DNA of 64,000 bases from Planctomycetota bacterium (GTDB taxonomy: Bacteria > Planctomycetota > MHYJ01 > WSZJ01), in NCBI GenBank assembly GCA_038060895.1, contig JBBTCT010000015.1:1-64000 (forward strand), given 5' to 3'. Position numbers and translations under genes: made by a program. Positions 1 through 64,000 of the stretch are shown one piece after another; position 1 is the stretch's first letter; every line of letters begins with the position of its first letter. The notes beneath the pieces are model-generated. The model made no database searches and was not told where the DNA came from. It saw only the letters and a list, made by a program, of their open reading frames with translations.

Positions 1-62
1 GGGCTGGAGATGGGGATTGGGATTGGGCTGCACTGCCTCATCCCAATCCCCATCTCCAGCCC
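1..62. repeat. 23-bp perfect inverted repeat built from hexamer-like units (GGGATT/GGAGAT)
   Basis: 1-23 gggctggagatggggattgggat is the exact reverse complement of 40-62; it may extend beyond the window start. Confidence 0.85.
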
Positions 63-115
63 ACACCATCCCAAGCCCGCCTTCACCCCATCCCCTGCCG
101 TTTTCCCCGCCAACC

Positions 116-1327
116 ATGAGAATCCGCCTCTCCGATACCTTTTCCCTCGCCGCCGACACGCTGAGCGCCAACCGCTTCCGCGCCGCCCTCACCATGCTCG
201 GCGTGACGATCGGCGTCGCTTCCGTGATCCTGCTCGTCTCGCTCGGCGAGGGGGTGAAAGTCTTCGTCACCGACCAGTTTGCGTCGCTCGGAACCAACGT
301 CATCATCATCACGCCGGGAAAGGCCGAGACTTCCGGCGGCATGCCCCTCATTGCCGACACCACCGAGGGGTTGACGCTCGCCGACGCCGAGGCCGTCCGC
401 GACCGATGTCCTTCCCTCACCGCCGTCGCCCCCGTCTGCTTCGGCACAGCCAACGTCAAGTTCGCCAACCGCAACCGCTCCACCCTCGTCATCGGAACCG
501 TCGCCGAGTTCGAAACCGTCCGCCACATGCACGTCGAGGTCGGCTCCTTCCTCCCGAACGCCGACGACGTCTCCGAAAAGCAGGTCGCCATCCTCGGCCG
601 CAAGATCAAGGACGAACTCTTCCCGGGCGAGAATCCCCTCGGGAAGCGCATCCTCGTCGACGACCGCCGCTTCCGCGTCATCGGCGTCATGCAGAAGAAG
701 GGGCGCTCGATGGGCATGGACCTCGACGACCTGATCTTCGTCCCGGTCGCCGCGGCGCAGGAAATCTTCAACCGCGACCGGCTTCAGGAGATTCTCGCGC
801 ACGCGCCGACGGAGGAGGGACTCGACCGCGGGGCGGTGGAAGCGAAAGCGCTTCTGATTTCGCGCCACGACAACAAGGAGGATTTCACCGTCCACAACCA
901 GGACGACATGATGGCGGTGATGACGACGATCATGGGGATGCTGACGTACGCCCTGGCCGGGATCGCCGGGATCTCGCTCCTGGTCGGAGGCATCGGCATC
1001 ATGAACATCATGCTGGTGAGCGTGACGGAGCGAACCCGCGAAATCGGCATCCGCAAAGCCGTCGGCGCCCGAAAAAGCGACATCATGGCGCAGTTCCTGA
1101 TCGAGAGCGTGATTCTGTCGTCGGCCGGGGGACTGGCCGGGGTCCTGATCGGCGTCGGGGTCGGACAGGGGCTGAAAACGGTGTTCCCCGACATGCCGAT
1201 CGTGTTCCCGGTGTGGGCGGTGCTGATGGCGTTCGGGTTTTCGTTCCTGGTCGGCGTGTTCTTCGGCGTCTACCCGGCGAGAAGGGCGAGCCGGCTGGAC
1301 CCGATCGCGGCGCTCAGGGTCGAGTAA
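116..1327 (+). CDS. MacB/FtsX-family ABC transporter permease
   Basis: LTMLGVTIGVASVI N-terminus and ISLLVGGIGIMNIMLVSVTERTREIGIRKAVGA signature; C-terminal YPARRASRLDPIAALR. ATG at 116 chosen. Confidence 0.93.
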   Translation: MRIRLSDTFSLAADTLSANRFRAALTMLGVTIGVASVILLVSLGEGVKVFVTDQFASLGTNVIIITPGKAETSGGMPLIADTTEGLTLADAEAVRDRCPSLTAVAPVCFGTANVKFANRNRSTLVIGTVAEFETVRHMHVEVGSFLPNADDVSEKQVAILGRKIKDELFPGENPLGKRILVDDRRFRVIGVMQKKGRSMGMDLDDLIFVPVAAAQEIFNRDRLQEILAHAPTEEGLDRGAVEAKALLISRHDNKEDFTVHNQDDMMAVMTTIMGMLTYALAGIAGISLLVGGIGIMNIMLVSVTERTREIGIRKAVGARKSDIMAQFLIESVILSSAGGLAGVLIGVGVGQGLKTVFPDMPIVFPVWAVLMAFGFSFLVGVFFGVYPARRASRLDPIAALRVE

Positions 1328-1334
1328 TCGGCGC

Positions 1335-2381
1335 ATGCGCAAGTCGGATGCCCTCCGCCCTTCCCAGCGCGACAAGCGAATCAAGCTCCTCTCCAGCAAG
1401 GACGGACGAACCCGCTGTCACGCCGCGGTTGACCTCTGCAAGGCTGCGCAGGCTGGCACCGATATCTCCCCGGCAATCCCCGCCCTCGCAGCGGTCGCAG
1501 ACCTTCCGCACGGCACCGACCTCGACGCCATGTGGGCCCAGCATGCCCTCGACGCCGCGGCGTTTCATCGTGCCGACCTCCGGCCCGCACTGCCTGCGCT
1601 CCTCCGCAAACTTCGGGAGAAGGTCAACCAGTACGCCATCGTCGCCATCCGCACCTGGGCCTCCCGCTCCCTCGCGTCCGCCGCCGAGGCCCTGTCCGCC
1701 TGCCGCGCGTCCCTCGAGGGAAAGCACTTCTTCCTGATGGACGAGTTTCTCGCCGAGCTCGAATTCCTCTCGAAACGCTGCATGCCCGACGCCCAGGCCA
1801 CCTGGAATACCGACCGCGCCCGCGGCGTCCGCCTCCAGGCCGGCCGCCTCCGCTGGCGCACTTCCCACGGCTGGGACAACGAGCAGTCCATCCCCGACTT
1901 CCTCGAGAACGGCGTCCCGCGCGCATCCCTCATCTACTCAACCGGCAGCTGGCGCGTTCCCGGAGAAGTGCAGAACAAGATCCGCGCCTGGCTCGGGCTC
2001 GAGCCTCTCACCGAAACCGGGCAGGACCGGGCGCTCGCGGCGATTGAGAAGCGACTCGGAGAGCTCGCATCCAGGCCGTTTCCATCCCGCCTCGAGGATT
2101 GCGAACTCTGCGCCACTCTCGGTCCATCCAGGGGCGGATCCCCGATGAACGGCTGGAAATCGCCCGCCGAGGCGAGCCGGCTTGAGGACGTTCCTGGGTT
2201 GCCTGTCTCGGATGAGCTTTCACGGTGCCCCCACTGCGGCACGTTTTACCGATGGAAGTATGAGCACGATTGTGAGCCGTTCGAACCGGAGACCGACCAC
2301 CAGTCGGTATCTCGAGCGACTCTGGACGAGGTCCGAAAGGCCGCGATGGAAGCTGAGTTCGGGACGGCATCAGAAGGCTAG
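1335..2381 (+). CDS. Hypothetical protein with helical N-terminus and C-terminal Cys pairs (CELC...CPHCG)
   Basis: 348-aa ORF 7 nt after the permease with gene-like codon use; no family recognised. Confidence 0.6.
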   Translation: MRKSDALRPSQRDKRIKLLSSKDGRTRCHAAVDLCKAAQAGTDISPAIPALAAVADLPHGTDLDAMWAQHALDAAAFHRADLRPALPALLRKLREKVNQYAIVAIRTWASRSLASAAEALSACRASLEGKHFFLMDEFLAELEFLSKRCMPDAQATWNTDRARGVRLQAGRLRWRTSHGWDNEQSIPDFLENGVPRASLIYSTGSWRVPGEVQNKIRAWLGLEPLTETGQDRALAAIEKRLGELASRPFPSRLEDCELCATLGPSRGGSPMNGWKSPAEASRLEDVPGLPVSDELSRCPHCGTFYRWKYEHDCEPFEPETDHQSVSRATLDEVRKAAMEAEFGTASEG

Positions 2382-2468
2382 CGGTCGGTCAGCATTGATT
2401 CCGGCGTCGTCGCCCTGGGGCTGGGCCCAGGCAGTGGATGGGAAATCAGGCGCGCGTCATCGCCAGGC

Positions 2469-3767
<1,299 letters not shown>

Positions 3768-3773
3768 CGCGCG

Positions 3774-4895
3774 CTACTTTCCCGGGTCTTTCGGCGGGTC
3801 AGGCGGCTTCTCGCCGGGCTCTTTGGGCGGCTCTACCGCGTTTTCCTTCGGCAGATACGGGTGGCCGCGCTTCTGCAGCATCTTTCCCGAGCGGAGCTGG
3901 TCGAGCGGCATCAGCTTGCGGACCGCGTCGAGCCCCTCGACGACGCGCCCGATCACGAGGAACCTGCCCGCGTACTGGGGCACCTCGCCGGTGAAAATCA
4001 CGAACCGCGTCGAGCCCGTGTTTTTGAGCGCGTCCGTGTCCGGCTGGCCCTCGGGCGGCAGGTCGCGCACGAGCGCCACCGTTCCCGCGACCGCTGGAAG
4101 CTTGCTGGATTCGAAGGGGATCGTAAAGAGCCGGGGCGCGCTCCCGTCGGGCATCGGGTCGCCGAGGAATACGGCAGCGTCCTTCTCGACCTTGTACACG
4201 CTGGTCCTGTCGTAGTACTGCTTTTCGATCTGGCGGATGAACGTCGCGGTCGCGTTGGGAGCGTCGTCCTCGTCCAGCTCGATGACGACTTTCCCGGTCG
4301 AGAGGTCCAGTTCGACCCGCGGCAGCGCCTTGTCGTCGATCTTCACCCCGACTCCCGGCACCGGCTTAACTTCGTCCTTGTTCGCCGCGCGCAGCTCGTC
4401 CAGCTTCTTCTCCAGCATCCCGCCCTTTCCGGACCACGCCTTGATCTCCTGCGTCGTCTTTTCCTGCTGGGCGCCGAGCCCGCCCGCCAGCGTACCGCTG
4501 AACTTCGACTTCAATTCGCCGAATTCCTTGATCGCTTCGTCGTACTTCTCTTCCTCCGCGAGCTTGTTTCCGATGCGCAGGCGGATATAGGGCTCGACGG
4601 GGAGACCCTGGTACTTCACGAGGAGCGACCGGAGGGCGTCAACGGACTGGGCCTGGCCGAGCTCGGCCCAGCTGGCGTCAATTTTCTCTTCCTTGCGCCT
4701 CGCCTGAAACTTCAGCACGGCCCAGGTCAGCAGCAGCACCGTGGCCACGGCGTAGAACACGTTCTGGTACTTCTTCGCGAACTCAAGAGCCTTCGTCGCC
4801 CACGGAGGGAGGCCCTCGGTGGCCAGCTCCGCCATGGCGGCGGCGGGCGATTCCGACGTCGATTTCAGTTCGTTCTTGTTGTCGGCGGTGGGCAT
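3774..4895 (-). CDS. Membrane-anchored YfgM/TPR-like domain fused to a divergent cyclophilin-type PPIase domain
   Basis: TM helix near the N-terminus, TPR-like YDEAIKEF, and cyclophilin-like GKVVIELDEDDAPNATATF and IGRVVEGLDAV. Confidence 0.72.
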   Translation of the reverse strand: MPTADNKNELKSTSESPAAAMAELATEGLPPWATKALEFAKKYQNVFYAVATVLLLTWAVLKFQARRKEEKIDASWAELGQAQSVDALRSLLVKYQGLPVEPYIRLRIGNKLAEEEKYDEAIKEFGELKSKFSGTLAGGLGAQQEKTTQEIKAWSGKGGMLEKKLDELRAANKDEVKPVPGVGVKIDDKALPRVELDLSTGKVVIELDEDDAPNATATFIRQIEKQYYDRTSVYKVEKDAAVFLGDPMPDGSAPRLFTIPFESSKLPAVAGTVALVRDLPPEGQPDTDALKNTGSTRFVIFTGEVPQYAGRFLVIGRVVEGLDAVRKLMPLDQLRSGKMLQKRGHPYLPKENAVEPPKEPGEKPPDPPKDPGK

Positions 4896-4902
4896 CAGTC
4901 CT

Positions 4903-5304
4903 CTACTTGCTGTACCGGATATCGACGGTCACTCGCGTTGTCTCGTCGTCGGCCTTCTGTTTCGTCTCGATCTTGCACCGCTCCGAGTCCTTCAGGTAGG
5001 AGAGCATCGCGCCTCCCCCCTTCGCATCCACGTTGGCCGTCTCGAGCGTCCAACCGTTCTTCGGCATCTGCTCTTTGTAGAACGCCGTCGTGTCCCCGGC
5101 CTTCGCCTTGCCGTCGTACGACACGCGGTAGATCCGGAAGTTGTCCTGCTTCTCCCACATCGACTTCGTCTCGGTGTCATCGGGCGCACGCGTGAATCCC
5201 TGCGGCACCGGAATGTCATCCTGGGTGTCAGGAACGCCCGGGTTTGTGGAAGCGCAACCAGCGAGAATTGCGGCGGTGAAGAATGCGAGAACGGATGAAC
5301 GCAT
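4903..5304 (-). CDS. Putative lipoprotein
   Basis: Lipobox ILAGC after a hydrophobic signal; FYKEQMPKNGW motif; GGAG SD. Confidence 0.75.
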   Translation of the reverse strand: MRSSVLAFFTAAILAGCASTNPGVPDTQDDIPVPQGFTRAPDDTETKSMWEKQDNFRIYRVSYDGKAKAGDTTAFYKEQMPKNGWTLETANVDAKGGGAMLSYLKDSERCKIETKQKADDETTRVTVDIRYSK

Positions 5305-5330
5305 GGCGGCTCCGGGAATGAAGGGGAGAG

Positions 5331-5358
5331 ATTATAGGGGGGGAGAAGGGGGTGTAAA
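5331..5358 (-). promoter_or_regulatory. Sigma70-like promoter for the lipoprotein-PPIase-asnS run
   Basis: Minus strand TTTACA (5358-5353), 16 nt spacer, TATAAT (5336-5331). Confidence 0.6.
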
Positions 5359-5368
5359 GGAGAAGGTG

Positions 5369-5401
5369 CGGGAAGGCAAAACTCCAACTCCAACTCCAAA
5401 A
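5369..5401. repeat. (CTCCAA)n hexamer repeat element
   Basis: gcgggaaggcaaaactccaactccaactccaaaa; similar to the reverse complement of 6568-6599. Confidence 0.7.
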
Positions 5402-5415
5402 GCACCTTGCGCTGC

Positions 5416-6462
5416 CTACGCCGGCATCCCCTTCTCAATCCACCCGCCCCCCAGGACTTCCTCCCCACGATAGAACACCGCCGCCTGCCCGGGGGTAACC
5501 GCTCGGACGGGCGAATGGAATTCTGCGCGGATGGCGTCGCCCTCGGGGTAGAGGATGGCGGGCGCCGGGTCATGGTGCGCGCGGATCTGGATGGTCGCTT
5601 CGAGCGGTTCTTCCCCCGGATCGACCAGCCAGTTGAGTTTCCGGGCGACGAGGCCGGAGGACAGCAGGTCGTCGGCGAACCCGACGACGACCGTGTTCGT
5701 TTCCGGCTCGAGGGCGACGACATAGGCGGGGCGGCCCAGTGCGATGCCCAGTCCCTCGCGCTGACCGACCGTGAAATTCTGGATCCCCGGGTGCTCCGCG
5801 AGCTGCCGGCCCTCCATGTCCACCAGCGGCCCCGGCCGCGTCTCCGTCCGCTCGCGGACAAGCCGCCGGTAGTCGTTGTCCGGCACGAAGCAAATCTCCA
5901 TCGACTCCGGCTTCTGAGAGACGGGGAGATCGAAGCGGTGCGCGGCCTCGCGGACCTCGTCCTTGCTCATCCCGCCCACGGGAAGCAGGGTGCGGTCGAG
6001 CTGGCGGCGGCTGAGATTGAAGAGGACGTACGACTGGTCCTTGGCGGAGCTGTGGCCGCGGAAGAGGCGGCCGTCCTTGAGCTGCGCGTAGTGGCCGGTG
6101 GCGACATGAGAGCAACCGGCGGCGTCGGCATAGTCGAGCAGGCGTCCGAACTTGAGCGCCGCGTTGCAAACGATGCAGGGGTTGGGAGTCCGGCCCCGCG
6201 AGTATTCAGAGACGAAGTGGTCGACGATCCCGGCGAATTCCCGCGAAAAGTCCAGCGCGTAAAACGGGATGCCCAGACGATCGGCGACCCGGCGGGCGTC
6301 GTAGGCGTCGGCGGCGGAACAGCAGCCCTGCTTCGAAGATGTGCCGGCGTGCTCCACGCCGTTGCGCATGAAGAGGCCGATGACGTCGTGCCCCTGCTCC
6401 TTGAGCAGGGCCGCGGCGACGGATGAATCGACTCCTCCGCTCATGGCGGTGACGACCTTCAT
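5416..6462 (-). CDS. mnmA: tRNA 2-thiouridine(34) synthase MnmA
   Basis: MSGGVDSSVAA, GRTPNPCIVCN, ATGHYA, KDQSY, ESMEICF, TPGQAAVFY. Confidence 0.96.
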   Translation of the reverse strand: MKVVTAMSGGVDSSVAAALLKEQGHDVIGLFMRNGVEHAGTSSKQGCCSAADAYDARRVADRLGIPFYALDFSREFAGIVDHFVSEYSRGRTPNPCIVCNAALKFGRLLDYADAAGCSHVATGHYAQLKDGRLFRGHSSAKDQSYVLFNLSRRQLDRTLLPVGGMSKDEVREAAHRFDLPVSQKPESMEICFVPDNDYRRLVRERTETRPGPLVDMEGRQLAEHPGIQNFTVGQREGLGIALGRPAYVVALEPETNTVVVGFADDLLSSGLVARKLNWLVDPGEEPLEATIQIRAHHDPAPAILYPEGDAIRAEFHSPVRAVTPGQAAVFYRGEEVLGGGWIEKGMPA

Positions 6463-6494
6463 GGGGGGAATCATACGTTGAGCACGCCGCAGGC

Positions 6495-6599
6495 GGGGAT
6501 TGGGAATGACGAACGGCAATCCCAACTCCAAATTTCACCCTCTGTCGGGGGGAAATTGGAGTTGGGGTTGGAGTTGGAATTTGGAGTTGTCTTTCCCGC
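6495..6599. repeat. Hexamer-repeat palindromic element (CCAACT/TTGGRG)
   Basis: cccaactccaaatttcaccc pairs imperfectly with ggggggaaattggagttgggg and is followed by further TTGGRG units. Confidence 0.8.
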
Positions 6600-6644
6600 C
6601 TTTTCCTCCTCTTCCCCTCAATTCCTCGTATACTTTTCCCCCTC

Positions 6645-7136
6645 ATGAACCCCAACCTTCTCGCCGAAGCCGCCCCTGAATCCACCGGCACGCCGCCTGC
6701 CCCCGCGGGCGGAGGCACGACATCGACCGGGACTCCCGCAGAATCCCCCGCCGGCCCCGCCGAACCCCAGGGCGGCAATTTCTCCACGATGATCCTCTTC
6801 TTCGGCCTCACGCTCGCCGTCATGTACTTCCTCATGATCCGGCCGCAGCAGAAGAAGGAGAAGGAACTCAAGGCGATGGTCAATCGTCTGAAGAAGAACG
6901 ACAAGGTGGTCCTCCAGGGCGGGATCTTCGCCGTCGTCGCGCAGGTCAGGGAGAAGGACGTGATCGTCAAGATCGACGAGAAGAACGACGTCCGCATCCG
7001 CGTCCTCAAGAGCGCCGTGCTGGGCGTTGAAGGCAGGCCCGGGGACTCCAAGGCCCCTGAGATCGAGACGAAGCCTGAGGCCGACGCGGACGACGCCGAC
7101 GAAAAAGCCGAAGAGAAGTCGGGAGCGGGCAAGTGA
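6645..7136 (+). CDS. yajC: Preprotein translocase subunit YajC
   Basis: MYFLMIRPQQKKEKE, LKKNDKVVLQGGI; lies upstream of secDF. Confidence 0.93.
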   Translation: MNPNLLAEAAPESTGTPPAPAGGGTTSTGTPAESPAGPAEPQGGNFSTMILFFGLTLAVMYFLMIRPQQKKEKELKAMVNRLKKNDKVVLQGGIFAVVAQVREKDVIVKIDEKNDVRIRVLKSAVLGVEGRPGDSKAPEIETKPEADADDADEKAEEKSGAGK

Positions 7137-7465
7137 TGCGCGCGTTCTGGCGGCTTCCTCTCCTGGCCCTGACAATCGCCGCCGCACTTCCCTCGTTTCG
7201 GGAAACGCCGGTCGCGAAAGGCGACGCAGCGGCGTTCGTGGCGGCTCAGGACACGGCGCGCGTCGAGACGCAGATCCCCGTCCTGCCGCTCTTCGGCCGT
7301 GGCGCGGACTCCGGCGGCGCCCTTCGCGTCGTCGCGTTGTCCGTCGCCGAGGAAACTCAGCTCCCCGCGACGCCGGGCGCCGGCGCCCCTGCGGCTGTTC
7401 ATCCCTCCTTCGACGCCCCCGCCGCTTCACGCGGCCGCGGACGCGCTCCGCCGACGGCCCTGTAG
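7136..7465 (+). CDS. Putative secretion-monitor translation arrest peptide (signal peptide + C-terminal RAPP)
   Basis: ATG overlaps the yajC stop (TGATG); signal-like MRAFWRLPLLALTIAAA; ends GRAPPTAL*; 52 nt before secDF. Confidence 0.8.
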   Translation: MRAFWRLPLLALTIAAALPSFRETPVAKGDAAAFVAAQDTARVETQIPVLPLFGRGADSGGALRVVALSVAEETQLPATPGAGAPAAVHPSFDAPAASRGRGRAPPTAL

Positions 7466-7517
7466 TTTCGCAGGCCGTCTGTTGCGTCGTTTCCATTGAC
7501 CCGAGCGGAGCGCTGTC
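7440..7517 (+). promoter_or_regulatory. SD-sequestering stem-loop for secDF
   Basis: 7440-7451 GACGCGCTCCGC pairs with 7505-7517 GCGGAGCGCTGTC (one bulge), which contains the GGAG SD at 7507-7510. Confidence 0.72.
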
Positions 7518-10202
7518 ATGAATGATTCCAAGATGAAATTCCTGACGCTTGTCGTATTGACGCTGGCGGCCGGCTACGTCGCGTGGCCGTCGGAGCAGAA
7601 ACCGCTGTTCAAGCCGGGGCAGCCGCTGGAAGACCGGAAGCTGATCCTCGGGCTCGACCTGCAGGGCGGCGCATGGTTCCGGGTGCGGTTGAGGCCGGAA
7701 GGACTGAGCGCGGAAGAACGGACGCGCGGGACGGATGAGGCCATGAACATCCTGAGCCAGCGCGTGAACCTGCGCGGGCTGAAGGAACCGCGGATTTCGA
7801 AGGTCGGCGGAAACGAGATCCAGATCGAGGTTCCGGGACTCAAGACGAGCCAGGAAGTCGATTCCTTCAAGAAGGTGATCCTCAGCGCAGGACGCCTGGA
7901 ATTCCACATCGAGGCGGAAGACGCCGACCAGGAGACGTACCGCCGGACGCAGTCCGCACCGCCTGGCACGCGCTGGTACATGCCGCGCCCCGGCGCGCGC
8001 AAGCAAGGCCCGCTGCTTTGCAAAGCCGAAGTTGCGATGGACGGTCGCGACATCGAAACGGCGACCTCCCAGCACGATCCCGATCGGCCCGGCGCCCCCG
8101 CGGTGGGATTCCAGATGACCTCGGAGGGAGCACGGAAGTTCGGGCAGATCACCGAAGCGAACATCGAGAGACGCCTGGCGATCATCCTCGACGACGTGCT
8201 CGTGTCGGCGCCAAACATCAAGAGCAGGATCTCCGAAAGCGGCCAGATCTCGGGAGATTTCACCGTCCAGGAAGTCGAAGACCTGATCACGGTGCTCAAG
8301 ACCGGCGCCCTGGCCGCTCCCCTCGAAATGGTCGGATCCAGCTTCCTTGGCCCTTCGCTGGGGCAGGACGCGATCGATCGCGGCGTGAAGGCCTGCTACT
8401 TCGCACTGGCCATCGTGATGCTGTTCATGCTGGTCTACTACCGCCACGCGGGCATGGTCGCCAACATCGCGATGATCATGAACGTGACGTTCCTCCTGGC
8501 ACTGCTCGCGCTCCTCGGCGCGACGCTCACCCTGCCCGGCATCGCGGGCATCGTGCTCACCATGGGCATGGCGGTGGACGCGAATATTCTCGTCTTCGAG
8601 CGAATGCGGGAGGAAAAGGCGCTCGGGAAGAGCCCGCAGCAGTGTTTTGTGGCTGGCTACGATCGCGCTTTCTCCGCCATCGTGGACGGAAACCTCACGA
8701 CGCTTCTGACCGGCATTGTCCTGTACGTCTTCGGGACCGGGCCGATCCAGGGCTTCGCCGCCACCCTCTCGATCGGCATTCTCACGACCCTGTTCACCGC
8801 GCTCGTCTGCTCGCGGGTCATGATGAAACTGATGCTCGACACGGGGATGGTGAAGGAGTGGTCGATGATGTCGGCGATCAGCCGGCCGAACATTCCCTTC
8901 ATGAAACTGGCGCCCAAGGCCGTCGTCGTTTCCGGCATCATGGTCCTGGTCGGCGTCATCGTCTGGTTCGCACGGGGCGATGAAAAGTACGGCATCGATT
9001 TCCGGGGCGGCGTGTCGCTCCAGATGCGCTTCCGCAAACCCACCGCCATCGAAGACGTCCGCGACGGCGTCCTGAAGATCGCCGGCCCCAACGGGCCTAA
9101 GTACCCGGGGGCTGAAGTGCAGTCGGTTCTTCTCGGGACCGACGCGAGCGGGGTGAGGGAAGCGCTTCAGTTCCAGATCCGGACGCTGTCCACGTCGGGG
9201 AACGAAGTCGTCGACCCCGAGAAGTTCAAGGAGATGTTGACGGAGGATCTGAGGAAACAGTTCGCCGGCAGGATCCCCGAGCCGTCCGTGCAGGTCGGAA
9301 TGGAAAAGATCGATACGCCGAATCCGTACGCCGGGGGCGGGACGATCAAGATCTCGCTCAGCGAGGACAAACCGGCGAAGGAGCTGACCGAGAAGATCGC
9401 GAAGAAACTGTCCGAGATGTCGATCATGAAGCCCGCAGAGGCGCCGATGCCCTACGTCGTGGCGCTCGGCGCGGACGGGAAGCCTGCGAAGGGGGCCAAT
9501 GCCTCGACCTATGAGGTCTGGCTCATGCCGGCGGACTTCACGGACTGGAACCGGATTTCCGCGCAGCTGGGGATTGAGTTGAAAACGATGGGGTACCCGC
9601 TCTCGGGAGATCCCTTCCCGTCCGTCGAAACCGTGAGCGCCTCCATCGTCGGCGAGATGAAGGAAAAGGCCTACATCGCGCTGTTCATCTCGTGGATCGG
9701 AATCATCCTCTACCTCGCCGTTCGCTTCGACATGAAGTACGGCATCGCGGCCGTGGTGGCGCTCGTCCACGACTCCATCATCGCCGTGACCTGGACCGTG
9801 ATCCTCGACGCGTTGTTTCCGAAGTCGTGGGGCATCGACGTCGCGGTTTCGCTCACGACGGTCGCGGCGGCCCTGACGGTCATCGGGTATTCCGTGAACG
9901 ACACCGTCGTGATCTTCGACCGCCTGCGTGAGAATTTCCGCGAAGTGAAGTCCAAGGGGCTGAGCCAGCTCATCGACGAGGCGCTGAATCAGACTCTTTC
10001 GCGGACGATCATCACCTCGTTGACCGTGTTCTTCGTCGTCACCGTCCTTCTCGCCGTGACCCTGACCTCCGGCGGCGGCATCGCCGCGCTCTCGATGACC
10101 ATGCTGATCGGCGTCATCGTGGGCACGTACTCGACCCTCTTCATCGCCGCGCCGATGATCTTCTGGTGGCGTACTTCAAAGTCGGCCACGCCGAAGTCGT
10201 GA
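7518..10202 (+). CDS. secDF: Protein translocase subunit SecDF (fused)
   Basis: LGLDLQGG, GMAVDANILVFERMREE, YGIDFRGG, GYSVNDTVVIFDRLREN. Confidence 0.96.
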   Translation: MNDSKMKFLTLVVLTLAAGYVAWPSEQKPLFKPGQPLEDRKLILGLDLQGGAWFRVRLRPEGLSAEERTRGTDEAMNILSQRVNLRGLKEPRISKVGGNEIQIEVPGLKTSQEVDSFKKVILSAGRLEFHIEAEDADQETYRRTQSAPPGTRWYMPRPGARKQGPLLCKAEVAMDGRDIETATSQHDPDRPGAPAVGFQMTSEGARKFGQITEANIERRLAIILDDVLVSAPNIKSRISESGQISGDFTVQEVEDLITVLKTGALAAPLEMVGSSFLGPSLGQDAIDRGVKACYFALAIVMLFMLVYYRHAGMVANIAMIMNVTFLLALLALLGATLTLPGIAGIVLTMGMAVDANILVFERMREEKALGKSPQQCFVAGYDRAFSAIVDGNLTTLLTGIVLYVFGTGPIQGFAATLSIGILTTLFTALVCSRVMMKLMLDTGMVKEWSMMSAISRPNIPFMKLAPKAVVVSGIMVLVGVIVWFARGDEKYGIDFRGGVSLQMRFRKPTAIEDVRDGVLKIAGPNGPKYPGAEVQSVLLGTDASGVREALQFQIRTLSTSGNEVVDPEKFKEMLTEDLRKQFAGRIPEPSVQVGMEKIDTPNPYAGGGTIKISLSEDKPAKELTEKIAKKLSEMSIMKPAEAPMPYVVALGADGKPAKGANASTYEVWLMPADFTDWNRISAQLGIELKTMGYPLSGDPFPSVETVSASIVGEMKEKAYIALFISWIGIILYLAVRFDMKYGIAAVVALVHDSIIAVTWTVILDALFPKSWGIDVAVSLTTVAAALTVIGYSVNDTVVIFDRLRENFREVKSKGLSQLIDEALNQTLSRTIITSLTVFFVVTVLLAVTLTSGGGIAALSMTMLIGVIVGTYSTLFIAAPMIFWWRTSKSATPKS

Positions 10203-10217
10203 TTCCCTGACACCGGC

Positions 10218-10249
10218 CCGGGACCGTTCCCGAAAGGGAGCGGTCCCGG
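10218..10249 (+). terminator. Stable GAAA-tetraloop hairpin after secDF (terminator or stabiliser; weak U tract)
   Basis: ccgggaccgttccc-gaaa-gggagcggtcccgg. Confidence 0.55.
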
Positions 10250-10260
10250 ACTCTTCAGAT

Positions 10261-12915
10261 ATGCCGAGACTCCTGCTCGCCCTGCAGAAGTGGGCCTGGC
10301 GCCGTCCCCGCGCCGTGCTGGCGCTGCTGGCCGTCCTTTGCGGCGTGTCCGCCCTTGCGGCATCGCGGCTTCACTTCAACAGCGACATCGTCAACATCCT
10401 CCCGAAGTCTTCGCCGGCGGTCGATGCCGTGCAGGAAGTCCTGGAGAACTTCTCCTTCACCGGCCAGCTCTTCATATTCCTTGAGAAGAAGACGCCCGGG
10501 GCGTCGGACGAGGCGGCCATGAGGATCGCCGACGGCATAGCGAGGCGGATGCAGGGGGCGCCCGAAGTTACGGCAGTGGACTGGAAGATCCTCCCCGAGT
10601 CCGAGGTCTTCCTCGCCAGAATGGCGGCTGAGCGGGGGCCGCTCCTCATACCAGACGAGCGGTCCGCTGAATTCCTGAAGCGGTTCGAGTCGGCGGAAAT
10701 CCGGAAGGTCGTGCGCAAGAATGCGAAGCGGCTGCGGTCGCCGGGAGTCAGCGCGGCGGACGCGCTGGTTCCCATTGACCCGCTCGACCTGACGCGGGAC
10801 TTCTACCTGCCGCTCCTGGCGGCGGGAAGGCCGCAGGGGAAGTTCGACGTGTCGAGCGGGTACTACTTCAGCGCGGGGAGGCGGTCGCTGATCGTGATGG
10901 TCGAGGGGGCGAAGCCGCCGCACGACGTGACGTTCGGGAAGAAGCTGGTGGCACTGGCGGAGCGGGCGATCGCGGAGGCGAGGGCCGAAGTGCCCGGCGG
11001 GGAAGACTGGGGCGCGTCGTTGCTCGGGGGGTACCCCATTGCGCTCTTCGCGGAGAGTTCCATCAAGAAGGACATGGGCGTGACGATCATGGGGTCGCTG
11101 CCGCCTCTCCTGGTGATGCTCCTGATTTCGCTTCGGCGCTGGCTGTCGCTGCTGGTCGGCGCGCTGGCCCTGTCGCTGGGAATCCTCTGGACATTCGGGC
11201 TGGCGGGGGCGGCCTACGGGCATCTCACGGGAGTCACGGTCGGCTTCGCGGGGCTGATCGCGGGAATGGGAATCGACTTCACGATCCATTTCATGAACCG
11301 TTATCGCGTCGAGCGGGACTCAGGACTGCACCCGGAGGCGGCCTGCGCAGCCGTGTACTTCGGAGGGGCGCCGAGCGTGTTTGTCGCGATGGTCACGTCG
11401 GCCGCCTCGTTCCTCTGCCTGTGGGTGAGCAAGTTCGCCGGGCTGCGCGAATTCGCGACGCTCGTCGGCGTCGGCCTCTTTTTCGTGTTCGCGGCGACGG
11501 CCCTTGTGTTCCCCGTCCTGGTGCGTGCCTTCGCTTCGAGATCCTGGGCGGAGCGCGACATCCCCCGGTGGTTTCACATGCTCCTTTGGGGAGGGTTCGC
11601 CGCCTTCATGGCCATTGAAGTCACCCACGTGACCGGGCTGGGGCTTGCCACGGCGATCGCCTGCTTCCTGCTCATGACCGGCTGGGGACAGCGCGCCGTC
11701 ACCGCGCTCGTCGTGGGGAAACCCCGGATTTCAATCGGCCTGGCGATCGCCGGAACCGCCGTCGCAGCCGTTGCCCTCCTGCACCCGCCCGCAGGCATGC
11801 CCGTGCGCGAAACCGACGTCAAGAACCTCCGCACAGAGGGCGACGTCATCCTCGAGATCCAGGAACGCATGCGCGCGGACTTTGGAAGCGGCCTCGACCC
11901 GCTGTTTGTCGTGACCCGGGGGGCGACCGAGGAGGAAGCGCTCGAAAAAGCCTACGCGGTCGTCGCGAGCATCTCGGCGGTGCCCGACATGGCGGTGCAG
12001 GGGATCACCCAGTTTGTGCCGCCGCCGTCGCTTCAGCGGCGCCGCGCCGCGGAAGTCGCGAAAGTGGACGTCGACCGGGTCATCAAAGATCTCGACGCTG
12101 CGCTCGACGCCGAGGGATTCGAAGTGGCCGCGTTCGACGCCGCGCGCCGGACGCTCCGCACCGCGCTGTCGGTTCGCGACCCCATCCTCCCGAGCCAGCT
12201 GGACGATCCCTTTTTCCGTTCGATCCGCAGCCGCTTTCTCGCCTCGCCCCCCGGCGGACTCGTGCGAGCCCTGATCTGGGTCACTCCGCGGGATCCGCTT
12301 CATGAAAGCGAAGTCCGCCAGCGTGTCGTGAATGCGCTGATGGCCGCGGCGAAAAACGGAGACGCAGGAGCTTCGGTCAGCGGGTTCAACGTGGTGGTGA
12401 AAGAAATCGACGAGCGGATCGGGCCGGACATCGCCAAGGCGACGTTTGCGGCCGTGGCGTTGTCGATCGTACTGGCGGGGATCCTGTTCGGGAGCCTGCG
12501 GTGGACCCTGCTGGCGCTGTTTCCGGCGATGGTCGGCACGCTGTGGATGCTGGGGGTGTTCCGGTTGATGGACATGAAGATGAACTACATCAACCTGATC
12601 GTGTACCCGCTGATGATGGGGATGGGAACGGACAACGGGCTGTACCTGGTGTATCGCTTCCGTGAACTGAAGCGAAGCAGCGTCGAGGTCACGATCACGT
12701 CGCTGTGGCGTGGAATCACGATGACGGCGCTGACGACGATCGTGGGGTTCGAGAGTCTGGCGTTTGCTTCGAACCTGGCGATGAGGAGCCTGGGGGTGAC
12801 TCACTCGCTGGGGATGTTGAGCTACCTTGCGGCCACTCTGCTCGTTCTGCCTCCGTTACTGAAATGGCTGGAGGCGAAGGGAGAGACCTCGCCAGAAAGC
12901 AAACCGGGTGGATGA
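10261..12915 (+). CDS. MMPL/RND-family transporter
   Basis: Two RND repeats with GMGIDFTIH and GMGTDNGLY motifs. Confidence 0.88.
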   Translation: MPRLLLALQKWAWRRPRAVLALLAVLCGVSALAASRLHFNSDIVNILPKSSPAVDAVQEVLENFSFTGQLFIFLEKKTPGASDEAAMRIADGIARRMQGAPEVTAVDWKILPESEVFLARMAAERGPLLIPDERSAEFLKRFESAEIRKVVRKNAKRLRSPGVSAADALVPIDPLDLTRDFYLPLLAAGRPQGKFDVSSGYYFSAGRRSLIVMVEGAKPPHDVTFGKKLVALAERAIAEARAEVPGGEDWGASLLGGYPIALFAESSIKKDMGVTIMGSLPPLLVMLLISLRRWLSLLVGALALSLGILWTFGLAGAAYGHLTGVTVGFAGLIAGMGIDFTIHFMNRYRVERDSGLHPEAACAAVYFGGAPSVFVAMVTSAASFLCLWVSKFAGLREFATLVGVGLFFVFAATALVFPVLVRAFASRSWAERDIPRWFHMLLWGGFAAFMAIEVTHVTGLGLATAIACFLLMTGWGQRAVTALVVGKPRISIGLAIAGTAVAAVALLHPPAGMPVRETDVKNLRTEGDVILEIQERMRADFGSGLDPLFVVTRGATEEEALEKAYAVVASISAVPDMAVQGITQFVPPPSLQRRRAAEVAKVDVDRVIKDLDAALDAEGFEVAAFDAARRTLRTALSVRDPILPSQLDDPFFRSIRSRFLASPPGGLVRALIWVTPRDPLHESEVRQRVVNALMAAAKNGDAGASVSGFNVVVKEIDERIGPDIAKATFAAVALSIVLAGILFGSLRWTLLALFPAMVGTLWMLGVFRLMDMKMNYINLIVYPLMMGMGTDNGLYLVYRFRELKRSSVEVTITSLWRGITMTALTTIVGFESLAFASNLAMRSLGVTHSLGMLSYLAATLLVLPPLLKWLEAKGETSPESKPGG

Positions 12916-12937
12916 GACCCTTGCCCTTGCCCAGCGA

Positions 12938-15340
12938 TCAGTGCTGCGAAATCTCCGCCTTCAGCTTCGGATACTTGAGCAGCACGAACAGCGCGGGCAG
13001 CGTCGTCAGCGACGCGAACAGACCCATCAGGATCGCCAGCCCGGTGAACATGCCGAAATAAAATGTCGGCACGAAGTGGCTCAGCATGAGCATGAGAAAC
13101 CCGGTGAAAGTGATGACGGTCGCGATCAGGATCGCCCTTCCGATCGTCGCGTGAGAGCGGCGCACGGCCTCGGGAAAATCTCCGCCGCTGGACGCGAGCT
13201 CCGTCCGGAACCGGAACGCGTACTGGATCGCGGCGTCGATTCCGACGCCCATCGCGACCGATGCGATGACCACCGTGACCATGTCGAGCGCGATCCCCGT
13301 GAATCCCATCACGCCCAGCACGAGGAAGACCGGCAGCACCTGCGGCAGAAGCACGATCGTCGCCATCACGGGCGACCGGAACAGGAACCAGAGCATGAAC
13401 CAGATCGCGACGACGGCGATCAGGAACGTCTCCTTCATCGTCAGGATCAGCCCGTTGAGAATGTTCGAGTAGAGAAGGCAGACGCCGGTGACGCGCGCCG
13501 CCGTGCCTTTCAGCTCCCTGTCCTTCATTCCCTCGAGGCGGCCCTTCACCGTCGTGATCAGCTTCCCACGGTTCAGAAGCGGAGACGTTTCTTTCAGCCG
13601 CACCAGGACCCGCGCCTGGGTCGCATCGGCGTTGCACAACTCCGTCACCAGTTCCGGGGCCATTCCGTTCACCAACCCCGCTACCTTTTCCGGCGGCATT
13701 TTCTTCATCGCCTTGCGCACTTCGTCCACCAGTGACTTCATCGATCGGCTGCTCCCGAACGCCGGGTCGTCGCGGAAGCTGTTTTCGACCGCTTCGAGCG
13801 CCTTCAGCCCCTCGTCGCTCCGGAAGTATCCCGGCTTCCCGTTGTGCAGGATCACCTCGATAGGCGTCGTCCCGCCGAGGTGCTTGTCGATGTAGTCCAG
13901 CCCCTGGTAGACCTCGCTCTTCGACCAGAAGTAGTCAATGAACTTGGTCTCGACCTGGATGTGCCGCGTGTAGTAGATCGACACGCCGAAGACCGCGAGG
14001 CTGAAAATGACCACGGCGAGCGGCGCGCGAAGGACGAGGGCGGTGAGGAAACGAAGAGGCCCCGCCGGACCGGATTTCGGGTCCGAAGAGCGCGGCTCGA
14101 GCGGCTTGAGCTGGGCGGTCGCCGCGGGGATGAGGAGCATGATCGTGGCGAGCCCAAGCCCGGTCCCGGCCGTCATCATGATCCCGAACGTCTTTACCGG
14201 GTGGATGCCGCTTCCGATATGCGCCGCGGTCCCGACCATCGTCGCCAGCGCGCTGTAGAGGCACGGGCGCCAGATTTCGGCGGTTGCCCGGGCGCACGTT
14301 TCCGACATCGTCTCGTCGGGCGCAAGGCGGCGGCGCTCGAGATACCGCTCGATGAAGTAGACGGCATACGGAAGCATGAGGACGAAAAGGAGGACCGGAA
14401 TGTTCGAAGTGACGATGGTCATGCTGTCGCGGCGGTACGCCATGACCGCGAGCATGAAGCCCACGGGAAGCAGGCAGGCGACGATCGGCAGCAGGAGCCA
14501 GCGCAGCCGGCGATAGATGGCCAGGAGGGCGAGCGTGAAGACGCCGAGCGCGAGCACGCCGAAGTTCATGATGTCCGAGCGGACGTGCTCGAGCAGGCCG
14601 ACGTTGATGATGGGAAGCCCCGACATCCGCACCGGGCCGACTCTCGGCTCCCACTTCTTTGCGAGCAGCCGTGCGGCCTCGACCAGCGCCGTGCGCCGCA
14701 CCGCCAGCTCCTCCTTCGCCTTCCGGTACTTCGGCGCGATTTCCTTGAGCCGCTTCTGCGCCGCCGGGTCGTCCGGTTTCGCCATCAGAGCGCGCCGCTC
14801 CTTGTCGAGACTCACGACGTCCTCGCTCACCGCGAGGAAGACCAGCGCCGAGATGTCCTTCCCGTCCGCGGAAATGACGTTGCCGCGCGCAATGTTGTGC
14901 TCGCACAGCTCCGCCTTCGCCTTCTCCAGGTTGATCCTCGGGTTCAGCGTCCCGTCGGGATTCGCCAGGTAGGGCGGCTTCGGGATGTAGGGGATGCCGT
15001 TGCGCAGCAGCGGCACCGTGGTCGGCGCGATGAGGTCGCGGGTGCCCGGCAGCCGCTTCATGTCCTCCGCAAACTCGCAGAGCAGCTGGGCGCCTTCCTT
15101 CGTGAACCACCCCTCTTCGCGATGCGCACACGCCACGAGGTACTCGTCGTCCCCCCATTCCGCCCGCGTCTGGTTGTAGTAGTGAAGGTCCGTGTCCAGC
15201 TCGTTAAGCAGCACGTCCGTCCCGAACTCAACCCGGAAACCGGGGAGCAGAAGGCCGGACCACACGGCTCCCGCGAAAAAGACCGCGAGGATGGCCCACC
15301 AGCCCCGCTGGAGGAGGCGTTGGAAGAGGTTCTCGATCAT
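12938..15340 (-). CDS. MMPL/RND-family transporter
   Basis: Two RND halves; GVGIDAAIQY, GRAILIAT, FGMFTGLAI. Confidence 0.88.
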   Translation of the reverse strand: MIENLFQRLLQRGWWAILAVFFAGAVWSGLLLPGFRVEFGTDVLLNELDTDLHYYNQTRAEWGDDEYLVACAHREEGWFTKEGAQLLCEFAEDMKRLPGTRDLIAPTTVPLLRNGIPYIPKPPYLANPDGTLNPRINLEKAKAELCEHNIARGNVISADGKDISALVFLAVSEDVVSLDKERRALMAKPDDPAAQKRLKEIAPKYRKAKEELAVRRTALVEAARLLAKKWEPRVGPVRMSGLPIINVGLLEHVRSDIMNFGVLALGVFTLALLAIYRRLRWLLLPIVACLLPVGFMLAVMAYRRDSMTIVTSNIPVLLFVLMLPYAVYFIERYLERRRLAPDETMSETCARATAEIWRPCLYSALATMVGTAAHIGSGIHPVKTFGIMMTAGTGLGLATIMLLIPAATAQLKPLEPRSSDPKSGPAGPLRFLTALVLRAPLAVVIFSLAVFGVSIYYTRHIQVETKFIDYFWSKSEVYQGLDYIDKHLGGTTPIEVILHNGKPGYFRSDEGLKALEAVENSFRDDPAFGSSRSMKSLVDEVRKAMKKMPPEKVAGLVNGMAPELVTELCNADATQARVLVRLKETSPLLNRGKLITTVKGRLEGMKDRELKGTAARVTGVCLLYSNILNGLILTMKETFLIAVVAIWFMLWFLFRSPVMATIVLLPQVLPVFLVLGVMGFTGIALDMVTVVIASVAMGVGIDAAIQYAFRFRTELASSGGDFPEAVRRSHATIGRAILIATVITFTGFLMLMLSHFVPTFYFGMFTGLAILMGLFASLTTLPALFVLLKYPKLKAEISQH

Positions 15341-15466
15341 GGGGGAGGCGCGAGCGCCCGGAAGAGTTTACTTGGTGAAGCGGAAATCCCCCCACTTCGC
15401 GTGAGGGCAAGGGGCTCCTGATTTGTTTGTTTTGCCCGGGCCCCCCCGTGCTTTAATGCCCCGCCT

Positions 15467-16810
15467 ATGGCCGAACGGATCAGGATTCGCGCCCGGTTTG
15501 CCGACCAGTGCCCCCTTTTCAAACAGGGTGAGGGCATGACTCTGGAGCTCCCGGGCGTCGTCGCATCGCGCTGTCACAACGTCTGCGCCGCCTCGCTGCA
15601 CGCGTTTCTGACGCTTCACGAGATGCGCAAAGGCTCCGTGGACGGCAAGCAGTACACCTGTTCGTTCGTCGGTTGCCGGGCGACGATGGAAGTCGCAGTC
15701 GGGACGGAATTTCCGGAAGTGAAACCTGCTGCCGCGCCTGCGGCGGCGCCGAAGGCTCCCGGAGCTGCGCCTGCCTCGGCCGCGAATCCGGCGACGGCCG
15801 TGCTTTCCAAGATGAAGGGCTCCAATCCGCTGGCGGCGTTCCTGTCGTCGGCGAGCCCATCCCAGGACGACGACTTCGGCGGCACGGGAATGACGCCGAT
15901 GCCGATCAACGATCCCTCCGATGCGCCCGCGCCGGCACCCGCTCCTGTGTCGAAAGCCCCGGCGACGGCGGTTGCGGCGCAGGACTCGAAAGGGAAGCTG
16001 CTGGCGATTGCGACCAAGCTGAAGACGGCGCCGATTTTCAGTGGCCTGCCCGGCGAAGAGCTGGAGCGGATCGCGAATTCGGTCAAGCTCGTGTCGTATC
16101 CCGCGGGCACGACGCTGCTCAAGTCGGGCGATCCGGGTGAGAAGTACTTCCTGCTCGCGGGCGGCCGGGTCGATGTGATCCAGATCGACAAAGATGGCAC
16201 CGAGAAAGTGCTGAGCTCCCTCGGTTCAGGCCAGGGCGTCGGCGAGATGTCGCTCCTGACGGGCGAAAAGTGCTCCGCGACGGTCAAGACGGTCGATTCC
16301 GTCCAGGCGCTCGTCATCGCCCGCACCGACTTCGAAGCCATGCTCGAGGCCGCGCCCCAGTTGAACCGGCACTTCAACAAGATCCTCGCGGACCGCCTTC
16401 GCACGACGAACCAGAAACTGACCGACGTGATCCAGAACGGCGTGCTCGGGAAATTGCAGATGTTCTCGCTCGCCGAGCTGACCCAGGCGCTCGCCGTCAG
16501 CGGCCGGACGGGCTACCTGCATCTCCAGCACCGGGCGCAGCGCGGCTACCTGACCGTGCGCGACGGGTACGTGTTCCACGCCAAACTCCCCGGGAAGGAC
16601 AAGCCCGAGGACGCGTTCCTCGAAATGATGACGTGGCGCGAAGGTGAGTTCCGCTTCGAGCAGGGCGACATCTCCACCCTCGGCCTGCGCCCGATCGACA
16701 CGACGAGCCTCCTCGTCGAGGGAGCGAGGCGGATCGACGAAAAAGCGCGCAGCGTCGAAGCGCCGAAGCCGGCCGAAGCGAAGCCTGCAGAGCCCGCGAA
16801 GCCGACGTAG
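15467..16810 (+). CDS. Cys-rich N-domain + cyclic-nucleotide-binding domain + DUF4388(PatA-N)-like domain
   Basis: PIFSGLP..., GEMSLLTG..SATV; GKLQMFSLAELTQAL...RTGYL...WREGEFRF. Confidence 0.82.
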   Translation: MAERIRIRARFADQCPLFKQGEGMTLELPGVVASRCHNVCAASLHAFLTLHEMRKGSVDGKQYTCSFVGCRATMEVAVGTEFPEVKPAAAPAAAPKAPGAAPASAANPATAVLSKMKGSNPLAAFLSSASPSQDDDFGGTGMTPMPINDPSDAPAPAPAPVSKAPATAVAAQDSKGKLLAIATKLKTAPIFSGLPGEELERIANSVKLVSYPAGTTLLKSGDPGEKYFLLAGGRVDVIQIDKDGTEKVLSSLGSGQGVGEMSLLTGEKCSATVKTVDSVQALVIARTDFEAMLEAAPQLNRHFNKILADRLRTTNQKLTDVIQNGVLGKLQMFSLAELTQALAVSGRTGYLHLQHRAQRGYLTVRDGYVFHAKLPGKDKPEDAFLEMMTWREGEFRFEQGDISTLGLRPIDTTSLLVEGARRIDEKARSVEAPKPAEAKPAEPAKPT

Positions 16811-16824
16811 CCGGGGAAGAGCCC

Positions 16825-18006
16825 ATGTCGACGCCGATCGTCGTGCGCGCGGTCAACGCCGCCCAGTGTCCGCTCTTCAAGCCCGGCGAAGGCATGACGA
16901 TCCTGATGCCGTCGGTGCTGGCGTCGAAGTGCCACGCGGTCTGTGCGGCGAATCTCGAGAAGTTCACGAAGTTCTACGAGGAGCGCGGGCGTCAGGCCGA
17001 CGGGCAGATCTATGCGTGCTCCTACATCGGGTGCCGGGCGAACTTCAAGGTGGAGATCGGCAAGGAGCTGCCGGAGGTCCATCCGCCTGCGACGGCGGCG
17101 CCCGGGACGGCGTTGATGGCGAACGATGTCAAGGGACCGGCGTCCGGCGTCTTCACTCCGTCTCCAGGGCCTCAGACGCGCACGGCGATCCTCGCCCTTG
17201 CCGCGCGACTCAAGACCACGCCGCTCTTCGCGTCGCTTCCCGCCGCCGAGCTCGAGGCGGTCGCCCGCAGCATGCAGGTGCGCGAGTACGCGGCCGGGAC
17301 GGACTGCCTGCGCAAAGGGGAATTTGGACGCGCGTTCTTCCTGATCCAGAGCGGCACGGCGGAAGTCGTCAACGTCGAGCCGGACGGAACGCAGCGCGTC
17401 ATCGCGACGCTCGGCCCGGGCCAGTGCTTCGGCGAAATGTCCCTGCTGACCGGGGACGTCGCGTCCGCGACGGTTCGCGCCCCGTCGAGAATCTCCGCGC
17501 TGGTTCTGCCCCGGGGCGACTTCGAGCGCATGCTCGACCATAACCCGCAGCTCAACCGCCACTTCAACCGTCTCCTCGCCGAACGCCTCCGGATGACGAA
17601 CCGCAAGCTCGTCGAGGTGCAGGACGGCGTCACCGGCCGCCTGGCCATGATGAGCCTGGGCGAGCTCACCCAGTCGATCAACGCGTCGGCGCGCACCGGG
17701 AAGCTCGTCCTGTCGCAGGCAAACGCTTCGGGCACCGTAGTGTTCGAGAAGGGCGTGATTTACGACGTCACTTGCGGGGCGCTGATGCGCGAGACCGCGT
17801 TTTACGCCCTGATGAAGTGGAAAGACGGGCAGTTCCGGTTCGAGCCGGGGGTGGTGGCGATCACGGGGATGCAGCCCCTGGACGCGATGTCCCTGCTGAT
17901 GGAGGGGATGCGGCGGCAGGACGAGGAGACGGGGAGGTTCAAGATGTTGCCGACCGCTCCGGAGACGCCCGCGCCGAAACCTCAACCGCCGGCGCCAACC
18001 GCGTAA
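16825..18006 (+). CDS. Paralog: Cys-rich N-domain + cNMP-binding + DUF4388-like
   Basis: Same architecture: FGEMSLLTG, RTGKL...WKDGQFRF. Confidence 0.82.
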   Translation: MSTPIVVRAVNAAQCPLFKPGEGMTILMPSVLASKCHAVCAANLEKFTKFYEERGRQADGQIYACSYIGCRANFKVEIGKELPEVHPPATAAPGTALMANDVKGPASGVFTPSPGPQTRTAILALAARLKTTPLFASLPAAELEAVARSMQVREYAAGTDCLRKGEFGRAFFLIQSGTAEVVNVEPDGTQRVIATLGPGQCFGEMSLLTGDVASATVRAPSRISALVLPRGDFERMLDHNPQLNRHFNRLLAERLRMTNRKLVEVQDGVTGRLAMMSLGELTQSINASARTGKLVLSQANASGTVVFEKGVIYDVTCGALMRETAFYALMKWKDGQFRFEPGVVAITGMQPLDAMSLLMEGMRRQDEETGRFKMLPTAPETPAPKPQPPAPTA

Positions 18007-18041
18007 AATGCCTCACTCACCGGGGGGTGATCGGAGCCCGC

Positions 18042-20672
18042 ATGAAACGCCTGGCCTCAATCGCCGCGCTCGCCGCCCTCATCCTGCTCCCCGGCCCCGC
18101 CTCTGCCGACCGCGAGTCCGCCAAGGCGCCATTCGCCGAGGGCAGCGCGGCTCTTCAGCGCCAGGATTTCCTCGCGGCCATCGCCTCGTTCTCGAAAGCG
18201 ATCGAGGCCGATCCCCAGTGGGCCGACGCGTGGGACCTCCGCGGCCGCGCCAAGTTCCTCATGCAGCGCACGCCCGCGGCGATCGAGGACTACAGCCGCG
18301 CCATGGCGCTCGAGCCCGCAAACCCGAATTACGCGATTCACCGCTGCCAGGCCCTCATGTCCCTCGACCGGTGGGCGGAAGCCGCCGAAGACGCGGCCGC
18401 GGGATTGAAAGTGGCCCCCGGCGAAGCGCAGGTCATGTCGCTTCACGGCTGGGCGCTCGTCAACACGGGCGACGTCGACAAGGGACTCGCCGAGCAGGAC
18501 CAGGCCGTCCAGGGGAACAACAACCCGGCTCTTCGCATCCGTTACGACGCTTACTGGCGGAAGGCGGAGTGGGAGAAGATGGTCCAGGAGGCCGACGCGC
18601 AGCTGGCGGCGGGGGTGAAGCGGCCGGCGATCTACTTCTACCGGGTCGTCGGGCTGGTCGGGATGGGGAAGTTCGAGGAGGGGCTGGCCGCTGCCCGGGC
18701 TGCGAAGAAGACGGTGGTGCGGAGTTCCGAACCCGGGCTGGCAGAGGCGTACGTGCTCGGGACGGTGGAAGCGGCCGGGATTTACGACGCGAAGGCGTCG
18801 CTGGCGATCATCGGGGGGATGGACTCCTCGACCATTTCCTATTTCCTCAACGTCCACGCGAGGACGCTGTTTCTCGCCGGCAGCGCCCGCGAGTGCGCCG
18901 ACCTGCTCGGAATCAAGGGGCGGCGGACGAATTTCGACACGCTGTTCTGGCTCGGCGCCGCGCAGTGGAAGCTCGGGAATTTCGCGGAAGCGAAACAAAC
19001 GCTCTCGGACGCGAGGCGGCTGAACCCGTACCTGTCCCGCCACGCGGCGCAGATCGAGGGGCTGGCGGCCTTCGTGGCGTCGATCGACAAGGAGCTGGCG
19101 GGGGAGGGCGCCGGGCAGGCGGACCGCGGGAAGCTGTCGCACGAACTCGCGACGCACCTGCTCACCGTGGCGGAAATCGAGGCGCTGGTGCGCCGCTACC
19201 AGTTCGCGCGCGCTGCCGCGGAGTACGAGAAGCTCCTCCAGTCGCTCACCTCCGCGGTGCGCAAGGCCGAGGTCGAGACACGCCTGCCGGAAATCCGCGG
19301 GATGGCCGGCGCGCACGCGAAAATCTCGACGGGCGTGAACAAGGGCTCGCTCAAGCTCAAGGCGACGCTCGGGAAAACAGAGCTCAGCGTCACGAAGGCC
19401 GCCGAGACGATCTTCGAGTTCGCGATCGCCGGAGGAAACGGGAAGTTCCCGTGGGCCTTCCTCGACCCCGCCGTCTATTGCGGGTTCGCCGACCAGGCCG
19501 GGCTCGATCCCCTGGAAGACCTCGGCATCGGCTGCCTCGCGTGGGACGCCGCGCAGCGCGAAATCGCCGTCAAACACTTTGAAAGCGCCGTGAAGAAAAA
19601 GCCGGCGCTTCGCAAGAACCTGGACGCCTTCCTGGCCCGGAAGCGCGGCTTGTCGGCGCCGCCCGAGGGGTTCGTGCTGTTCCGGGGCGCGTACGTGACA
19701 CCGGAGGAGAAGGGAAATCTCGAGAAGGGGCTCGTGCAGTTCCAGGGGCAGTGGGTGACGGTGAAGGACAAGGAGCAGCTCGCGAAGGGGAACGTGCAGG
19801 TCGACGGGAAGTGGGTCCCAGGGGCGGAGGGGGAGCTGCTGAAGCGCGGCTACGTGAAGTACAAGGACAAGTGGCTGACGCGCGAGGACTACGACCTGAT
19901 CCGCGGGCAGTGGGCGGACTGCCACACGGAGGAGACCGCGCACTATCTCGTGAAGACGAACACGACGGAGCAGTTCGCGAAGGACCTCGGCACGCTGCTG
20001 GAAGTCGCGTACGGCGAGTACGCGAAGTTCTACGGCGGCGCCGAGCCGAAGCTCCCGGGCAAGGAGAAGATGACGCTTCATGCGTACCGCAGCTACGAGG
20101 ACTACCGCAAGTACTGCGTCGAGAACAAGCAGGAGGACAACCTGAACGCCGCGGGGTTCGCGAGGAGCGATTCGAACGTCGTCGTCGGCTGGGACAAGAC
20201 GGGGAACAAGCACCAGTTCCTGCAGACGATGGTGCACGAGGCGGCGCACCTGTATTTCTTCCGCGTGGCGCCGTCGGCCCGGGCGCCGTCGTGGTACGCG
20301 GAGGGAATGGCGACGTACTTCGAGGGGTTTGACTGGGACGGGAAGACGTACCGGTTCAACTTCATCAGCGACAGCCGGCTGCCGTTCGTAAGGGACGCGA
20401 TGCGCGGCGGCCGGCACATCCCGCTCAAGGACCTGCTCGCGGGGGATGCGCTTCAGCTCATCAACAGCGACTCGCAGAAGGCGCTGTTGTTCTATGCGGA
20501 GTGCTGGGCGTTGAACTACTACCTGTCGCAGACGGACAACAAGGTCTACAAGGCGGCGTATGAGGAGTACCGGAAGGGGATTGCCGCGGGGGGAGGGAAG
20601 GCGTTGCTTGAGTATTTCCCGGATGCGGCGAGGCTGGAGAAGGACTGGATGGAGTGCATTACGGGGTTGTAG
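18042..20672 (+). CDS. Secreted TPR + DUF1570-like HExxH metallopeptidase-domain protein (paralog 1)
   Basis: Signal peptide, TPRs, TMVHEAAHLY...WYAEGMATYFE. Confidence 0.82.
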   Translation: MKRLASIAALAALILLPGPASADRESAKAPFAEGSAALQRQDFLAAIASFSKAIEADPQWADAWDLRGRAKFLMQRTPAAIEDYSRAMALEPANPNYAIHRCQALMSLDRWAEAAEDAAAGLKVAPGEAQVMSLHGWALVNTGDVDKGLAEQDQAVQGNNNPALRIRYDAYWRKAEWEKMVQEADAQLAAGVKRPAIYFYRVVGLVGMGKFEEGLAAARAAKKTVVRSSEPGLAEAYVLGTVEAAGIYDAKASLAIIGGMDSSTISYFLNVHARTLFLAGSARECADLLGIKGRRTNFDTLFWLGAAQWKLGNFAEAKQTLSDARRLNPYLSRHAAQIEGLAAFVASIDKELAGEGAGQADRGKLSHELATHLLTVAEIEALVRRYQFARAAAEYEKLLQSLTSAVRKAEVETRLPEIRGMAGAHAKISTGVNKGSLKLKATLGKTELSVTKAAETIFEFAIAGGNGKFPWAFLDPAVYCGFADQAGLDPLEDLGIGCLAWDAAQREIAVKHFESAVKKKPALRKNLDAFLARKRGLSAPPEGFVLFRGAYVTPEEKGNLEKGLVQFQGQWVTVKDKEQLAKGNVQVDGKWVPGAEGELLKRGYVKYKDKWLTREDYDLIRGQWADCHTEETAHYLVKTNTTEQFAKDLGTLLEVAYGEYAKFYGGAEPKLPGKEKMTLHAYRSYEDYRKYCVENKQEDNLNAAGFARSDSNVVVGWDKTGNKHQFLQTMVHEAAHLYFFRVAPSARAPSWYAEGMATYFEGFDWDGKTYRFNFISDSRLPFVRDAMRGGRHIPLKDLLAGDALQLINSDSQKALLFYAECWALNYYLSQTDNKVYKAAYEEYRKGIAAGGGKALLEYFPDAARLEKDWMECITGL

Positions 20673-20674
20673 AA

Positions 20675-20725
20675 AAAGGGCAAGAACGAAACGAAAAACG
20701 AAAAAGTAAAAACGAAAAACGAAAA
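20675..20725. repeat. A-rich heptamer-like tandem repeat (AAAACGA)n
   Basis: caagaacgaaacgaaaaacgaaaaagtaaaaacgaaaaacgaaaa. Confidence 0.75.
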
Positions 20726-20794
20726 GTGCGTCGGAGTGCGTCAACCTCCACGACCGATCGAGCCCATTTCCCGCAATCCACGGGCGAACACCCC

Positions 20795-23413
20795 ATGAAA
20801 CTCGCGCTCCTCGTTGCCCTCTCCATCGCCGCCGCACTTCCGGCCTTCGCCGACCAGGCCGCTGCGGAGAAAGCCATCAAGGAGGGCCGCGACCTCCTCC
20901 AGCGCGGCGATTTCACCGGGGCCGTCAAGGCGATGGACCGCGCGGTCGAGGCCGCGCCGGGCTGGGCGACGACCTGGACGGAACGAGGGTTCGCCAAGGC
21001 GCGCGGCGGCTGGATCGTCCCGGCGCTCGAGGACCTCGGGAAGGCCCTCGAACTCGAGCCGGGTGCCACTCCGATCATGAATCTCCGCGCTCGCGTCTAC
21101 ATGGACCTCGACCTGTGGCAGGAAGCCGCCGACCAGGCTGCCGAGGTCATCAGCCGCAAGCCGAACGACGCGTACGCGCTTTCCCTCCATGGCCGCGCCC
21201 TCGTCCAGCTCGGCGAAGTCGATCGCGGCCTCGAGGAACTCCAGCGCGCCATCCGCGCCGAGCCGGGCTTCATCAATGAACTTCCCACCAGCCTGGCCCT
21301 CAAGGCCGACTGGCAGGCCGTCGCGAATGCCGGGGCCGAAGCGATGCGAGCCGTCCCGCAGAACTGCGTCTCGGCGATCAGCGAAAGGATCTGCGCGCTG
21401 GTGGAACTCGGGAAGTACGACGAAGCGAAAATTGCAATCGAGGAAGGGCAGCGCATCGCCCCCGACACCGTCGGCCTCGCGCTCGGAAAGGCCTGCCTTC
21501 TCGGCACCCCGGGCGCGCCCGGGTTCAGCGAGGCGGCGGCGAAGCGCGAGCTGGATGTCACCCGCGAAACCGCCTACCTCAGCGGCACGCTCAACGTCGC
21601 GGCGCGCATCTTTTTCATCAACGGCCGCATCCGCGAGTGCCTCGACCTCCTCGACACCAAGGGCCGCCGCTCGAACTTCGAGACGCTCTTCTGGATCGGC
21701 GCCTGCCGCTGGAAGCTCGGCGACCTTGCCGAGGCCCGCGCGATGTTCAAGGACGCGCGGCGGCGCAATCCCTACCTGGTCGCGCACGCCCGGCGCGTCC
21801 CAGGCCTCGCGGAATTCGTCGCATCGATCGAGCGCGAGCTGAAAGGCGAGCTCGACTGGCAGGGAGACGCCGCGGGGATGCGCCTCGAAAACGCCCAGCA
21901 CCTGCTGACGGTCTCGGAGATCGAAGCGCTGGTGAAGCGTTACCAGTTTGCGCGGGCGGCCGCCGAGTACGAAAAGTTGCTCCCGGCGCTGAAATCCACG
22001 CTTCGCAAGTCGGAAGTCGAGTCGCGCCTTCCCGAAGTGCGCGGAATGGCGGGCGCGCTGAAGCGCCTCGTCGCCGGGATCAATGGCGGAGCGCTCAAGC
22101 TGAAGACCACGGTCGGCAAAACCGACCTGACGATCACCAAGGCCGACCCCGCCGCGTTCCAGTTCACGATCGCCAAAGGCGAGGGGCGCTTCCCCTGGGC
22201 TGCCCTCGACACCGACCTCTTCTGCGACTTTGCGCAGCAGGCCGGCGCCATTGCGGAGGAGCTGGCCGGCCTCGGCTGCCTCGCGTGGGACGCCGGCCGC
22301 CCGGCGACGGCGCAGAAGATGTTCGAGGCCGCACTGAAGAAGGACGCGAAGCAGAAAGCGCTCGTGACCGCGTTCGTCGCACGCCGGCGCGGCATCGCGG
22401 CGCCGGAGGGCGGGTTCGTGACGTGGAAGGGCCGGTACGTGACCGCCGAGGAGAAGGCCAATCTCGACAAAGGGCTCGTGCAGTTCGAAGGGCAGTGGGT
22501 GACAGTGAAGGACCGCGAGCAGCTGGCGAAGGGGCTCGTGAAGTTGGACGACAAGTGGGTCGCCGGCAAGGACGCCGAACTTCAACTCCGGGGCTACCGG
22601 AAGATCGACGGCAAGTGGATGAGCGCCGAGGACGTCGCGGCGCTGAGAGGAAACTGGGAAACCGCCTGGACCGAGGAGACCGCGCACTACTCCATCCGCA
22701 CGAACGAAGGAGAGCAGTTCGCGAAGGACCTCGCGGCGCTCATCGAGTCGGCGTACCTGGAGTTCCAGGAGTTCTACGGCGTCGAGCCGAAGCTCGCTTC
22801 CAAAGAGAAAATGACGCTCTTCGCATTCCGCTCCTTCGAGGACTACCGCAAGTACTGCATCGAGCAGAAAGCCGAGGACCACCTCGCGGCCTCGGGGTTC
22901 GCGAAGAGCGACTCGCTCACGGTCGCAGGCTGGAACCGGACCGGCAACCGCCAGCAGTTCCTCCAGACGATGGTCCACGAGGCCGCTCACCTCTACTGGT
23001 ACCGCATCGCGCCGGGCGCGAAGGCGCCGTCGTGGTACGCGGAGGGCATGGCGACTTACTTCGAAGGCTTCTCGTGGAACGGCTCAAAGTACAGCTTCAA
23101 CCACGTCGCCGAAAGCCGGCTGCCGTTCGTGCGAGAAGCCGTGAAGGCCGGACGCCATATCCCGCTGAAGGACCTCCTGGCCGCCGACGCGCTCGCGCTG
23201 ATCAACAGCGACACGCAGAAGGCGCTTCTGTTCTACGCGGAATGCTGGTCCCTGAACTTCTACCTGTCCGTGACGGAAAACAAGGCGTACCGCGCGGCGT
23301 ACGCGGAGTACCGGAAGGTGGTAGAGACCGGGCAGACGAAGACCCTGCTGGAGTGCTTCCCGGACGCAGCGAAACTCGAGGCGGACTGGGTGCGGTTTGT
23401 GACGGGGCTGTAA
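20795..23413 (+). CDS. Secreted TPR + DUF1570-like HExxH protein (paralog 2)
   Basis: Signal MKLALLVALSIAAALPAFA; TMVHEAAHLY...WYAEGMATYFE. Confidence 0.82.
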   Translation: MKLALLVALSIAAALPAFADQAAAEKAIKEGRDLLQRGDFTGAVKAMDRAVEAAPGWATTWTERGFAKARGGWIVPALEDLGKALELEPGATPIMNLRARVYMDLDLWQEAADQAAEVISRKPNDAYALSLHGRALVQLGEVDRGLEELQRAIRAEPGFINELPTSLALKADWQAVANAGAEAMRAVPQNCVSAISERICALVELGKYDEAKIAIEEGQRIAPDTVGLALGKACLLGTPGAPGFSEAAAKRELDVTRETAYLSGTLNVAARIFFINGRIRECLDLLDTKGRRSNFETLFWIGACRWKLGDLAEARAMFKDARRRNPYLVAHARRVPGLAEFVASIERELKGELDWQGDAAGMRLENAQHLLTVSEIEALVKRYQFARAAAEYEKLLPALKSTLRKSEVESRLPEVRGMAGALKRLVAGINGGALKLKTTVGKTDLTITKADPAAFQFTIAKGEGRFPWAALDTDLFCDFAQQAGAIAEELAGLGCLAWDAGRPATAQKMFEAALKKDAKQKALVTAFVARRRGIAAPEGGFVTWKGRYVTAEEKANLDKGLVQFEGQWVTVKDREQLAKGLVKLDDKWVAGKDAELQLRGYRKIDGKWMSAEDVAALRGNWETAWTEETAHYSIRTNEGEQFAKDLAALIESAYLEFQEFYGVEPKLASKEKMTLFAFRSFEDYRKYCIEQKAEDHLAASGFAKSDSLTVAGWNRTGNRQQFLQTMVHEAAHLYWYRIAPGAKAPSWYAEGMATYFEGFSWNGSKYSFNHVAESRLPFVREAVKAGRHIPLKDLLAADALALINSDTQKALLFYAECWSLNFYLSVTENKAYRAAYAEYRKVVETGQTKTLLECFPDAAKLEADWVRFVTGL

Positions 23414-23488
23414 GCCGTGTCTGTAGACCGATGCTGCAGTCAAGTAACTCAACAACAACGTTGGGACAAATCTCTCGAGGGTCAAATC

Positions 23489-24184
23489 ATGCGTGAATCC
23501 GCCAGTCCAGCAGAAGGGACCAATCGGCTTCGGGCACAGGGCAGCAGGGAAGTCTCTTGGAAGTACTTGTTGCCACTTGCCGTGCTCTGTCTGGCGATGA
23601 TTGTTGCGTGGAAGCCGCCTGATGAACGACTGGAGTCGAAGGAATTGGTGATTTATGACGAGCATGGCCGCGCATGCATTCGTTTGTCAGCGGTCGACGG
23701 GAATCCGGAAATGCTCCTGACATCCTCGAACTCGAAGGCGAGCATTCGAGTTCGTATTCTGGGGGACGGGATTTCAGAAGTGAAAATGTGCGATGCGTCA
23801 GGCAAGGACAGGGTCGAAGTAGGAGTTGACTCCAAGAATCGAGCCACTGTAAGGGTGCGGTCCGAAGGTCAACGCCACCTTTGCAACATCGTGGCACATA
23901 AGGAGTCGGCAAGCGTCGAATTGAAGGAAAACGACACGAAACACGTCGTCAGCCTTGAGACGAGCAGTGATGGTGCAGGGCGAATCGATTTTGTGGACGA
24001 CACAGGACACGCGTACATCGAGTTTGGTGCGGATAAACGCGGAGAACTCTCTCATCTCATTTTAACCAGCGGTAAGGGTGCGGGCGTGGAGGATGCGAGA
24101 CTTCACTTGGAACAAGTGGGAGGTGTGCCTCGCACTTACCTTCGCTCCGGGTTGGGCGTCGATATCTGGTCTTCCGACAAATGA
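23489..24184 (+). CDS. Hypothetical membrane-anchored beta-rich protein, lower GC
   Basis: TM segment YLLPLAVLCLAMIVAW; repeated hydrophobic-DxxG units; many A/T-ending codons. Confidence 0.6.
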   Translation: MRESASPAEGTNRLRAQGSREVSWKYLLPLAVLCLAMIVAWKPPDERLESKELVIYDEHGRACIRLSAVDGNPEMLLTSSNSKASIRVRILGDGISEVKMCDASGKDRVEVGVDSKNRATVRVRSEGQRHLCNIVAHKESASVELKENDTKHVVSLETSSDGAGRIDFVDDTGHAYIEFGADKRGELSHLILTSGKGAGVEDARLHLEQVGGVPRTYLRSGLGVDIWSSDK

Positions 24185-24384
24185 GGTAGAAGGTAACGGA
24201 GATCAGAATAGTAGCCGTTGCAAGCGAAGCGACCTGACGGATGGCTGCCGCCGCTCCTGTCATTGGCTCAGCGATGGCGACATTTCGGGAATTCAACCTT
24301 CCGCTACGGCGTACGCTTTGAGGGGAGCAGTCGCGCTCGAACCGCGGTTATCATTCCCCCGGGGGGATTTCACAGGACCAGACC

Positions 24385-27024
24385 ATGCGCCGCATCGCCC
24401 GGGCTGCCGCCGCTTCGCTGTTCGCTCTCCTCTGCCTCACGCGCTTCGCCGCAGCCGACCGCGCACAGGCAGAGAGCGCCGTCCTTGACGGCGACCGCAA
24501 GCTGCAGGCCCGCGACATGCAGGGCGCGATCGATGCTTACACGCGAGCCATCGAGGCCGACCCGGCGTGGGGGACGGCTTGGGGAAAGCGCGGCTACGTG
24601 AAGCGGATCTGGACGAAATTCGACGCTTCGCTGGAGGACCTTGGGCAGGCGATTGCGCTGGAGCCGGGGGTGACGACCTGGCGGCTGGAGCGGGCGCAGG
24701 CGTTCCTGAATCTCGACCGGTCGCAGGAGGCGGTTGAGGAAGGGGAAGCGCTGGTCAAGATGGCGCCGCAGGATCCGGCGAACACGACGATGCTGGGGTG
24801 GGCGCTGGTGCATGCGGGGGATGTGGACCGGGGGCTGGAGCTGCAGACGAAGGCGCTCGAGATGTCGGGCGGGAACGCGCAGATGCGGATCCGGTCGGAC
24901 GGGTTTGAGCTGAAGGGCGACTGGAAGATGATGGTGGAGGAGATGGAGAAGGCGCTGGCGGGGGGGCGGACGGACCTCGGGGCGTACCTCAACCGGGTGA
25001 TCGGGCACACGAACCTCGGGGAGTACGACAAGGCCGCGGCCGTGATCACGGAGCTGGAGGCCAAATCGCGCGGGACGATCATCTACATGGCCCGCGTCTA
25101 CCTGTACTCGACGCCGACCGCGGGCGCGCACTTCAACGCGGCGAAGGCGCTCGCCGACGCGGAGCAGGCGGCCGCGGGGACGACGCAGTCCGGCGTGCTG
25201 ACGATCCACGCCCGCGCGCTGTTTCACACGGGAAGCGCGGACCGCTGCCTCGACCTGCTTTCCACCAAGGGGCGCCGGACGAATTTCCAGACGCTTTTCT
25301 GGCTCGGCGCGGCGCACTGGAAGCTGGGGCAGTTTGCGGAAGCGAAGGCGGTGCTGCAGGACGCGCGGCGGCTGAACCCGTACATCCTGAAGCACGCGGA
25401 GAAGATCGAAGGGTTCAGCGCGTTCGTCGCGGCGATCGACAAGGATCTCGCGGGGGAGGTCGGCCAGCCGGCGGATCGCGGGCGGCTCGGGTTCGAGCTC
25501 GCGACGCACCTGATGACCGTGGCCGAAATCGAGGCGCTCGTGCGCCGGTACCGCTTCGCCCGCGCGGCCGGCGAATACGAGAAGCTGCTGCCGTCGCTGA
25601 AGTCGGCGGTGAGGCGCGGTGAAGTCGAGACGCGGCTTCCCGAGGTCAAGGGGATGGCGGGGGCGCACGCGAAGCTGATCGCGGCCGTGACACGGTCGCA
25701 GGGGAAGTTGAAGACGAAGGTCGGCAAGATGGATCTCACGCTCGTCAAAGCGGACGAAAGCAGCTTCAACTTCACGATCGCCGGCGGCGAAGGAAAGTTT
25801 CCGTGGGCGTACCTCGACACGGCGATCTACTGCGAGCTCGCCAACGCGCAGGACCTCAAGCCCGACGAAGTCTTCGGACTCGGCTGCCTCGCCTGGGATG
25901 CGGGGCTGCGGCCGGAGGCGATGAAGCTCTTCGAGGAAGCGGTCAAGAAACAGGCGCCGCTGAAGAAGAACCTGTCGGCGTTCGTGTCGCGCAAGCGCGG
26001 CGTGCCCGCGCCCGACGCCGGGTTCGTGAACTTCCGCGGCGCGTACGTGACGCCGGAGGAGAAGGCGAATCTCGAGAAGGGGCTGGTGCAGTTCCAGGGG
26101 CAGTGGGTGACGGCGAAAGACAAGGAGCAGCTCGCGAAAGGGAACATCCAGGTCGGCGGGAAATGGGTTTCAGGGGAAGAGGCGGACCTGCTGAAGCGAG
26201 GGTTTCGCCGGTACAAGGACAAGTGGATGAGCCGCGAAGATTACGAGGCGATCCGCGGCGGGTGGGAAGAGGCGTACACGGAGCAGACGGCTCACTACCT
26301 GATCAAGACGAACGAGTCGGAGGCGTTCGCGAAGGACCTGGCGGGTCTGATCGAGGTCGCTTACGCCGAGTACAAGGCCTACTACGGGGGCGAGGAGCCG
26401 AAGCTGGCGGGGAAGGAGAAGATGACGCTGTACGCGTACAAGTCGTACGAGGACTACCGCAAGTACTGCGTCGAGACGAAGGCGGAAGACCACCTGAACG
26501 CCGCGGGGTTCGCGCGGAGCGACTCGCTGGTCGTCGTGGGATGGAACAAGACGAACAACCGGCAGCAGTTCCTGCAGACGATGGTGCACGAGGCCGCGCA
26601 CATGTACTTCTTCCAGGTCGCCAAATCCGCGCGGCCGCCGAGCTGGTACGCCGAAGCGATGGCGACGTACTTCGAGGGCTTCAACTGGGACGGGAAGGCG
26701 TACAAGTTCAATTTCGTGAGCGAGAGCCGCCTGCCGTTCGTGCGGGATGCGATGAAGGGAAAGCGGCACATCCCGATGGCCGACATGCTGGCGGGGGACG
26801 CGCTGGCGTTGATCAACAGCGATTCTCAGAAGGCGCTGCTGTTCTACGCGCAGTGCTGGGCCTTGAACTACTACCTGTGCCAGACGGAGAACAAGGAATA
26901 CCGGGCGGCGTATGCGGAGTATCGGAAAGGCGTCGCGAGCGGAGCGGGGAAGACGCTGATGGAGTATTTCCCGGATGCGGCGCGGTTGGAAGCCGATTGG
27001 GTTCGGTTCGTCAGCGGGCTTTAG
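24385..27024 (+). CDS. Secreted TPR + DUF1570-like HExxH protein (paralog 3)
   Basis: Signal peptide; TMVHEAAHMY...WYAEAMATYFE. Confidence 0.82.
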   Translation: MRRIARAAAASLFALLCLTRFAAADRAQAESAVLDGDRKLQARDMQGAIDAYTRAIEADPAWGTAWGKRGYVKRIWTKFDASLEDLGQAIALEPGVTTWRLERAQAFLNLDRSQEAVEEGEALVKMAPQDPANTTMLGWALVHAGDVDRGLELQTKALEMSGGNAQMRIRSDGFELKGDWKMMVEEMEKALAGGRTDLGAYLNRVIGHTNLGEYDKAAAVITELEAKSRGTIIYMARVYLYSTPTAGAHFNAAKALADAEQAAAGTTQSGVLTIHARALFHTGSADRCLDLLSTKGRRTNFQTLFWLGAAHWKLGQFAEAKAVLQDARRLNPYILKHAEKIEGFSAFVAAIDKDLAGEVGQPADRGRLGFELATHLMTVAEIEALVRRYRFARAAGEYEKLLPSLKSAVRRGEVETRLPEVKGMAGAHAKLIAAVTRSQGKLKTKVGKMDLTLVKADESSFNFTIAGGEGKFPWAYLDTAIYCELANAQDLKPDEVFGLGCLAWDAGLRPEAMKLFEEAVKKQAPLKKNLSAFVSRKRGVPAPDAGFVNFRGAYVTPEEKANLEKGLVQFQGQWVTAKDKEQLAKGNIQVGGKWVSGEEADLLKRGFRRYKDKWMSREDYEAIRGGWEEAYTEQTAHYLIKTNESEAFAKDLAGLIEVAYAEYKAYYGGEEPKLAGKEKMTLYAYKSYEDYRKYCVETKAEDHLNAAGFARSDSLVVVGWNKTNNRQQFLQTMVHEAAHMYFFQVAKSARPPSWYAEAMATYFEGFNWDGKAYKFNFVSESRLPFVRDAMKGKRHIPMADMLAGDALALINSDSQKALLFYAQCWALNYYLCQTENKEYRAAYAEYRKGVASGAGKTLMEYFPDAARLEADWVRFVSGL

Positions 27025-27085
27025 TGGTTCGTGGGGAGTGTTGAGGATTGAGTGTTGAGTAGTGACGAGTGTGGAGTGAGGAGAT
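27025..27085. repeat. Degenerate G/T-rich heptamer repeat (GAGTGTT-like)
   Basis: gagtgttgaggattgagtgttgagtagtgacgagtgtggagtgag. Confidence 0.55.
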
Positions 27086-27187
27086 GACGGCTGCGGGTTG
27101 GAGGCGCGGCTGCTTTGTGGTGAGGTCGGCCGCCGGCTTCATCGCTTTTCCGTGCCCGTTCCAGGCATTCGCGCGACATTTCCCTCC

Positions 27188-27778
27188 ATGCCGTCGCCCC
27201 CGCTTCCTCCTCTCGCTGAGTTCCTGCGCTGGATCTCCGAGATGCCGCCTGTCTTCCGCGGGGAACCGGGGGTCGGATCGCGGGGCGGAGTGCGCGTGCG
27301 CGCGGTGGTTGCCGACCTGATGGAAACAGCGCTGCGCGAGCCGGCGAAGCCGGCCGACCTGGCGCCGTTCAATTTCACGGGTTCCACGGCGGAGCGCAAT
27401 CGCCTGCGCTGGGTACTCGCGGCCTGCCATGTGCTCTGGCATCCGTCGCTGCGCGAACGCTCGCTGCCGCCTGACGGCGTCCGGCGGTTGCTCGTGCAGG
27501 ACATGGCCGCGCTCGCGGCCGTGGCGCCTTTCGACGGGCTGGCGTCGGAGGAGGAACGGCGCGAAGAGCTGGTCCGGCGGACGATTGGAGCGGCGGGATT
27601 AAGGCTGCCCGGCGAATCCGAGACGGACGCCGCCGACCGGCTCACGCAGGTCGATTCCATCGAGCGGCGCCGCCTCCTCGCGGCCGCGGCCGAGAAGCAG
27701 AAGCGCGCGAAGGCAATCCAGGAAGAGCTGCGGCGCAAGGCGGCGGAAGAGGCGGCTTCGAAGGCGTCGAGCGAATGA
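27188..27778 (+). CDS. Hypothetical protein coupled to the CapK-like gene
   Basis: ATGA overlap with the next gene; helical C-terminus. Confidence 0.65.
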   Translation: MPSPPLPPLAEFLRWISEMPPVFRGEPGVGSRGGVRVRAVVADLMETALREPAKPADLAPFNFTGSTAERNRLRWVLAACHVLWHPSLRERSLPPDGVRRLLVQDMAALAAVAPFDGLASEEERREELVRRTIGAAGLRLPGESETDAADRLTQVDSIERRRLLAAAAEKQKRAKAIQEELRRKAAEEAASKASSE

Positions 27779-29163
27779 GCGCGCGCATCACGGCGGAGTT
27801 GAAGCGTCGGAACCCGCTCATCACGGCGGCCGCCGCGAAGACGCTTCACCGCATCAAGGAGCACCCGGACGCGCCTCGCTTCAATGGGGAACTCGGCGAT
27901 CGGCTTGTGAAGGCCGACCTGGCGGCGCTGGACCGGCTGCGCGAGGGACTGGCAACGGGTCGGCGCGCGCGGCGCGGTTTCGCTCCGCCGCCCGAAGTTC
28001 TGGCGGCGCTCGCCGCCGCGATCCCGCGCGTCGGGCGCTTCCGGAATACGGTGCCGCGCGGCCTCGACCTCGCGAAAGACTGGGCGGACGTGCCGACGAC
28101 GTCGCGCGAGGACCTGGCGTTCTCGATGCACGAGCTGATCCCGGACGACGCGGACTTCGCGCGCCTCATCGTTCACCCGACGAGCGGGACGACGGGGCAT
28201 GCGGTCTTCGTGCCTCACCACCCCGTTGCGGGGAGCGCCTACCTGCCGCTCTTCGAAGTCGCGCTCGCTTCGCACGGCATCCGCCTTTCCCCGCGCGCCG
28301 CCGACGTCGGCACCGTGCAGGTCCACGCCCAGTCTTTCACTCTCACGTACGCGACGGTGCACGCAGCGTGGGGGAACAGCGGGTACGCGAAGGTGAACCT
28401 GAAAGCGGCGGAGTGGCCGAAGCCGGAAAGCCGCGGGCGGTGGCTGGAAGCGATGGCGCCGCTGACGATGACGGGAAATCCATCCGCGTATGCCGCGCTG
28501 CTGGAACTCGGGACAAGGATCCGGCCGAGAGCCTTCTTCTCGACCGCGTTCGCGCTTGCGCCGGCCCTGGCGAAGCGGCTGGCGGCGGCGTTCAACGCCC
28601 CGGTGATCGACTGGTATTCGAGCATCGAGACCGGACCAGTGGCATTCACGTGCCCGCGCGGCGATTTCCACGTGCTGCCGCACGATCTGCACGTCGAGGT
28701 CGTGGATGCCCGGGGACTGCCCGTTCCGTCCGGCAATCCCGGCGAGATCTGCGTCAGCGGCGGCCGCAACCCGTTCCTGCCGCTCCTGCGCTACCGGACC
28801 GGCGACCGCGCGCGACTGGAGACGAAACCGTGCGCCTGCGGCGACCCGATGCCGCGGCTGCTGGGGCTCGAGGGCCGCGCGCCCGTTCTGCTTCGTGCCG
28901 CCGACGGCAGCCCGGTCGCTTCCGTCGACGTCTCCCGCGCGCTTCGCGATTTCTCGATCGCGCAGCACGCTCTCGTGCAGCGCGCCGGTGGCGCGGTCGA
29001 GCTGGACGTCCGCCCACTTCCGGACTGGCCTCTCGACGCCGCGCGCATCGAGAAGGCCCTGCGCGGCGTGTTCGGCGCGAAAACAAAACTCCGGGTCCGG
29101 GTCGTGAAGCGGATCGACGGCCCCGGCGGCAAGGTCGCCGCGTTCCGGAGCGAGCTGAAGTGA
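27775..29163 (+). CDS. Phenylacetate-CoA ligase/CapK-like ANL-family adenylating enzyme
   Basis: TSGTTG, YSSIETG, PLLRYRTGD, LEGR. Confidence 0.85.
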   Translation: MSARITAELKRRNPLITAAAAKTLHRIKEHPDAPRFNGELGDRLVKADLAALDRLREGLATGRRARRGFAPPPEVLAALAAAIPRVGRFRNTVPRGLDLAKDWADVPTTSREDLAFSMHELIPDDADFARLIVHPTSGTTGHAVFVPHHPVAGSAYLPLFEVALASHGIRLSPRAADVGTVQVHAQSFTLTYATVHAAWGNSGYAKVNLKAAEWPKPESRGRWLEAMAPLTMTGNPSAYAALLELGTRIRPRAFFSTAFALAPALAKRLAAAFNAPVIDWYSSIETGPVAFTCPRGDFHVLPHDLHVEVVDARGLPVPSGNPGEICVSGGRNPFLPLLRYRTGDRARLETKPCACGDPMPRLLGLEGRAPVLLRAADGSPVASVDVSRALRDFSIAQHALVQRAGGAVELDVRPLPDWPLDAARIEKALRGVFGAKTKLRVRVVKRIDGPGGKVAAFRSELK

Positions 29164-29882
29164 GCGCTCTCGATTTCGCCGCGGGCGCGTTCGGCGCCGT
29201 CTATTGTGTCCTGACCCTTCGCTTCAACCTCTGGAAATGGCCCGCGGGCGCATTCCATTGCGCGCTCTTCGGCGTGCTCTTCTGGAAATTCAAACTCTAC
29301 GCCGGCGTCGGAGCGGCCGAGAATCTCGGCGTCGTGTTCGGCCTGATCTGCGTCGTCCTCACGATCCGGCGCAACATCTGGTGCTGGCCTACGGGGATCA
29401 TCAACGTGGTCCTCTTCGCCTTCATGTTCTGGGGCGTCCAGCTCTACGCCGACCTGATCCTCTACTTCGTCTTCTTCGTGCTCAACGTCTACGGCTGGTA
29501 CGAGTGGCTCCGGGGACGGAAGGACGACGGCCCGCTGGTGGTCGAGGCGGCCTCTCCGCACCTGCGCGCCCTGTCCGTAGTCCTCATCGCCGCAGGCACG
29601 CCGGCGGCCGGCTGGACGCTCGCGCGCTTCACGGACGCCTCCTTTCCGTACTGGGACTCCTTCATCATGGTCGCGAGCCTCATTGCCCAGTGGGGCCTGG
29701 CGCGCAAGTACCTGGAAAACTGGATTCTCTGGATCTGCGTCGACCTCGTCGGCGTGCCCGTCTACGCCGCGAAAGGGCTGCGCGCCACGGCCGTCCTCTA
29801 CGCCATCTTCCTCGTTCTCGCCACCTGCGGCCTCATCGAGTGGATGCGCGCGTACAGGAGGCAGAAAGCGGCCGCCGCGTGA
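29160..29882 (+). CDS. pnuC: Nicotinamide riboside transporter PnuC (with duplicated N-terminal segment)
   Basis: GTG overlaps the upstream stop; NIWCWPTG, YGWYEW, PYWDSF, ARKYLENWILWICVD. Confidence 0.88.
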   Translation: MSALDFAAGAFGAVYCVLTLRFNLWKWPAGAFHCALFGVLFWKFKLYAGVGAAENLGVVFGLICVVLTIRRNIWCWPTGIINVVLFAFMFWGVQLYADLILYFVFFVLNVYGWYEWLRGRKDDGPLVVEAASPHLRALSVVLIAAGTPAAGWTLARFTDASFPYWDSFIMVASLIAQWGLARKYLENWILWICVDLVGVPVYAAKGLRATAVLYAIFLVLATCGLIEWMRAYRRQKAAAA

Positions 29883-30868
29883 CCACGGGACTCGTCCTCG
29901 GGAAATTCCTCCCGCCGCACACGGGGCACCTGCACCTGGTCGCCGAAGCGCGAGCGCGGGTGGACCGGCTCACGGTTGTCGTCGGGTCGCTCGCCCGCGA
30001 GCCGATTCCCGGGGCACTGCGGTTCGAGTGGATGCGCGAGCTCTGCCCGGGCGACGAGGTTGTCCATCTGGCCGAGGAACTTCCGCAGGAACCGCATGAA
30101 CATCCGGGCTTCTGGGACCTGTGGACCGCGGCGCTTCGCCGCGTGATCCCCGCCGGCCCGGATTTCGTCTTCACCTCGGAATCCTACGGCGACGAACTTG
30201 CCCGACGCCTCGGAGCGCGCCACGTCTGTATCGACCCGGCGCGCAAGGCGGTGCCCGTCTCCGGGACGGCAATCCGCAACGACCCCATGGCCCACTGGGA
30301 TTTCATCCCCGCCTGCGTGCGGCCCCATTTCGTGAAGCGCGTCGTCATCTACGGCCCGGAATCGGCGGGGAAGACGACGCTCGCGCGGCGGCTGGCGGAG
30401 GAATTCCGTACCGAGTGGGTCCCGGAATATGCCCGCGGCTTCATCGACCGGAAAGGCGCGTTCGTGGAGCCTGGGGACATCGGGCACGTCGTCGCGGGAC
30501 AGATCGCCTCCGAAAACGCGGCGGCGCGCCGCGCCAACCGCGTCCTCTTCTGCGACAGCGACCTCAACACCACGGTGATCTACTTCACCCACTACTTCGG
30601 TTCCTGCCCGCCCTGGGTCGCCCACCTCTCCTGCCGCCGAACGTCGCACCTCATCCTCCTCTGCGAACCCGACATTCCGTGGGAAGCGGACCCCCAGCGC
30701 GACCAGGGCCTGCGACGCGGCTGGTTTCGCGAGTGGTTCCGCGCGAGGCTGGACGAGCAGGGGCGGCCGTGGCGCGCCGTGACGGGACTCGGAGAATCAC
30801 GGTTTGTGGCCGCCAGGCACCTTGTGACCGACAGCCTCGGGCTTGCTCGGACTACTTCCGCTTCGTAA
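29879..30868 (+). CDS. nadR: NadR-type NMN adenylyltransferase / ribosylnicotinamide kinase (no HTH)
   Basis: GKFLPPHTGH (HxGH), VSGTAIR, Walker A GPESAGKTT, EYAR. Confidence 0.88.
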   Translation: MTTGLVLGKFLPPHTGHLHLVAEARARVDRLTVVVGSLAREPIPGALRFEWMRELCPGDEVVHLAEELPQEPHEHPGFWDLWTAALRRVIPAGPDFVFTSESYGDELARRLGARHVCIDPARKAVPVSGTAIRNDPMAHWDFIPACVRPHFVKRVVIYGPESAGKTTLARRLAEEFRTEWVPEYARGFIDRKGAFVEPGDIGHVVAGQIASENAAARRANRVLFCDSDLNTTVIYFTHYFGSCPPWVAHLSCRRTSHLILLCEPDIPWEADPQRDQGLRRGWFREWFRARLDEQGRPWRAVTGLGESRFVAARHLVTDSLGLARTTSAS

Positions 30869-32465
30869 GGGCCCACTTGAGAAGGGCGTCTCCCCGCACG
30901 GAGGAGCTGGCGAACGTCATCCGTCCCGTGACGAGTTCGGGCGCGCCGTCGCCATCGAGGTCGCCGGCGGCAAGCGTGACAAAATGCGAGGGAGAAGGGA
31001 TGTCGTGTCGCACGAAGGCCATCTTCCCGTCGTTCTCGTACCAGAGCAGTCCCGTTTGTCCTTCTACGCCCCACATCCCGAAGAGCACGGCGACTGCGAC
31101 ATCCATGTCTCCGTCTGAATCGAGATCCGAAGCGACGGCGCGATAGGGGCCGTAGCAGCGTCCGATGTCGTGCCAGTCGTACACGAGACTCCCGCGGTTC
31201 TCGAGCCACTGGATGCCGTGGTACGGTTTCGGGGTCCCGTTCGGATTGTCGAGCGCGTCGCCGTTGGAAAAGAGCAGGTCCCAGTCGCCGTCGCGGTCGA
31301 GGTCGGTGAGCTGGAGCCCGGAGGAGCCGTACAGGGGGGTCCGCGCCTCGAACAGCGTCTTTGCCTCGAACGTACCGCCCCTGTTCAGGTACGCCGTGAT
31401 CGTCTCCGTCTCCTGCGAAACGAGCGCGACGAAATCCGCCCTGCCGTCGGCATCGAAGTCCGTGACGGGCACGTGGATCGCGCCGGGGCGATCGGCGATT
31501 TTCACGAGCTCCCACTTCGCCCCATCGTTCCGCAGCCAGCCGATGTATCCCGACTTGCGCCAGCCGAAGGCTCCGACGACGAGGTCCGGATCACCGTCGC
31601 CGTCCACGTCCGCCGGTTCCACGTCGGCCACGCGCGGTTGCCCTGTCATCAGCTCGCGGCGCTCCCAGCCCGTGGCTCCGTTGTTGACCAGGAGCAGGAC
31701 AGTGCCGACCAGGTCGTCGGAGGGCATCAGGCTCCCGAGCCCTGCGACCGCGATGTCCAGGTCTCCGTCGCCGTCGGCGTCGAAGACGGACGTGTGCGCC
31801 GGCGCCTCGCACGACGAGATCACCTCCTCCGTCCAGCCTGAGGAACCGCCGCGGACGATCGAAACCGTGTTCCCCCCGCCGTCGCAGACGAGCACTTCCG
31901 GCAGCCCGTCCCCATCCAGGTCCGCGATGTTCACGTTTGCCACCCGCGCTTCGTCGCGCTTCTCGTTCCCGAACACCGCCTTCCGGAATTCAAGTGCGCC
32001 GGCGCCAGTCGCGGCCGGCAGTCGCTCGAAAGCGGCCGGCGCGTGCTTCACGTAGTAAGCCTGGATCTCTTCCATGAGCGCTTCTTCCGGTGGCTTCCCG
32101 GCCAGCCTGAGAATGTTCTTCATCTCGCCCATGATCCTCGGCCACTCGTCGCGGACGACCACGTCGGGCGCCGGCGTGGCGTGACACTCCCCGCACGCCG
32201 CGCGCAATCCGGCGGGGCCCCGTTCGATGAAGGGCGTCACGTTGTCGCCGAAGCGCCAGCCGCGGGCGGCTGGAAGCGGTAGCGGGGGATGGTCGGGGGG
32301 CTTGACTGGCGGTTCGTCGGGCGGCCTGACCGGCGGCGGGACAGGTTGCGCCATCCGGGGCGTCGGCCGCGGCCGCTCCGCAGGTTTCCTTCCCCACCAC
32401 GCCATGCCCAGCGCGAGCGCCAGGACCGCCGCGATTCCCGCCGCCGCCCCCGCGCGACCTCTCAT
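30852..32465 (-). CDS. Membrane-anchored FG-GAP/VCBS repeat protein with N-terminal CxxCH heme motif
   Basis: CGECH followed by about seven DxDGDGxxD repeats. Confidence 0.8.
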   Translation of the reverse strand: MRGRAGAAAGIAAVLALALGMAWWGRKPAERPRPTPRMAQPVPPPVRPPDEPPVKPPDHPPLPLPAARGWRFGDNVTPFIERGPAGLRAACGECHATPAPDVVVRDEWPRIMGEMKNILRLAGKPPEEALMEEIQAYYVKHAPAAFERLPAATGAGALEFRKAVFGNEKRDEARVANVNIADLDGDGLPEVLVCDGGGNTVSIVRGGSSGWTEEVISSCEAPAHTSVFDADGDGDLDIAVAGLGSLMPSDDLVGTVLLLVNNGATGWERRELMTGQPRVADVEPADVDGDGDPDLVVGAFGWRKSGYIGWLRNDGAKWELVKIADRPGAIHVPVTDFDADGRADFVALVSQETETITAYLNRGGTFEAKTLFEARTPLYGSSGLQLTDLDRDGDWDLLFSNGDALDNPNGTPKPYHGIQWLENRGSLVYDWHDIGRCYGPYRAVASDLDSDGDMDVAVAVLFGMWGVEGQTGLLWYENDGKMAFVRHDIPSPSHFVTLAAGDLDGDGAPELVTGRMTFASSSVRGDALLKWALTKRK

Positions 32466-33211
32466 TGACCGAGCTCCAGCCGCTGGACCAGCTTCTCGTC
32501 GAATCCCGCCGCGGTCATCCGCTTCTGCGCCCCAGCGATGTCGTAGGCCACACGACGGAACTCGACGACGTCCTCCGTCGAGTCGTAGAGCGCCCAGGCC
32601 GCCTTCGCGCACCGGTCACGGGGCTGCCCCACGCTCCCGGGGTTGATCAGGTACGCCTTCGCGTCGGCGAGCTGCACCACCGCGACATCCGGCTTCTCCT
32701 CGAACTTCGCCTCCACCTTCGTCGCCGTCGCCATCGCCGGCACGTGCGTGTGGCCGAAAAAACACACGTGCACGTCCGGCATCGTCATCCGCAGGTACTG
32801 GATGTTCTCCTGGTAGGCCTCGTACGTGAGCAGGTACTCGTCCTCGTTGCGCGGCGAGCCGTGGACGAACAGCAGGCCGTCGTCCGTCGCGAGCTGAAGA
32901 GGCAGGCTTTTGAGGTCGAGCAGCTGGTCGGGGCGCAGGAGGTCGCGCGAGTACTCGATCGTCTTCCGCTTGTCATCCCGGCTGACCAGCTCGATCGACG
33001 TCACGCCGGTGATGTACCTCTCGTGGTTCCCGCAGATTCCCTTCGCCTTCCATTGACGCACTGCGTCAACGCACTCCACCGGGCTCGCGCCGTACCCCAC
33101 CAGGTCGCCCAGGTGGATGACCCGGTCCGGCTTCTCCTTCTTCACCGCGGCCATCACGGCCTGAAGCGCTTCGAGATTCGCATGTACGTCCGCGAGGATC
33201 GCGTATCTCAA
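32462..33211 (-). CDS. Metallophosphoesterase (calcineurin-like)
   Basis: TTG start overlapping the nadK stop; DVHAN, GDLVGYG, GNHE, VHGSP, GHTH, NPGSVGQPRD. Confidence 0.9.
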   Translation of the reverse strand: MRYAILADVHANLEALQAVMAAVKKEKPDRVIHLGDLVGYGASPVECVDAVRQWKAKGICGNHERYITGVTSIELVSRDDKRKTIEYSRDLLRPDQLLDLKSLPLQLATDDGLLFVHGSPRNEDEYLLTYEAYQENIQYLRMTMPDVHVCFFGHTHVPAMATATKVEAKFEEKPDVAVVQLADAKAYLINPGSVGQPRDRCAKAAWALYDSTEDVVEFRRVAYDIAGAQKRMTAAGFDEKLVQRLELGQ

Positions 33212-34056
33212 GGCAGCCTGGGGGTGAGCGCCCCTGCGAATCCCATTTTGTCGCGAAGGGCCGCGAACCACGCGCCGGGACCCGGGTGCACCAGGCGGAA
33301 CGGCTTTCGCGTCCGCCGGATCGTCACCACGTCGCCGTCGGCCACCGGGACGACCTCCTGCCCGTCCACCGTCAGCATCACGTCGCCGTTCCGCCGCGCC
33401 ATCTCGATCCGGATCGCCCGCCGCGCCGGCAGCACGATCGGCCTCATCGACAGCGAGTGCGGACAGATCGGCGTGATGATCATCGCTTCCAGCTCCGGGT
33501 CCACGATCGGCCCCCCCGCCGCCATCGAGTGCGCCGTGGATCCCGACGGCGTCGCGACGATCAGCCCGTCGCCGGACACGAGCGTGAACGGTTCTTCGCC
33601 GACGACGAGGCGAAGGTGGACCATGCGCGACACGGAGCCCCGGGCGATGACGGCGTCGTTGAGCGCGAGGAGGGTCCGCTTGCGGGAAGCGCCGGCGATC
33701 TCGACTTCGAACATAATGCGGTCGCTGGTGCGCATCGGGGACTTCGTGAGCTTCTCGATGGAGGCGCGGACCGTTTCGAGAGGAACTTCGGCCAGGAATC
33801 CCAGGCGGCCGGTGTTGACCCCGAGGACTGGAATGGCGTTCCCGGCGAGCCGGCGCGCAAGCGACAGAATCGACCCGTCGCCGCCGAAGAGAACGATCAG
33901 GTCGGCCCTGGCGCGCGACAGGTCTGCGGAGCCGTCGAGGTCGCGCAGGACCACCCTGAAGCGCTTCTGGAGCCACTTCTCATGCGCAGCGATGGCCGCC
34001 GCGCTGCGCTCCTTGCGCGAGTCGCCGACCAGGATGATCGTTGGGGAGCGTTTCAT
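33208..34056 (-). CDS. nadK: NAD(+) kinase
   Basis: GGDGS, GVNTGRLGFL, ALND, DGLIVATPSGSTAHSMAAGG. Confidence 0.93.
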   Translation of the reverse strand: MKRSPTIILVGDSRKERSAAAIAAHEKWLQKRFRVVLRDLDGSADLSRARADLIVLFGGDGSILSLARRLAGNAIPVLGVNTGRLGFLAEVPLETVRASIEKLTKSPMRTSDRIMFEVEIAGASRKRTLLALNDAVIARGSVSRMVHLRLVVGEEPFTLVSGDGLIVATPSGSTAHSMAAGGPIVDPELEAMIITPICPHSLSMRPIVLPARRAIRIEMARRNGDVMLTVDGQEVVPVADGDVVTIRRTRKPFRLVHPGPGAWFAALRDKMGFAGALTPRLP

Positions 34057-36017
34057 TAGATGGAAATCGGTTTGGTGATCACTCCAGCCCGCTCCGCGCA
34101 CTTCGCCGCCGACCGGGCAATTCCTGTGGCATCGAGTCCCAGCATCTCCAGCAGCTTCGGCCTGGAACCGTGCTCGATGAAACGGTCCGGAATCCCGATC
34201 CTCGCGATCTTCCGCGCGTCCGCGCCGCACGTCTGCGCCGCTTCAAGCACCGCCGACCCGAACCCTCCGAGCAGCTGGTGGTCTTCCACGGTCAGCACGA
34301 ACGGCTGCTCGCCGCACAGGCGCTGCACGGCATCCTCATCGACCGGCTTCGCGAAGCGCGCGTTGACCACGGCCAGGTCCAGCCCCTTCTCGGCGAGCCG
34401 GCGCGCGGCATCGAGCGCCGGGTACACCATCGCCCCGTACGCCAGGATGGCGCCCTGCTTGCCCTCGCGCACCCACTCCGCTTCGCCCAGGCGGATTTCC
34501 TTCCCGAACAGCACGGTTTCGCCGTCGGGGACGTTGGAGCGCGGGTACCGGAGGGCGACCGAGAGGTCCTGCTTGAGCGCCCACTCCATCATGCGGAACA
34601 ACTCGTGGCCGTCCTTGGGAGCGGCGACGGCGATGTTCGGAAACGGACGGATGTAGGCGATGTCGAAGACGCCGTGGTGCGTGGGGCCGTCGTCGCCGGC
34701 GATGCCGCCGCGGTCGAGGCAGAAGAGGACGGGGTTCCGGTTGAGGCAGACCTCGTGCATGATCTGGTCGAACGCGCGCTGGAGAAACGTCGAGTAGATT
34801 GCGGCGATCGGGCGGTTGCCCGCGAGCGCGAGGCCGCTGGCGAACGCGATGGCGTGCTGTTCGCAGATGCCGGCGTCGTAGTACCGGTCGGGATATTCCT
34901 TCTGGAATTTCGAGAGGCCCGTGCCTTCCGGCATCGCGGCGTTCAGCGCGAGCACGCGCTTGTCCTGCCGCGCGAGCTCGATCGCGCTTTCGGCAAAGAC
35001 CTGCGTCCACGTCTTCGTCGGCGCCGGCGGCTTCGACGGTTCGATCTTTCCGCTGGCCTCCACGGACGCGGACGGCTGGGCCGGATTCGCGAGCTTCAGC
35101 GCCGGCGCCGCGCCGATTTTTGCGGCATGCGCCCGCTGCGAATCCGTCTCCGCCCCCGGATGCCCGTGTCCCTTCTCCGTCAGCACGTGGAGCAGCACCG
35201 GTTTGCGGATGTCCCTGACCTGCCGGAGCGCCTTCTCGACCGCCTCGAGGTCGTGGCCGTCGACGGGGCCGAAGTAGTCGAACCCCAGCTCCTCGAAAAT
35301 GTTTACGCCGTGAATCGTGTGCTTCACGCCGTGCGCCACCGTTTCGAGCACGCGCTCCATCGGCATGCCCACGAACGGCAGCTTCTCAATCAGGCTCTTC
35401 AACTCCTGCTTCGCTTCGCGGTAGATCGGCGCCGCGCGGATCTTGTCGAGGTACTTGGCAAGCGCGCCGACGGTCTGGCTGATCGACCAGCGGTTGTCGT
35501 TGAGGATGACGAGAAGCGGCTTTTTCATGCCGCCGGCGTTGTTGAGGCCTTCGTAAGCGACGCCGCACGTCATCGACCCGTCGCCGACGACGGCGACGAC
35601 CTTCCGTTCGCGGCCCTGGTGCTGGTCGCCCGCGAGCACGCCCAGGGCGGTCGAAACGGCCGTGCCGGCATGGCCGAACATGTAGACGTCCTGGGGGCTC
35701 TCGGCGGGGCATGCGAAGCCGGAGAGTCCTCCGAACTGGCGCAAGGTCCTGAAGCGCTCGCGGCGGCCGGTGACGAGCTTGTGCGGGTAAACCTGGTGGG
35801 AGACGTCCCAGATCAGGCGGTCGTTGGCGAAGTCAAAGACCCTGTGAAGCGCCAGGGTGAGTTCGACGACGCCCAGGGCCGAGCCGAGGTGTCCGCCGGT
35901 CTGGTGGGTGACCAGTTCAATTTCGTCTCGGATCTCCTGGGCGACCTGCTTGAGCTGCTCCAGGGAGAGCGGCTTCAAGTCTGCGGGGGAGTTGATGCCG
36001 TCGAGGATCCGCGCCAT
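34056..36017 (-). CDS. dxs: 1-deoxy-D-xylulose-5-phosphate synthase
   Basis: GGHLGSALGVVELT, DVSHQVYPHK, GDGSMTCG..EGLNN, GICEQH, DGPTHHG. Confidence 0.96.
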   Translation of the reverse strand: MARILDGINSPADLKPLSLEQLKQVAQEIRDEIELVTHQTGGHLGSALGVVELTLALHRVFDFANDRLIWDVSHQVYPHKLVTGRRERFRTLRQFGGLSGFACPAESPQDVYMFGHAGTAVSTALGVLAGDQHQGRERKVVAVVGDGSMTCGVAYEGLNNAGGMKKPLLVILNDNRWSISQTVGALAKYLDKIRAAPIYREAKQELKSLIEKLPFVGMPMERVLETVAHGVKHTIHGVNIFEELGFDYFGPVDGHDLEAVEKALRQVRDIRKPVLLHVLTEKGHGHPGAETDSQRAHAAKIGAAPALKLANPAQPSASVEASGKIEPSKPPAPTKTWTQVFAESAIELARQDKRVLALNAAMPEGTGLSKFQKEYPDRYYDAGICEQHAIAFASGLALAGNRPIAAIYSTFLQRAFDQIMHEVCLNRNPVLFCLDRGGIAGDDGPTHHGVFDIAYIRPFPNIAVAAPKDGHELFRMMEWALKQDLSVALRYPRSNVPDGETVLFGKEIRLGEAEWVREGKQGAILAYGAMVYPALDAARRLAEKGLDLAVVNARFAKPVDEDAVQRLCGEQPFVLTVEDHQLLGGFGSAVLEAAQTCGADARKIARIGIPDRFIEHGSRPKLLEMLGLDATGIARSAAKCAERAGVITKPISI

Positions 36018-36208
36018 GAACGGGCCCCTACCGAAGGGAAACTCGACGCTCGGGGTGCCGCCACGGCGGCGGCTCTCCGCGTCCGTCGTAACCGTCGCGG
36101 CCCCAAAAGCTTGCAGCGACGGGCCCTTCACTTTACTCCGAAAATTGTCCGTGCGCAATCCATCCTGCTAGCATACGCGGCTCGGCGATCAAAGGAGGCC
36201 GACACGCC

Positions 36209-38185
36209 CTGAGTATCCTCGCCAAAGCTCACGAACTGGTCTTCGGGAAGCCGAAAGACCCCACCGATCCGAAGGTCTTCCACCGACTCTCGCTCATCGC
36301 CTTCTTCGCGTGGGTCGGCCTCGGCGCCGACGGACTGTCGTCTTCGGCCTACGGCCCTGAAGAATCCTTCAAGGAACTCTTCAAGGCCAACCACCAGTCC
36401 CTGGCCCTCTTCCTCGCCGCCGCCACTGCCTTCACCGTCTTCATCATTTCGTCCACCTACAACAAGGTCATCGAGGTCTTCCCGACCGGCGGTGGCGGCT
36501 ATCTCGTTGCAACGAAACTCCTCGGCGGCGGCGCAGGCCTGGTCTCAGGCGCTTCGCTCATGGTGGACTACGTCCTGACCGTCGCGATCTCGCTCGCAGC
36601 CGCCAGCAAGGCCATCTTTTCCATTCCGGTCCTGCATCCCTGGGCCCACCTCAGCCTCTGGCTCACGCTCGGATTCCTGGCCGTCCTCACCTACCTGAAC
36701 ATTCGTGGCGTCAAGGAGTCCACCCTCGTCCTCACCCCGATCTTCCTGACATTCCTGCTCACCCACGCCATCGTCATCGGATGGGGAATCTTCGGGCACT
36801 CGAAAGATCTCTCCGACATCGCAGGCGATGCCGCCACCACCGTCAGCAAGGCACGCTCGGAAGGTTCCCTCTGGATCCTCTTCACGGGATTCATGCTCGC
36901 CTACACCATGGGCGCCGGCACGTACACCGGCATCGAAGCGGTCTCGAATTCCATGAACGTCCTTCGTGATCCGAAGGTGGAGACGGGGAAGCGGACCATG
37001 CGCCTGATGGCCTGGTCCCTCGCCATCACGGCCGGAGGCATCCTCATGTGCTACCTCCTCCTGGACGTCAAGCCGAAGGGAGACAAGTCCCTCAACGGCA
37101 TCATGATTGAAGCGGTGGCCGGGACGTGGAACCTCACGCCCGGGTGGTTCGCCACGTTCGTCTTCATCACGCTCTTTTCCGAGGCCGCCCTGTTGATCGC
37201 GGCCGCGCAGGCCGGGTTTCTCGGCGGCCCGGCGGTGCTCTCGAACATGGCTCTGGACTCCTGGGTCCCGCACCGTTTCGCCAACCTCTCGGACCGCCTG
37301 GTGACGATGAACGGTGTCGTTTTGATGGCCGCCGCGGCCGGTGCGCTCATCGTCGGGACGAGGGGCAAGGTTGAAACCCTCGTCATCATGTACTCGATAA
37401 ACGTGTTCATCGTGTTCGTGCTCACGCAGATCGGGATGAGCGTCCACTGGATCAAGGTGCGCCGCCGCGTCAAGGCCTGGTGGCGGAATCTCGCTCTCAA
37501 CACCGTCGGCCTCGTGCTCTGCGCCACCATCCTGCTGTTCACCGTGATCCAGAAGTTCACGCACGGCGGCTACGTCACCGTGATCATCACCCTGGGGCTG
37601 GTGACATTCTGCCTCGTCGTGAAACTCCATTACCGCAAGGTCTCCCGCCTCCTCCGGCGCCTCGACATGGCTTTCAGGGAAATACCGGAAGCGGCCACCG
37701 ATCCCGGACTCGTCAATCCGGGCGAGGACGCGCCCACGGCGGTCCTTTTCGTCGGTTCTTATGGCGGCTTCGGCATCCACACGTTTTTCGCCATTCACAA
37801 GGCCTGGCCGCGCTACTACCAGCGCTTCATTTTTCTTTCTGTCGGCGTCGTCGACACCGCGCACTTCAAGGGAGTCGAAGAAGTCGAAAACCTCGAGCGC
37901 GAGACCGAGAACACGATCCGAAAGTACGTCCGCCTCGCGCGAGGGCAGGGGTGCTACGCCGTCGGTGAGTACAAGATTGGCCCCGACGCCGTCGAGCTGA
38001 TGATGGACATGGCGCGAAAAATGAAGAAGGAGTACCCGCAGGCCGTGTTCTTCAGTGGAAAGCTCGTCTTCCCGACCGAGAACTGGATGACGCGATTCCT
38101 GCACAACCAGACCGCCTACGCCGTGCAGCGGGAAATGCAGTTCGACGGGATGACCATGATCGTGCTGCCGGTAAGGGCGATCTAG
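36209..38185 (+). CDS. APC-superfamily (KimA-like) transporter, probable CTG start
   Basis: Frame is open upstream of the first ATG (36560) and encodes LGADGLSSSAYGPEE; AAGGAGG at 36192-36198 precedes CTG at 36209; TGIEAVSN motif. Confidence 0.85.
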   Translation: MSILAKAHELVFGKPKDPTDPKVFHRLSLIAFFAWVGLGADGLSSSAYGPEESFKELFKANHQSLALFLAAATAFTVFIISSTYNKVIEVFPTGGGGYLVATKLLGGGAGLVSGASLMVDYVLTVAISLAAASKAIFSIPVLHPWAHLSLWLTLGFLAVLTYLNIRGVKESTLVLTPIFLTFLLTHAIVIGWGIFGHSKDLSDIAGDAATTVSKARSEGSLWILFTGFMLAYTMGAGTYTGIEAVSNSMNVLRDPKVETGKRTMRLMAWSLAITAGGILMCYLLLDVKPKGDKSLNGIMIEAVAGTWNLTPGWFATFVFITLFSEAALLIAAAQAGFLGGPAVLSNMALDSWVPHRFANLSDRLVTMNGVVLMAAAAGALIVGTRGKVETLVIMYSINVFIVFVLTQIGMSVHWIKVRRRVKAWWRNLALNTVGLVLCATILLFTVIQKFTHGGYVTVIITLGLVTFCLVVKLHYRKVSRLLRRLDMAFREIPEAATDPGLVNPGEDAPTAVLFVGSYGGFGIHTFFAIHKAWPRYYQRFIFLSVGVVDTAHFKGVEEVENLERETENTIRKYVRLARGQGCYAVGEYKIGPDAVELMMDMARKMKKEYPQAVFFSGKLVFPTENWMTRFLHNQTAYAVQREMQFDGMTMIVLPVRAI

Positions 38186-38191
38186 CGACGG

Positions 38192-39244
38192 CTACTTCGC
38201 GCGGCTGGGAAGCGTCACGGCGCGGACCTGGCCGTCCTGGCACGCCAGGATCAGCACGTCGCGCGCGGCCACCGCCGGCAAAGACGGGCGCGACGGAAGC
38301 GTTGCGCGCCAGACCTCGTCGCCGGTGGACATGTCGCAGCCGACCAGCGGCCCTTCGTGGTCCAAGCGCAGCCCGAACCCCCCTGCTTCGTGCAGGACGG
38401 AATGAAAGGCGGCCGTTTCTTTTCCACTCGCGCTGTCCACCACGTGCGTCATGCCCTTGTTGATCCACGCGACCGACATCCCCCAGGCCCTCGCCGTCGC
38501 GCCACTCTCGCCGCCCAGGGCCCACCGGAGATCGCCCGTTGCCGCGTCCAGTGCGACGATCGTCCCCTTTTCGCCCGTGGCGATCGCCAGTGAACCCAGG
38601 AGGCTCAACCCGTAGGTTTCCCCTTCGGTCCTGTACGTCCACTTCGCTTTGCCCGTGGAAGCATCCACCGCGGTCAGCGCATTCTTCCTGCCGTAGATCA
38701 CCACCGCCCCACCGGCCGCAGGCGACGGGTAAACCGCTTCCGCTTCCTTCACGCGCCACGCTTCCTTTCCCGTCCTGGCGTCGAACGCCGCCAGCCCGCC
38801 GTGGACAGCGCAGAAGACCCGCCCTCCCCCCGTTGCCGGCGCCCTCGTCGAGCGGAAGTCGCCCTGGCCGCCACCCACCGCCGTTGACCACAGGCGCTCG
38901 CCCGTCTTCGCGACCACCGCCGTCAGCGAAGAGGTGTTTCCTTCCAGCGTCGTCCATCCTTCCACGAACGCCACCACGTCTCCGTCTGTCGCGGGGCCCT
39001 GCGTCCCACCCTGCGTTGCGACCGACCACCGCTCCTTCCCCGTCTCAAGGTCGAATGCTTTGAGAACCCCATCAGCGACGCCGTCGGGCGGCGGTGTCCG
39101 GGAGGCGAGCACGAAGACGCTCTTTTCCGACACAACCGGGGTCGCGAGCTGATCGCACCCGGTGCCCGCTTCCCATTTCACTTTGGGCTCGGCCGTGGCA
39201 ACGAGGGCGAACAGGGAAGCGGCGAGGGCAAGTTGTCGGCGCAT
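38192..39244 (-). CDS. Secreted PQQ-like beta-propeller (BamB-like) protein
   Basis: Signal peptide; repeated AxDxxTGxxxW motifs. Confidence 0.85.
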   Translation of the reverse strand: MRRQLALAASLFALVATAEPKVKWEAGTGCDQLATPVVSEKSVFVLASRTPPPDGVADGVLKAFDLETGKERWSVATQGGTQGPATDGDVVAFVEGWTTLEGNTSSLTAVVAKTGERLWSTAVGGGQGDFRSTRAPATGGGRVFCAVHGGLAAFDARTGKEAWRVKEAEAVYPSPAAGGAVVIYGRKNALTAVDASTGKAKWTYRTEGETYGLSLLGSLAIATGEKGTIVALDAATGDLRWALGGESGATARAWGMSVAWINKGMTHVVDSASGKETAAFHSVLHEAGGFGLRLDHEGPLVGCDMSTGDEVWRATLPSRPSLPAVAARDVLILACQDGQVRAVTLPSRAK

Positions 39245-39336
39245 GGGAAGTTCCTCCTGGGGGAAACGGAGCTGATCTGACGCGTGCAAGCTACGCAAGT
39301 TCTCCCAATTCCGCGACCGTCCACTAGACTCTGGCG

Positions 39337-40143
39337 ATGCGCTTCGTCGTCCTCGCCTCCGGTTCCAGCGGAAACGTCTCTGCCGTCTGGAACGGCACGC
39401 GCGGGCTGCTCATCGACGCGGGGACCGGGTCGTCAAAGTCGATCGAGGCCGCGCTACGTACGGCCGGTCTGCGTCCCGAGGGAATCGCGGGCATTCTCGT
39501 CACTCACGCTCACTCGGACCATTTCGGCCGGCCGGCCCGCATCTTCGCGAAAAAATACGGAGTCCCGGTCCTCACCCACCGCGACACCTACGCTGCCGCC
39601 TGCCGCCGCGCCCGCGACTTTCACGGCATGGACACGCTCGGCCACGTCCGCTTCCTTACCGAAAACGCCGACCACCTTCACGACGACTTCGAGATCCGCA
39701 CCTGGAGCGTCCCCCACGGCACCGAGTCCGCGGGCCGTCCGCTCGCATTTACGATCCGGTGCAACGGACGCACGGTGTTCTACGCGACCGACCTGGGGAT
39801 GGTGCCCCCCTACCTGATCCAGGCCATGCGCGACGCCGACTTCGTCCTGCTCGAGTCGAATTACGACGAGGAAATGGAAGTCACCTCCGGCCGGCCGGAC
39901 CACCTGATTGACTGGGTGACGGGACCGACCGGCCACCTGTCGAACGACCAGGCGGCGGAAGCGCTGGCGCTCGTGTTCGAGCCGGGGCACAAGAAGTACC
40001 CGAAGCGGGTGGTGCTGGGACATTTGTCGGAGGATTGCAATCTGCCTGCGCTGGCGATCGCGGCGATCCGTCCCCGTTTGCCGGTGCACGTTGAGCTGCA
40101 CATTGCGCCGCGGTATGAAGCGAGCGCGGTGTGGGATGTGTGA
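39337..40143 (+). CDS. MBL-fold metallo-hydrolase (YycJ/WalJ-like)
   Basis: LASGSSGN, THAHSDH, ESNYD, GHLSN, GHLSEDCN. Confidence 0.88.
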   Translation: MRFVVLASGSSGNVSAVWNGTRGLLIDAGTGSSKSIEAALRTAGLRPEGIAGILVTHAHSDHFGRPARIFAKKYGVPVLTHRDTYAAACRRARDFHGMDTLGHVRFLTENADHLHDDFEIRTWSVPHGTESAGRPLAFTIRCNGRTVFYATDLGMVPPYLIQAMRDADFVLLESNYDEEMEVTSGRPDHLIDWVTGPTGHLSNDQAAEALALVFEPGHKKYPKRVVLGHLSEDCNLPALAIAAIRPRLPVHVELHIAPRYEASAVWDV

Positions 40144-40484
40144 CTGGTCCGCTGCCTGAAATCGCCCTGAAGGACGGGGTCCTGACCGACCTCAAGTCCG
40201 AGGAATGAACGCCGCGCCGTTGTGATAGGCTGCATCCTTCGTCCTGGTTCGCGGTCCCGAGCCCACTCCCGGGCGCACCGCCCTCGGCCGTGAGGGCTGC
40301 ACTTCTCCGGGAGACCCGCCACATGTCCGGCTCGCTCCGCTTCGGGTCCCCTGCACCGGGCTCCCCCAACCGGCGTCCTGCCACGCCCCCGCCGACCGCC
40401 CGCTCTCCTGAGCCCGCGACGACCGCGCGGACCGCCCATCGTCCGGCCCGCCGGGTTCACGGCGCGCCCGCCCGGAGGAATTGC

Positions 40485-40880
40485 ATGAACTACCGCTTTG
40501 TTTTCGCCCTCGCCTTTCTGGCCGTCGCCGCCGCCGGTTGCGGTCCCGGAAGCATCTCCGTCACCAGGGGAAACAAGACGCTCACGCTGTTCGAACCCGA
40601 GGCCGCGACGGTGAAGCAGGGGGAAAGCGTGAAGGTGGAAGTCAAAATCAGCCGCGAGAACTTTACGGACCCGGTGTCCGTTCGCTTCGAGGGCCTGCCC
40701 CCGGGCGTGACGACGGACAACTCCACGACGTTCAACAACGGTCAGGACTCGATGAACCTCAATTTCCACGCGACGGCGGCCGCGCCTGCGGTGACGAATC
40801 AGGAAGTGAAGATCATCGCCGAGGCTTCGGGCGGGATGGCGACGAAGCTGACGATGAAGCTGTCCGTGAAGGCGAAGTAA
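40485..40880 (+). CDS. Lipoprotein with Ig-like beta domain
   Basis: GGAGG SD; lipobox AAAGC; GLPPGVT motif. Confidence 0.78.
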   Translation: MNYRFVFALAFLAVAAAGCGPGSISVTRGNKTLTLFEPEAATVKQGESVKVEVKISRENFTDPVSVRFEGLPPGVTTDNSTTFNNGQDSMNLNFHATAAAPAVTNQEVKIIAEASGGMATKLTMKLSVKAK

Positions 40881-40892
40881 CAAACCGGCGGG

Positions 40893-40917
40893 GCGGCGGG
40901 CCCGATGGCCCGCCGTC
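40893..40917. terminator. Hairpin between convergent genes
   Basis: gcggcgggcc-cgat-ggcccgccgt. Confidence 0.5.
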
Positions 40918-41440
40918 ACGCTTTTGCCGGAAGCGGCGCATGGGCAGGCTTCGGCCCGCGCCATTGTTCCAGCACGAACCAGGCCGCCCCGACGCAGATG
41001 AATGCGTCCGCGAGGTTGAAAATGGGGAAGTTGAAGCAGTAGAAGTGGATGAAGTCGCGCACGGCACCGCAGGCAATCCGGTCGTGCAGATTCCCGATGG
41101 TCCCTCCCGCGATGAATGCGAGCGCCAGAGTCGTGGGCCACCTTGGCGATTTCTGGCGAAGGAAGCATCCGAAGATCAGCGGCAGGGCCGAGAGCGAAAA
41201 CGAAGCGATGACCCACCTCGCGTTTTTTTCCGAAAGCAGGCTCCACGCGATCCCCGGGTTCAGCGCGGTTTCGAACCGGAGGACGCCGGTGACGATCTCT
41301 TGAGGGTGTCCCGCGGCCGCGGGGCCGAGGCGGGAAAAGGCCTCAGATTTACTCCACAGGTCCAGGGTCGCTGAGAGCAGCACGACAGCGGCGAACGCGA
41401 ACCGCGTCCGTCGGGATCTGTCGGCTGAGTCGTCGCTCAT
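40916..41440 (-). CDS. lspA: Lipoprotein signal peptidase II
   Basis: DLWSK, NPGIAWS, GGTIGNLHDR, VRDFI, FNLAD. Confidence 0.92.
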   Translation of the reverse strand: MSDDSADRSRRTRFAFAAVVLLSATLDLWSKSEAFSRLGPAAAGHPQEIVTGVLRFETALNPGIAWSLLSEKNARWVIASFSLSALPLIFGCFLRQKSPRWPTTLALAFIAGGTIGNLHDRIACGAVRDFIHFYCFNFPIFNLADAFICVGAAWFVLEQWRGPKPAHAPLPAKA

Positions 41441-41648
41441 GACGTTCTCGATCCTTCAAGAGCCGGTCTGGTTGCGATTCGGGCACCCGTGCGGAGAGGT
41501 GGATGCACGGCAGTTCCATTTGAAGATTCCAAAAAAGCCGGCGGATTGTCGCCGCCCGTCCGGATTGGCGAATTTGATTGAATGCAGATCGCGCTCCGGG
41601 TCGTTATGATTAATGGACTTAAGCGACCCTCATTCTCAGGGAGAAACC

Positions 41649-42239
41649 ATGCTGATCGTCATCGCCGTAATCTCCGCGCTCGCCGGCGGAATCCTCTACT
41701 CAAGCCTCTTCGAGTGGACCCTTCACAAGTTCGTCATGCACCGCCCCATCCTCGGGTTCCGCTACCCGTTCAAGGCCCACGCCCTGACGCACCATCGCAT
41801 CTTTTCGTGGGACGCGACGTACTTGCTTCAGCGAGACGAGGACCTGTCGAACGTCACCTTCGCGTGGTGGAACTTCCCGGCGCTCCTCGGGATCAACGCC
41901 GTGTTCGTCGGCGGTGTTGCCCTGGCCATCGCGGGCGGCCTGAACGCCTACTTCTGGACCATCGGGCCCGTCGCGCTCGGCGTCCTCGCCGCCTATTACT
42001 TCACCTACGAATACCTGCACTTCTGCATGCACGTCCGCACCGGCAGGTGGTTCGAGAACACGGCCTGGTTCCGCTTCATCGACGACCATCACCGCATGCA
42101 CCACCGCAACCCGCGCAGCAACCTGAACGTCGTTCTGCCGCTGGCGGACTTCCTGCTCCGGACGAAGGCGCCGGGGCTCGCGCCGGTTTACCGGCTGGCG
42201 GCGGAAGCGCGGCGCGATTCGATCCTGAGCGGGCGGTAG
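41649..42239 (+). CDS. Fatty acid hydroxylase/sterol desaturase-family membrane protein
   Basis: His boxes HKFVMH, HALTHH, HFCMH, HHRMHH. Confidence 0.85.
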   Translation: MLIVIAVISALAGGILYSSLFEWTLHKFVMHRPILGFRYPFKAHALTHHRIFSWDATYLLQRDEDLSNVTFAWWNFPALLGINAVFVGGVALAIAGGLNAYFWTIGPVALGVLAAYYFTYEYLHFCMHVRTGRWFENTAWFRFIDDHHRMHHRNPRSNLNVVLPLADFLLRTKAPGLAPVYRLAAEARRDSILSGR

Positions 42240-42266
42240 CAGCGAGGCCGGGGCTTCCGCGGGCGG

Positions 42267-43358
42267 TCAATCCCCGAACGAGATGCCGAGGTCCCGGGCC
42301 GTTTTCATCGAGTCGCAGTCGAGCGGGACGGCTTTCATCCGCTTCGTGGCTTCCTCCAGGGGAACGTAGCGCACCGAAGGCGGGTCGAGCGCGACCATGA
42401 TCCCGCTGTGGCCCTCCCCGAGCGCGCGGATGGCGGCGGCGCCGAAACGAAGCGCGATCAGGCGGTCGAAGGTCGTCGGCGTGCCGCCGCGGAGGAGGTG
42501 GCCCAGCACCACGACGCGCGTCTCCTTGCCGGTGAGGGCCTGAATCTCGGCCCCGATCTTCTCCCCGACTCCGCCGAGGCGCTCGGCGCGGCCGGCCTCT
42601 TTCGAAATCACGGAGAGGTCCCCGCCCTTCGGTTTGGCCCCCTCGGCAACCACCACGATGGAAAACGTATGCCCGGACTTCTCGCGATCGAGGATTTTCT
42701 CAGCGACCTTGTGCAGGTCATACGGGATCTCCGGGATCAGGATGGCATCGACGGTGCTCGAGATGCCCGTGTTGAGCGCGATCCACCCTGCATACCGCCC
42801 CATGACCTCGACGACCATGACCCGCCGGTGCGCCGCGGCGGTGGAGTGCAGCCGGTCCACGCATTCCGTCGCGAAGGAAACGGCCGTGTCGAACCCGAAC
42901 GTGATCACCGTTCCTTCCAGGTCGTTGTCGATCGTCTTCGGCACCCCGATCACGCGCACCCCCTTCTTCGAGAGGTGATTCGCGATCGTCAGCGACCCGT
43001 CCCCACCGATCGAAATCAGCGCGTCGAACCCGTGGCTGCGAAGCGCCCGCACCAGCTCGTCCGTCCGGTCGAGCTCCACCACCGTCCCGTCGGCGATTTT
43101 CGTGGGGTACTTCATCGGATTCCCGCGGTTCGTCGTCCCGATAATCGTCCCGCCGAGGTGCGTGATCCCACGGACGCGCTCGCGCGTCAGCGGTATCAGC
43201 CCTTCGCCGTGATAACGCTCGGGAAACAACAGTCCGTCGAATCCTTCACGGATCCCCCACGCTTCCCATCCGCGCTGAATCGCCGCCACCACCGCCGCGC
43301 GGATCACCGCGTTGAGCCCAGGCGCGTCGCCGCCTCCGGTTGAGATTGCGATTTTCAT
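42267..43358 (-). CDS. pfkA: 6-phosphofructokinase
   Basis: TGGGDAPGLN, GGDGS, PKTIDND, VEVMGR, GHLLRGG. Confidence 0.93.
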   Translation of the reverse strand: MKIAISTGGGDAPGLNAVIRAAVVAAIQRGWEAWGIREGFDGLLFPERYHGEGLIPLTRERVRGITHLGGTIIGTTNRGNPMKYPTKIADGTVVELDRTDELVRALRSHGFDALISIGGDGSLTIANHLSKKGVRVIGVPKTIDNDLEGTVITFGFDTAVSFATECVDRLHSTAAAHRRVMVVEVMGRYAGWIALNTGISSTVDAILIPEIPYDLHKVAEKILDREKSGHTFSIVVVAEGAKPKGGDLSVISKEAGRAERLGGVGEKIGAEIQALTGKETRVVVLGHLLRGGTPTTFDRLIALRFGAAAIRALGEGHSGIMVALDPPSVRYVPLEEATKRMKAVPLDCDSMKTARDLGISFGD

Positions 43359-43482
43359 GCTTTCTCCCTTACTTCCCGGTGAATCGGGCTGCGAACCCGG
43401 CGGGGTCGAACGTTTCGACTCGGCCACTCGAGAAGAGGATGCAGCGCTTCCCATCCGAGCCGCACTCGGAGCAGAACATCGG

Positions 43483-43743
43483 CTAGGACGGCTCCACGGT
43501 CTTGACGGCCTCCTGCAGCGCCGCCATCGCCTTCTCAGACCCGCCGGCCTCCGCGACGATCGAGCGGAACACTTCCCGCAACGCCTCCGCGCCCAGCACC
43601 GTGTCGTTGAGGAGCCGGTAAAGCGAAGCGTTCTCAAGCGGCACCGCGTAGAAGATGTCCTCGTACTGGGCCTTGTCCAGGACGAGCCGGTGCGCCCCGT
43701 GGACGATGGCGAAGCGGCCTTCCGCCGTTTTTTCTATGTTCAT
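43483..43743 (-). CDS. Small hypothetical protein
   Basis: 86-aa ORF with AAGGA SD and gene-like codons. Confidence 0.6.
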   Translation of the reverse strand: MNIEKTAEGRFAIVHGAHRLVLDKAQYEDIFYAVPLENASLYRLLNDTVLGAEALREVFRSIVAEAGGSEKAMAALQEAVKTVEPS

Positions 43744-43934
43744 CTCGTTTCCTTCATCGCCGGTCGAAGTGGCGGGTCCGGATCTTACCACTTGCCCTGC
43801 CGTGGGAAGGGGCCGCGACGTTCGCGATAAAACAGGGCTGTAATTCCTTGTTGGGCAGATTCGGGCGCCGATATCCTCCCTGCGACGGGAATTGCTTCAG
43901 TCGTCCACCTGAGCCTCACTTGGGAGATCGGTCG

Positions 43935-44237
43935 ATGAGAACCTGTCTTGTCCTCGCAGCCTTTGCATTCCTGTTCGCGACAGGCTGCTCCACGACGGTC
44001 GTGGAAAACGACGGCGACGAAGTTGAAGAGAACGACGGAGAAGCGCACGACGCGGACAGCGGTGATGTGTGGGACGGGACGCGCTGGGTCGTCATCGGCG
44101 GCGGGCACCGCCATCACAACGGCTGCGGCCATCACTTCCATCACGGCGTCTGGAATCACCATCCTGCGAACCACGTGTTCGTCGGCAATCACCACCATTT
44201 CAGAGTCCGGGTCGTCCACCGCAGGCGGAGGCACTAG
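43935..44237 (+). CDS. Small acidic/His-rich lipoprotein
   Basis: GGAG SD; lipobox FATGC; HRHHNGCGHHFHH tract. Confidence 0.72.
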   Translation: MRTCLVLAAFAFLFATGCSTTVVENDGDEVEENDGEAHDADSGDVWDGTRWVVIGGGHRHHNGCGHHFHHGVWNHHPANHVFVGNHHHFRVRVVHRRRRH

Positions 44238-44304
44238 AGCCTGCGGGCGCTGAGTTGAACCTCCGGCGGGCGGCGCGACGTGGCGCCGTCCGTCGAGGAG
44301 CGCC

Positions 44305-46290
44305 TCAGGATTCGCATCGTCCCCCGAGGATTTCCGCGAGGAATTTCTCGGCGCGGCGGTAGAAATCGAGCCGGTTCGCCGGCCGCGCGAACCCGTGGCC
44401 CTCGTTTTCATAGACCGCGTACTCGACCTTGAGACCCTTTGATTCCATCGCCTTGACGAACTGGTCGCTTTCGGCCCGTTTGACCCGGGGATCGTTCGCA
44501 CCCTGCGCGATCAGCATCGGGGAGCGGACGTTCTGCACATGGAAGAGCGGGCTGCGTCCCCGCAGGAATTCAATTTCAGCCTTCTCTTCGACCGTCTGGT
44601 CGGCCGGGTCCTTGGGCTGGCCCGCGCGCTTGCCGCCGTCGTAGCGGGGAATGCGCCCGACCCTGTCGTCAAGCTGGCGCCGGGCGCTCGTCCAGTACGG
44701 CGGGATCGTGTTGAGAAACGTCTCCAGGCTGCTCGGGCCGACGAGGCTGACGCCACCGGCGTACAGCTCCGGAGTGAAGGTCATGCCGCAGAGCGTGGCG
44801 AACCCACCGTAACTCCCGCCGTAGATGACGACACGCGCCGGATCCGCGACGCCCTGCCGGACGGCCCAGGCCACGGCGTCGCTCAAGTCGTTGAGCATCG
44901 CCCCGCCCCACTCCCGGTCCCCGGCGTTCAGAAACGCCTTGCCGTAGCTCGTGCTCCCCCGGTAGTTGACCTGCAGGCACGCGTATCCCCGGTTGGCCAG
45001 CCACTGCGCTTCCGCGTGATACCCCCAGCTGTCCCGAGTCCACGGCCCCCCGTGGACGTTGAGGACCATCGGGCCCGGCCCTTGCCAGTCGTTGGGAAGC
45101 GTGAGGTAGCCGTGCACGAGAAGGCCGTCGCGCGAATCGAATCGCACGGGGGTCATGGAAGCGAGCGAGTAGTCGAGAAGTTCGGGGCGGTGATGGAAGA
45201 GGAGGCGGGCTTCTGCCTTGTCGCGATCGTAGTCGTACCAGGCCATGGGTCCGTCGTCCGCCGCGAATTCGACGAGCCAGCGGCGGTTGTCGAGAGTGCG
45301 GCTGATCACCCCCATGTTGCCGCGAGCGACGTCGCGGAGCCGCGCGAAGTCGGCTGCGACGGCCGGGTCGATGACCTCCCAGTCCAACCGCTCGCGATTG
45401 AATGCCACGGCCTCGATGGTGTGCGCGGTCGGGTGCCGCTGAGCGCCGTAGAGATCCCACGCCGGATCGGCCGCCATGACTCGGGACTCCCCGCCGGACA
45501 GCCGGATTTCGACCAGCGCCGCCGTGTTGCGCCCACGGCTGTCCCGCAGAAGCAGGCCTTCGTTGTCGGGAGTGAATCCGATCACGCCGCTCGTGAAGAA
45601 GTCCTCGGCCGAAAGACGGAACAACTCGCGAAGCAGGCCACCCCCGGCGTCGCGGACCAGCACGGCGCCTCCGCCATCGGGCAACGCCTCGATGCGCCCC
45701 CGCACGCGCAGGTCGTTGTCGATCAGCCACACCAGGAGAAGCGGGCCAGCCTCTTCGACGAGTTCGAGCGAACCCGTCCGGACGTTCAGCCGCCACGCGT
45801 CGTGCTGGCGAACGTCGCGGCGGTTCAGCCCGATCATCACTTCGTCGGGCCGCCTCGGGCGCGCGGCCAGGATCCGCGCCTGGATCTTGTGCCCGGCTTC
45901 CCTGTCGTCCGGCGTCAGCGCCCGCGTCTCGCCGCCGGCAATATCCACTGCGAACAGGCGATGGTTCTCGTCGCCATCGCGGTCCTGCGTGTAGAGGACC
46001 TGCGCTCCGTTGAACGCCCACGAGTAGTTGAAAACGCCGCGCCCGCGATCCGCCGTCAGCGGCCGGTCGTCCTGGGCCCCCACCGTCCGCATCCAGAGAT
46101 TGAGCACTCCGTCCGAAGGCGCGACCCACGTGAGGTAACGCCCGTCCGGCGACAGGCTCGGCGAAGCATTCCGCGCGTTGCCGAAGAGCACGGTTCGCGG
46201 AATGAGCGAACTGCTGTTCTTCGTGGCGGGGAGTCCGGGCGCAGGAGAGGGGCTCACGGACACGCATCCTAACGATTCCGGAAGCGGCAT
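44305..46290 (-). CDS. S9-family (prolyl oligopeptidase/acylaminoacyl) peptidase
   Basis: VHGGPW, NYRGS, GGSYGG, GANDPRV, EGHGF; start uncertain. Confidence 0.93.
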   Translation of the reverse strand: MPLPESLGCVSVSPSPAPGLPATKNSSSLIPRTVLFGNARNASPSLSPDGRYLTWVAPSDGVLNLWMRTVGAQDDRPLTADRGRGVFNYSWAFNGAQVLYTQDRDGDENHRLFAVDIAGGETRALTPDDREAGHKIQARILAARPRRPDEVMIGLNRRDVRQHDAWRLNVRTGSLELVEEAGPLLLVWLIDNDLRVRGRIEALPDGGGAVLVRDAGGGLLRELFRLSAEDFFTSGVIGFTPDNEGLLLRDSRGRNTAALVEIRLSGGESRVMAADPAWDLYGAQRHPTAHTIEAVAFNRERLDWEVIDPAVAADFARLRDVARGNMGVISRTLDNRRWLVEFAADDGPMAWYDYDRDKAEARLLFHHRPELLDYSLASMTPVRFDSRDGLLVHGYLTLPNDWQGPGPMVLNVHGGPWTRDSWGYHAEAQWLANRGYACLQVNYRGSTSYGKAFLNAGDREWGGAMLNDLSDAVAWAVRQGVADPARVVIYGGSYGGFATLCGMTFTPELYAGGVSLVGPSSLETFLNTIPPYWTSARRQLDDRVGRIPRYDGGKRAGQPKDPADQTVEEKAEIEFLRGRSPLFHVQNVRSPMLIAQGANDPRVKRAESDQFVKAMESKGLKVEYAVYENEGHGFARPANRLDFYRRAEKFLAEILGGRCES

Positions 46291-46294
46291 CCGG

Positions 46295-46852
46295 CTATTC
46301 CTTCGGTCCACGGAGCCCCATGAACGCGAACGCAAGGGTCAGCGGGATGGCCAGAGCCAGGAAGAACGCGTTCCACCGCGGCCCGTCAAACTCGGTCATC
46401 GCTTCGACGAGCAACTGGATTTCGCCCGTGAGCACCCACGCCACCGCCTGCGCGTACAGGATCAGGCCGACGCCGCCCGCGGTCGCGGCAGTCATCACGA
46501 CGCCCATCGACATGAGAATGACGCACAGGACGAAGCAGCCGCCGGCCAGTGCGAGCACGATGAGAGAAGCGACAAGCGTCTTCGGGCGGAACAGGCCAGG
46601 AAAGCGCGCGGCGAAGCGTTCCAGGCGCGTTTCGGGCTCCTGTTCGGCTTCAGCGGCGGCCGGCGTCGGCGGCGCGACGTTCTCTCCGGTCTGCAGATTC
46701 AGCCCGCAGCGAACGCACAACACGGTGTCCGCAGGCCAGTTCACCGCGCAATTCGGGCATAGAACCGGCCCGGCGGCGGCTCGGCCGCCGACGCTTCCAG
46801 CGTTTTCGGCGGGCGGGAGGAGCGGAGCCGGCTCGACTGGATCCATGACCAT
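46295..46852 (-). CDS. Zinc-ribbon-containing membrane protein
   Basis: CPNC...CVRCG followed by 3 TM segments. Confidence 0.68.
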   Translation of the reverse strand: MVMDPVEPAPLLPPAENAGSVGGRAAAGPVLCPNCAVNWPADTVLCVRCGLNLQTGENVAPPTPAAAEAEQEPETRLERFAARFPGLFRPKTLVASLIVLALAGGCFVLCVILMSMGVVMTAATAGGVGLILYAQAVAWVLTGEIQLLVEAMTEFDGPRWNAFFLALAIPLTLAFAFMGLRGPKE

Positions 46853-46919
46853 CCCCGACTGAAAGTGACTCCTGCCTGTATCCCGGATTTGCGGCTTGTC
46901 TTGAGGATTGAACCGGAAT

Positions 46920-47351
46920 CTAGCGAAGGTGCTTCCAGCGTTCCTTCACGCGCAGCCGGGAATTGCCAGCTGGGACAGCCGGCATTTGCGCAACCGGGTT
47001 CAGCGACAGCTTCGCGGCGCGGGCGGCTTGAAGCGCTTCGAGCAGTTCCGGCAGGCCGCGTTCCCACCGCCGCCCGAGCGGGATCTCGATCAGCCAACCG
47101 GCCCGTTCCGCCCGCCGGACCGTGTCCGCGGCGACGGCCCAGACGCCTTCCCCGGGAGCGCGAGTTCCCTTCCACTCCGGATCGACGATGAACGCCATCC
47201 ACGCTTTCGTGTTCGAGGGAGGCGACACCGAACGAAGCGCCCACATTTCGTCAAACCAGTCTTCCCGTCCGTGCTCGACGAACTCCCGGCGCCACCCGTT
47301 CGACGCGAGCGACTTGAGAATCCTGACTTCCATCTGCCGGCGGGTGCCCAC
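46920..47351 (-). CDS. Hypothetical Trp-rich protein
   Basis: AAGGAGG SD upstream of GTG. Confidence 0.55.
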   Translation of the reverse strand: MGTRRQMEVRILKSLASNGWRREFVEHGREDWFDEMWALRSVSPPSNTKAWMAFIVDPEWKGTRAPGEGVWAVAADTVRRAERAGWLIEIPLGRRWERGLPELLEALQAARAAKLSLNPVAQMPAVPAGNSRLRVKERWKHLR

Positions 47352-47378
47352 GGGGTTCCTCCTTGAACTGAAGCGAGT

Positions 47379-48173
47379 CTACTCCAGCCGGAACCGTGCG
47401 GCGATGCGATCCACGACGTCGTCGCTCGCTTCCTCGTCCCAGTTGAAGTAGTACTCGTCCGAGACGAAGTCGCCGGGGACGCCGGCCTTCGCCAACGCTG
47501 CTTCCATTTCGACAAGCATCGCGCCGTTGCCGACGAGGTGGAAGTGCGTCTCGCGCGGACGGTGAATCAGCGGCGGCACGCTCTCCCCGAGGCGGCCGCG
47601 GAGCCCGGTCCAGGCTGATTCGGGGCGCGACAGGGTCGGCGCCCACTTGAAGTTGGAGTACGCGGCCGACAGCGCGTCGAGTTCCGCGCGAGGGCCGACG
47701 TCCTGCTCCTCGCGGAAGCCCACGAAAAGCGACAGCGGCCGCATTTCGAGGCCGTTCTCGAGCACGTACCGGAAGTACCCGAAGAGCGGTCCGACGCCCG
47801 TGCCGGTCGCCAGCCCGACCACCTGCCGTGCCCGGGAATTGACTTCGCGCCGGATCGGGTTGTGGTGGACGCCCGAGAATTCGACGAAACCGTCGGGGCC
47901 AAGCGCGGCGAGCCGGGGCGTCATGCGTCCCGTCGGGATCACGCGGTAAATGACGCTGAACGTCCGCGCCGACGCGTCGGCCCACGTCACCGTGTAGGCG
48001 TGCTTCAGCGCCGTACCGCCCTCGCCAATCCTGAGGGCCAGCACGTTCCCCGGCTCGTACGGGACCGGGTGCTCATCCTCCGCCCGGAGCGTGATCCAGC
48101 GCGAGCCCCGGGCGAACTCCCGGTTCGAGAGGACGGTCGCACGGCGCCACAGATTGGTCCAGTCGTTCGGCAT
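47379..48173 (-). CDS. FNR-like FAD/NAD(P)-binding oxidoreductase
   Basis: YEPGN, HAYT, GRMT, ATGTGVGP, LVGNGAM. Confidence 0.85.
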   Translation of the reverse strand: MPNDWTNLWRRATVLSNREFARGSRWITLRAEDEHPVPYEPGNVLALRIGEGGTALKHAYTVTWADASARTFSVIYRVIPTGRMTPRLAALGPDGFVEFSGVHHNPIRREVNSRARQVVGLATGTGVGPLFGYFRYVLENGLEMRPLSLFVGFREEQDVGPRAELDALSAAYSNFKWAPTLSRPESAWTGLRGRLGESVPPLIHRPRETHFHLVGNGAMLVEMEAALAKAGVPGDFVSDEYYFNWDEEASDDVVDRIAARFRLE

Positions 48174-48194
48174 GCCGGGAATGAAGTCTACGCT

Positions 48195-48791
48195 CTACCC
48201 CAGCAGGGCCTCCAGTTCCCGTTTTGCGTCCTCCATGGTCGGGTCGAGTCGGAGCGCTTCCTGAAAATCCTTTACCGCCCCGGCGAGGTCCCCCTGATAG
48301 GAGCGGACGAGCCCGCAGTGGAACCGGGGACGCGCGTAGAGGGGAGACAGCAGGATCGCTTCGTCGAAAGCCTGAAGCGCGCCGATGAAATCGCGGTATC
48401 TCAGGAGCTGGAGCCCGCGATTGTTCCAGGCTGCGGAGTTGTCGCCGGACGCGTCGAGGGCGGCAAGGATGTCTCCGAGGGCGCCTTCCTCGTCGCCGCT
48501 CAACTCGCGCGCGACGCCGCGGTTGTTCCAGGCCGGTGAGTAGGTGGGAAGGAGATCGATCGCCTTCGTAAACTCCGCGATGCTGGCGGCCCATTCACCC
48601 CGGCGGAGGCTCTCGACGCCTGCGTTGAAATGACGTCCCGCCGGCCCGATGTTCTTCGACTCGGCGTCGTTGGCGTCCAGGGACGATTCCTCCCGCTCCA
48701 GGGGAGTCTCGGTGAAGCGCTTCAGGATGGGCGGGGTCTTTGTCGAGAGTTCCTGCCCTTCGGGCACAACGACGATCGGTTCCGTTTCCAT
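48195..48791 (-). CDS. TPR-repeat protein
   Basis: AWNNRG repeats; GAGGGAG SD before ATG 48791. Confidence 0.85.
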
Positions 48792-49032
48792 GTCGGTCTC
48801 CCTCAGTTTCATGGAAAGGCGGTAAGCAATCGAGGTGCCCCGGACGCGCGGGACTTCCCGGTTTCGACACTAGGGGAAAGGCCGGGGTAACGCGACCGGC
48901 AGCCGGGGGAAGAGCCGCAAGCGCCCCAATCCGGGGCTCCGCTTCGAGATTCCACGCCTCCCCACGGGAAATTCTTACGGCGGCTCGCGGGTCAATTTGA
49001 CGCGGGGCAGCTTTCGGGAGGATCATTTCGAC

Positions 49033-49067
49033 CCGGCACGGCCCCGGTTTCCCGGAAGCCATGCCGG
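49033..49067 (-). promoter_or_regulatory. Long GAAA-tetraloop hairpin just downstream of the SEC-C gene
   Basis: Minus strand CCGGCATGGCTTCCGG-GAAA-CCGGGGCCGTGCCGG. Confidence 0.6.
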
Positions 49068-49078
49068 CCACGAAGTCG

Positions 49079-49327
49079 CTACTCCCTGAAAAAAGTGGTT
49101 CCGCAGCTCGCCATCGAAGCGGCCGGAGGGCATGCAGCACTTCTTGAAAACGCCTCCCGGACCCGCAGGGGCAGAGGTCGTTCCTGCCCAGTTTCTCGAA
49201 GAGCTCCTTGTCGCCGTGCACGACGCGGCGGCCCTTCTTCACGTGGGTCTCGGAAGGGAAGCCTCGGCGGCGCTTACTGGTCGGCTTGCGGAAAGCAGCG
49301 TTCGTCGTCGTTGGGGATGAGTGCCAT
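49079..49327 (-). CDS. Small SEC-C zinc-motif protein requiring +1 frameshifts at TTT-C sites
   Basis: AGAGGAGG SD + ATG 49327; [14 protein letters not shown] and KKCC lie in different frames joined at TTT-C. Confidence 0.75.
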
Positions 49328-49423
49328 ACGGACCTCCTCTCAAAAGGAAAGGCGCGTCAAGCGCGGCGTCTTGATCGTGATTCCCGTCGAAAGGTTCAGG
49401 GATGGCGGCGGGGCAGCCCGGAA

Positions 49424-49720
49424 TCAGAGAAGCATGAGTTCGACGCCGTCGTCCGCTTCGCCGCCGCCGACTCCGTGCGCGCGGATGATCTCCACGATCG
49501 TCTCGAACCTGGGGAGCGTCCGCCGCGAACGGCCCGAGTGCGTCCATCGCAGGACGAATCCGCCCTTGGGCGTGCCGAAACCCCCGCGCAGGATGTCGTT
49601 GAACGCGTCGAGGTTGCGGCCCCACTTTGCGCCGGGGATGAGCACCCGGGAGATTTCGTCGTAGAACTCCTCAAGAGTTCCGAAGCGAGTGCCGTCGAAT
49701 TCCAGAACGGGTTTTGCCAT
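49424..49720 (-). CDS. Barstar-family (barnase inhibitor) protein
   Basis: FDGTRFGTLEEFY...WGRNLDAFNDIL. Confidence 0.88.
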   Translation of the reverse strand: MAKPVLEFDGTRFGTLEEFYDEISRVLIPGAKWGRNLDAFNDILRGGFGTPKGGFVLRWTHSGRSRRTLPRFETIVEIIRAHGVGGGEADDGVELMLL

Positions 49721-49800
49721 GGGGTGAGGAGAAGATATCACGGCCTCGAGATCAACGTCGTTTTGGGTCCCGTCGCCACGCAAGGTGTCCGCAAGCGGTC

Positions 49801-49831
49801 TGTATCCAAATGTGTATATAATTCTGTATAC
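49801..49831 (+). promoter_or_regulatory. TA promoter/operator: TATAAT overlapped by three TGTAT repeats
   Basis: TGTAT at 49801, 49813, 49825; TATAAT at 49817-49822. Confidence 0.6.
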
Positions 49832-49859
49832 TTGCCAGTGACACCTGAAGGAGGAGTTC

Positions 49860-50105
49860 ATGAGCTTGACCGTCCGCATCCATTCGACAACTCACATCGC
49901 GCTCAAGGGTCTCTCGAAGGCAACCGGCAAGTCCATGCAGGATGTCCTGTCGCTGGCCATTGATGAATTTCGTCGGAAGTGGATGCTGGCGGCGACGGCG
50001 GAAGCCTTGAGTGAGTTGCGAAAGGACCCCAAGGCCTGGAATCAACTGATGGCGGAGCAGAAAGTGTGGGAGGGAACTCTCGCCGACGGACTTGAGCGGG
50101 AATGA
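49860..50105 (+). CDS. Antitoxin, ribbon-helix-helix-like
   Basis: TVRI...LKGLS...SMQDVL; C-terminal WEGTLADGLE; ATGA overlap with the toxin. Confidence 0.78.
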   Translation: MSLTVRIHSTTHIALKGLSKATGKSMQDVLSLAIDEFRRKWMLAATAEALSELRKDPKAWNQLMAEQKVWEGTLADGLERE

Positions 50106-50461
50106 AGACCTCCATTCCGCGTCGAGGTGAAGTCTGGCGACTCGATTTCGATCCTGCTCAAGGCCACGAGCAGGCGGGCTTGCGACCCGCCCTCATCGTG
50201 TCGGATGATGACTTCAACCGTTTGCCCTGGCGGCTTTGCGTGGTTCTCCCTCTGTCAACGACACTCCGCTTGTTTTCGCTTCATGTAACGATCCATCCCC
50301 CCGAGGGCGGGTGTCGACAGCCGAGCGTCATCATGTGCCAGCACCTGCGCTCGGTCAGTCTCGACAGGTTGGACAAAAGGCTCGGGACGGTTACGGACGC
50401 GACTCTCGCGGAAGTGGACTTCAGGCTGAAGTCGATCCTGGCGCTGGCGGGGCGGGCCTGA
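50102..50461 (+). CDS. mazF: PemK/MazF-family endoribonuclease toxin
   Basis: RRGEVW...GHEQAGLRPALIVS..FN. Confidence 0.92.
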   Translation: MKTSIPRRGEVWRLDFDPAQGHEQAGLRPALIVSDDDFNRLPWRLCVVLPLSTTLRLFSLHVTIHPPEGGCRQPSVIMCQHLRSVSLDRLDKRLGTVTDATLAEVDFRLKSILALAGRA

Positions 50462-50493
50462 AAGAGGCGGCTGCCTCGCAACTCTCTGCGGAT

Positions 50494-53253
50494 CTACCTT
50501 CTCTCCGGACTCTGCCGCGGTCGCTTCCCGACTTCCATGTCGATCGTCGCGAGGCGCATGTAGAACATTCCGAGGCCGGCGCCGCCTGGGAAAAGGCCTT
50601 CGCCGTCCCAGGGCAGGAGGGTGGAGGCGCCTTCAGGACGCTCCGCCCAGGGGCCCGGCGCCGGGCCGGCCGATGCGCGCAGCGTGTCGGCAATGCGCCG
50701 CGCTTCGTCGAGCCACGCGCCGTCGCGGGTCAGTTCGAATGCGTCGAGGAACAGTTCGCCGAGGCCGGCGCCGCCGGTGGAGAAGTCGGCGGTGGTGAAG
50801 GGATGCTGGGGTTCCTGGTCCATCGCGCGCTTCACGCCCGCGGCCGCGGCGCGGAGGAGGTCGGTGTACTGGGGGTCTTTGGCGGCGGCGCTGAGGCGGG
50901 CGAAGAATCTTGCGATGCCCGCGGTGCCGTAGGACCAGCCAGGGAGGGGAGCGGCGGGGCCCTCGCCGGCGGTGGCGGGCCAGAGGGCGGTGCCCTCGGC
51001 GCGCCTGGCCTGGTCGGAGAGCCAGGAGGCGATGCGCCGCGGGGTCTCGAGCCACTTGTCGTCCTTGGTGGCGGAGTGGGCGCGGAGGAACGCCAGTCCG
51101 ATTCCGGCCGCGCCGTGGGCGATGCCGGTGTACGTGCGCGGCAACGACAGCTGCGCGCGCCACCAGCAGCGGCCGCCAAGCTCGGTCTTCACCGCGTCGA
51201 GCCACGTCACCGCCTCGAGTGCCAGCTCGCGCCACCGCGAGTCGTTCGTCGCATCGGCGAGTTCGAACAGGAACAGCGCAATCCCGGCCGCGCCGCCGGC
51301 GATCGTCGTGTCGTCTCCCCAGCTGGCCCCGCCATTCTCTCGCTTCGCGTCCGCCGCTATCCGCTCCCCGGCCGCAACCGCCGCGTCGAGGTACCGCCGG
51401 TCGCCGAAGACGCGGAAACCCTCCACCAGCACGCTCCCAATCCCGGCCGCCCCGCTGTGCAGCCCGCCCCGCGCCATCGTCGCCAGCGTGCCGTCCGGCA
51501 GCCGGTACGTGTCCTCCCACGCCATCGACGCTCCGTCGCGCTTCCCGGCCGCCACCATCGCATCCAGCAACCCTCGCGCCCGGGCGCCCTGCGTGCCGTC
51601 GCCCGTCGCGCGCAGGAGATTCATCTGGAAGAGCGCCACGCCGGCGGCGCCGTCCCAGAGGTTCCATCGAAGAGGCTCGGCGCCGCCCGCGGCGGTCCCC
51701 GAGGCGTCGCGCGCGGCCTGGATGGCGTCACTCGAAGCGCGCGCCGTCTCGAACAGCGTCTCGCGGTCCTGGTCCTCGCCGGCCGCGCCGGTGCGCAGAA
51801 GAAAGCGGATTTCCACGCCCGCCACCAGCGTCTGCGCCGGAAAGTCGAGCTGCACGTGCAGGATCCGTTTCGCCCCCCAGTACTCCACCGCGGCGATCGC
51901 GGGGCCGACGCGGATGTCGCGCGCGCCGGCCTTAGCGTCGAGGACGCGCAGCTTGATCGGAAGCGGCATGTCGTCGGGCCACTCGATCTGCGTGAGGACA
52001 CGGGCGTTGAGAAGGGCGTCCTTGCGGCCGAAGCCGTACTGGAAGACGTCGGTGAGCGTGGCGCGCAGCCCGGGTTCCCGGATCGTGACCTTCACGCGGA
52101 TGCCGTTTTCAAGGCGCTCCGTCTCAAGGACGTACGCCTGCCTCGGCGCGGGATTGAACGGACGGTAGTCCGGATCGCCGAAGCCGATGCGCGACAGCGC
52201 ACCGCGCGCGAGCGTGTCGCCCCAGTCCCGGTTCGGCGCGGCCTTGCCCTCTGCGATTTTCGGGAGTCGAAGCGGCGACTGTCGGAGCAACAGCAGTGCG
52301 GAGTCCGCCGTAGTCTTGTGCGTTTCGCCGATCGACAACCCCCGGGCCACCATCAGTTCCATCTCCTGCATCGCGGTCACGCCGTGCCCGGGGTCCGTCG
52401 CGCCGAAAAAGCCCGTCGCGCCGCGCGACAGCAGCGCGAGCGCAAACGACTTGTCGATCGGCGTCGACCTCGGCGGACGCGGCGCCGCCGAGACCGGCCC
52501 CTCGTACCACTTGTTTGTCACTCCCGAGTACACCGGACCCCCGAACGCGACGGCGGGAAACAGGTCCAGCGCGGCGAGCTGGTCGGCGTCAACGCTGCCC
52601 GCGATTCCTTCCGGGCGGCCATATCCCCAGAACTGAAGAACCCCCGCGCCTTCAAGCCGTTTCACGTCCGCCTCCGACGGCTTCAGGTGCCGCGCCAGCA
52701 GTCTCTCCCACCCGTCGAGCCACGTCTGGTCGCCTTCGACCTCCAGGTCCGCTTCGCTCGGTCCGAAGTCCACCAGCCGCTTCGGCAGCAGCTGCCGGTC
52801 CGCCTCGACGCGTTTTTCGTTCGCGAGCAGCGCGAGCGCCGCTTCCGGCGAAACACCCGTCACGAATCCGAGGCGGAAATCCATCGCGAAGTCGGAGTCG
52901 AGCCCGGTCGCGACCTCGAGGAGCCGATAGACGAAGTCGACGTCGAGAGATTCCGGCTTCACCACGACGGTCACCGTTCCGGGCGCCAGCGCGAGCAATT
53001 CAGCGCGCGCCACGGTCGCGTCGTCCCCCGCGAATCGCACTACCGTCGCGTTGCGCCGCTTCGCAGCCTCGGCCACCACCGCCGCCCAGGCATCATCCGC
53101 CGCGACGTTGGTCAGCACCGCGGCGCGCTCGATGGAATCCGGACGAGGCATCGAGACGGCGCTTCGGGGCGTCAGCACCGGTTCTTCCGCGTACGCGGTT
53201 TCGATCGCCAGCGCGAGACATACGAATGCGTTGAGGGGAGAACGACGCGTCAC
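50494..53253 (-). CDS. Secreted protein: unknown (C25/caspase-like?) N-domain + C-terminal LanC-like domain
   Basis: Seven GxAG-type repeats (LWDGAAG, GLHSGAAG, GIAHGAAG, GWSYGTAG...); GTGA overlap with ispA. Confidence 0.75.
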   Translation of the reverse strand: MTRRSPLNAFVCLALAIETAYAEEPVLTPRSAVSMPRPDSIERAAVLTNVAADDAWAAVVAEAAKRRNATVVRFAGDDATVARAELLALAPGTVTVVVKPESLDVDFVYRLLEVATGLDSDFAMDFRLGFVTGVSPEAALALLANEKRVEADRQLLPKRLVDFGPSEADLEVEGDQTWLDGWERLLARHLKPSEADVKRLEGAGVLQFWGYGRPEGIAGSVDADQLAALDLFPAVAFGGPVYSGVTNKWYEGPVSAAPRPPRSTPIDKSFALALLSRGATGFFGATDPGHGVTAMQEMELMVARGLSIGETHKTTADSALLLLRQSPLRLPKIAEGKAAPNRDWGDTLARGALSRIGFGDPDYRPFNPAPRQAYVLETERLENGIRVKVTIREPGLRATLTDVFQYGFGRKDALLNARVLTQIEWPDDMPLPIKLRVLDAKAGARDIRVGPAIAAVEYWGAKRILHVQLDFPAQTLVAGVEIRFLLRTGAAGEDQDRETLFETARASSDAIQAARDASGTAAGGAEPLRWNLWDGAAGVALFQMNLLRATGDGTQGARARGLLDAMVAAGKRDGASMAWEDTYRLPDGTLATMARGGLHSGAAGIGSVLVEGFRVFGDRRYLDAAVAAGERIAADAKRENGGASWGDDTTIAGGAAGIALFLFELADATNDSRWRELALEAVTWLDAVKTELGGRCWWRAQLSLPRTYTGIAHGAAGIGLAFLRAHSATKDDKWLETPRRIASWLSDQARRAEGTALWPATAGEGPAAPLPGWSYGTAGIARFFARLSAAAKDPQYTDLLRAAAAGVKRAMDQEPQHPFTTADFSTGGAGLGELFLDAFELTRDGAWLDEARRIADTLRASAGPAPGPWAERPEGASTLLPWDGEGLFPGGAGLGMFYMRLATIDMEVGKRPRQSPERR

Positions 53254-54158
53254 GACGTCCTCGCAATCACAAACTTCATCACTTCAGCCAGCTCTTCACC
53301 TTTTTTCCCGAAGTCTTCCAGCGCGCCCAACGCTCTTCCCGCAAGCCGCGCTGCCTCGCGCCGCGACTTGTCGAGGCCGAAGACCAGCGGATAGGTCGCT
53401 TTGCCGGATCTGGCGTCCTTGCCCGCGGTCTTGCCAAGCTGCCACGACGGCGCGGTCATGTCGAGGACGTCATCGGCAATCTGGAAAGCCAGTCCGAGGT
53501 TTTCTCCGAATTCGGTCAGCGTCTTGTATTCACCCGAGTCCGCCTTGCCGCAGATCGCGCCGGCCTGGACGGAAGCGCGGAGCAAGGCGGCGGTTTTCTT
53601 CCTGTGAATGAAGCGCACCAGCGCCGGGGTCGGCGAGCCTTTTTCGCCCTCGAGGTCCGCCTGCTGGCCTCCGACCATGCCGCGCGCCCCGGCCGCGTCG
53701 GCGATTACCTTGATGAGTTCAGGGACCATCGAAGCGGGAGATTTCGCGAGGGTCTCGAAGGCGAGCGTGAGCAGCGCGTCCCCCGCCAGGATGGCGGTCG
53801 CTTCGTCGAACGCCTTGTGGCAGCTCGGCTTCCCGCGGCGGAAGTTGTCGTCGTCCATTGCGGGGAGGTCGTCGTGGATGAGCGAATACGTGTGGATCAT
53901 TTCAAGAGCCGCAGCGGCAGGAAGCGCGTCCTTCTCGCGCCCGCCCACGAGCCGGCAGGTCAGCAGCGCCAGCGTCGGTCGCAGGCGCTTGCCGCCCGCG
54001 AAGAGCGAATAGCGCATCGCGCGGTGCAGGCGGCGCGGCTCCTCGAGGCCCGAGGGAACGTTGACGTCCATGTACGACTCGACCATCTGGGAGCACGCGC
54101 CGAGGAGGGAGGCGGCGCGGGAGGGGGGAGGTGCAGGTGTCAGGCGGCGCTTGGTCAT
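53250..54158 (-). CDS. ispA: Farnesyl/geranylgeranyl diphosphate synthase
   Basis: GGKRLRP, HDDLPAMDDDNFRRG, GQQAD, KT, FQIADDVLD. Confidence 0.93.
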   Translation of the reverse strand: MTKRRLTPAPPPSRAASLLGACSQMVESYMDVNVPSGLEEPRRLHRAMRYSLFAGGKRLRPTLALLTCRLVGGREKDALPAAAALEMIHTYSLIHDDLPAMDDDNFRRGKPSCHKAFDEATAILAGDALLTLAFETLAKSPASMVPELIKVIADAAGARGMVGGQQADLEGEKGSPTPALVRFIHRKKTAALLRASVQAGAICGKADSGEYKTLTEFGENLGLAFQIADDVLDMTAPSWQLGKTAGKDARSGKATYPLVFGLDKSRREAARLAGRALGALEDFGKKGEELAEVMKFVIARTS

Positions 54159-54236
54159 CGGGATCGCGACCTCAATCGAAAGGGAATACGCGGATGAAGG
54201 CGAATGACGCGGAAAGAGCCGCGGACTCGGCCCGGC

Positions 54237-54536
54237 CTAGAAATCAATCTCTCCCGACTGATGCTTCTTCCGGTCTTCTTTCTCCTTGTCCACCGCCTTC
54301 TTCACTTCGAACGGCTGCGGTTCCAGCTCGCCGCCGTCTCCCTTCAGCAGGATCTGCACCTTCTTCTCCGCACGGTCGAGGATCTCGTGGCACTTTTTCA
54401 GCGCCGCGACGCCCTCCTCGTAAGTCTGCAGCGACTCCTCGAGCCCCAGCTCGCCGCCCTCGAGCGACGACACCGATTTCTCGAGCGCCTCGAGGTGCTC
54501 TTCGAATTTCTTTTCCTTCTCCTTGTCCTTCGCCAC
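54237..54536 (-). CDS. xseB: Exodeoxyribonuclease VII small subunit
   Basis: FEEHLEALE...LEGGELGLEES...YEEG...AEKKV. Confidence 0.92.
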   Translation of the reverse strand: MAKDKEKEKKFEEHLEALEKSVSSLEGGELGLEESLQTYEEGVAALKKCHEILDRAEKKVQILLKGDGGELEPQPFEVKKAVDKEKEDRKKHQSGEIDF

Positions 54537-54549
54537 GGCTTCCCCCTCT

Positions 54550-55929
54550 CTACTGCGGCCTTGCCTCGCGCGGCGGCGCGGGCTTGATCTCGATCACCTT
54601 GCTCGTCAGTTCCGCACGCTCCAGCGACGTCCTCACGATATCTCCGGGCGCGACCTGGCCGGCGCGCCGGAGAACCTCTCCCGTTTTCGCATGCCTCGTC
54701 ATCGAATATCCGCGCGCCAGGACGCGAAGCGGCGACAGCGCGTCGAGTTTTCCCGCGGCGGCCGAGACCTTCTCTCGCTTCCGGGCCGCCATCACGCGCA
54801 GCGCCGGTCCCATCCGGGGCGACAGTTCGGCCACGCGGCGTCGCGAGACGTCAAGCCGCTCCCGCAACGCCGAGCCCAGCCGCGGCCTCAGGCCGTCGAT
54901 CCGGGCGCGACCGCGCTCCGACAGGCCCCGCAGCGCGACGTCCATTCGCGGTGCCAGCCCGTCCAGCCGCTGGCGGAAGCGCTCGATCAGATCCTGCGGC
55001 CGCGCGAGTCCCCTCGAGCGCCCCAGGTCCTCCAGCCGCTGCCGCAGCATCGCGATGTCTTCAACCAGCGCCTTTCGCAGCCGCCCCCCGAAATCGTCCA
55101 GGTGCCGAACCAGCACCTCGAGGTCCGGCACCGCCAGCTCCGCCGCCTCGCTCGGCGTCTGCGCCCGCAGGTCGGCGACCAGGTCGGCGAGAGTCACGTC
55201 GATCTCGTGTCCCACCGCGCTGATGACGGGCAGAGGACACGCCGCAATCGCCCGCGCCAGGGCTTCGTCGTTGAACGCCCCCAGGTCCTCCGCGCTCCCG
55301 CCTCCGCGCCCGATGATGACCACGTCGATGTCGTCGCGCTTCGAGATCCACTCCATCGCCCTGACCATCGACGGCGCCGCTTCTGCTCCCTGCACCGCCA
55401 CCGGGTAAATCCAGACTCCCATCCCGGGGAAGCGCCGCTCCATCACCGTCAGCATGTCCTTCACGGCTGCCGAGGTGGGGCTCGTCACGAGCGCGACGCG
55501 TCGCGGCAGAAAGGGAAGCGGCTTCTTTCTCGCGGGATCGAAGAGGCCTTCTTTCTCGAGTTTCTCCTTGAGCTGCATCAGAGCGAGCTGCTGTGCGCCG
55601 AGCCCCTGCGGCTCGACGTGCTCCGCAACGAGCTGGTACTCCCCCTGCGGTTCGTACACCGTGACTTTCCCCAGGACCATCACCTTCAGCCCGTCCTTCA
55701 TCTCGAACCGAAGCTTCGCTCCCACGCCCGCGAACAGCGCCACTTTCAACTGGCTCCCCGTGTCCTTGAGCGACAGGTACGCGTGCCCGCTTCGCAGGAT
55801 CTTCCGGTAGTTCGAAACTTCGCCCTCGACCCAGACCCGGCCGATCTGTCCCTCCGCCAGCTCCCGCACGGCCCTTGCAATCGTCGAGGGGGTCCAGACT
55901 TTCGCCGCGGCGGCCGGCTGGGGGCTCAC
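54550..55929 (-). CDS. xseA: Exodeoxyribonuclease VII large subunit
   Basis: VEGEVSN, SGHAYLSLKD, RGGGSAEDL, SAVGHEIDVT, LSPLRVLARGY. Confidence 0.94.
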   Translation of the reverse strand: MSPQPAAAAKVWTPSTIARAVRELAEGQIGRVWVEGEVSNYRKILRSGHAYLSLKDTGSQLKVALFAGVGAKLRFEMKDGLKVMVLGKVTVYEPQGEYQLVAEHVEPQGLGAQQLALMQLKEKLEKEGLFDPARKKPLPFLPRRVALVTSPTSAAVKDMLTVMERRFPGMGVWIYPVAVQGAEAAPSMVRAMEWISKRDDIDVVIIGRGGGSAEDLGAFNDEALARAIAACPLPVISAVGHEIDVTLADLVADLRAQTPSEAAELAVPDLEVLVRHLDDFGGRLRKALVEDIAMLRQRLEDLGRSRGLARPQDLIERFRQRLDGLAPRMDVALRGLSERGRARIDGLRPRLGSALRERLDVSRRRVAELSPRMGPALRVMAARKREKVSAAAGKLDALSPLRVLARGYSMTRHAKTGEVLRRAGQVAPGDIVRTSLERAELTSKVIEIKPAPPREARPQ

Positions 55930-56720
55930 GCGCCCACCCGGACCTGGAAGCGATCGCAGGCCAGCGCGCGGCCGGAGTCGAGGTCGACGGTCGCGACGCA
56001 GCCGGAGATGCGGACGTCGTTGGAGGCGACGTCGAACGGCATGGGCATCCCCGTGACGAAGTGGCGGAGGACCTTGTCCTTGTCGCGGCCGAGGATGGAG
56101 TCGTAGGGGCCGGTCATGCCGACGTCGGAAATGAAGGCCGTGCCTTTCGGCAGGACGGTTTCGTCGGCGGTCGGGATGTGCGTGTGCGTCCCGAAAAGGA
56201 GCGACACGCGCCCGTCCAGCATCCACCCGAGCGCGACCTTTTCGCTCGTGGCCTCCGCGTGCACGTCGAGCACGACGACGTTCGTGTGCTGCCGAAGGGC
56301 CTCGACGGCGCGCTCTGCCGCAAGAAAGGGATTGTCCGCCGGCGTGTTCATGAATACGCGCCCCTGGACCTGCGCCACGCCGATCTTGAACCCGTTGCGC
56401 GACTCGAACACCTGCCAACCCAGGCCCGCCGCCGCGTCCGGGTAATTGCACGGCCGCACGATCCTGCAGCCGTTCGTCAGCAGCGGGATGATTTCCTTCT
56501 TCTTGAAGATGTGGTCCCCGCTCGTGATCGCGTCCGCCCCGGCAATCAGCAGGTCCTCGTAAAGCGACGGCGTCAGCCCGCTCCCGCCCGCGATGTTCTC
56601 GCCGTTCACCACCGCAAACTCGATCTCCTGCTCGCGCTTCGCCTTCTTCAGCCAGCCCTTCAGCGCATCCCGCCCGGGGGTTCCGACCACGTCGCCGATG
56701 GCCATGATCTTGATTTTCAT
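55926..56720 (-). CDS. ymdB: YmdB/TIGR00282 metallophosphoesterase
   Basis: IGDVVG, NGEN, HAEATSEK, GTHTHIPTAD, DVGMTG. Confidence 0.92.
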   Translation of the reverse strand: MKIKIMAIGDVVGTPGRDALKGWLKKAKREQEIEFAVVNGENIAGGSGLTPSLYEDLLIAGADAITSGDHIFKKKEIIPLLTNGCRIVRPCNYPDAAAGLGWQVFESRNGFKIGVAQVQGRVFMNTPADNPFLAAERAVEALRQHTNVVVLDVHAEATSEKVALGWMLDGRVSLLFGTHTHIPTADETVLPKGTAFISDVGMTGPYDSILGRDKDKVLRHFVTGMPMPFDVASNDVRISGCVATVDLDSGRALACDRFQVRVGA

Positions 56721-56768
56721 TCGGGGAAGAGTCTACCCGCGGGTCGCTTCGCGGGACAGACTCCGGCG

Positions 56769-57090
56769 GCTTCCCTCTGAGCCCGGGCGAAAATCCTGCG
56801 GGGCAAGCTGCGTCGGCCCAGTGATGGTTCTTGAGCGGGCTCGCGCAATCGGGCCGACTCCGCCCGCCCCGCAGGATTTTCGCCCGGGCTCAGAGGGAAG
56901 CGAATGCACCGCCCTCAAGTTCTTCGCATGGACACGAACACATAAACAGGAGCCGAAAGCCGCGGTTGGCAAGACCCCAGGGCGGGCGAAAATTCCGTGG
57001 GGTCGGGCGGAGTCGGCCCGAAAAAACGAAAACTTCTCACAAACCATCACTGGGCCGACGCAGCCTGAGCCTGCGGGATTTTCGCCCGGC
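56769..57090. repeat. REPIN/MITE-like inverted doublet
   Basis: 36-bp perfect IR at 56769-56804/56866-56901; degenerate inverted second copy at about 56983-57088. Confidence 0.85.
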
Positions 57091-57219
57091 CTCTCGGAAA
57101 AACGCGATTCTCCGAGGGGAAAAAGGCCGATTTTCCTTGCGTCCCTAGGGGATTCCGCTCAAATCCCCCTCAGTTCCGAGATAAAACCAACGCCCGTACC
57201 CCCCATTACAGGAGGACCG

Positions 57220-57492
57220 ATGGCCGCCAAAAAGTCCGGTCGCAAGCCCAGCGCCGCGTTCATGAAGCCGATGACGATCAGCTCCGAGCTGGCCGCCGTG
57301 ATCGGCGCCGCCCCGGCGCCCCGCACCCAGGTCACGAAGAAGATCTGGGACTACATCAAGAAGAACGGGCTGCAGGATTCGAAGAACCGCCGGAACATCA
57401 ACGCCGACGACAAGCTCAAGGCGGTATTCGGCGGCAAGAAGCAGGTTTCCATGTTCGAGATGACGAAGCTCGTGAGCAAGCACCTGAAATAG
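57220..57492 (+). CDS. SWIB/MDM2-domain protein
   Basis: AFMKP..SELAAVIG..PRTQVTKKIWDYIKKNGLQD; AGGAGG SD. Confidence 0.93.
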   Translation: MAAKKSGRKPSAAFMKPMTISSELAAVIGAAPAPRTQVTKKIWDYIKKNGLQDSKNRRNINADDKLKAVFGGKKQVSMFEMTKLVSKHLK

Positions 57493-57508
57493 CATCGCGT
57501 TCAAAGAG

Positions 57509-57540
57509 AAGCCCCCGCTCGAGGAGCGGGGGCTTTTTTT
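57509..57540 (+). terminator. Intrinsic terminator
   Basis: aagcccccgctc-gag-gagcgggggc followed by T7. Confidence 0.9.
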
Positions 57541-57549
57541 GTAGGGCGG

Positions 57550-57712
57550 AAAACGACAACTTCAAAACCGCGAACTCTCAAGCAAGGGGCCAACTACAAA
57601 CGGCAACCGCATTCGCGCGCCTCTTCGCCCACCCGACTTGAAGTTCTCCGTTTGAAGTTGCCCTTTGCTTGAAACTTGAAACTTGAAGTTGAAATTGAAA
57701 TTGAAATTGCTG
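57550..57712. repeat. (TTGAAR)n repeat with imperfect inverted partner
   Basis: caacttcaaa...tttgaagttg; ttgaaacttgaaacttgaagttgaaattgaaattgaaatt. Confidence 0.7.
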
Positions 57713-57738
57713 TTTCCCTGCGCCGAAGGCGCAGGGGT

Positions 57739-59289
57739 CTACCTCGCATACTCCGTCACCCTCGTTTCCCTGATCACCGTCACTCGAATCTCGCCGGGGT
57801 ACGTCATCTCCGCCTCAATCCTCTTCGCAATCTCCTTCGCCACGATGAGCGCATTCGAATCGTCGATCTTCGAAGCGTTCACCAGCACTCGAAGCTCGCG
57901 TCCTGCCTGGATCGCGAACGCGCCCTCGACCCCCGCCTGGCTCGTCGCGATCCGCTCCAGATCCTGCAGGCGCTTGATGTAGCGCTCCATGCTCTCGCCG
58001 CGCGCGCCGGGGCGCGAGGCGCTGATCGCGTCTGCAGCGGCGGTGAGGATGCAGTACGGCGTCTCGGCCTTCTCCGTCTCGTGATGCCGCAATGCCGTAT
58101 CGCAAACTGCGAACGGCTCCTCGGCCCGCTTCAGCAGGTCGTACCCGAGCTGGGGGTGCGTGCCTTCCATCTCCTGGTCGAGCGCCTTGCCGATGTCGTG
58201 GAGCAGCCCGGCACGCTTCGCGAGAACCGGGTCGAGCCCGATCTCGCCGGCCATGATCGACGCGAGCTTGGCGACCTCAATGGAGTGCTTGAGGACGTTC
58301 TGGCCGTAGCTGGTGCGGAAGCGCAGGCGGCCGAGGATCGGGATGACCTTGGGCGACAGGCGCTGGATGTCGAGCTCGTAGCACGTCTGCTTGCCGGTCT
58401 GCATGACCAGCTCTTCCATTTCCTTCTTCGTCGCCTCGACGAGCTCCTCGATCCGGGTTGGGTGGATGCGCCCGTCCTGGACGAGTTTTTCCATCGTGCG
58501 GCGCGCCGTCTCGCGACGGATCGGTTCGAAACCGGACAGGATGATCACTCCGGGCGTGTCATCGACGATGACGTCGACCCCCGTGGCCTTTTCGAAGGCG
58601 CGGATGTTGCGTCCTTCGCGGCCGATGATCCGGCCCTTCATTTCCTCGCTCGGCAGGTCCACCGACGACGTCGTGTTTTCCGAGCTGTGGTCCGACGCGG
58701 TGCGTTGAATTGCCATGATCACGTACTTGCGCGCTTCTTCGTCCGCCCGCTCTTTCCCGAGCTCCTGCGCCTTTCGGATGCGCGCCGCGACGTCGTTGGC
58801 GAGCTCCGCCTGCAGCCGCTCATAAAACGTCCGCGTCGCCTCGTCCTTGCCCATCCCGGAGAGCCGTTCCAGCGTCTTCTGCTGGTCCGTGACCGCCTTC
58901 GTCAGCTCAACCTGCTTCGCCTCGACGCTCTTCGTCTTGTCCGCAAGCGACTGCTCGGTGGCCTCAATTTGCTTCTGCCGGCGCGCCTGGTCTTCCTGCT
59001 TCCGGTCGAGCAGGTCCTCTTTCTTCTGGACCGCACGCTCCTGGTTCTTGATCTCGTCGAGCTTCTGGAAGCGCTCTTTCTCCGCTTCCGAGCGGAGCTT
59101 GAGCACCTCGTCCTTGCCCCTGAGCTGGGCTTCCTTGACCGAAGCCTCACCGCGCTCCTTGGCCTCGGATTCGATCAGGCGCGCCTTGTCTTTCGCGCCG
59201 GCGACGACGTTCCTCGCAAGGAGGAAGCACGCGCCAACACCACCTGCGGCGCCTACGGCCACGCCGATGACGAGTGAGAGGACGTCCAT
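57739..59289 (-). CDS. rny: Ribonuclease Y
   Basis: N-terminal TM, coiled coil, KH (MKGRIIGREGRNIR), HD (LLHDIGKA). Confidence 0.96.
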   Translation of the reverse strand: MDVLSLVIGVAVGAAGGVGACFLLARNVVAGAKDKARLIESEAKERGEASVKEAQLRGKDEVLKLRSEAEKERFQKLDEIKNQERAVQKKEDLLDRKQEDQARRQKQIEATEQSLADKTKSVEAKQVELTKAVTDQQKTLERLSGMGKDEATRTFYERLQAELANDVAARIRKAQELGKERADEEARKYVIMAIQRTASDHSSENTTSSVDLPSEEMKGRIIGREGRNIRAFEKATGVDVIVDDTPGVIILSGFEPIRRETARRTMEKLVQDGRIHPTRIEELVEATKKEMEELVMQTGKQTCYELDIQRLSPKVIPILGRLRFRTSYGQNVLKHSIEVAKLASIMAGEIGLDPVLAKRAGLLHDIGKALDQEMEGTHPQLGYDLLKRAEEPFAVCDTALRHHETEKAETPYCILTAAADAISASRPGARGESMERYIKRLQDLERIATSQAGVEGAFAIQAGRELRVLVNASKIDDSNALIVAKEIAKRIEAEMTYPGEIRVTVIRETRVTEYAR

Positions 59290-59357
59290 TTCAACCCCTT
59301 CAGCCCGGCGAACCGGGCGACGTTAAAGGGCAGGGGGTTGCGAGGGTGAGGTCCGGA

Positions 59358-59600
59358 TCAGGCCGCGGCCCGCGCACGAGTTCGCTCTCGGGCCTCGAGC
59401 CTGCGCGAGGCAGGCAGAGATCCGGGTGGACCGGTGCGGGTGGCGAAGCGAGCCGAGGGGCCCGGCTTCGTGGGAAGCGGTGTCATTTCTCGGCCGCGGA
59501 ACGGAGCCACTGCGGGAGCCGAAGCGGCGACGGAGTCGCAGCGAGCGGGGGAACCCGTGATGGCGATCGCGAAGCGGAAGAGAAGTCTGAGTCCGGACAT
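59358..59600 (-). CDS. Possible leader ORF upstream of rny
   Basis: 80-aa ORF with hydrophobic start and RTGPP; coding status unsupported beyond this. Confidence 0.3.
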   Translation of the reverse strand: MSGLRLLFRFAIAITGSPARCDSVAASAPAVAPFRGREMTPLPTKPGPSARFATRTGPPGSLPASRRLEARERTRARAAA

Positions 59601-59843
59601 CTTTTGGATTAGATCCCTGGCAACGTGCTGCCGTGACCTTTAGGGACGAATTTGTGGCTTTCTGGGCCACTTCAAGGAGCGGAATCGTAACGGAGGGGGA
59701 ACGAAAGGGTCAAGGGGAAATTGCGATCGGAGGCCATTTCATTTTGATATTTCAGATTGAAATGTTGCATAAGATATTAAATATATGGAAGTTGCGATGG
59801 AATCAGGGCTTGTAATCGCCGCTGTTTCATTCTGTACGGCAAT

Positions 59844-59871
59844 AAAAAAGCCCCTCTTTTCAGAGGGGCTT
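59844..59871 (-). terminator. Intrinsic terminator of the SH3 gene
   Basis: Minus strand aagcccctct-gaaa-agaggggc followed by T6. Confidence 0.85.
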
Positions 59872-59900
59872 CTCGTTGATCTCCAGCAGGGCGCGGCTCT

Positions 59901-61040
59901 CTACTCCATCACTTCCAATTCCTCAACTTCGATGACCTTCGGCCCGTCTTCCCATCCCTCCGGCGGATCGTGAATCGTCCCCTTCGTGATGCGAATCCGG
60001 TTGTGCCAGTAGCGCCGCAGATCGAGCGTATCGCTGTGCAGGTAGTACAGCGTCACTCCCGCTTCCACGACCTTGTGCGTCCCGGGCCGGCCGAACATCG
60101 AACCGACCTCCTCTACCCAACCCTGCGCGACGGCCTTCTTGTCCGACCCCTTCTTGACCGACTTCGCCGCCTGCTCCAGCTGCCACTTCTGCTCGAGCTC
60201 CGCAATCCGCTTCTCGTACTCCGACTTCTGGACCTGGCTGGTCTCGTCCAGCGACTTCACGAGGCTCTGGAGTTCCTGGAGGCCACGCAGGTAGTCGGCT
60301 TTCTCCTTCGCGCGCGCGGTCGTCTTTTCGTCCACGCCTTCCGACGCAGCGATTTCGTCGAACGCGGAGATCGCGGCGCCGTAGTCGCGCTCAGCGGGTT
60401 CCGCCTCGCCCTGTTCCTTCAGGAGCGCCTCGGCCGCCTGCCACGCGGTCAGCCGGGCCTTGGACTTCTCTTCGCCCGCGATCCGATCGCTTTCCTTCCG
60501 GGCTTCCTCCCCCTGGATCGCCGCGTAATCGCCCTTCACGGAAACGAATTTCTTCGAGACGAACGCAAAGACGCCTTTCGGCGGCTCGATCTTGAAGTAG
60601 GTTCCGATGGAATCCTGGCCGACGATCTTCACGGATTCGCCGGGCTGGAGCTGGCCGATGACGGGGTGAGAAGTGTCGGGTGTGGGGCGCAGGTTGATGT
60701 TGTCGCCCTTGACGGTCCCGGTGTCGCCGCTGCGGTCGATGTACTGGGCGGAAACCCAGCAGGCGGCGGACTTGGGTGCGAGGATCTTGAAGAAGTCGCC
60801 GGATTCGCCGGCGATGAGGACTTTGTCGCCCTTGTTCGCGACGCACACGATGCGGTGATTCATCGTGTTGCCGGCGCGGACATTGACGTTGGCCGCTGAG
60901 ATTTCTCCGAGGACCAGCTTTTCCTCGGCGGCAGCGGCGGGTGGTGCGTTTTCGGGCGTTTTGGCCGGCTCGTCAGCTAGCGCGCCGCCCGACAGGGCGA
61001 GCGCCAGCGCGAGAACGGCGGGCGGCGGGATGAAGCGCAT
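59901..61040 (-). CDS. Secreted protein with two bacterial SH3 domains
   Basis: Signal peptide; VNVRAG...GDKV...KI...WVS and INLRPTP...GESV...FVSKKFV. Confidence 0.85.
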   Translation of the reverse strand: MRFIPPPAVLALALALSGGALADEPAKTPENAPPAAAAEEKLVLGEISAANVNVRAGNTMNHRIVCVANKGDKVLIAGESGDFFKILAPKSAACWVSAQYIDRSGDTGTVKGDNINLRPTPDTSHPVIGQLQPGESVKIVGQDSIGTYFKIEPPKGVFAFVSKKFVSVKGDYAAIQGEEARKESDRIAGEEKSKARLTAWQAAEALLKEQGEAEPAERDYGAAISAFDEIAASEGVDEKTTARAKEKADYLRGLQELQSLVKSLDETSQVQKSEYEKRIAELEQKWQLEQAAKSVKKGSDKKAVAQGWVEEVGSMFGRPGTHKVVEAGVTLYYLHSDTLDLRRYWHNRIRITKGTIHDPPEGWEDGPKVIEVEELEVME

Positions 61041-61123
61041 GGCGGGGTTCTCCTCTCTCCGGTGAAATGTTGAAGGGCTACGTCGGTGTATATCGGAAGG
61101 GGGGAGGGAGGAAGTGGAGCTGA

Positions 61124-62788
<1,665 letters not shown>

Positions 62789-62847
62789 CGATTGCGAGCC
62801 GGCCCGGGCTTGCCCGGGCCTGCTCGGCGCTTTGCGCGAGGTCGAGC

Positions 62848-62933
62848 GACAAATCCCAACTCCAACTTCAACCCCAAATCCCAAGTCGTTAATACAATTG
62901 GGGTTGGGGTTGGAGTTGGAGTTGGGATTTGTC
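62848..62933. repeat. Hexamer-repeat palindromic element
   Basis: gacaaatcccaactccaact... pairs with ...agttggagttgggatttgtc. Confidence 0.85.
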
Positions 62934-63083
62934 ATTCTTCGGCGCGCTCCGCGCAGAGCAAAGCGCATCTGACGAAGTTCAGCCGAACTTTGTATTGACC
63001 TTCGCCGATAAACCCTTATCCTGCCGCCCCTTCCGCGCCCCCCATGTCAGGGGGGCGCGCCCGTTTTTCAGGAAACCCGCAAC

Positions 63084-64000
63084 ATGATTCGCCCCATGGG
63101 AACCACCACCAGCAACATCCTTCAAAAGACGAGGAACATCGGCATCATCGCCCACATTGATGCCGGGAAGACTACCGTTACGGAACGGATCCTCTACTTC
63201 TCCGGCAAGATCTACAAAAAGGGCGAAGTTCATGACGGCAACACCGTCACGGACTACATGCCCGAAGAGCGCGAGCGCGGCATCACGATCAAGTCCGCCG
63301 CGACGGCCTGCGAGTGGGACAGCTACAAAATCAACATCCTCGATACTCCCGGCCACGTCGACTTCACGGCCGAGGTCGAGCGCTCGCTTCGAGTCCTCGA
63401 CGGCGCCGTCGGCGTGTTCTGCGCCGTCGCAGGCGTGCAGGCCCAGAGCGAAACCGTCTGGCGCCAGGCCAATCGCTACAGCGTCCCGCGCATCTCGTTC
63501 ATCAACAAGATCGACCGCATCGGCGGCGACATGAACAAGGCCGTCAAGTCCATCCGCGAGAAACTCGGATCCAACGCGGTCCCGCTTCAGATCCCCATCG
63601 GCAGGGAAAAAGACTTCATCGGCGTCGTCGACGTCATCATGGGCGAAGCGATCTACTTCAACGAGGCCAACGAGGACGAATTCACGAAGGGCCCGGTGCC
63701 CCCGGAACTCGTCGCGGAGATGGAGAAGGCGCGCGAGCTCGTCATTGACGCCGCTTCACAGTTCGACGACGCGATCATGGAGAAGTTCATGGCGGGCGAG
63801 GCGATCACGCCTGCTGAAATGAAGCGCGGACTACGCGCTGCGACGATGGCCTGCAAGGCGACGCCGGTGCTGGTGGGGACGGCGTTGAAGAACAAGGGCG
63901 TGCATCAGCTGCTGGATGCGGTCTGCGAGTACCTGCCCAGCCCGCTGGACCGGCCGCCGATCAAGGGAAAGATTCCCGGGAAAGCGGAAGAAGAAGTCGA
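63084..64000 (+). CDS. fusA: Elongation factor G (runs off the window)
   Basis: RNIGIIAHIDAGKTT, ERERGITI, INILDTPGHVDFTAEVERSLRVLDG, INKID; start 63084 or 63096. Confidence 0.93.
   Translation, partial: MIRPMGTTTSNILQKTRNIGIIAHIDAGKTTVTERILYFSGKIYKKGEVHDGNTVTDYMPEERERGITIKSAATACEWDSYKINILDTPGHVDFTAEVERSLRVLDGAVGVFCAVAGVQAQSETVWRQANRYSVPRISFINKIDRIGGDMNKAVKSIREKLGSNAVPLQIPIGREKDFIGVVDVIMGEAIYFNEANEDEFTKGPVPPELVAEMEKARELVIDAASQFDDAIMEKFMAGEAITPAEMKRGLRAATMACKATPVLVGTALKNKGVHQLLDAVCEYLPSPLDRPPIKGKIPGKAEEEV

Follow-up and report, generated by a model that had tools for sequence, protein, structure and literature searches.

To our knowledge, few bacterial cellular genes use programmed +1 frameshifting, prfB being the classic example, and those known do so at a single site. 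The searched parts of PMC5009743 describe UUU_Ynn as shift-prone in bacteria, with tRNA-Phe moving from UUU to UUY; they state that a minority of species have UUU_U at the shift site of prfB, and they give UCC_UUU_CGU as the shift cassette of influenza A PA-X. Many frameshifts or bypasses are reported in the searched parts of PMC5009743, PMC2952869 and PMC9550989 for Euplotes nuclear genes and for mitochondrial genes of Perkinsus and yeast. Here we analyzed a stretch of 64,000 nucleotides (the window), which contains a small gene for a SEC-C zinc-motif protein that is very probably decoded through three programmed, serial +1 ribosomal frameshifts at UUU-C, as judged from sequence comparison. 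Within the literature searched, with subscription journals mostly outside its scope, a frameshifted SEC-C gene is previously undescribed: no description was found, and the searched parts of PMC5009743, PMC3711429, bioRxiv 2025.10.02.679949, PMC8421152, PMC12776372 and PMC7790460 make no mention of one.

The gene is composed of four abutting stretches in the frames S, S+1, S+2 and again S, each translated with table 11. Its features are listed below in the 5' to 3' direction of the gene.

49333..49340, minus strand: Shine-Dalgarno sequence AGAGGAGG, 5 nt upstream of the leader ATG
49292..49327, minus strand: leader in start frame S, 12 codons, with Cys-Phe (TGC TTT) at its end
49291..49294, minus strand: shift site 1, UUU_C (TGC_TTT_CCG); the skipped base is C 49291
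49147..49290, minus strand: core in frame S+1, 48 codons, with CPCGSGRRF at its 3' end
49153..49158, minus strand: SD-like GGGAGG, 3 nt 5' of the UUU of site 2; a possible, unproven stimulator
49146..49149, minus strand: shift site 2, UUU_C (CGT_TTT_CAA), within the zinc motif between RRF and KKCC; the skipped base is C 49146
49089..49145, minus strand: tail in frame S+2, 19 codons, KKCC..SGRFDG..R..FF, ending HFF
49088..49091, minus strand: shift site 3, UUU_C, at the 3' end of a T6 run (TTT_TTT_CAG); the skipped base is C 49088
49079..49087, minus strand: Arg-Glu and TAG, with the start frame regained
49033..49067, minus strand: stable hairpin just past the stop, found by folding; possibly a terminator or a 3' end structure

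The leader ATG occupies positions 49327-49325, and the unshifted frame 0 comprises 17 codons before it ends at TAA 49276-49274. The original prediction had named this start, its Shine-Dalgarno sequence and the short frame 0, and both the sequence and the table-11 translation bear it out. If each TTTC is read as a single step, one product of 81 residues results, with exactly three non-standard steps at F12, F60 and F79. Translation of the four abutting stretches thus confirmed three TTT-C jumps that join the frames into an 81-residue product ending in the start frame, as had been proposed. It had also been stated that TTT codons occur only at the junctions and that the three internal Phe codons are TTC. 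The second part holds (F23, F43 and F70 are TTC), but TTT is used not only for F12, F60 and F79 but also for F78, whose codon makes up the first three bases of the T6 run at junction 3. The corresponding runs at sites 1 and 2 are T3 and T4. Jointly with the three-shift reading, it is very likely that the gene is intact and encodes a protein of ~81 residues whose leader is acidic and whose N-terminal part is basic, with a SecA-type CxC...CC zinc motif and a short tail ending in F-R-E. The core segment, which begins with the basic stretch and contains VHGDKEL, shows the highest conservation within the family.

The hairpin past the stop has a minimum free energy of -38.3 kcal/mol over an 81-nt stretch (z = -3.0). 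Its counterpart in G003, a genome of the same genus, has TTTT coming next. A simple scan of the window found neither a canonical terminator nor a minus-strand promoter. An RNA contig (X11) spans only positions 49452-49577, in a neighbouring barstar-like gene.

The zinc motif depends on the second shift. The SEC-C profile of Pfam (PF02810, cut-off 20.4 bits) is matched over all 19 of its positions with 39.6 bits only if site 2 shifts, whereas translations without this shift match profile positions 1-13 or 1-14 with 26.6-28.1 bits. The expectation that the second jump completes the motif was thus correct. In a family search, 2207 of 2216 candidate proteins were found at E<=1e-3, and 1004 representatives of clusters at 50% identity, from many phyla, at E<=1e-10. 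Sequence identity is 63-88% for the 120 homologues listed. Conservation in these 120 proteins reaches 90% or more at F45, K46, C48 and C49, and the database homologues are contiguous across junction 2. Two further features are common to the whole family: the tail motif DGxxRxxYF, which is kept in whichever frame the shift leads to, and an F-R-[ED]-stop ending.

The zinc motif alone was matched in a PDB sequence search, NCBIfam, PADLOC and a protein atlas. Accordingly, the solved relatives, the C-terminal domain of YchJ (9l6b) and SecA (1sx0, 1tm6, 1ozb), share only this motif, and the ~45 residues N-terminal of it as well as the tail have no match in Pfam, NCBIfam, PADLOC or the solved structures. 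The PADLOC match comprises the SEC-C region only, aligned to the C-terminal ends of the E2 and PDC-S12 models, with no further match to a defence protein. AlphaFold prediction on the 120 homologues (first row P0002) gave a mean pLDDT of 63.9, which is too low for a fold search. A phage collection contained no family member and four YecA motif hits.

Gene callers routinely predict products of 55 residues ending in GRF for members of the family, and annotation pipelines in general mis-call these genes, either as such fragments or by making no call. Two plasmid records of Candidatus Manganitrophus contain an unannotated copy whose match stops at residue 47, near site 2. The database entries P0016 and P0021 have scrambled motifs.

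Formally, every break amounts to one extra base inserted into a run of T, so a decaying pseudogene or homopolymer sequencing errors have to be considered; the truncated copy in G005 (see below) and the two scrambled entries would fit decay. Sequencing error is contradicted by contigs from two other studies. One of them (X3, record 7) has 0 differences and 0 gaps against positions 48765-49367, and the other (X7, record 10) has 0 differences and 0 gaps against positions 49026-49260. Decay is contradicted by the copies in G003 and G004, which belong to the same genus at ~80% DNA identity and keep all three jumps with no indel at any site. In the core, the ratio of synonymous to non-synonymous codon differences against G003 is 18:4 in the proposed frame, compared with 4:17 and 0:21 in the other two frames; against G004 it is 15:6, compared with 5:18 and 1:20. 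The leaders of G003 and G004 likewise retain their protein sequence (CGC to AGG, both Arg). Among the last codons the sole difference in the genus, AGG to AGA in G003, is synonymous in the proposed frame alone. Change is thus strongly biased towards synonymous sites in each proposed frame of three species that share the breaks, and both isolate genomes and metagenome-assembled genomes of many phyla have breaks at these positions too, with nearly all loci unbroken elsewhere. Pseudogene decay and sequencing error are therefore largely refuted, and hardly any probability remains for either. What the comparisons show is how the frames are arranged, that this arrangement is conserved and that selection acts at the protein level in each of the frames.

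A DNA match at E<=1e-40 was found in four of eight genomes of the genus, with G000 counted (completeness 81-94%). In G005 the 5' part of the gene is missing and sites 2 and 3 are retained. None of the six neighbours of the gene in the window lies near the copies of G003, G004 or G005, and a Pfam search on 10 open reading frames beside the genus copies gave nothing informative. As a point against the three-shift reading, the gene looks dispensable, given the absent matches within the genus, the truncated G005 copy and the differing neighbours. At site 3, ACTTTTTTCAGRGAGTAG is retained in all four genus copies. These four also carry GGGAGG, AGGAGG, GGAAGG or GGGAAG 3 nt 5' of site 2, and the SD-like element of prfB has the same 3-nt spacing.

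In a second alternative, the leader is an independent upstream open reading frame, the core is started separately, truncated products are functional and only a part of the protein is made by frameshifting. For the separate start, ribosomes would reinitiate at the ATG inside 'MSKRR', present in many Planctomycetes, or at GTG 49242 of the window, which is available in the core frame. At many loci the UGA stop of the leader indeed lies 5 nt 5' of the core-opening ATG (TGA GCC G ATG AGC), and the 55-residue calls ending in GRF would correspond to truncated products. In the window, G003 and G004, however, the 'MSKRR' start position is occupied by Thr instead of Met and none of the three has an in-frame start 5' of position 49242; frame S+1 of the window core contains no ATG, GTG or TTG 5' of GTG 49242. 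The 16 core codons upstream of this GTG are nonetheless conserved as protein, with 4 synonymous and 1 non-synonymous differences to G003 as counted by eye. Since the stretch in front of the only in-frame start is under such conservation, ribosomes must reach frame S+1 by way of the leader. Furthermore, the next codon at site 1 is CGA, and not a stop, in 45 of 77 shifted junctions, and neither the tail (DGxxRxxYF) nor the R-[ED] end, both contiguous with the core in other lineages, possesses its own start codon. We consider this alternative very unlikely.

For the family-wide comparison, the gene was confirmed in 579 genome stretches, and the best 80 of these 579 were studied; shift-site counts are based on 84 loci examined, of which 82 could be anchored. 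At site 1, between leader and core, a +1 shift is needed in 77 of 82 loci (TTT CGA in 45, TTT TGA in 17, TTT CCG in 3). Site 2 (RRF/KKCC) is shifted in 19 (TTT CAA in 17, TTT TAA in 1, TCT CAA in 1) and contiguous in 63. A further junction, GRF/DG, is shifted in 52 loci (TTT_TGA in 40, TTT_CGA in 6, CTT_TGA in 3) and in frame in 29. Site 3 (YF/R-[ED]-stop) is shifted in 67 (TTT_TAG in 37, TTT_CAG in 20, TTT_CCG in 6) and in frame in 10. In the zero frame, a stop codon comes next at 17 of the 77 shifted junctions of site 1, 43 of the 52 of GRF/DG and 40 of the 67 of site 3; the others have CGA, CAA, CAG or CCG. Three shifts are found in 49 of the 82 loci, two in 13 and one in 1; in 10 loci the leader is set back by two frames on a T7C run (fully resolved in 8 of them, with four bases in total). 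A fully in-frame layout was resolved in none of the 82.

The same four or five Phe/Leu positions bear YUU_Y shift sites, in combinations that vary from member to member. YUU_Y is found at nearly all junctions. Exceptions that do not allow re-pairing, and count against the proposal, are TCT_C at site 2 of G004, CTG_TGA in L113 and TTC_TAG in L099. Loci that are in frame at a given junction use different codons for identical residues (TTC AAG; TTC, CGN or AGR, GAN, stop), from which it follows that selection acts on the protein. Within the core, Phe codons before C are TTC in 50 cases and TTT in 5. A leader open reading frame is present in 73 of 82 loci, with an ATG start in 65 and a median length of 12 codons, and 70 of the 73 identified leaders are preceded by a Shine-Dalgarno core of at least 4 nt at most 16 nt upstream. 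The context TCC_TTT_CGA occurs at 10 of the 63 site-1 junctions tallied. The family as a whole gave no general SD-like stimulator, with enrichment weak or absent (p = 0.03, uncorrected, at site 2 and p = 0.25 at GRF/DG). Rfam has no element in the gene and a single sub-threshold isrL match outside it.

These counts change the assessment of site 3, which the original prediction had regarded as the most speculative. It is well supported, with a +1 shift in 67 of 82 loci and an in-frame F-R-[ED]-stop, with differing Arg codons, in 10. The central proposal of one SEC-C gene with three serial +1 shifts is backed by the conserved jumps of G003 and G004, by the synonymous bias and by the breaks at 82 loci. 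In the alignment of homologues that had been suggested as a check, TTT-C and the frame jumps recur at equivalent positions in both genus and family, and the homologues are not uniformly single-frame genes.

The frame could in principle be corrected not on the ribosome but in the RNA, if the RNA polymerase slips at T runs, or through phase variation in the DNA of part of the population. The T6 run at site 3 of the window and runs of T7 or longer in 16 of 82 loci, there at the leader junction only, would be suitable places, and minor length variants would be invisible in a comparison made on assembled contigs. Transcriptional slippage is known at homopolymer runs of ~7-9 or more. Most sites of the family are far shorter, with T3-T4 (TTT_C, TTT_TGA) and in some cases CTT_T. 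In addition, almost all assemblies, across many phyla, would need to have captured every one of the three or four sites in its 'off' state, and the exact agreement of the independent assemblies argues against correction at either level. The probability of this explanation is therefore very slight.

Based on the frame layout we propose the following mechanism for the ribosomal frameshifts. At each site the peptidyl-tRNA-Phe (anticodon GAA) on UUU in the P site would re-pair one base downstream on UUC, and decoding would continue in the new frame. Three such shifts would return the ribosome to the start frame for the final two codons and the stop. How the slippage works, how efficient it is and whether it serves regulation are inferred from the sequences. 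An argument against the proposal is that three low-efficiency shifts in series would yield very little product. The next zero-frame codons of the window gene are all sense codons, CCG, CAA and CAG, with frequencies of 29, 4.6 and 26 per 1000 in G000. Only CAA is rare; the common codons CCG and CAG provide no evident cause for pausing at sites 1 and 3. Also against the proposal, avoidance of TTT-C was not seen in G000, where C comes after 54% of the TTT codons in a crude set of long stop-to-stop open reading frames. The prfB gene of G000 was matched in one open frame.

A dedicated decoder of UUUY, either a tRNA with an enlarged anticodon loop or a tRNA-Phe with G37 encoded in a tRNA array, might take the place of slippage by the ordinary tRNA-Phe. 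A 34-gene tRNA array in G000 encodes a tRNA-Phe with G37 in place of A37, the array tRNA-Phe adjoining the L109 copy also has G37, and several genomes have the gene within a tRNA array. On the other hand, the 85 tRNAs found in G000 (genome 86.5% complete) include none with a four-base RAAA anticodon, most loci have no array within 3 kb (four or more tRNAs in 6 of 83), and CUU_U sites would need a tRNA-Leu instead of a tRNA-Phe. A dedicated decoder is thus highly unlikely, and we favor re-pairing of the ordinary tRNA-Phe.

About a fifth of the family loci adjoin RNA-repair genes (Hen1, Ro60, RlaP), and others lie within tRNA arrays. The family thereby resembles known stress and tRNA-damage modules (long tRNA arrays, rsr-rtcBA, Pnkp-Hen1), since Hen1, Ro60, RlaP, RtcB and RNA ligase are also its neighbours. 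The window gene differs in having no neighbours of this kind; contig C22 carries Hen1 and the array, and C31 carries RtcB. According to the searched parts of PMC8421152, L-arrays are spread by horizontal transfer and induced on impaired translation; their neighbourhoods are rich in genes for RNA processing and translation, and hen1-pnkP and rtcB are induced late. The rtc operon is described as switched on by broken tRNAs in the searched parts of PMC7790460. The gene neighbourhoods suggest a role of the family in translation stress and lead in a direction akin to the possible fidelity sensor conjectured in the original prediction. More tentatively, the family might constitute a frameshift-gated sensor and effector of damage to the translation apparatus, a possibility to which we assign a rather low probability. 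With three to four obligatory UUU_Y slips, the output would respond steeply, as a roughly cubic function, to starvation at the A site, to slow termination or to the condition of tRNA-Phe. The gene would travel with horizontally spread tRNA arrays and with Hen1-Pnkp, Ro60/RtcB and RlaP operons, ribosomes or broken RNA would be the targets of its small basic zinc protein, and the array-borne G37 tRNA-Phe might be a dedicated shifter. The link to tRNA arrays and RNA repair provides a concrete hypothesis for a cellular readout of damage to the tRNA pool.

Among the known systems, prfB is similar in that, at its CUU_UGA_C site, the P-site tRNA re-pairs in the +1 direction with a stop codon in the A site. 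Sites of this kind are found in the family as UUU_UGA (17 at site 1, 40 at GRF/DG) and, in three loci, as CUU_UGA. In contrast, prfB has one site and is autoregulated by its own product, whereas the family has three to four sites and its product is not a release factor. The next codon in prfB is a stop, while in the family it is often a sense codon, as at all three sites of the window gene. UUU_Ynn and the PA-X cassette share the tetranucleotide and the re-pairing logic with the family sites. They differ in being single sites that lead to a minor alternative product or an error, whereas the sole conserved product of the family needs every shift. The SecA C-terminal domain, YchJ and YecA have the motif CPCGSGxxFKKCC in common with the family, which differs from them as a small stand-alone protein with an unmatched N-terminal part and tail. 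Because the same sites flip in evolution between a contiguous form and one with an extra base, they constitute a natural comparative series for what makes UUU_Y shifty. Shifting could be measured in several harmless carriers that are in culture, such as Stieleria magnilauensis TBK1r, Massilia pinisoli JCM 31316 and Acidobacteriaceae bacterium KBS 96. In Euplotes and in the mitochondria of Perkinsus and yeast, several stereotyped frame changes occur within one gene, as they do here. There the whole genetic system is involved, whereas here it is one small bacterial family, spanning many phyla, in which three or four serial shifts per gene are the rule and whose hosts otherwise decode normally.

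The small minus-strand SEC-C gene at 49079–49327 is divided over four abutting coding segments, which are separated by the single C bases 49291, 49146 and 49088, each immediately 3' of a TTT. All elements of the original prediction, namely the Shine-Dalgarno sequence, ATG 49327, a frame 0 of 17 codons and three +1 jumps at TTT-C, were re-read in the sequence and had been described accurately. The start frame ends after these 17 codons at TAA 49276–49274. The segments below are ordinary-code translations.

49340–49333, minus strand: Shine-Dalgarno sequence AGAGGAGG, 5 nt upstream of ATG 49327
49327–49292, minus strand: leader of 12 codons with Cys-Phe at its end
49290–49147, minus strand: basic core of 48 codons with CPCGSGRRF at its end
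49145–49089, minus strand: third piece of 19 codons, KKCC at its start and HFF at its end
49087–49079, minus strand: Arg-Glu-stop

With each TTTC (sites 1, 2 and 3 at 49294–49291, 49149–49146 and 49091–49088) taken as one step, a single product of 81 residues results with exactly three non-standard steps. As predicted, the second jump completes the SEC-C motif: the Pfam profile matches at 19 of 19 positions (39.6 bits) only in the reading across this jump, versus positions 1–13/14 only (26.6–28.1 bits) in the unshifted frame. The three internal phenylalanine codons are TTC, and all four TTT codons lie at junctions. The next zero-frame codons at the three sites are sense codons. Upstream of GTG 49242 the core frame contains no ATG, GTG or TTG, and the 16 codons 5' of this GTG are conserved at the protein level; ribosomes must therefore reach the core frame by way of the leader. 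A stable hairpin (49067–49033, minus strand) follows the stop codon of the gene.

The window's own genome (G000) comprises 5.4 Mb in 47 contigs, with the window on contig C15, is 86.5% complete and has a G+C content of 65.8%. For independent sequence we compared 4 of the 12 runs holding part of the stretch and left out two possible source runs. A 603-base contig from another study (spanning 48765–49367) and a 235-base contig from a third (49026–49260) agree with the window without any difference or gap, including the T runs at which a homopolymer error had to be considered. DNA matches with E ≤ 1e-40 were found in four of the eight genomes of the genus, G000 counted; a fifth genome (G007) gave weak partial matches only. 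The copies in the related genomes G003 and G004 (80–82% identity) contain no indel anywhere through all three sites. Codon differences in the core are mostly synonymous in the proposed frame (synonymous:non-synonymous 18:4 for G003 and 15:6 for G004), against 4:17 and 0:21 (G003) and 5:18 and 1:20 (G004) in the other two frames. The short tail shows a weak contrast (4:5 versus 3:6 and 2:8), and the last three codons hold a single change within the genus, which is silent in the start frame alone. On the basis of the identical contigs and this frame-specific bias we reject sequencing error or decay as the origin of the frame jumps. The fourth copy, in G005 (L004/L012, contig C5, ~15473–15644), lacks the 5' part: all sequence upstream of VHGDKEL is lost, no start codon is present, and CPCSSG replaces the CPCGSG of the family. 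It is probably a remnant, though both downstream frame jumps (sites 2 and 3) persist.

Scanning a single genome for each species yielded 579 confirmed stretches. The best 80 of these, the window and three genus copies gave 84 loci, 82 of which were placed by a regular-expression anchor; the other two, L073 and L113, were assessed by visual inspection alone. Alignment of the homologue DNA located the breaks at the same junctions, here named by their flanking residues.

Frame calls at the four junctions of the 82 anchored loci
leader/core (site 1): +1 in 77, in frame in 0, no call in 5; TTT_CGA 45, TTT_TGA 17, TTT_CAA 5, TTT_CCG 3, others 7
RRF/KKCC (site 2): +1 in 19, in frame in 63, no call in 0; TTT_CAA 17, TTT_TAA 1, TCT_CAA 1
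GRF/DG: +1 in 52, in frame in 29, no call in 1; TTT_TGA 40, TTT_CGA 6, CTT_TGA 3, slightly earlier in 3 Acidobacteria
YF/R-[ED]-stop (site 3): +1 in 67, in frame in 10, no call in 5; TTT_TAG 37, TTT_CAG 20, TTT_CCG 6, others 4

The three Acidobacteria, by our own reading, shift at CTT_Y immediately after CC. Junctions that are in frame carry the same residues contiguously, encoded by other codons (TTC AAG; TAC/TTC GAY; TTC CGN/AGR GAN stop), so that conservation acts at the protein level. The commonest pattern combines shifts at the leader, GRF/DG and the end (33 of 82 loci); the window's type, with RRF/KKCC as the middle site, occurs at 14, and two loci shift at the leader and both middle sites with the end in frame. 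Thirteen loci have two shifts, one has a single shift, and nine have one or more sites without a call. None of the 82 loci was resolved as fully in frame. A leader was found in 73 of the 82 (ATG start in 65, Shine-Dalgarno core of at least 4 nt in 70, median length 12 codons), and an acidic patch with a Phe after it is common to the leaders. Core phenylalanine codons preceding a C are TTC in 50 cases and TTT in 5. At ten loci (L048, L049, L054, L057, L058, L074, L078, L081, L089 and L117) the Shine-Dalgarno and ATG leader meets the core at a T7C run but is set two frames back from it, and joining the two takes either a pair of consecutive +1 slips or a single −1 slip within that run. Eight of these ten could be resolved completely, with shifts totalling four bases.

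Of 2216 candidate proteins of 44–142 aa, 2207 match the spliced product at E ≤ 1e-3. The 120 homologues listed, all aligned and 20 read individually, are 63–88% identical to it and come from Planctomycetota, Acidobacteriota, Verrucomicrobiota, Melainabacteria, Desulfobacterota, Gammaproteobacteria and others. Their alignment shows conservation of 90% or more at F45, K46, C48 and C49, so in most homologues the reading frame simply continues through the window's site 2. An unusually large share of the called homologues stop at ...GRF (55 aa) or at ...YYF (64 aa). In two database proteins (P0016, P0021) CPCGQDTGF and CPAALADAF stand in place of CPCGSGxxF, which, judged from the called proteins, would suggest a pair of frame changes within the zinc motif that cancel each other. 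Two Candidatus Manganitrophus plasmid records (CP114562.1:90084-90221 and CP114554.1:65063-65200) carry one unannotated copy each (H5, H6), and both matches stop at residue 47, near RRF/KKCC. At E ≤ 1e-10, a profile of the 120 homologues matched 1004 representatives of clusters formed at 50% identity, and 42 of 301 genomes sampled from the window's phylum had a match; by our own cut of E ≤ 1e-14, 21 genomes hold true members, the remaining matches being to the bare zinc motif. This motif is the SEC-C motif of SecA, YchJ and YecA. Family, structure and PADLOC searches gave no match outside it, and the structure of the protein was predicted with low confidence.

All common junctions conform to YUU_Y, which allows the P-site tRNA (Phe, rarely Leu) to re-pair perfectly one base downstream. 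We propose that this tRNA re-pairs in the +1 frame and that decoding would then continue in the new frame. If the fourth base is U, a stop (UGA, UAA or UAG, set by the following residue) comes next in the zero frame; if it is C, the codon there is CGA, CAA, CAG or CCG. The sequences themselves show the frame layout and its conservation, whereas slippage, how efficient it would be and what might stimulate it are inferred. Polymerase slippage could also supply the frame correction, but the T runs at most sites are only 3–4 bases long, which argues against it there. Regarding possible stimulators of ribosomal slippage, the hexamer 3 nt upstream of site 2 reads GGGAGG, AGGAGG, GGAAGG or GGGAAG in the four genus copies; family-wide, SD-like pairing 5' of shift sites is barely enriched. 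No four-base RAAA anticodon was found among the 85 tRNA genes of G000. Ribosomes failing to shift at site 2 or 3 would reach or pass the hairpin at 49067–49033.

The gene is flanked by a TPR gene and a barstar-like gene, beside a MazEF pair and amid housekeeping genes. The barstar-like and MazEF genes are inserted among the genes for PFK, exonuclease VII and RNase Y.

49424–49879, minus strand: barstar-like gene (RNase inhibitor family), directly upstream of the SEC-C gene
49860–50105 and 50102–50461, plus strand: MazE/MazF-type toxin-antitoxin pair, directly upstream of the SEC-C gene along with the barstar-like gene

The genus copies have other neighbours. We clustered 1759 ORFs within ±3 kb of 83 loci all-against-all, with Pfam searches on representatives. 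Three neighbour families recur: the RNA-repair methyltransferase Hen1 (6 loci, same strand, directly downstream), Ro60/TROVE (7) and RlaP (6), jointly at 16 of the 83 loci. Among the 139 nearest ORFs with a length of 120 aa or more, Pfam recognised 108 families in total, adding RNA ligase (2), RtcB (1) and AAA_33 (3). Within the 445 kb, ARAGORN found 71 tRNA genes and one tmRNA at 14 loci, with arrays of 5–24 tRNA genes at six. On the Stieleria chromosome, and likewise in three other Planctomycetes, tRNA-Arg(GCG) and tRNA-Cys flank the gene, which is located within an array or at its edge. There tRNA-Arg(GCG) adjoins it (L075:46-3331, Stieleria magnilauensis; L113:597-3319; L081:488-1448; L093:2761-2949), up to 24 tRNA genes lie within 3 kb, and tRNA-Cys(GCA) comes after it in three of the four. 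At a Planctomycetaceae locus (L084:14-367) the tmRNA gene lies ~2.6 kb upstream and RlaP downstream.

Of the 301 sampled genomes of the phylum, 9 of the 21 that have the gene also encode Hen1, versus 26 of the 280 that lack it (odds ratio 7.3, Fisher p = 1.5e-4, ignoring relatedness; five of the nine belong to one family). G000 itself encodes RtcB and Hen1, the latter (C22:185837-186559) on a contig other than the window's and ~9 kb from a 4.2-kb array of 34 tRNA genes (C22:195134-199316); no TROVE match was found in this genome. According to ARAGORN, one tRNA-like gene of the array has a four-base anticodon (tatg). Base 37 of tRNA-Phe affects frame keeping. The array tRNA-Phe(GAA) (C22:196609-196681) has G37 (loop ctGAAga), as has the array tRNA-Phe beside another family copy (L109:1380-1454); the stand-alone tRNA-Phe of G000 (C31:165543-165614) has the usual A37 A38.

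One study reports that long tRNA arrays spread horizontally, are induced when translation is impaired and have neighbourhoods rich in RNA-processing and translation genes, with hen1-pnkP and rtcB induced late in the response (PMC8421152). Broken tRNAs switch on the rsr-rtcBA operon, according to another (PMC7790460). Tentatively, and with some doubt, we suggest that the protein may belong to this circle of translation stress and tRNA damage, and that its serial shifts may tie synthesis steeply to ribosome waiting time at the sites.

No description of a frameshifted SEC-C family was found in the literature listings and article texts searched. The YUU_Y sites follow the same logic as prfB. The same holds for UUU_Ynn, which a review singles out for its marked tendency to shift +1 in bacteria even when no stop codon follows (PMC5009743). 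The influenza A cassette UCC_UUU_CGU, cited in that review (PMC5009743), closely resembles TCC_TTT_CGA, the commonest non-FF context at site 1 (10 of 63 junctions tallied). Multi-shift genes are otherwise known from Euplotes and some mitochondria (PMC5009743). What is new about the programmed +1 frameshifting proposed here is that it would be gene-specific, multi-site and cross-phylum.
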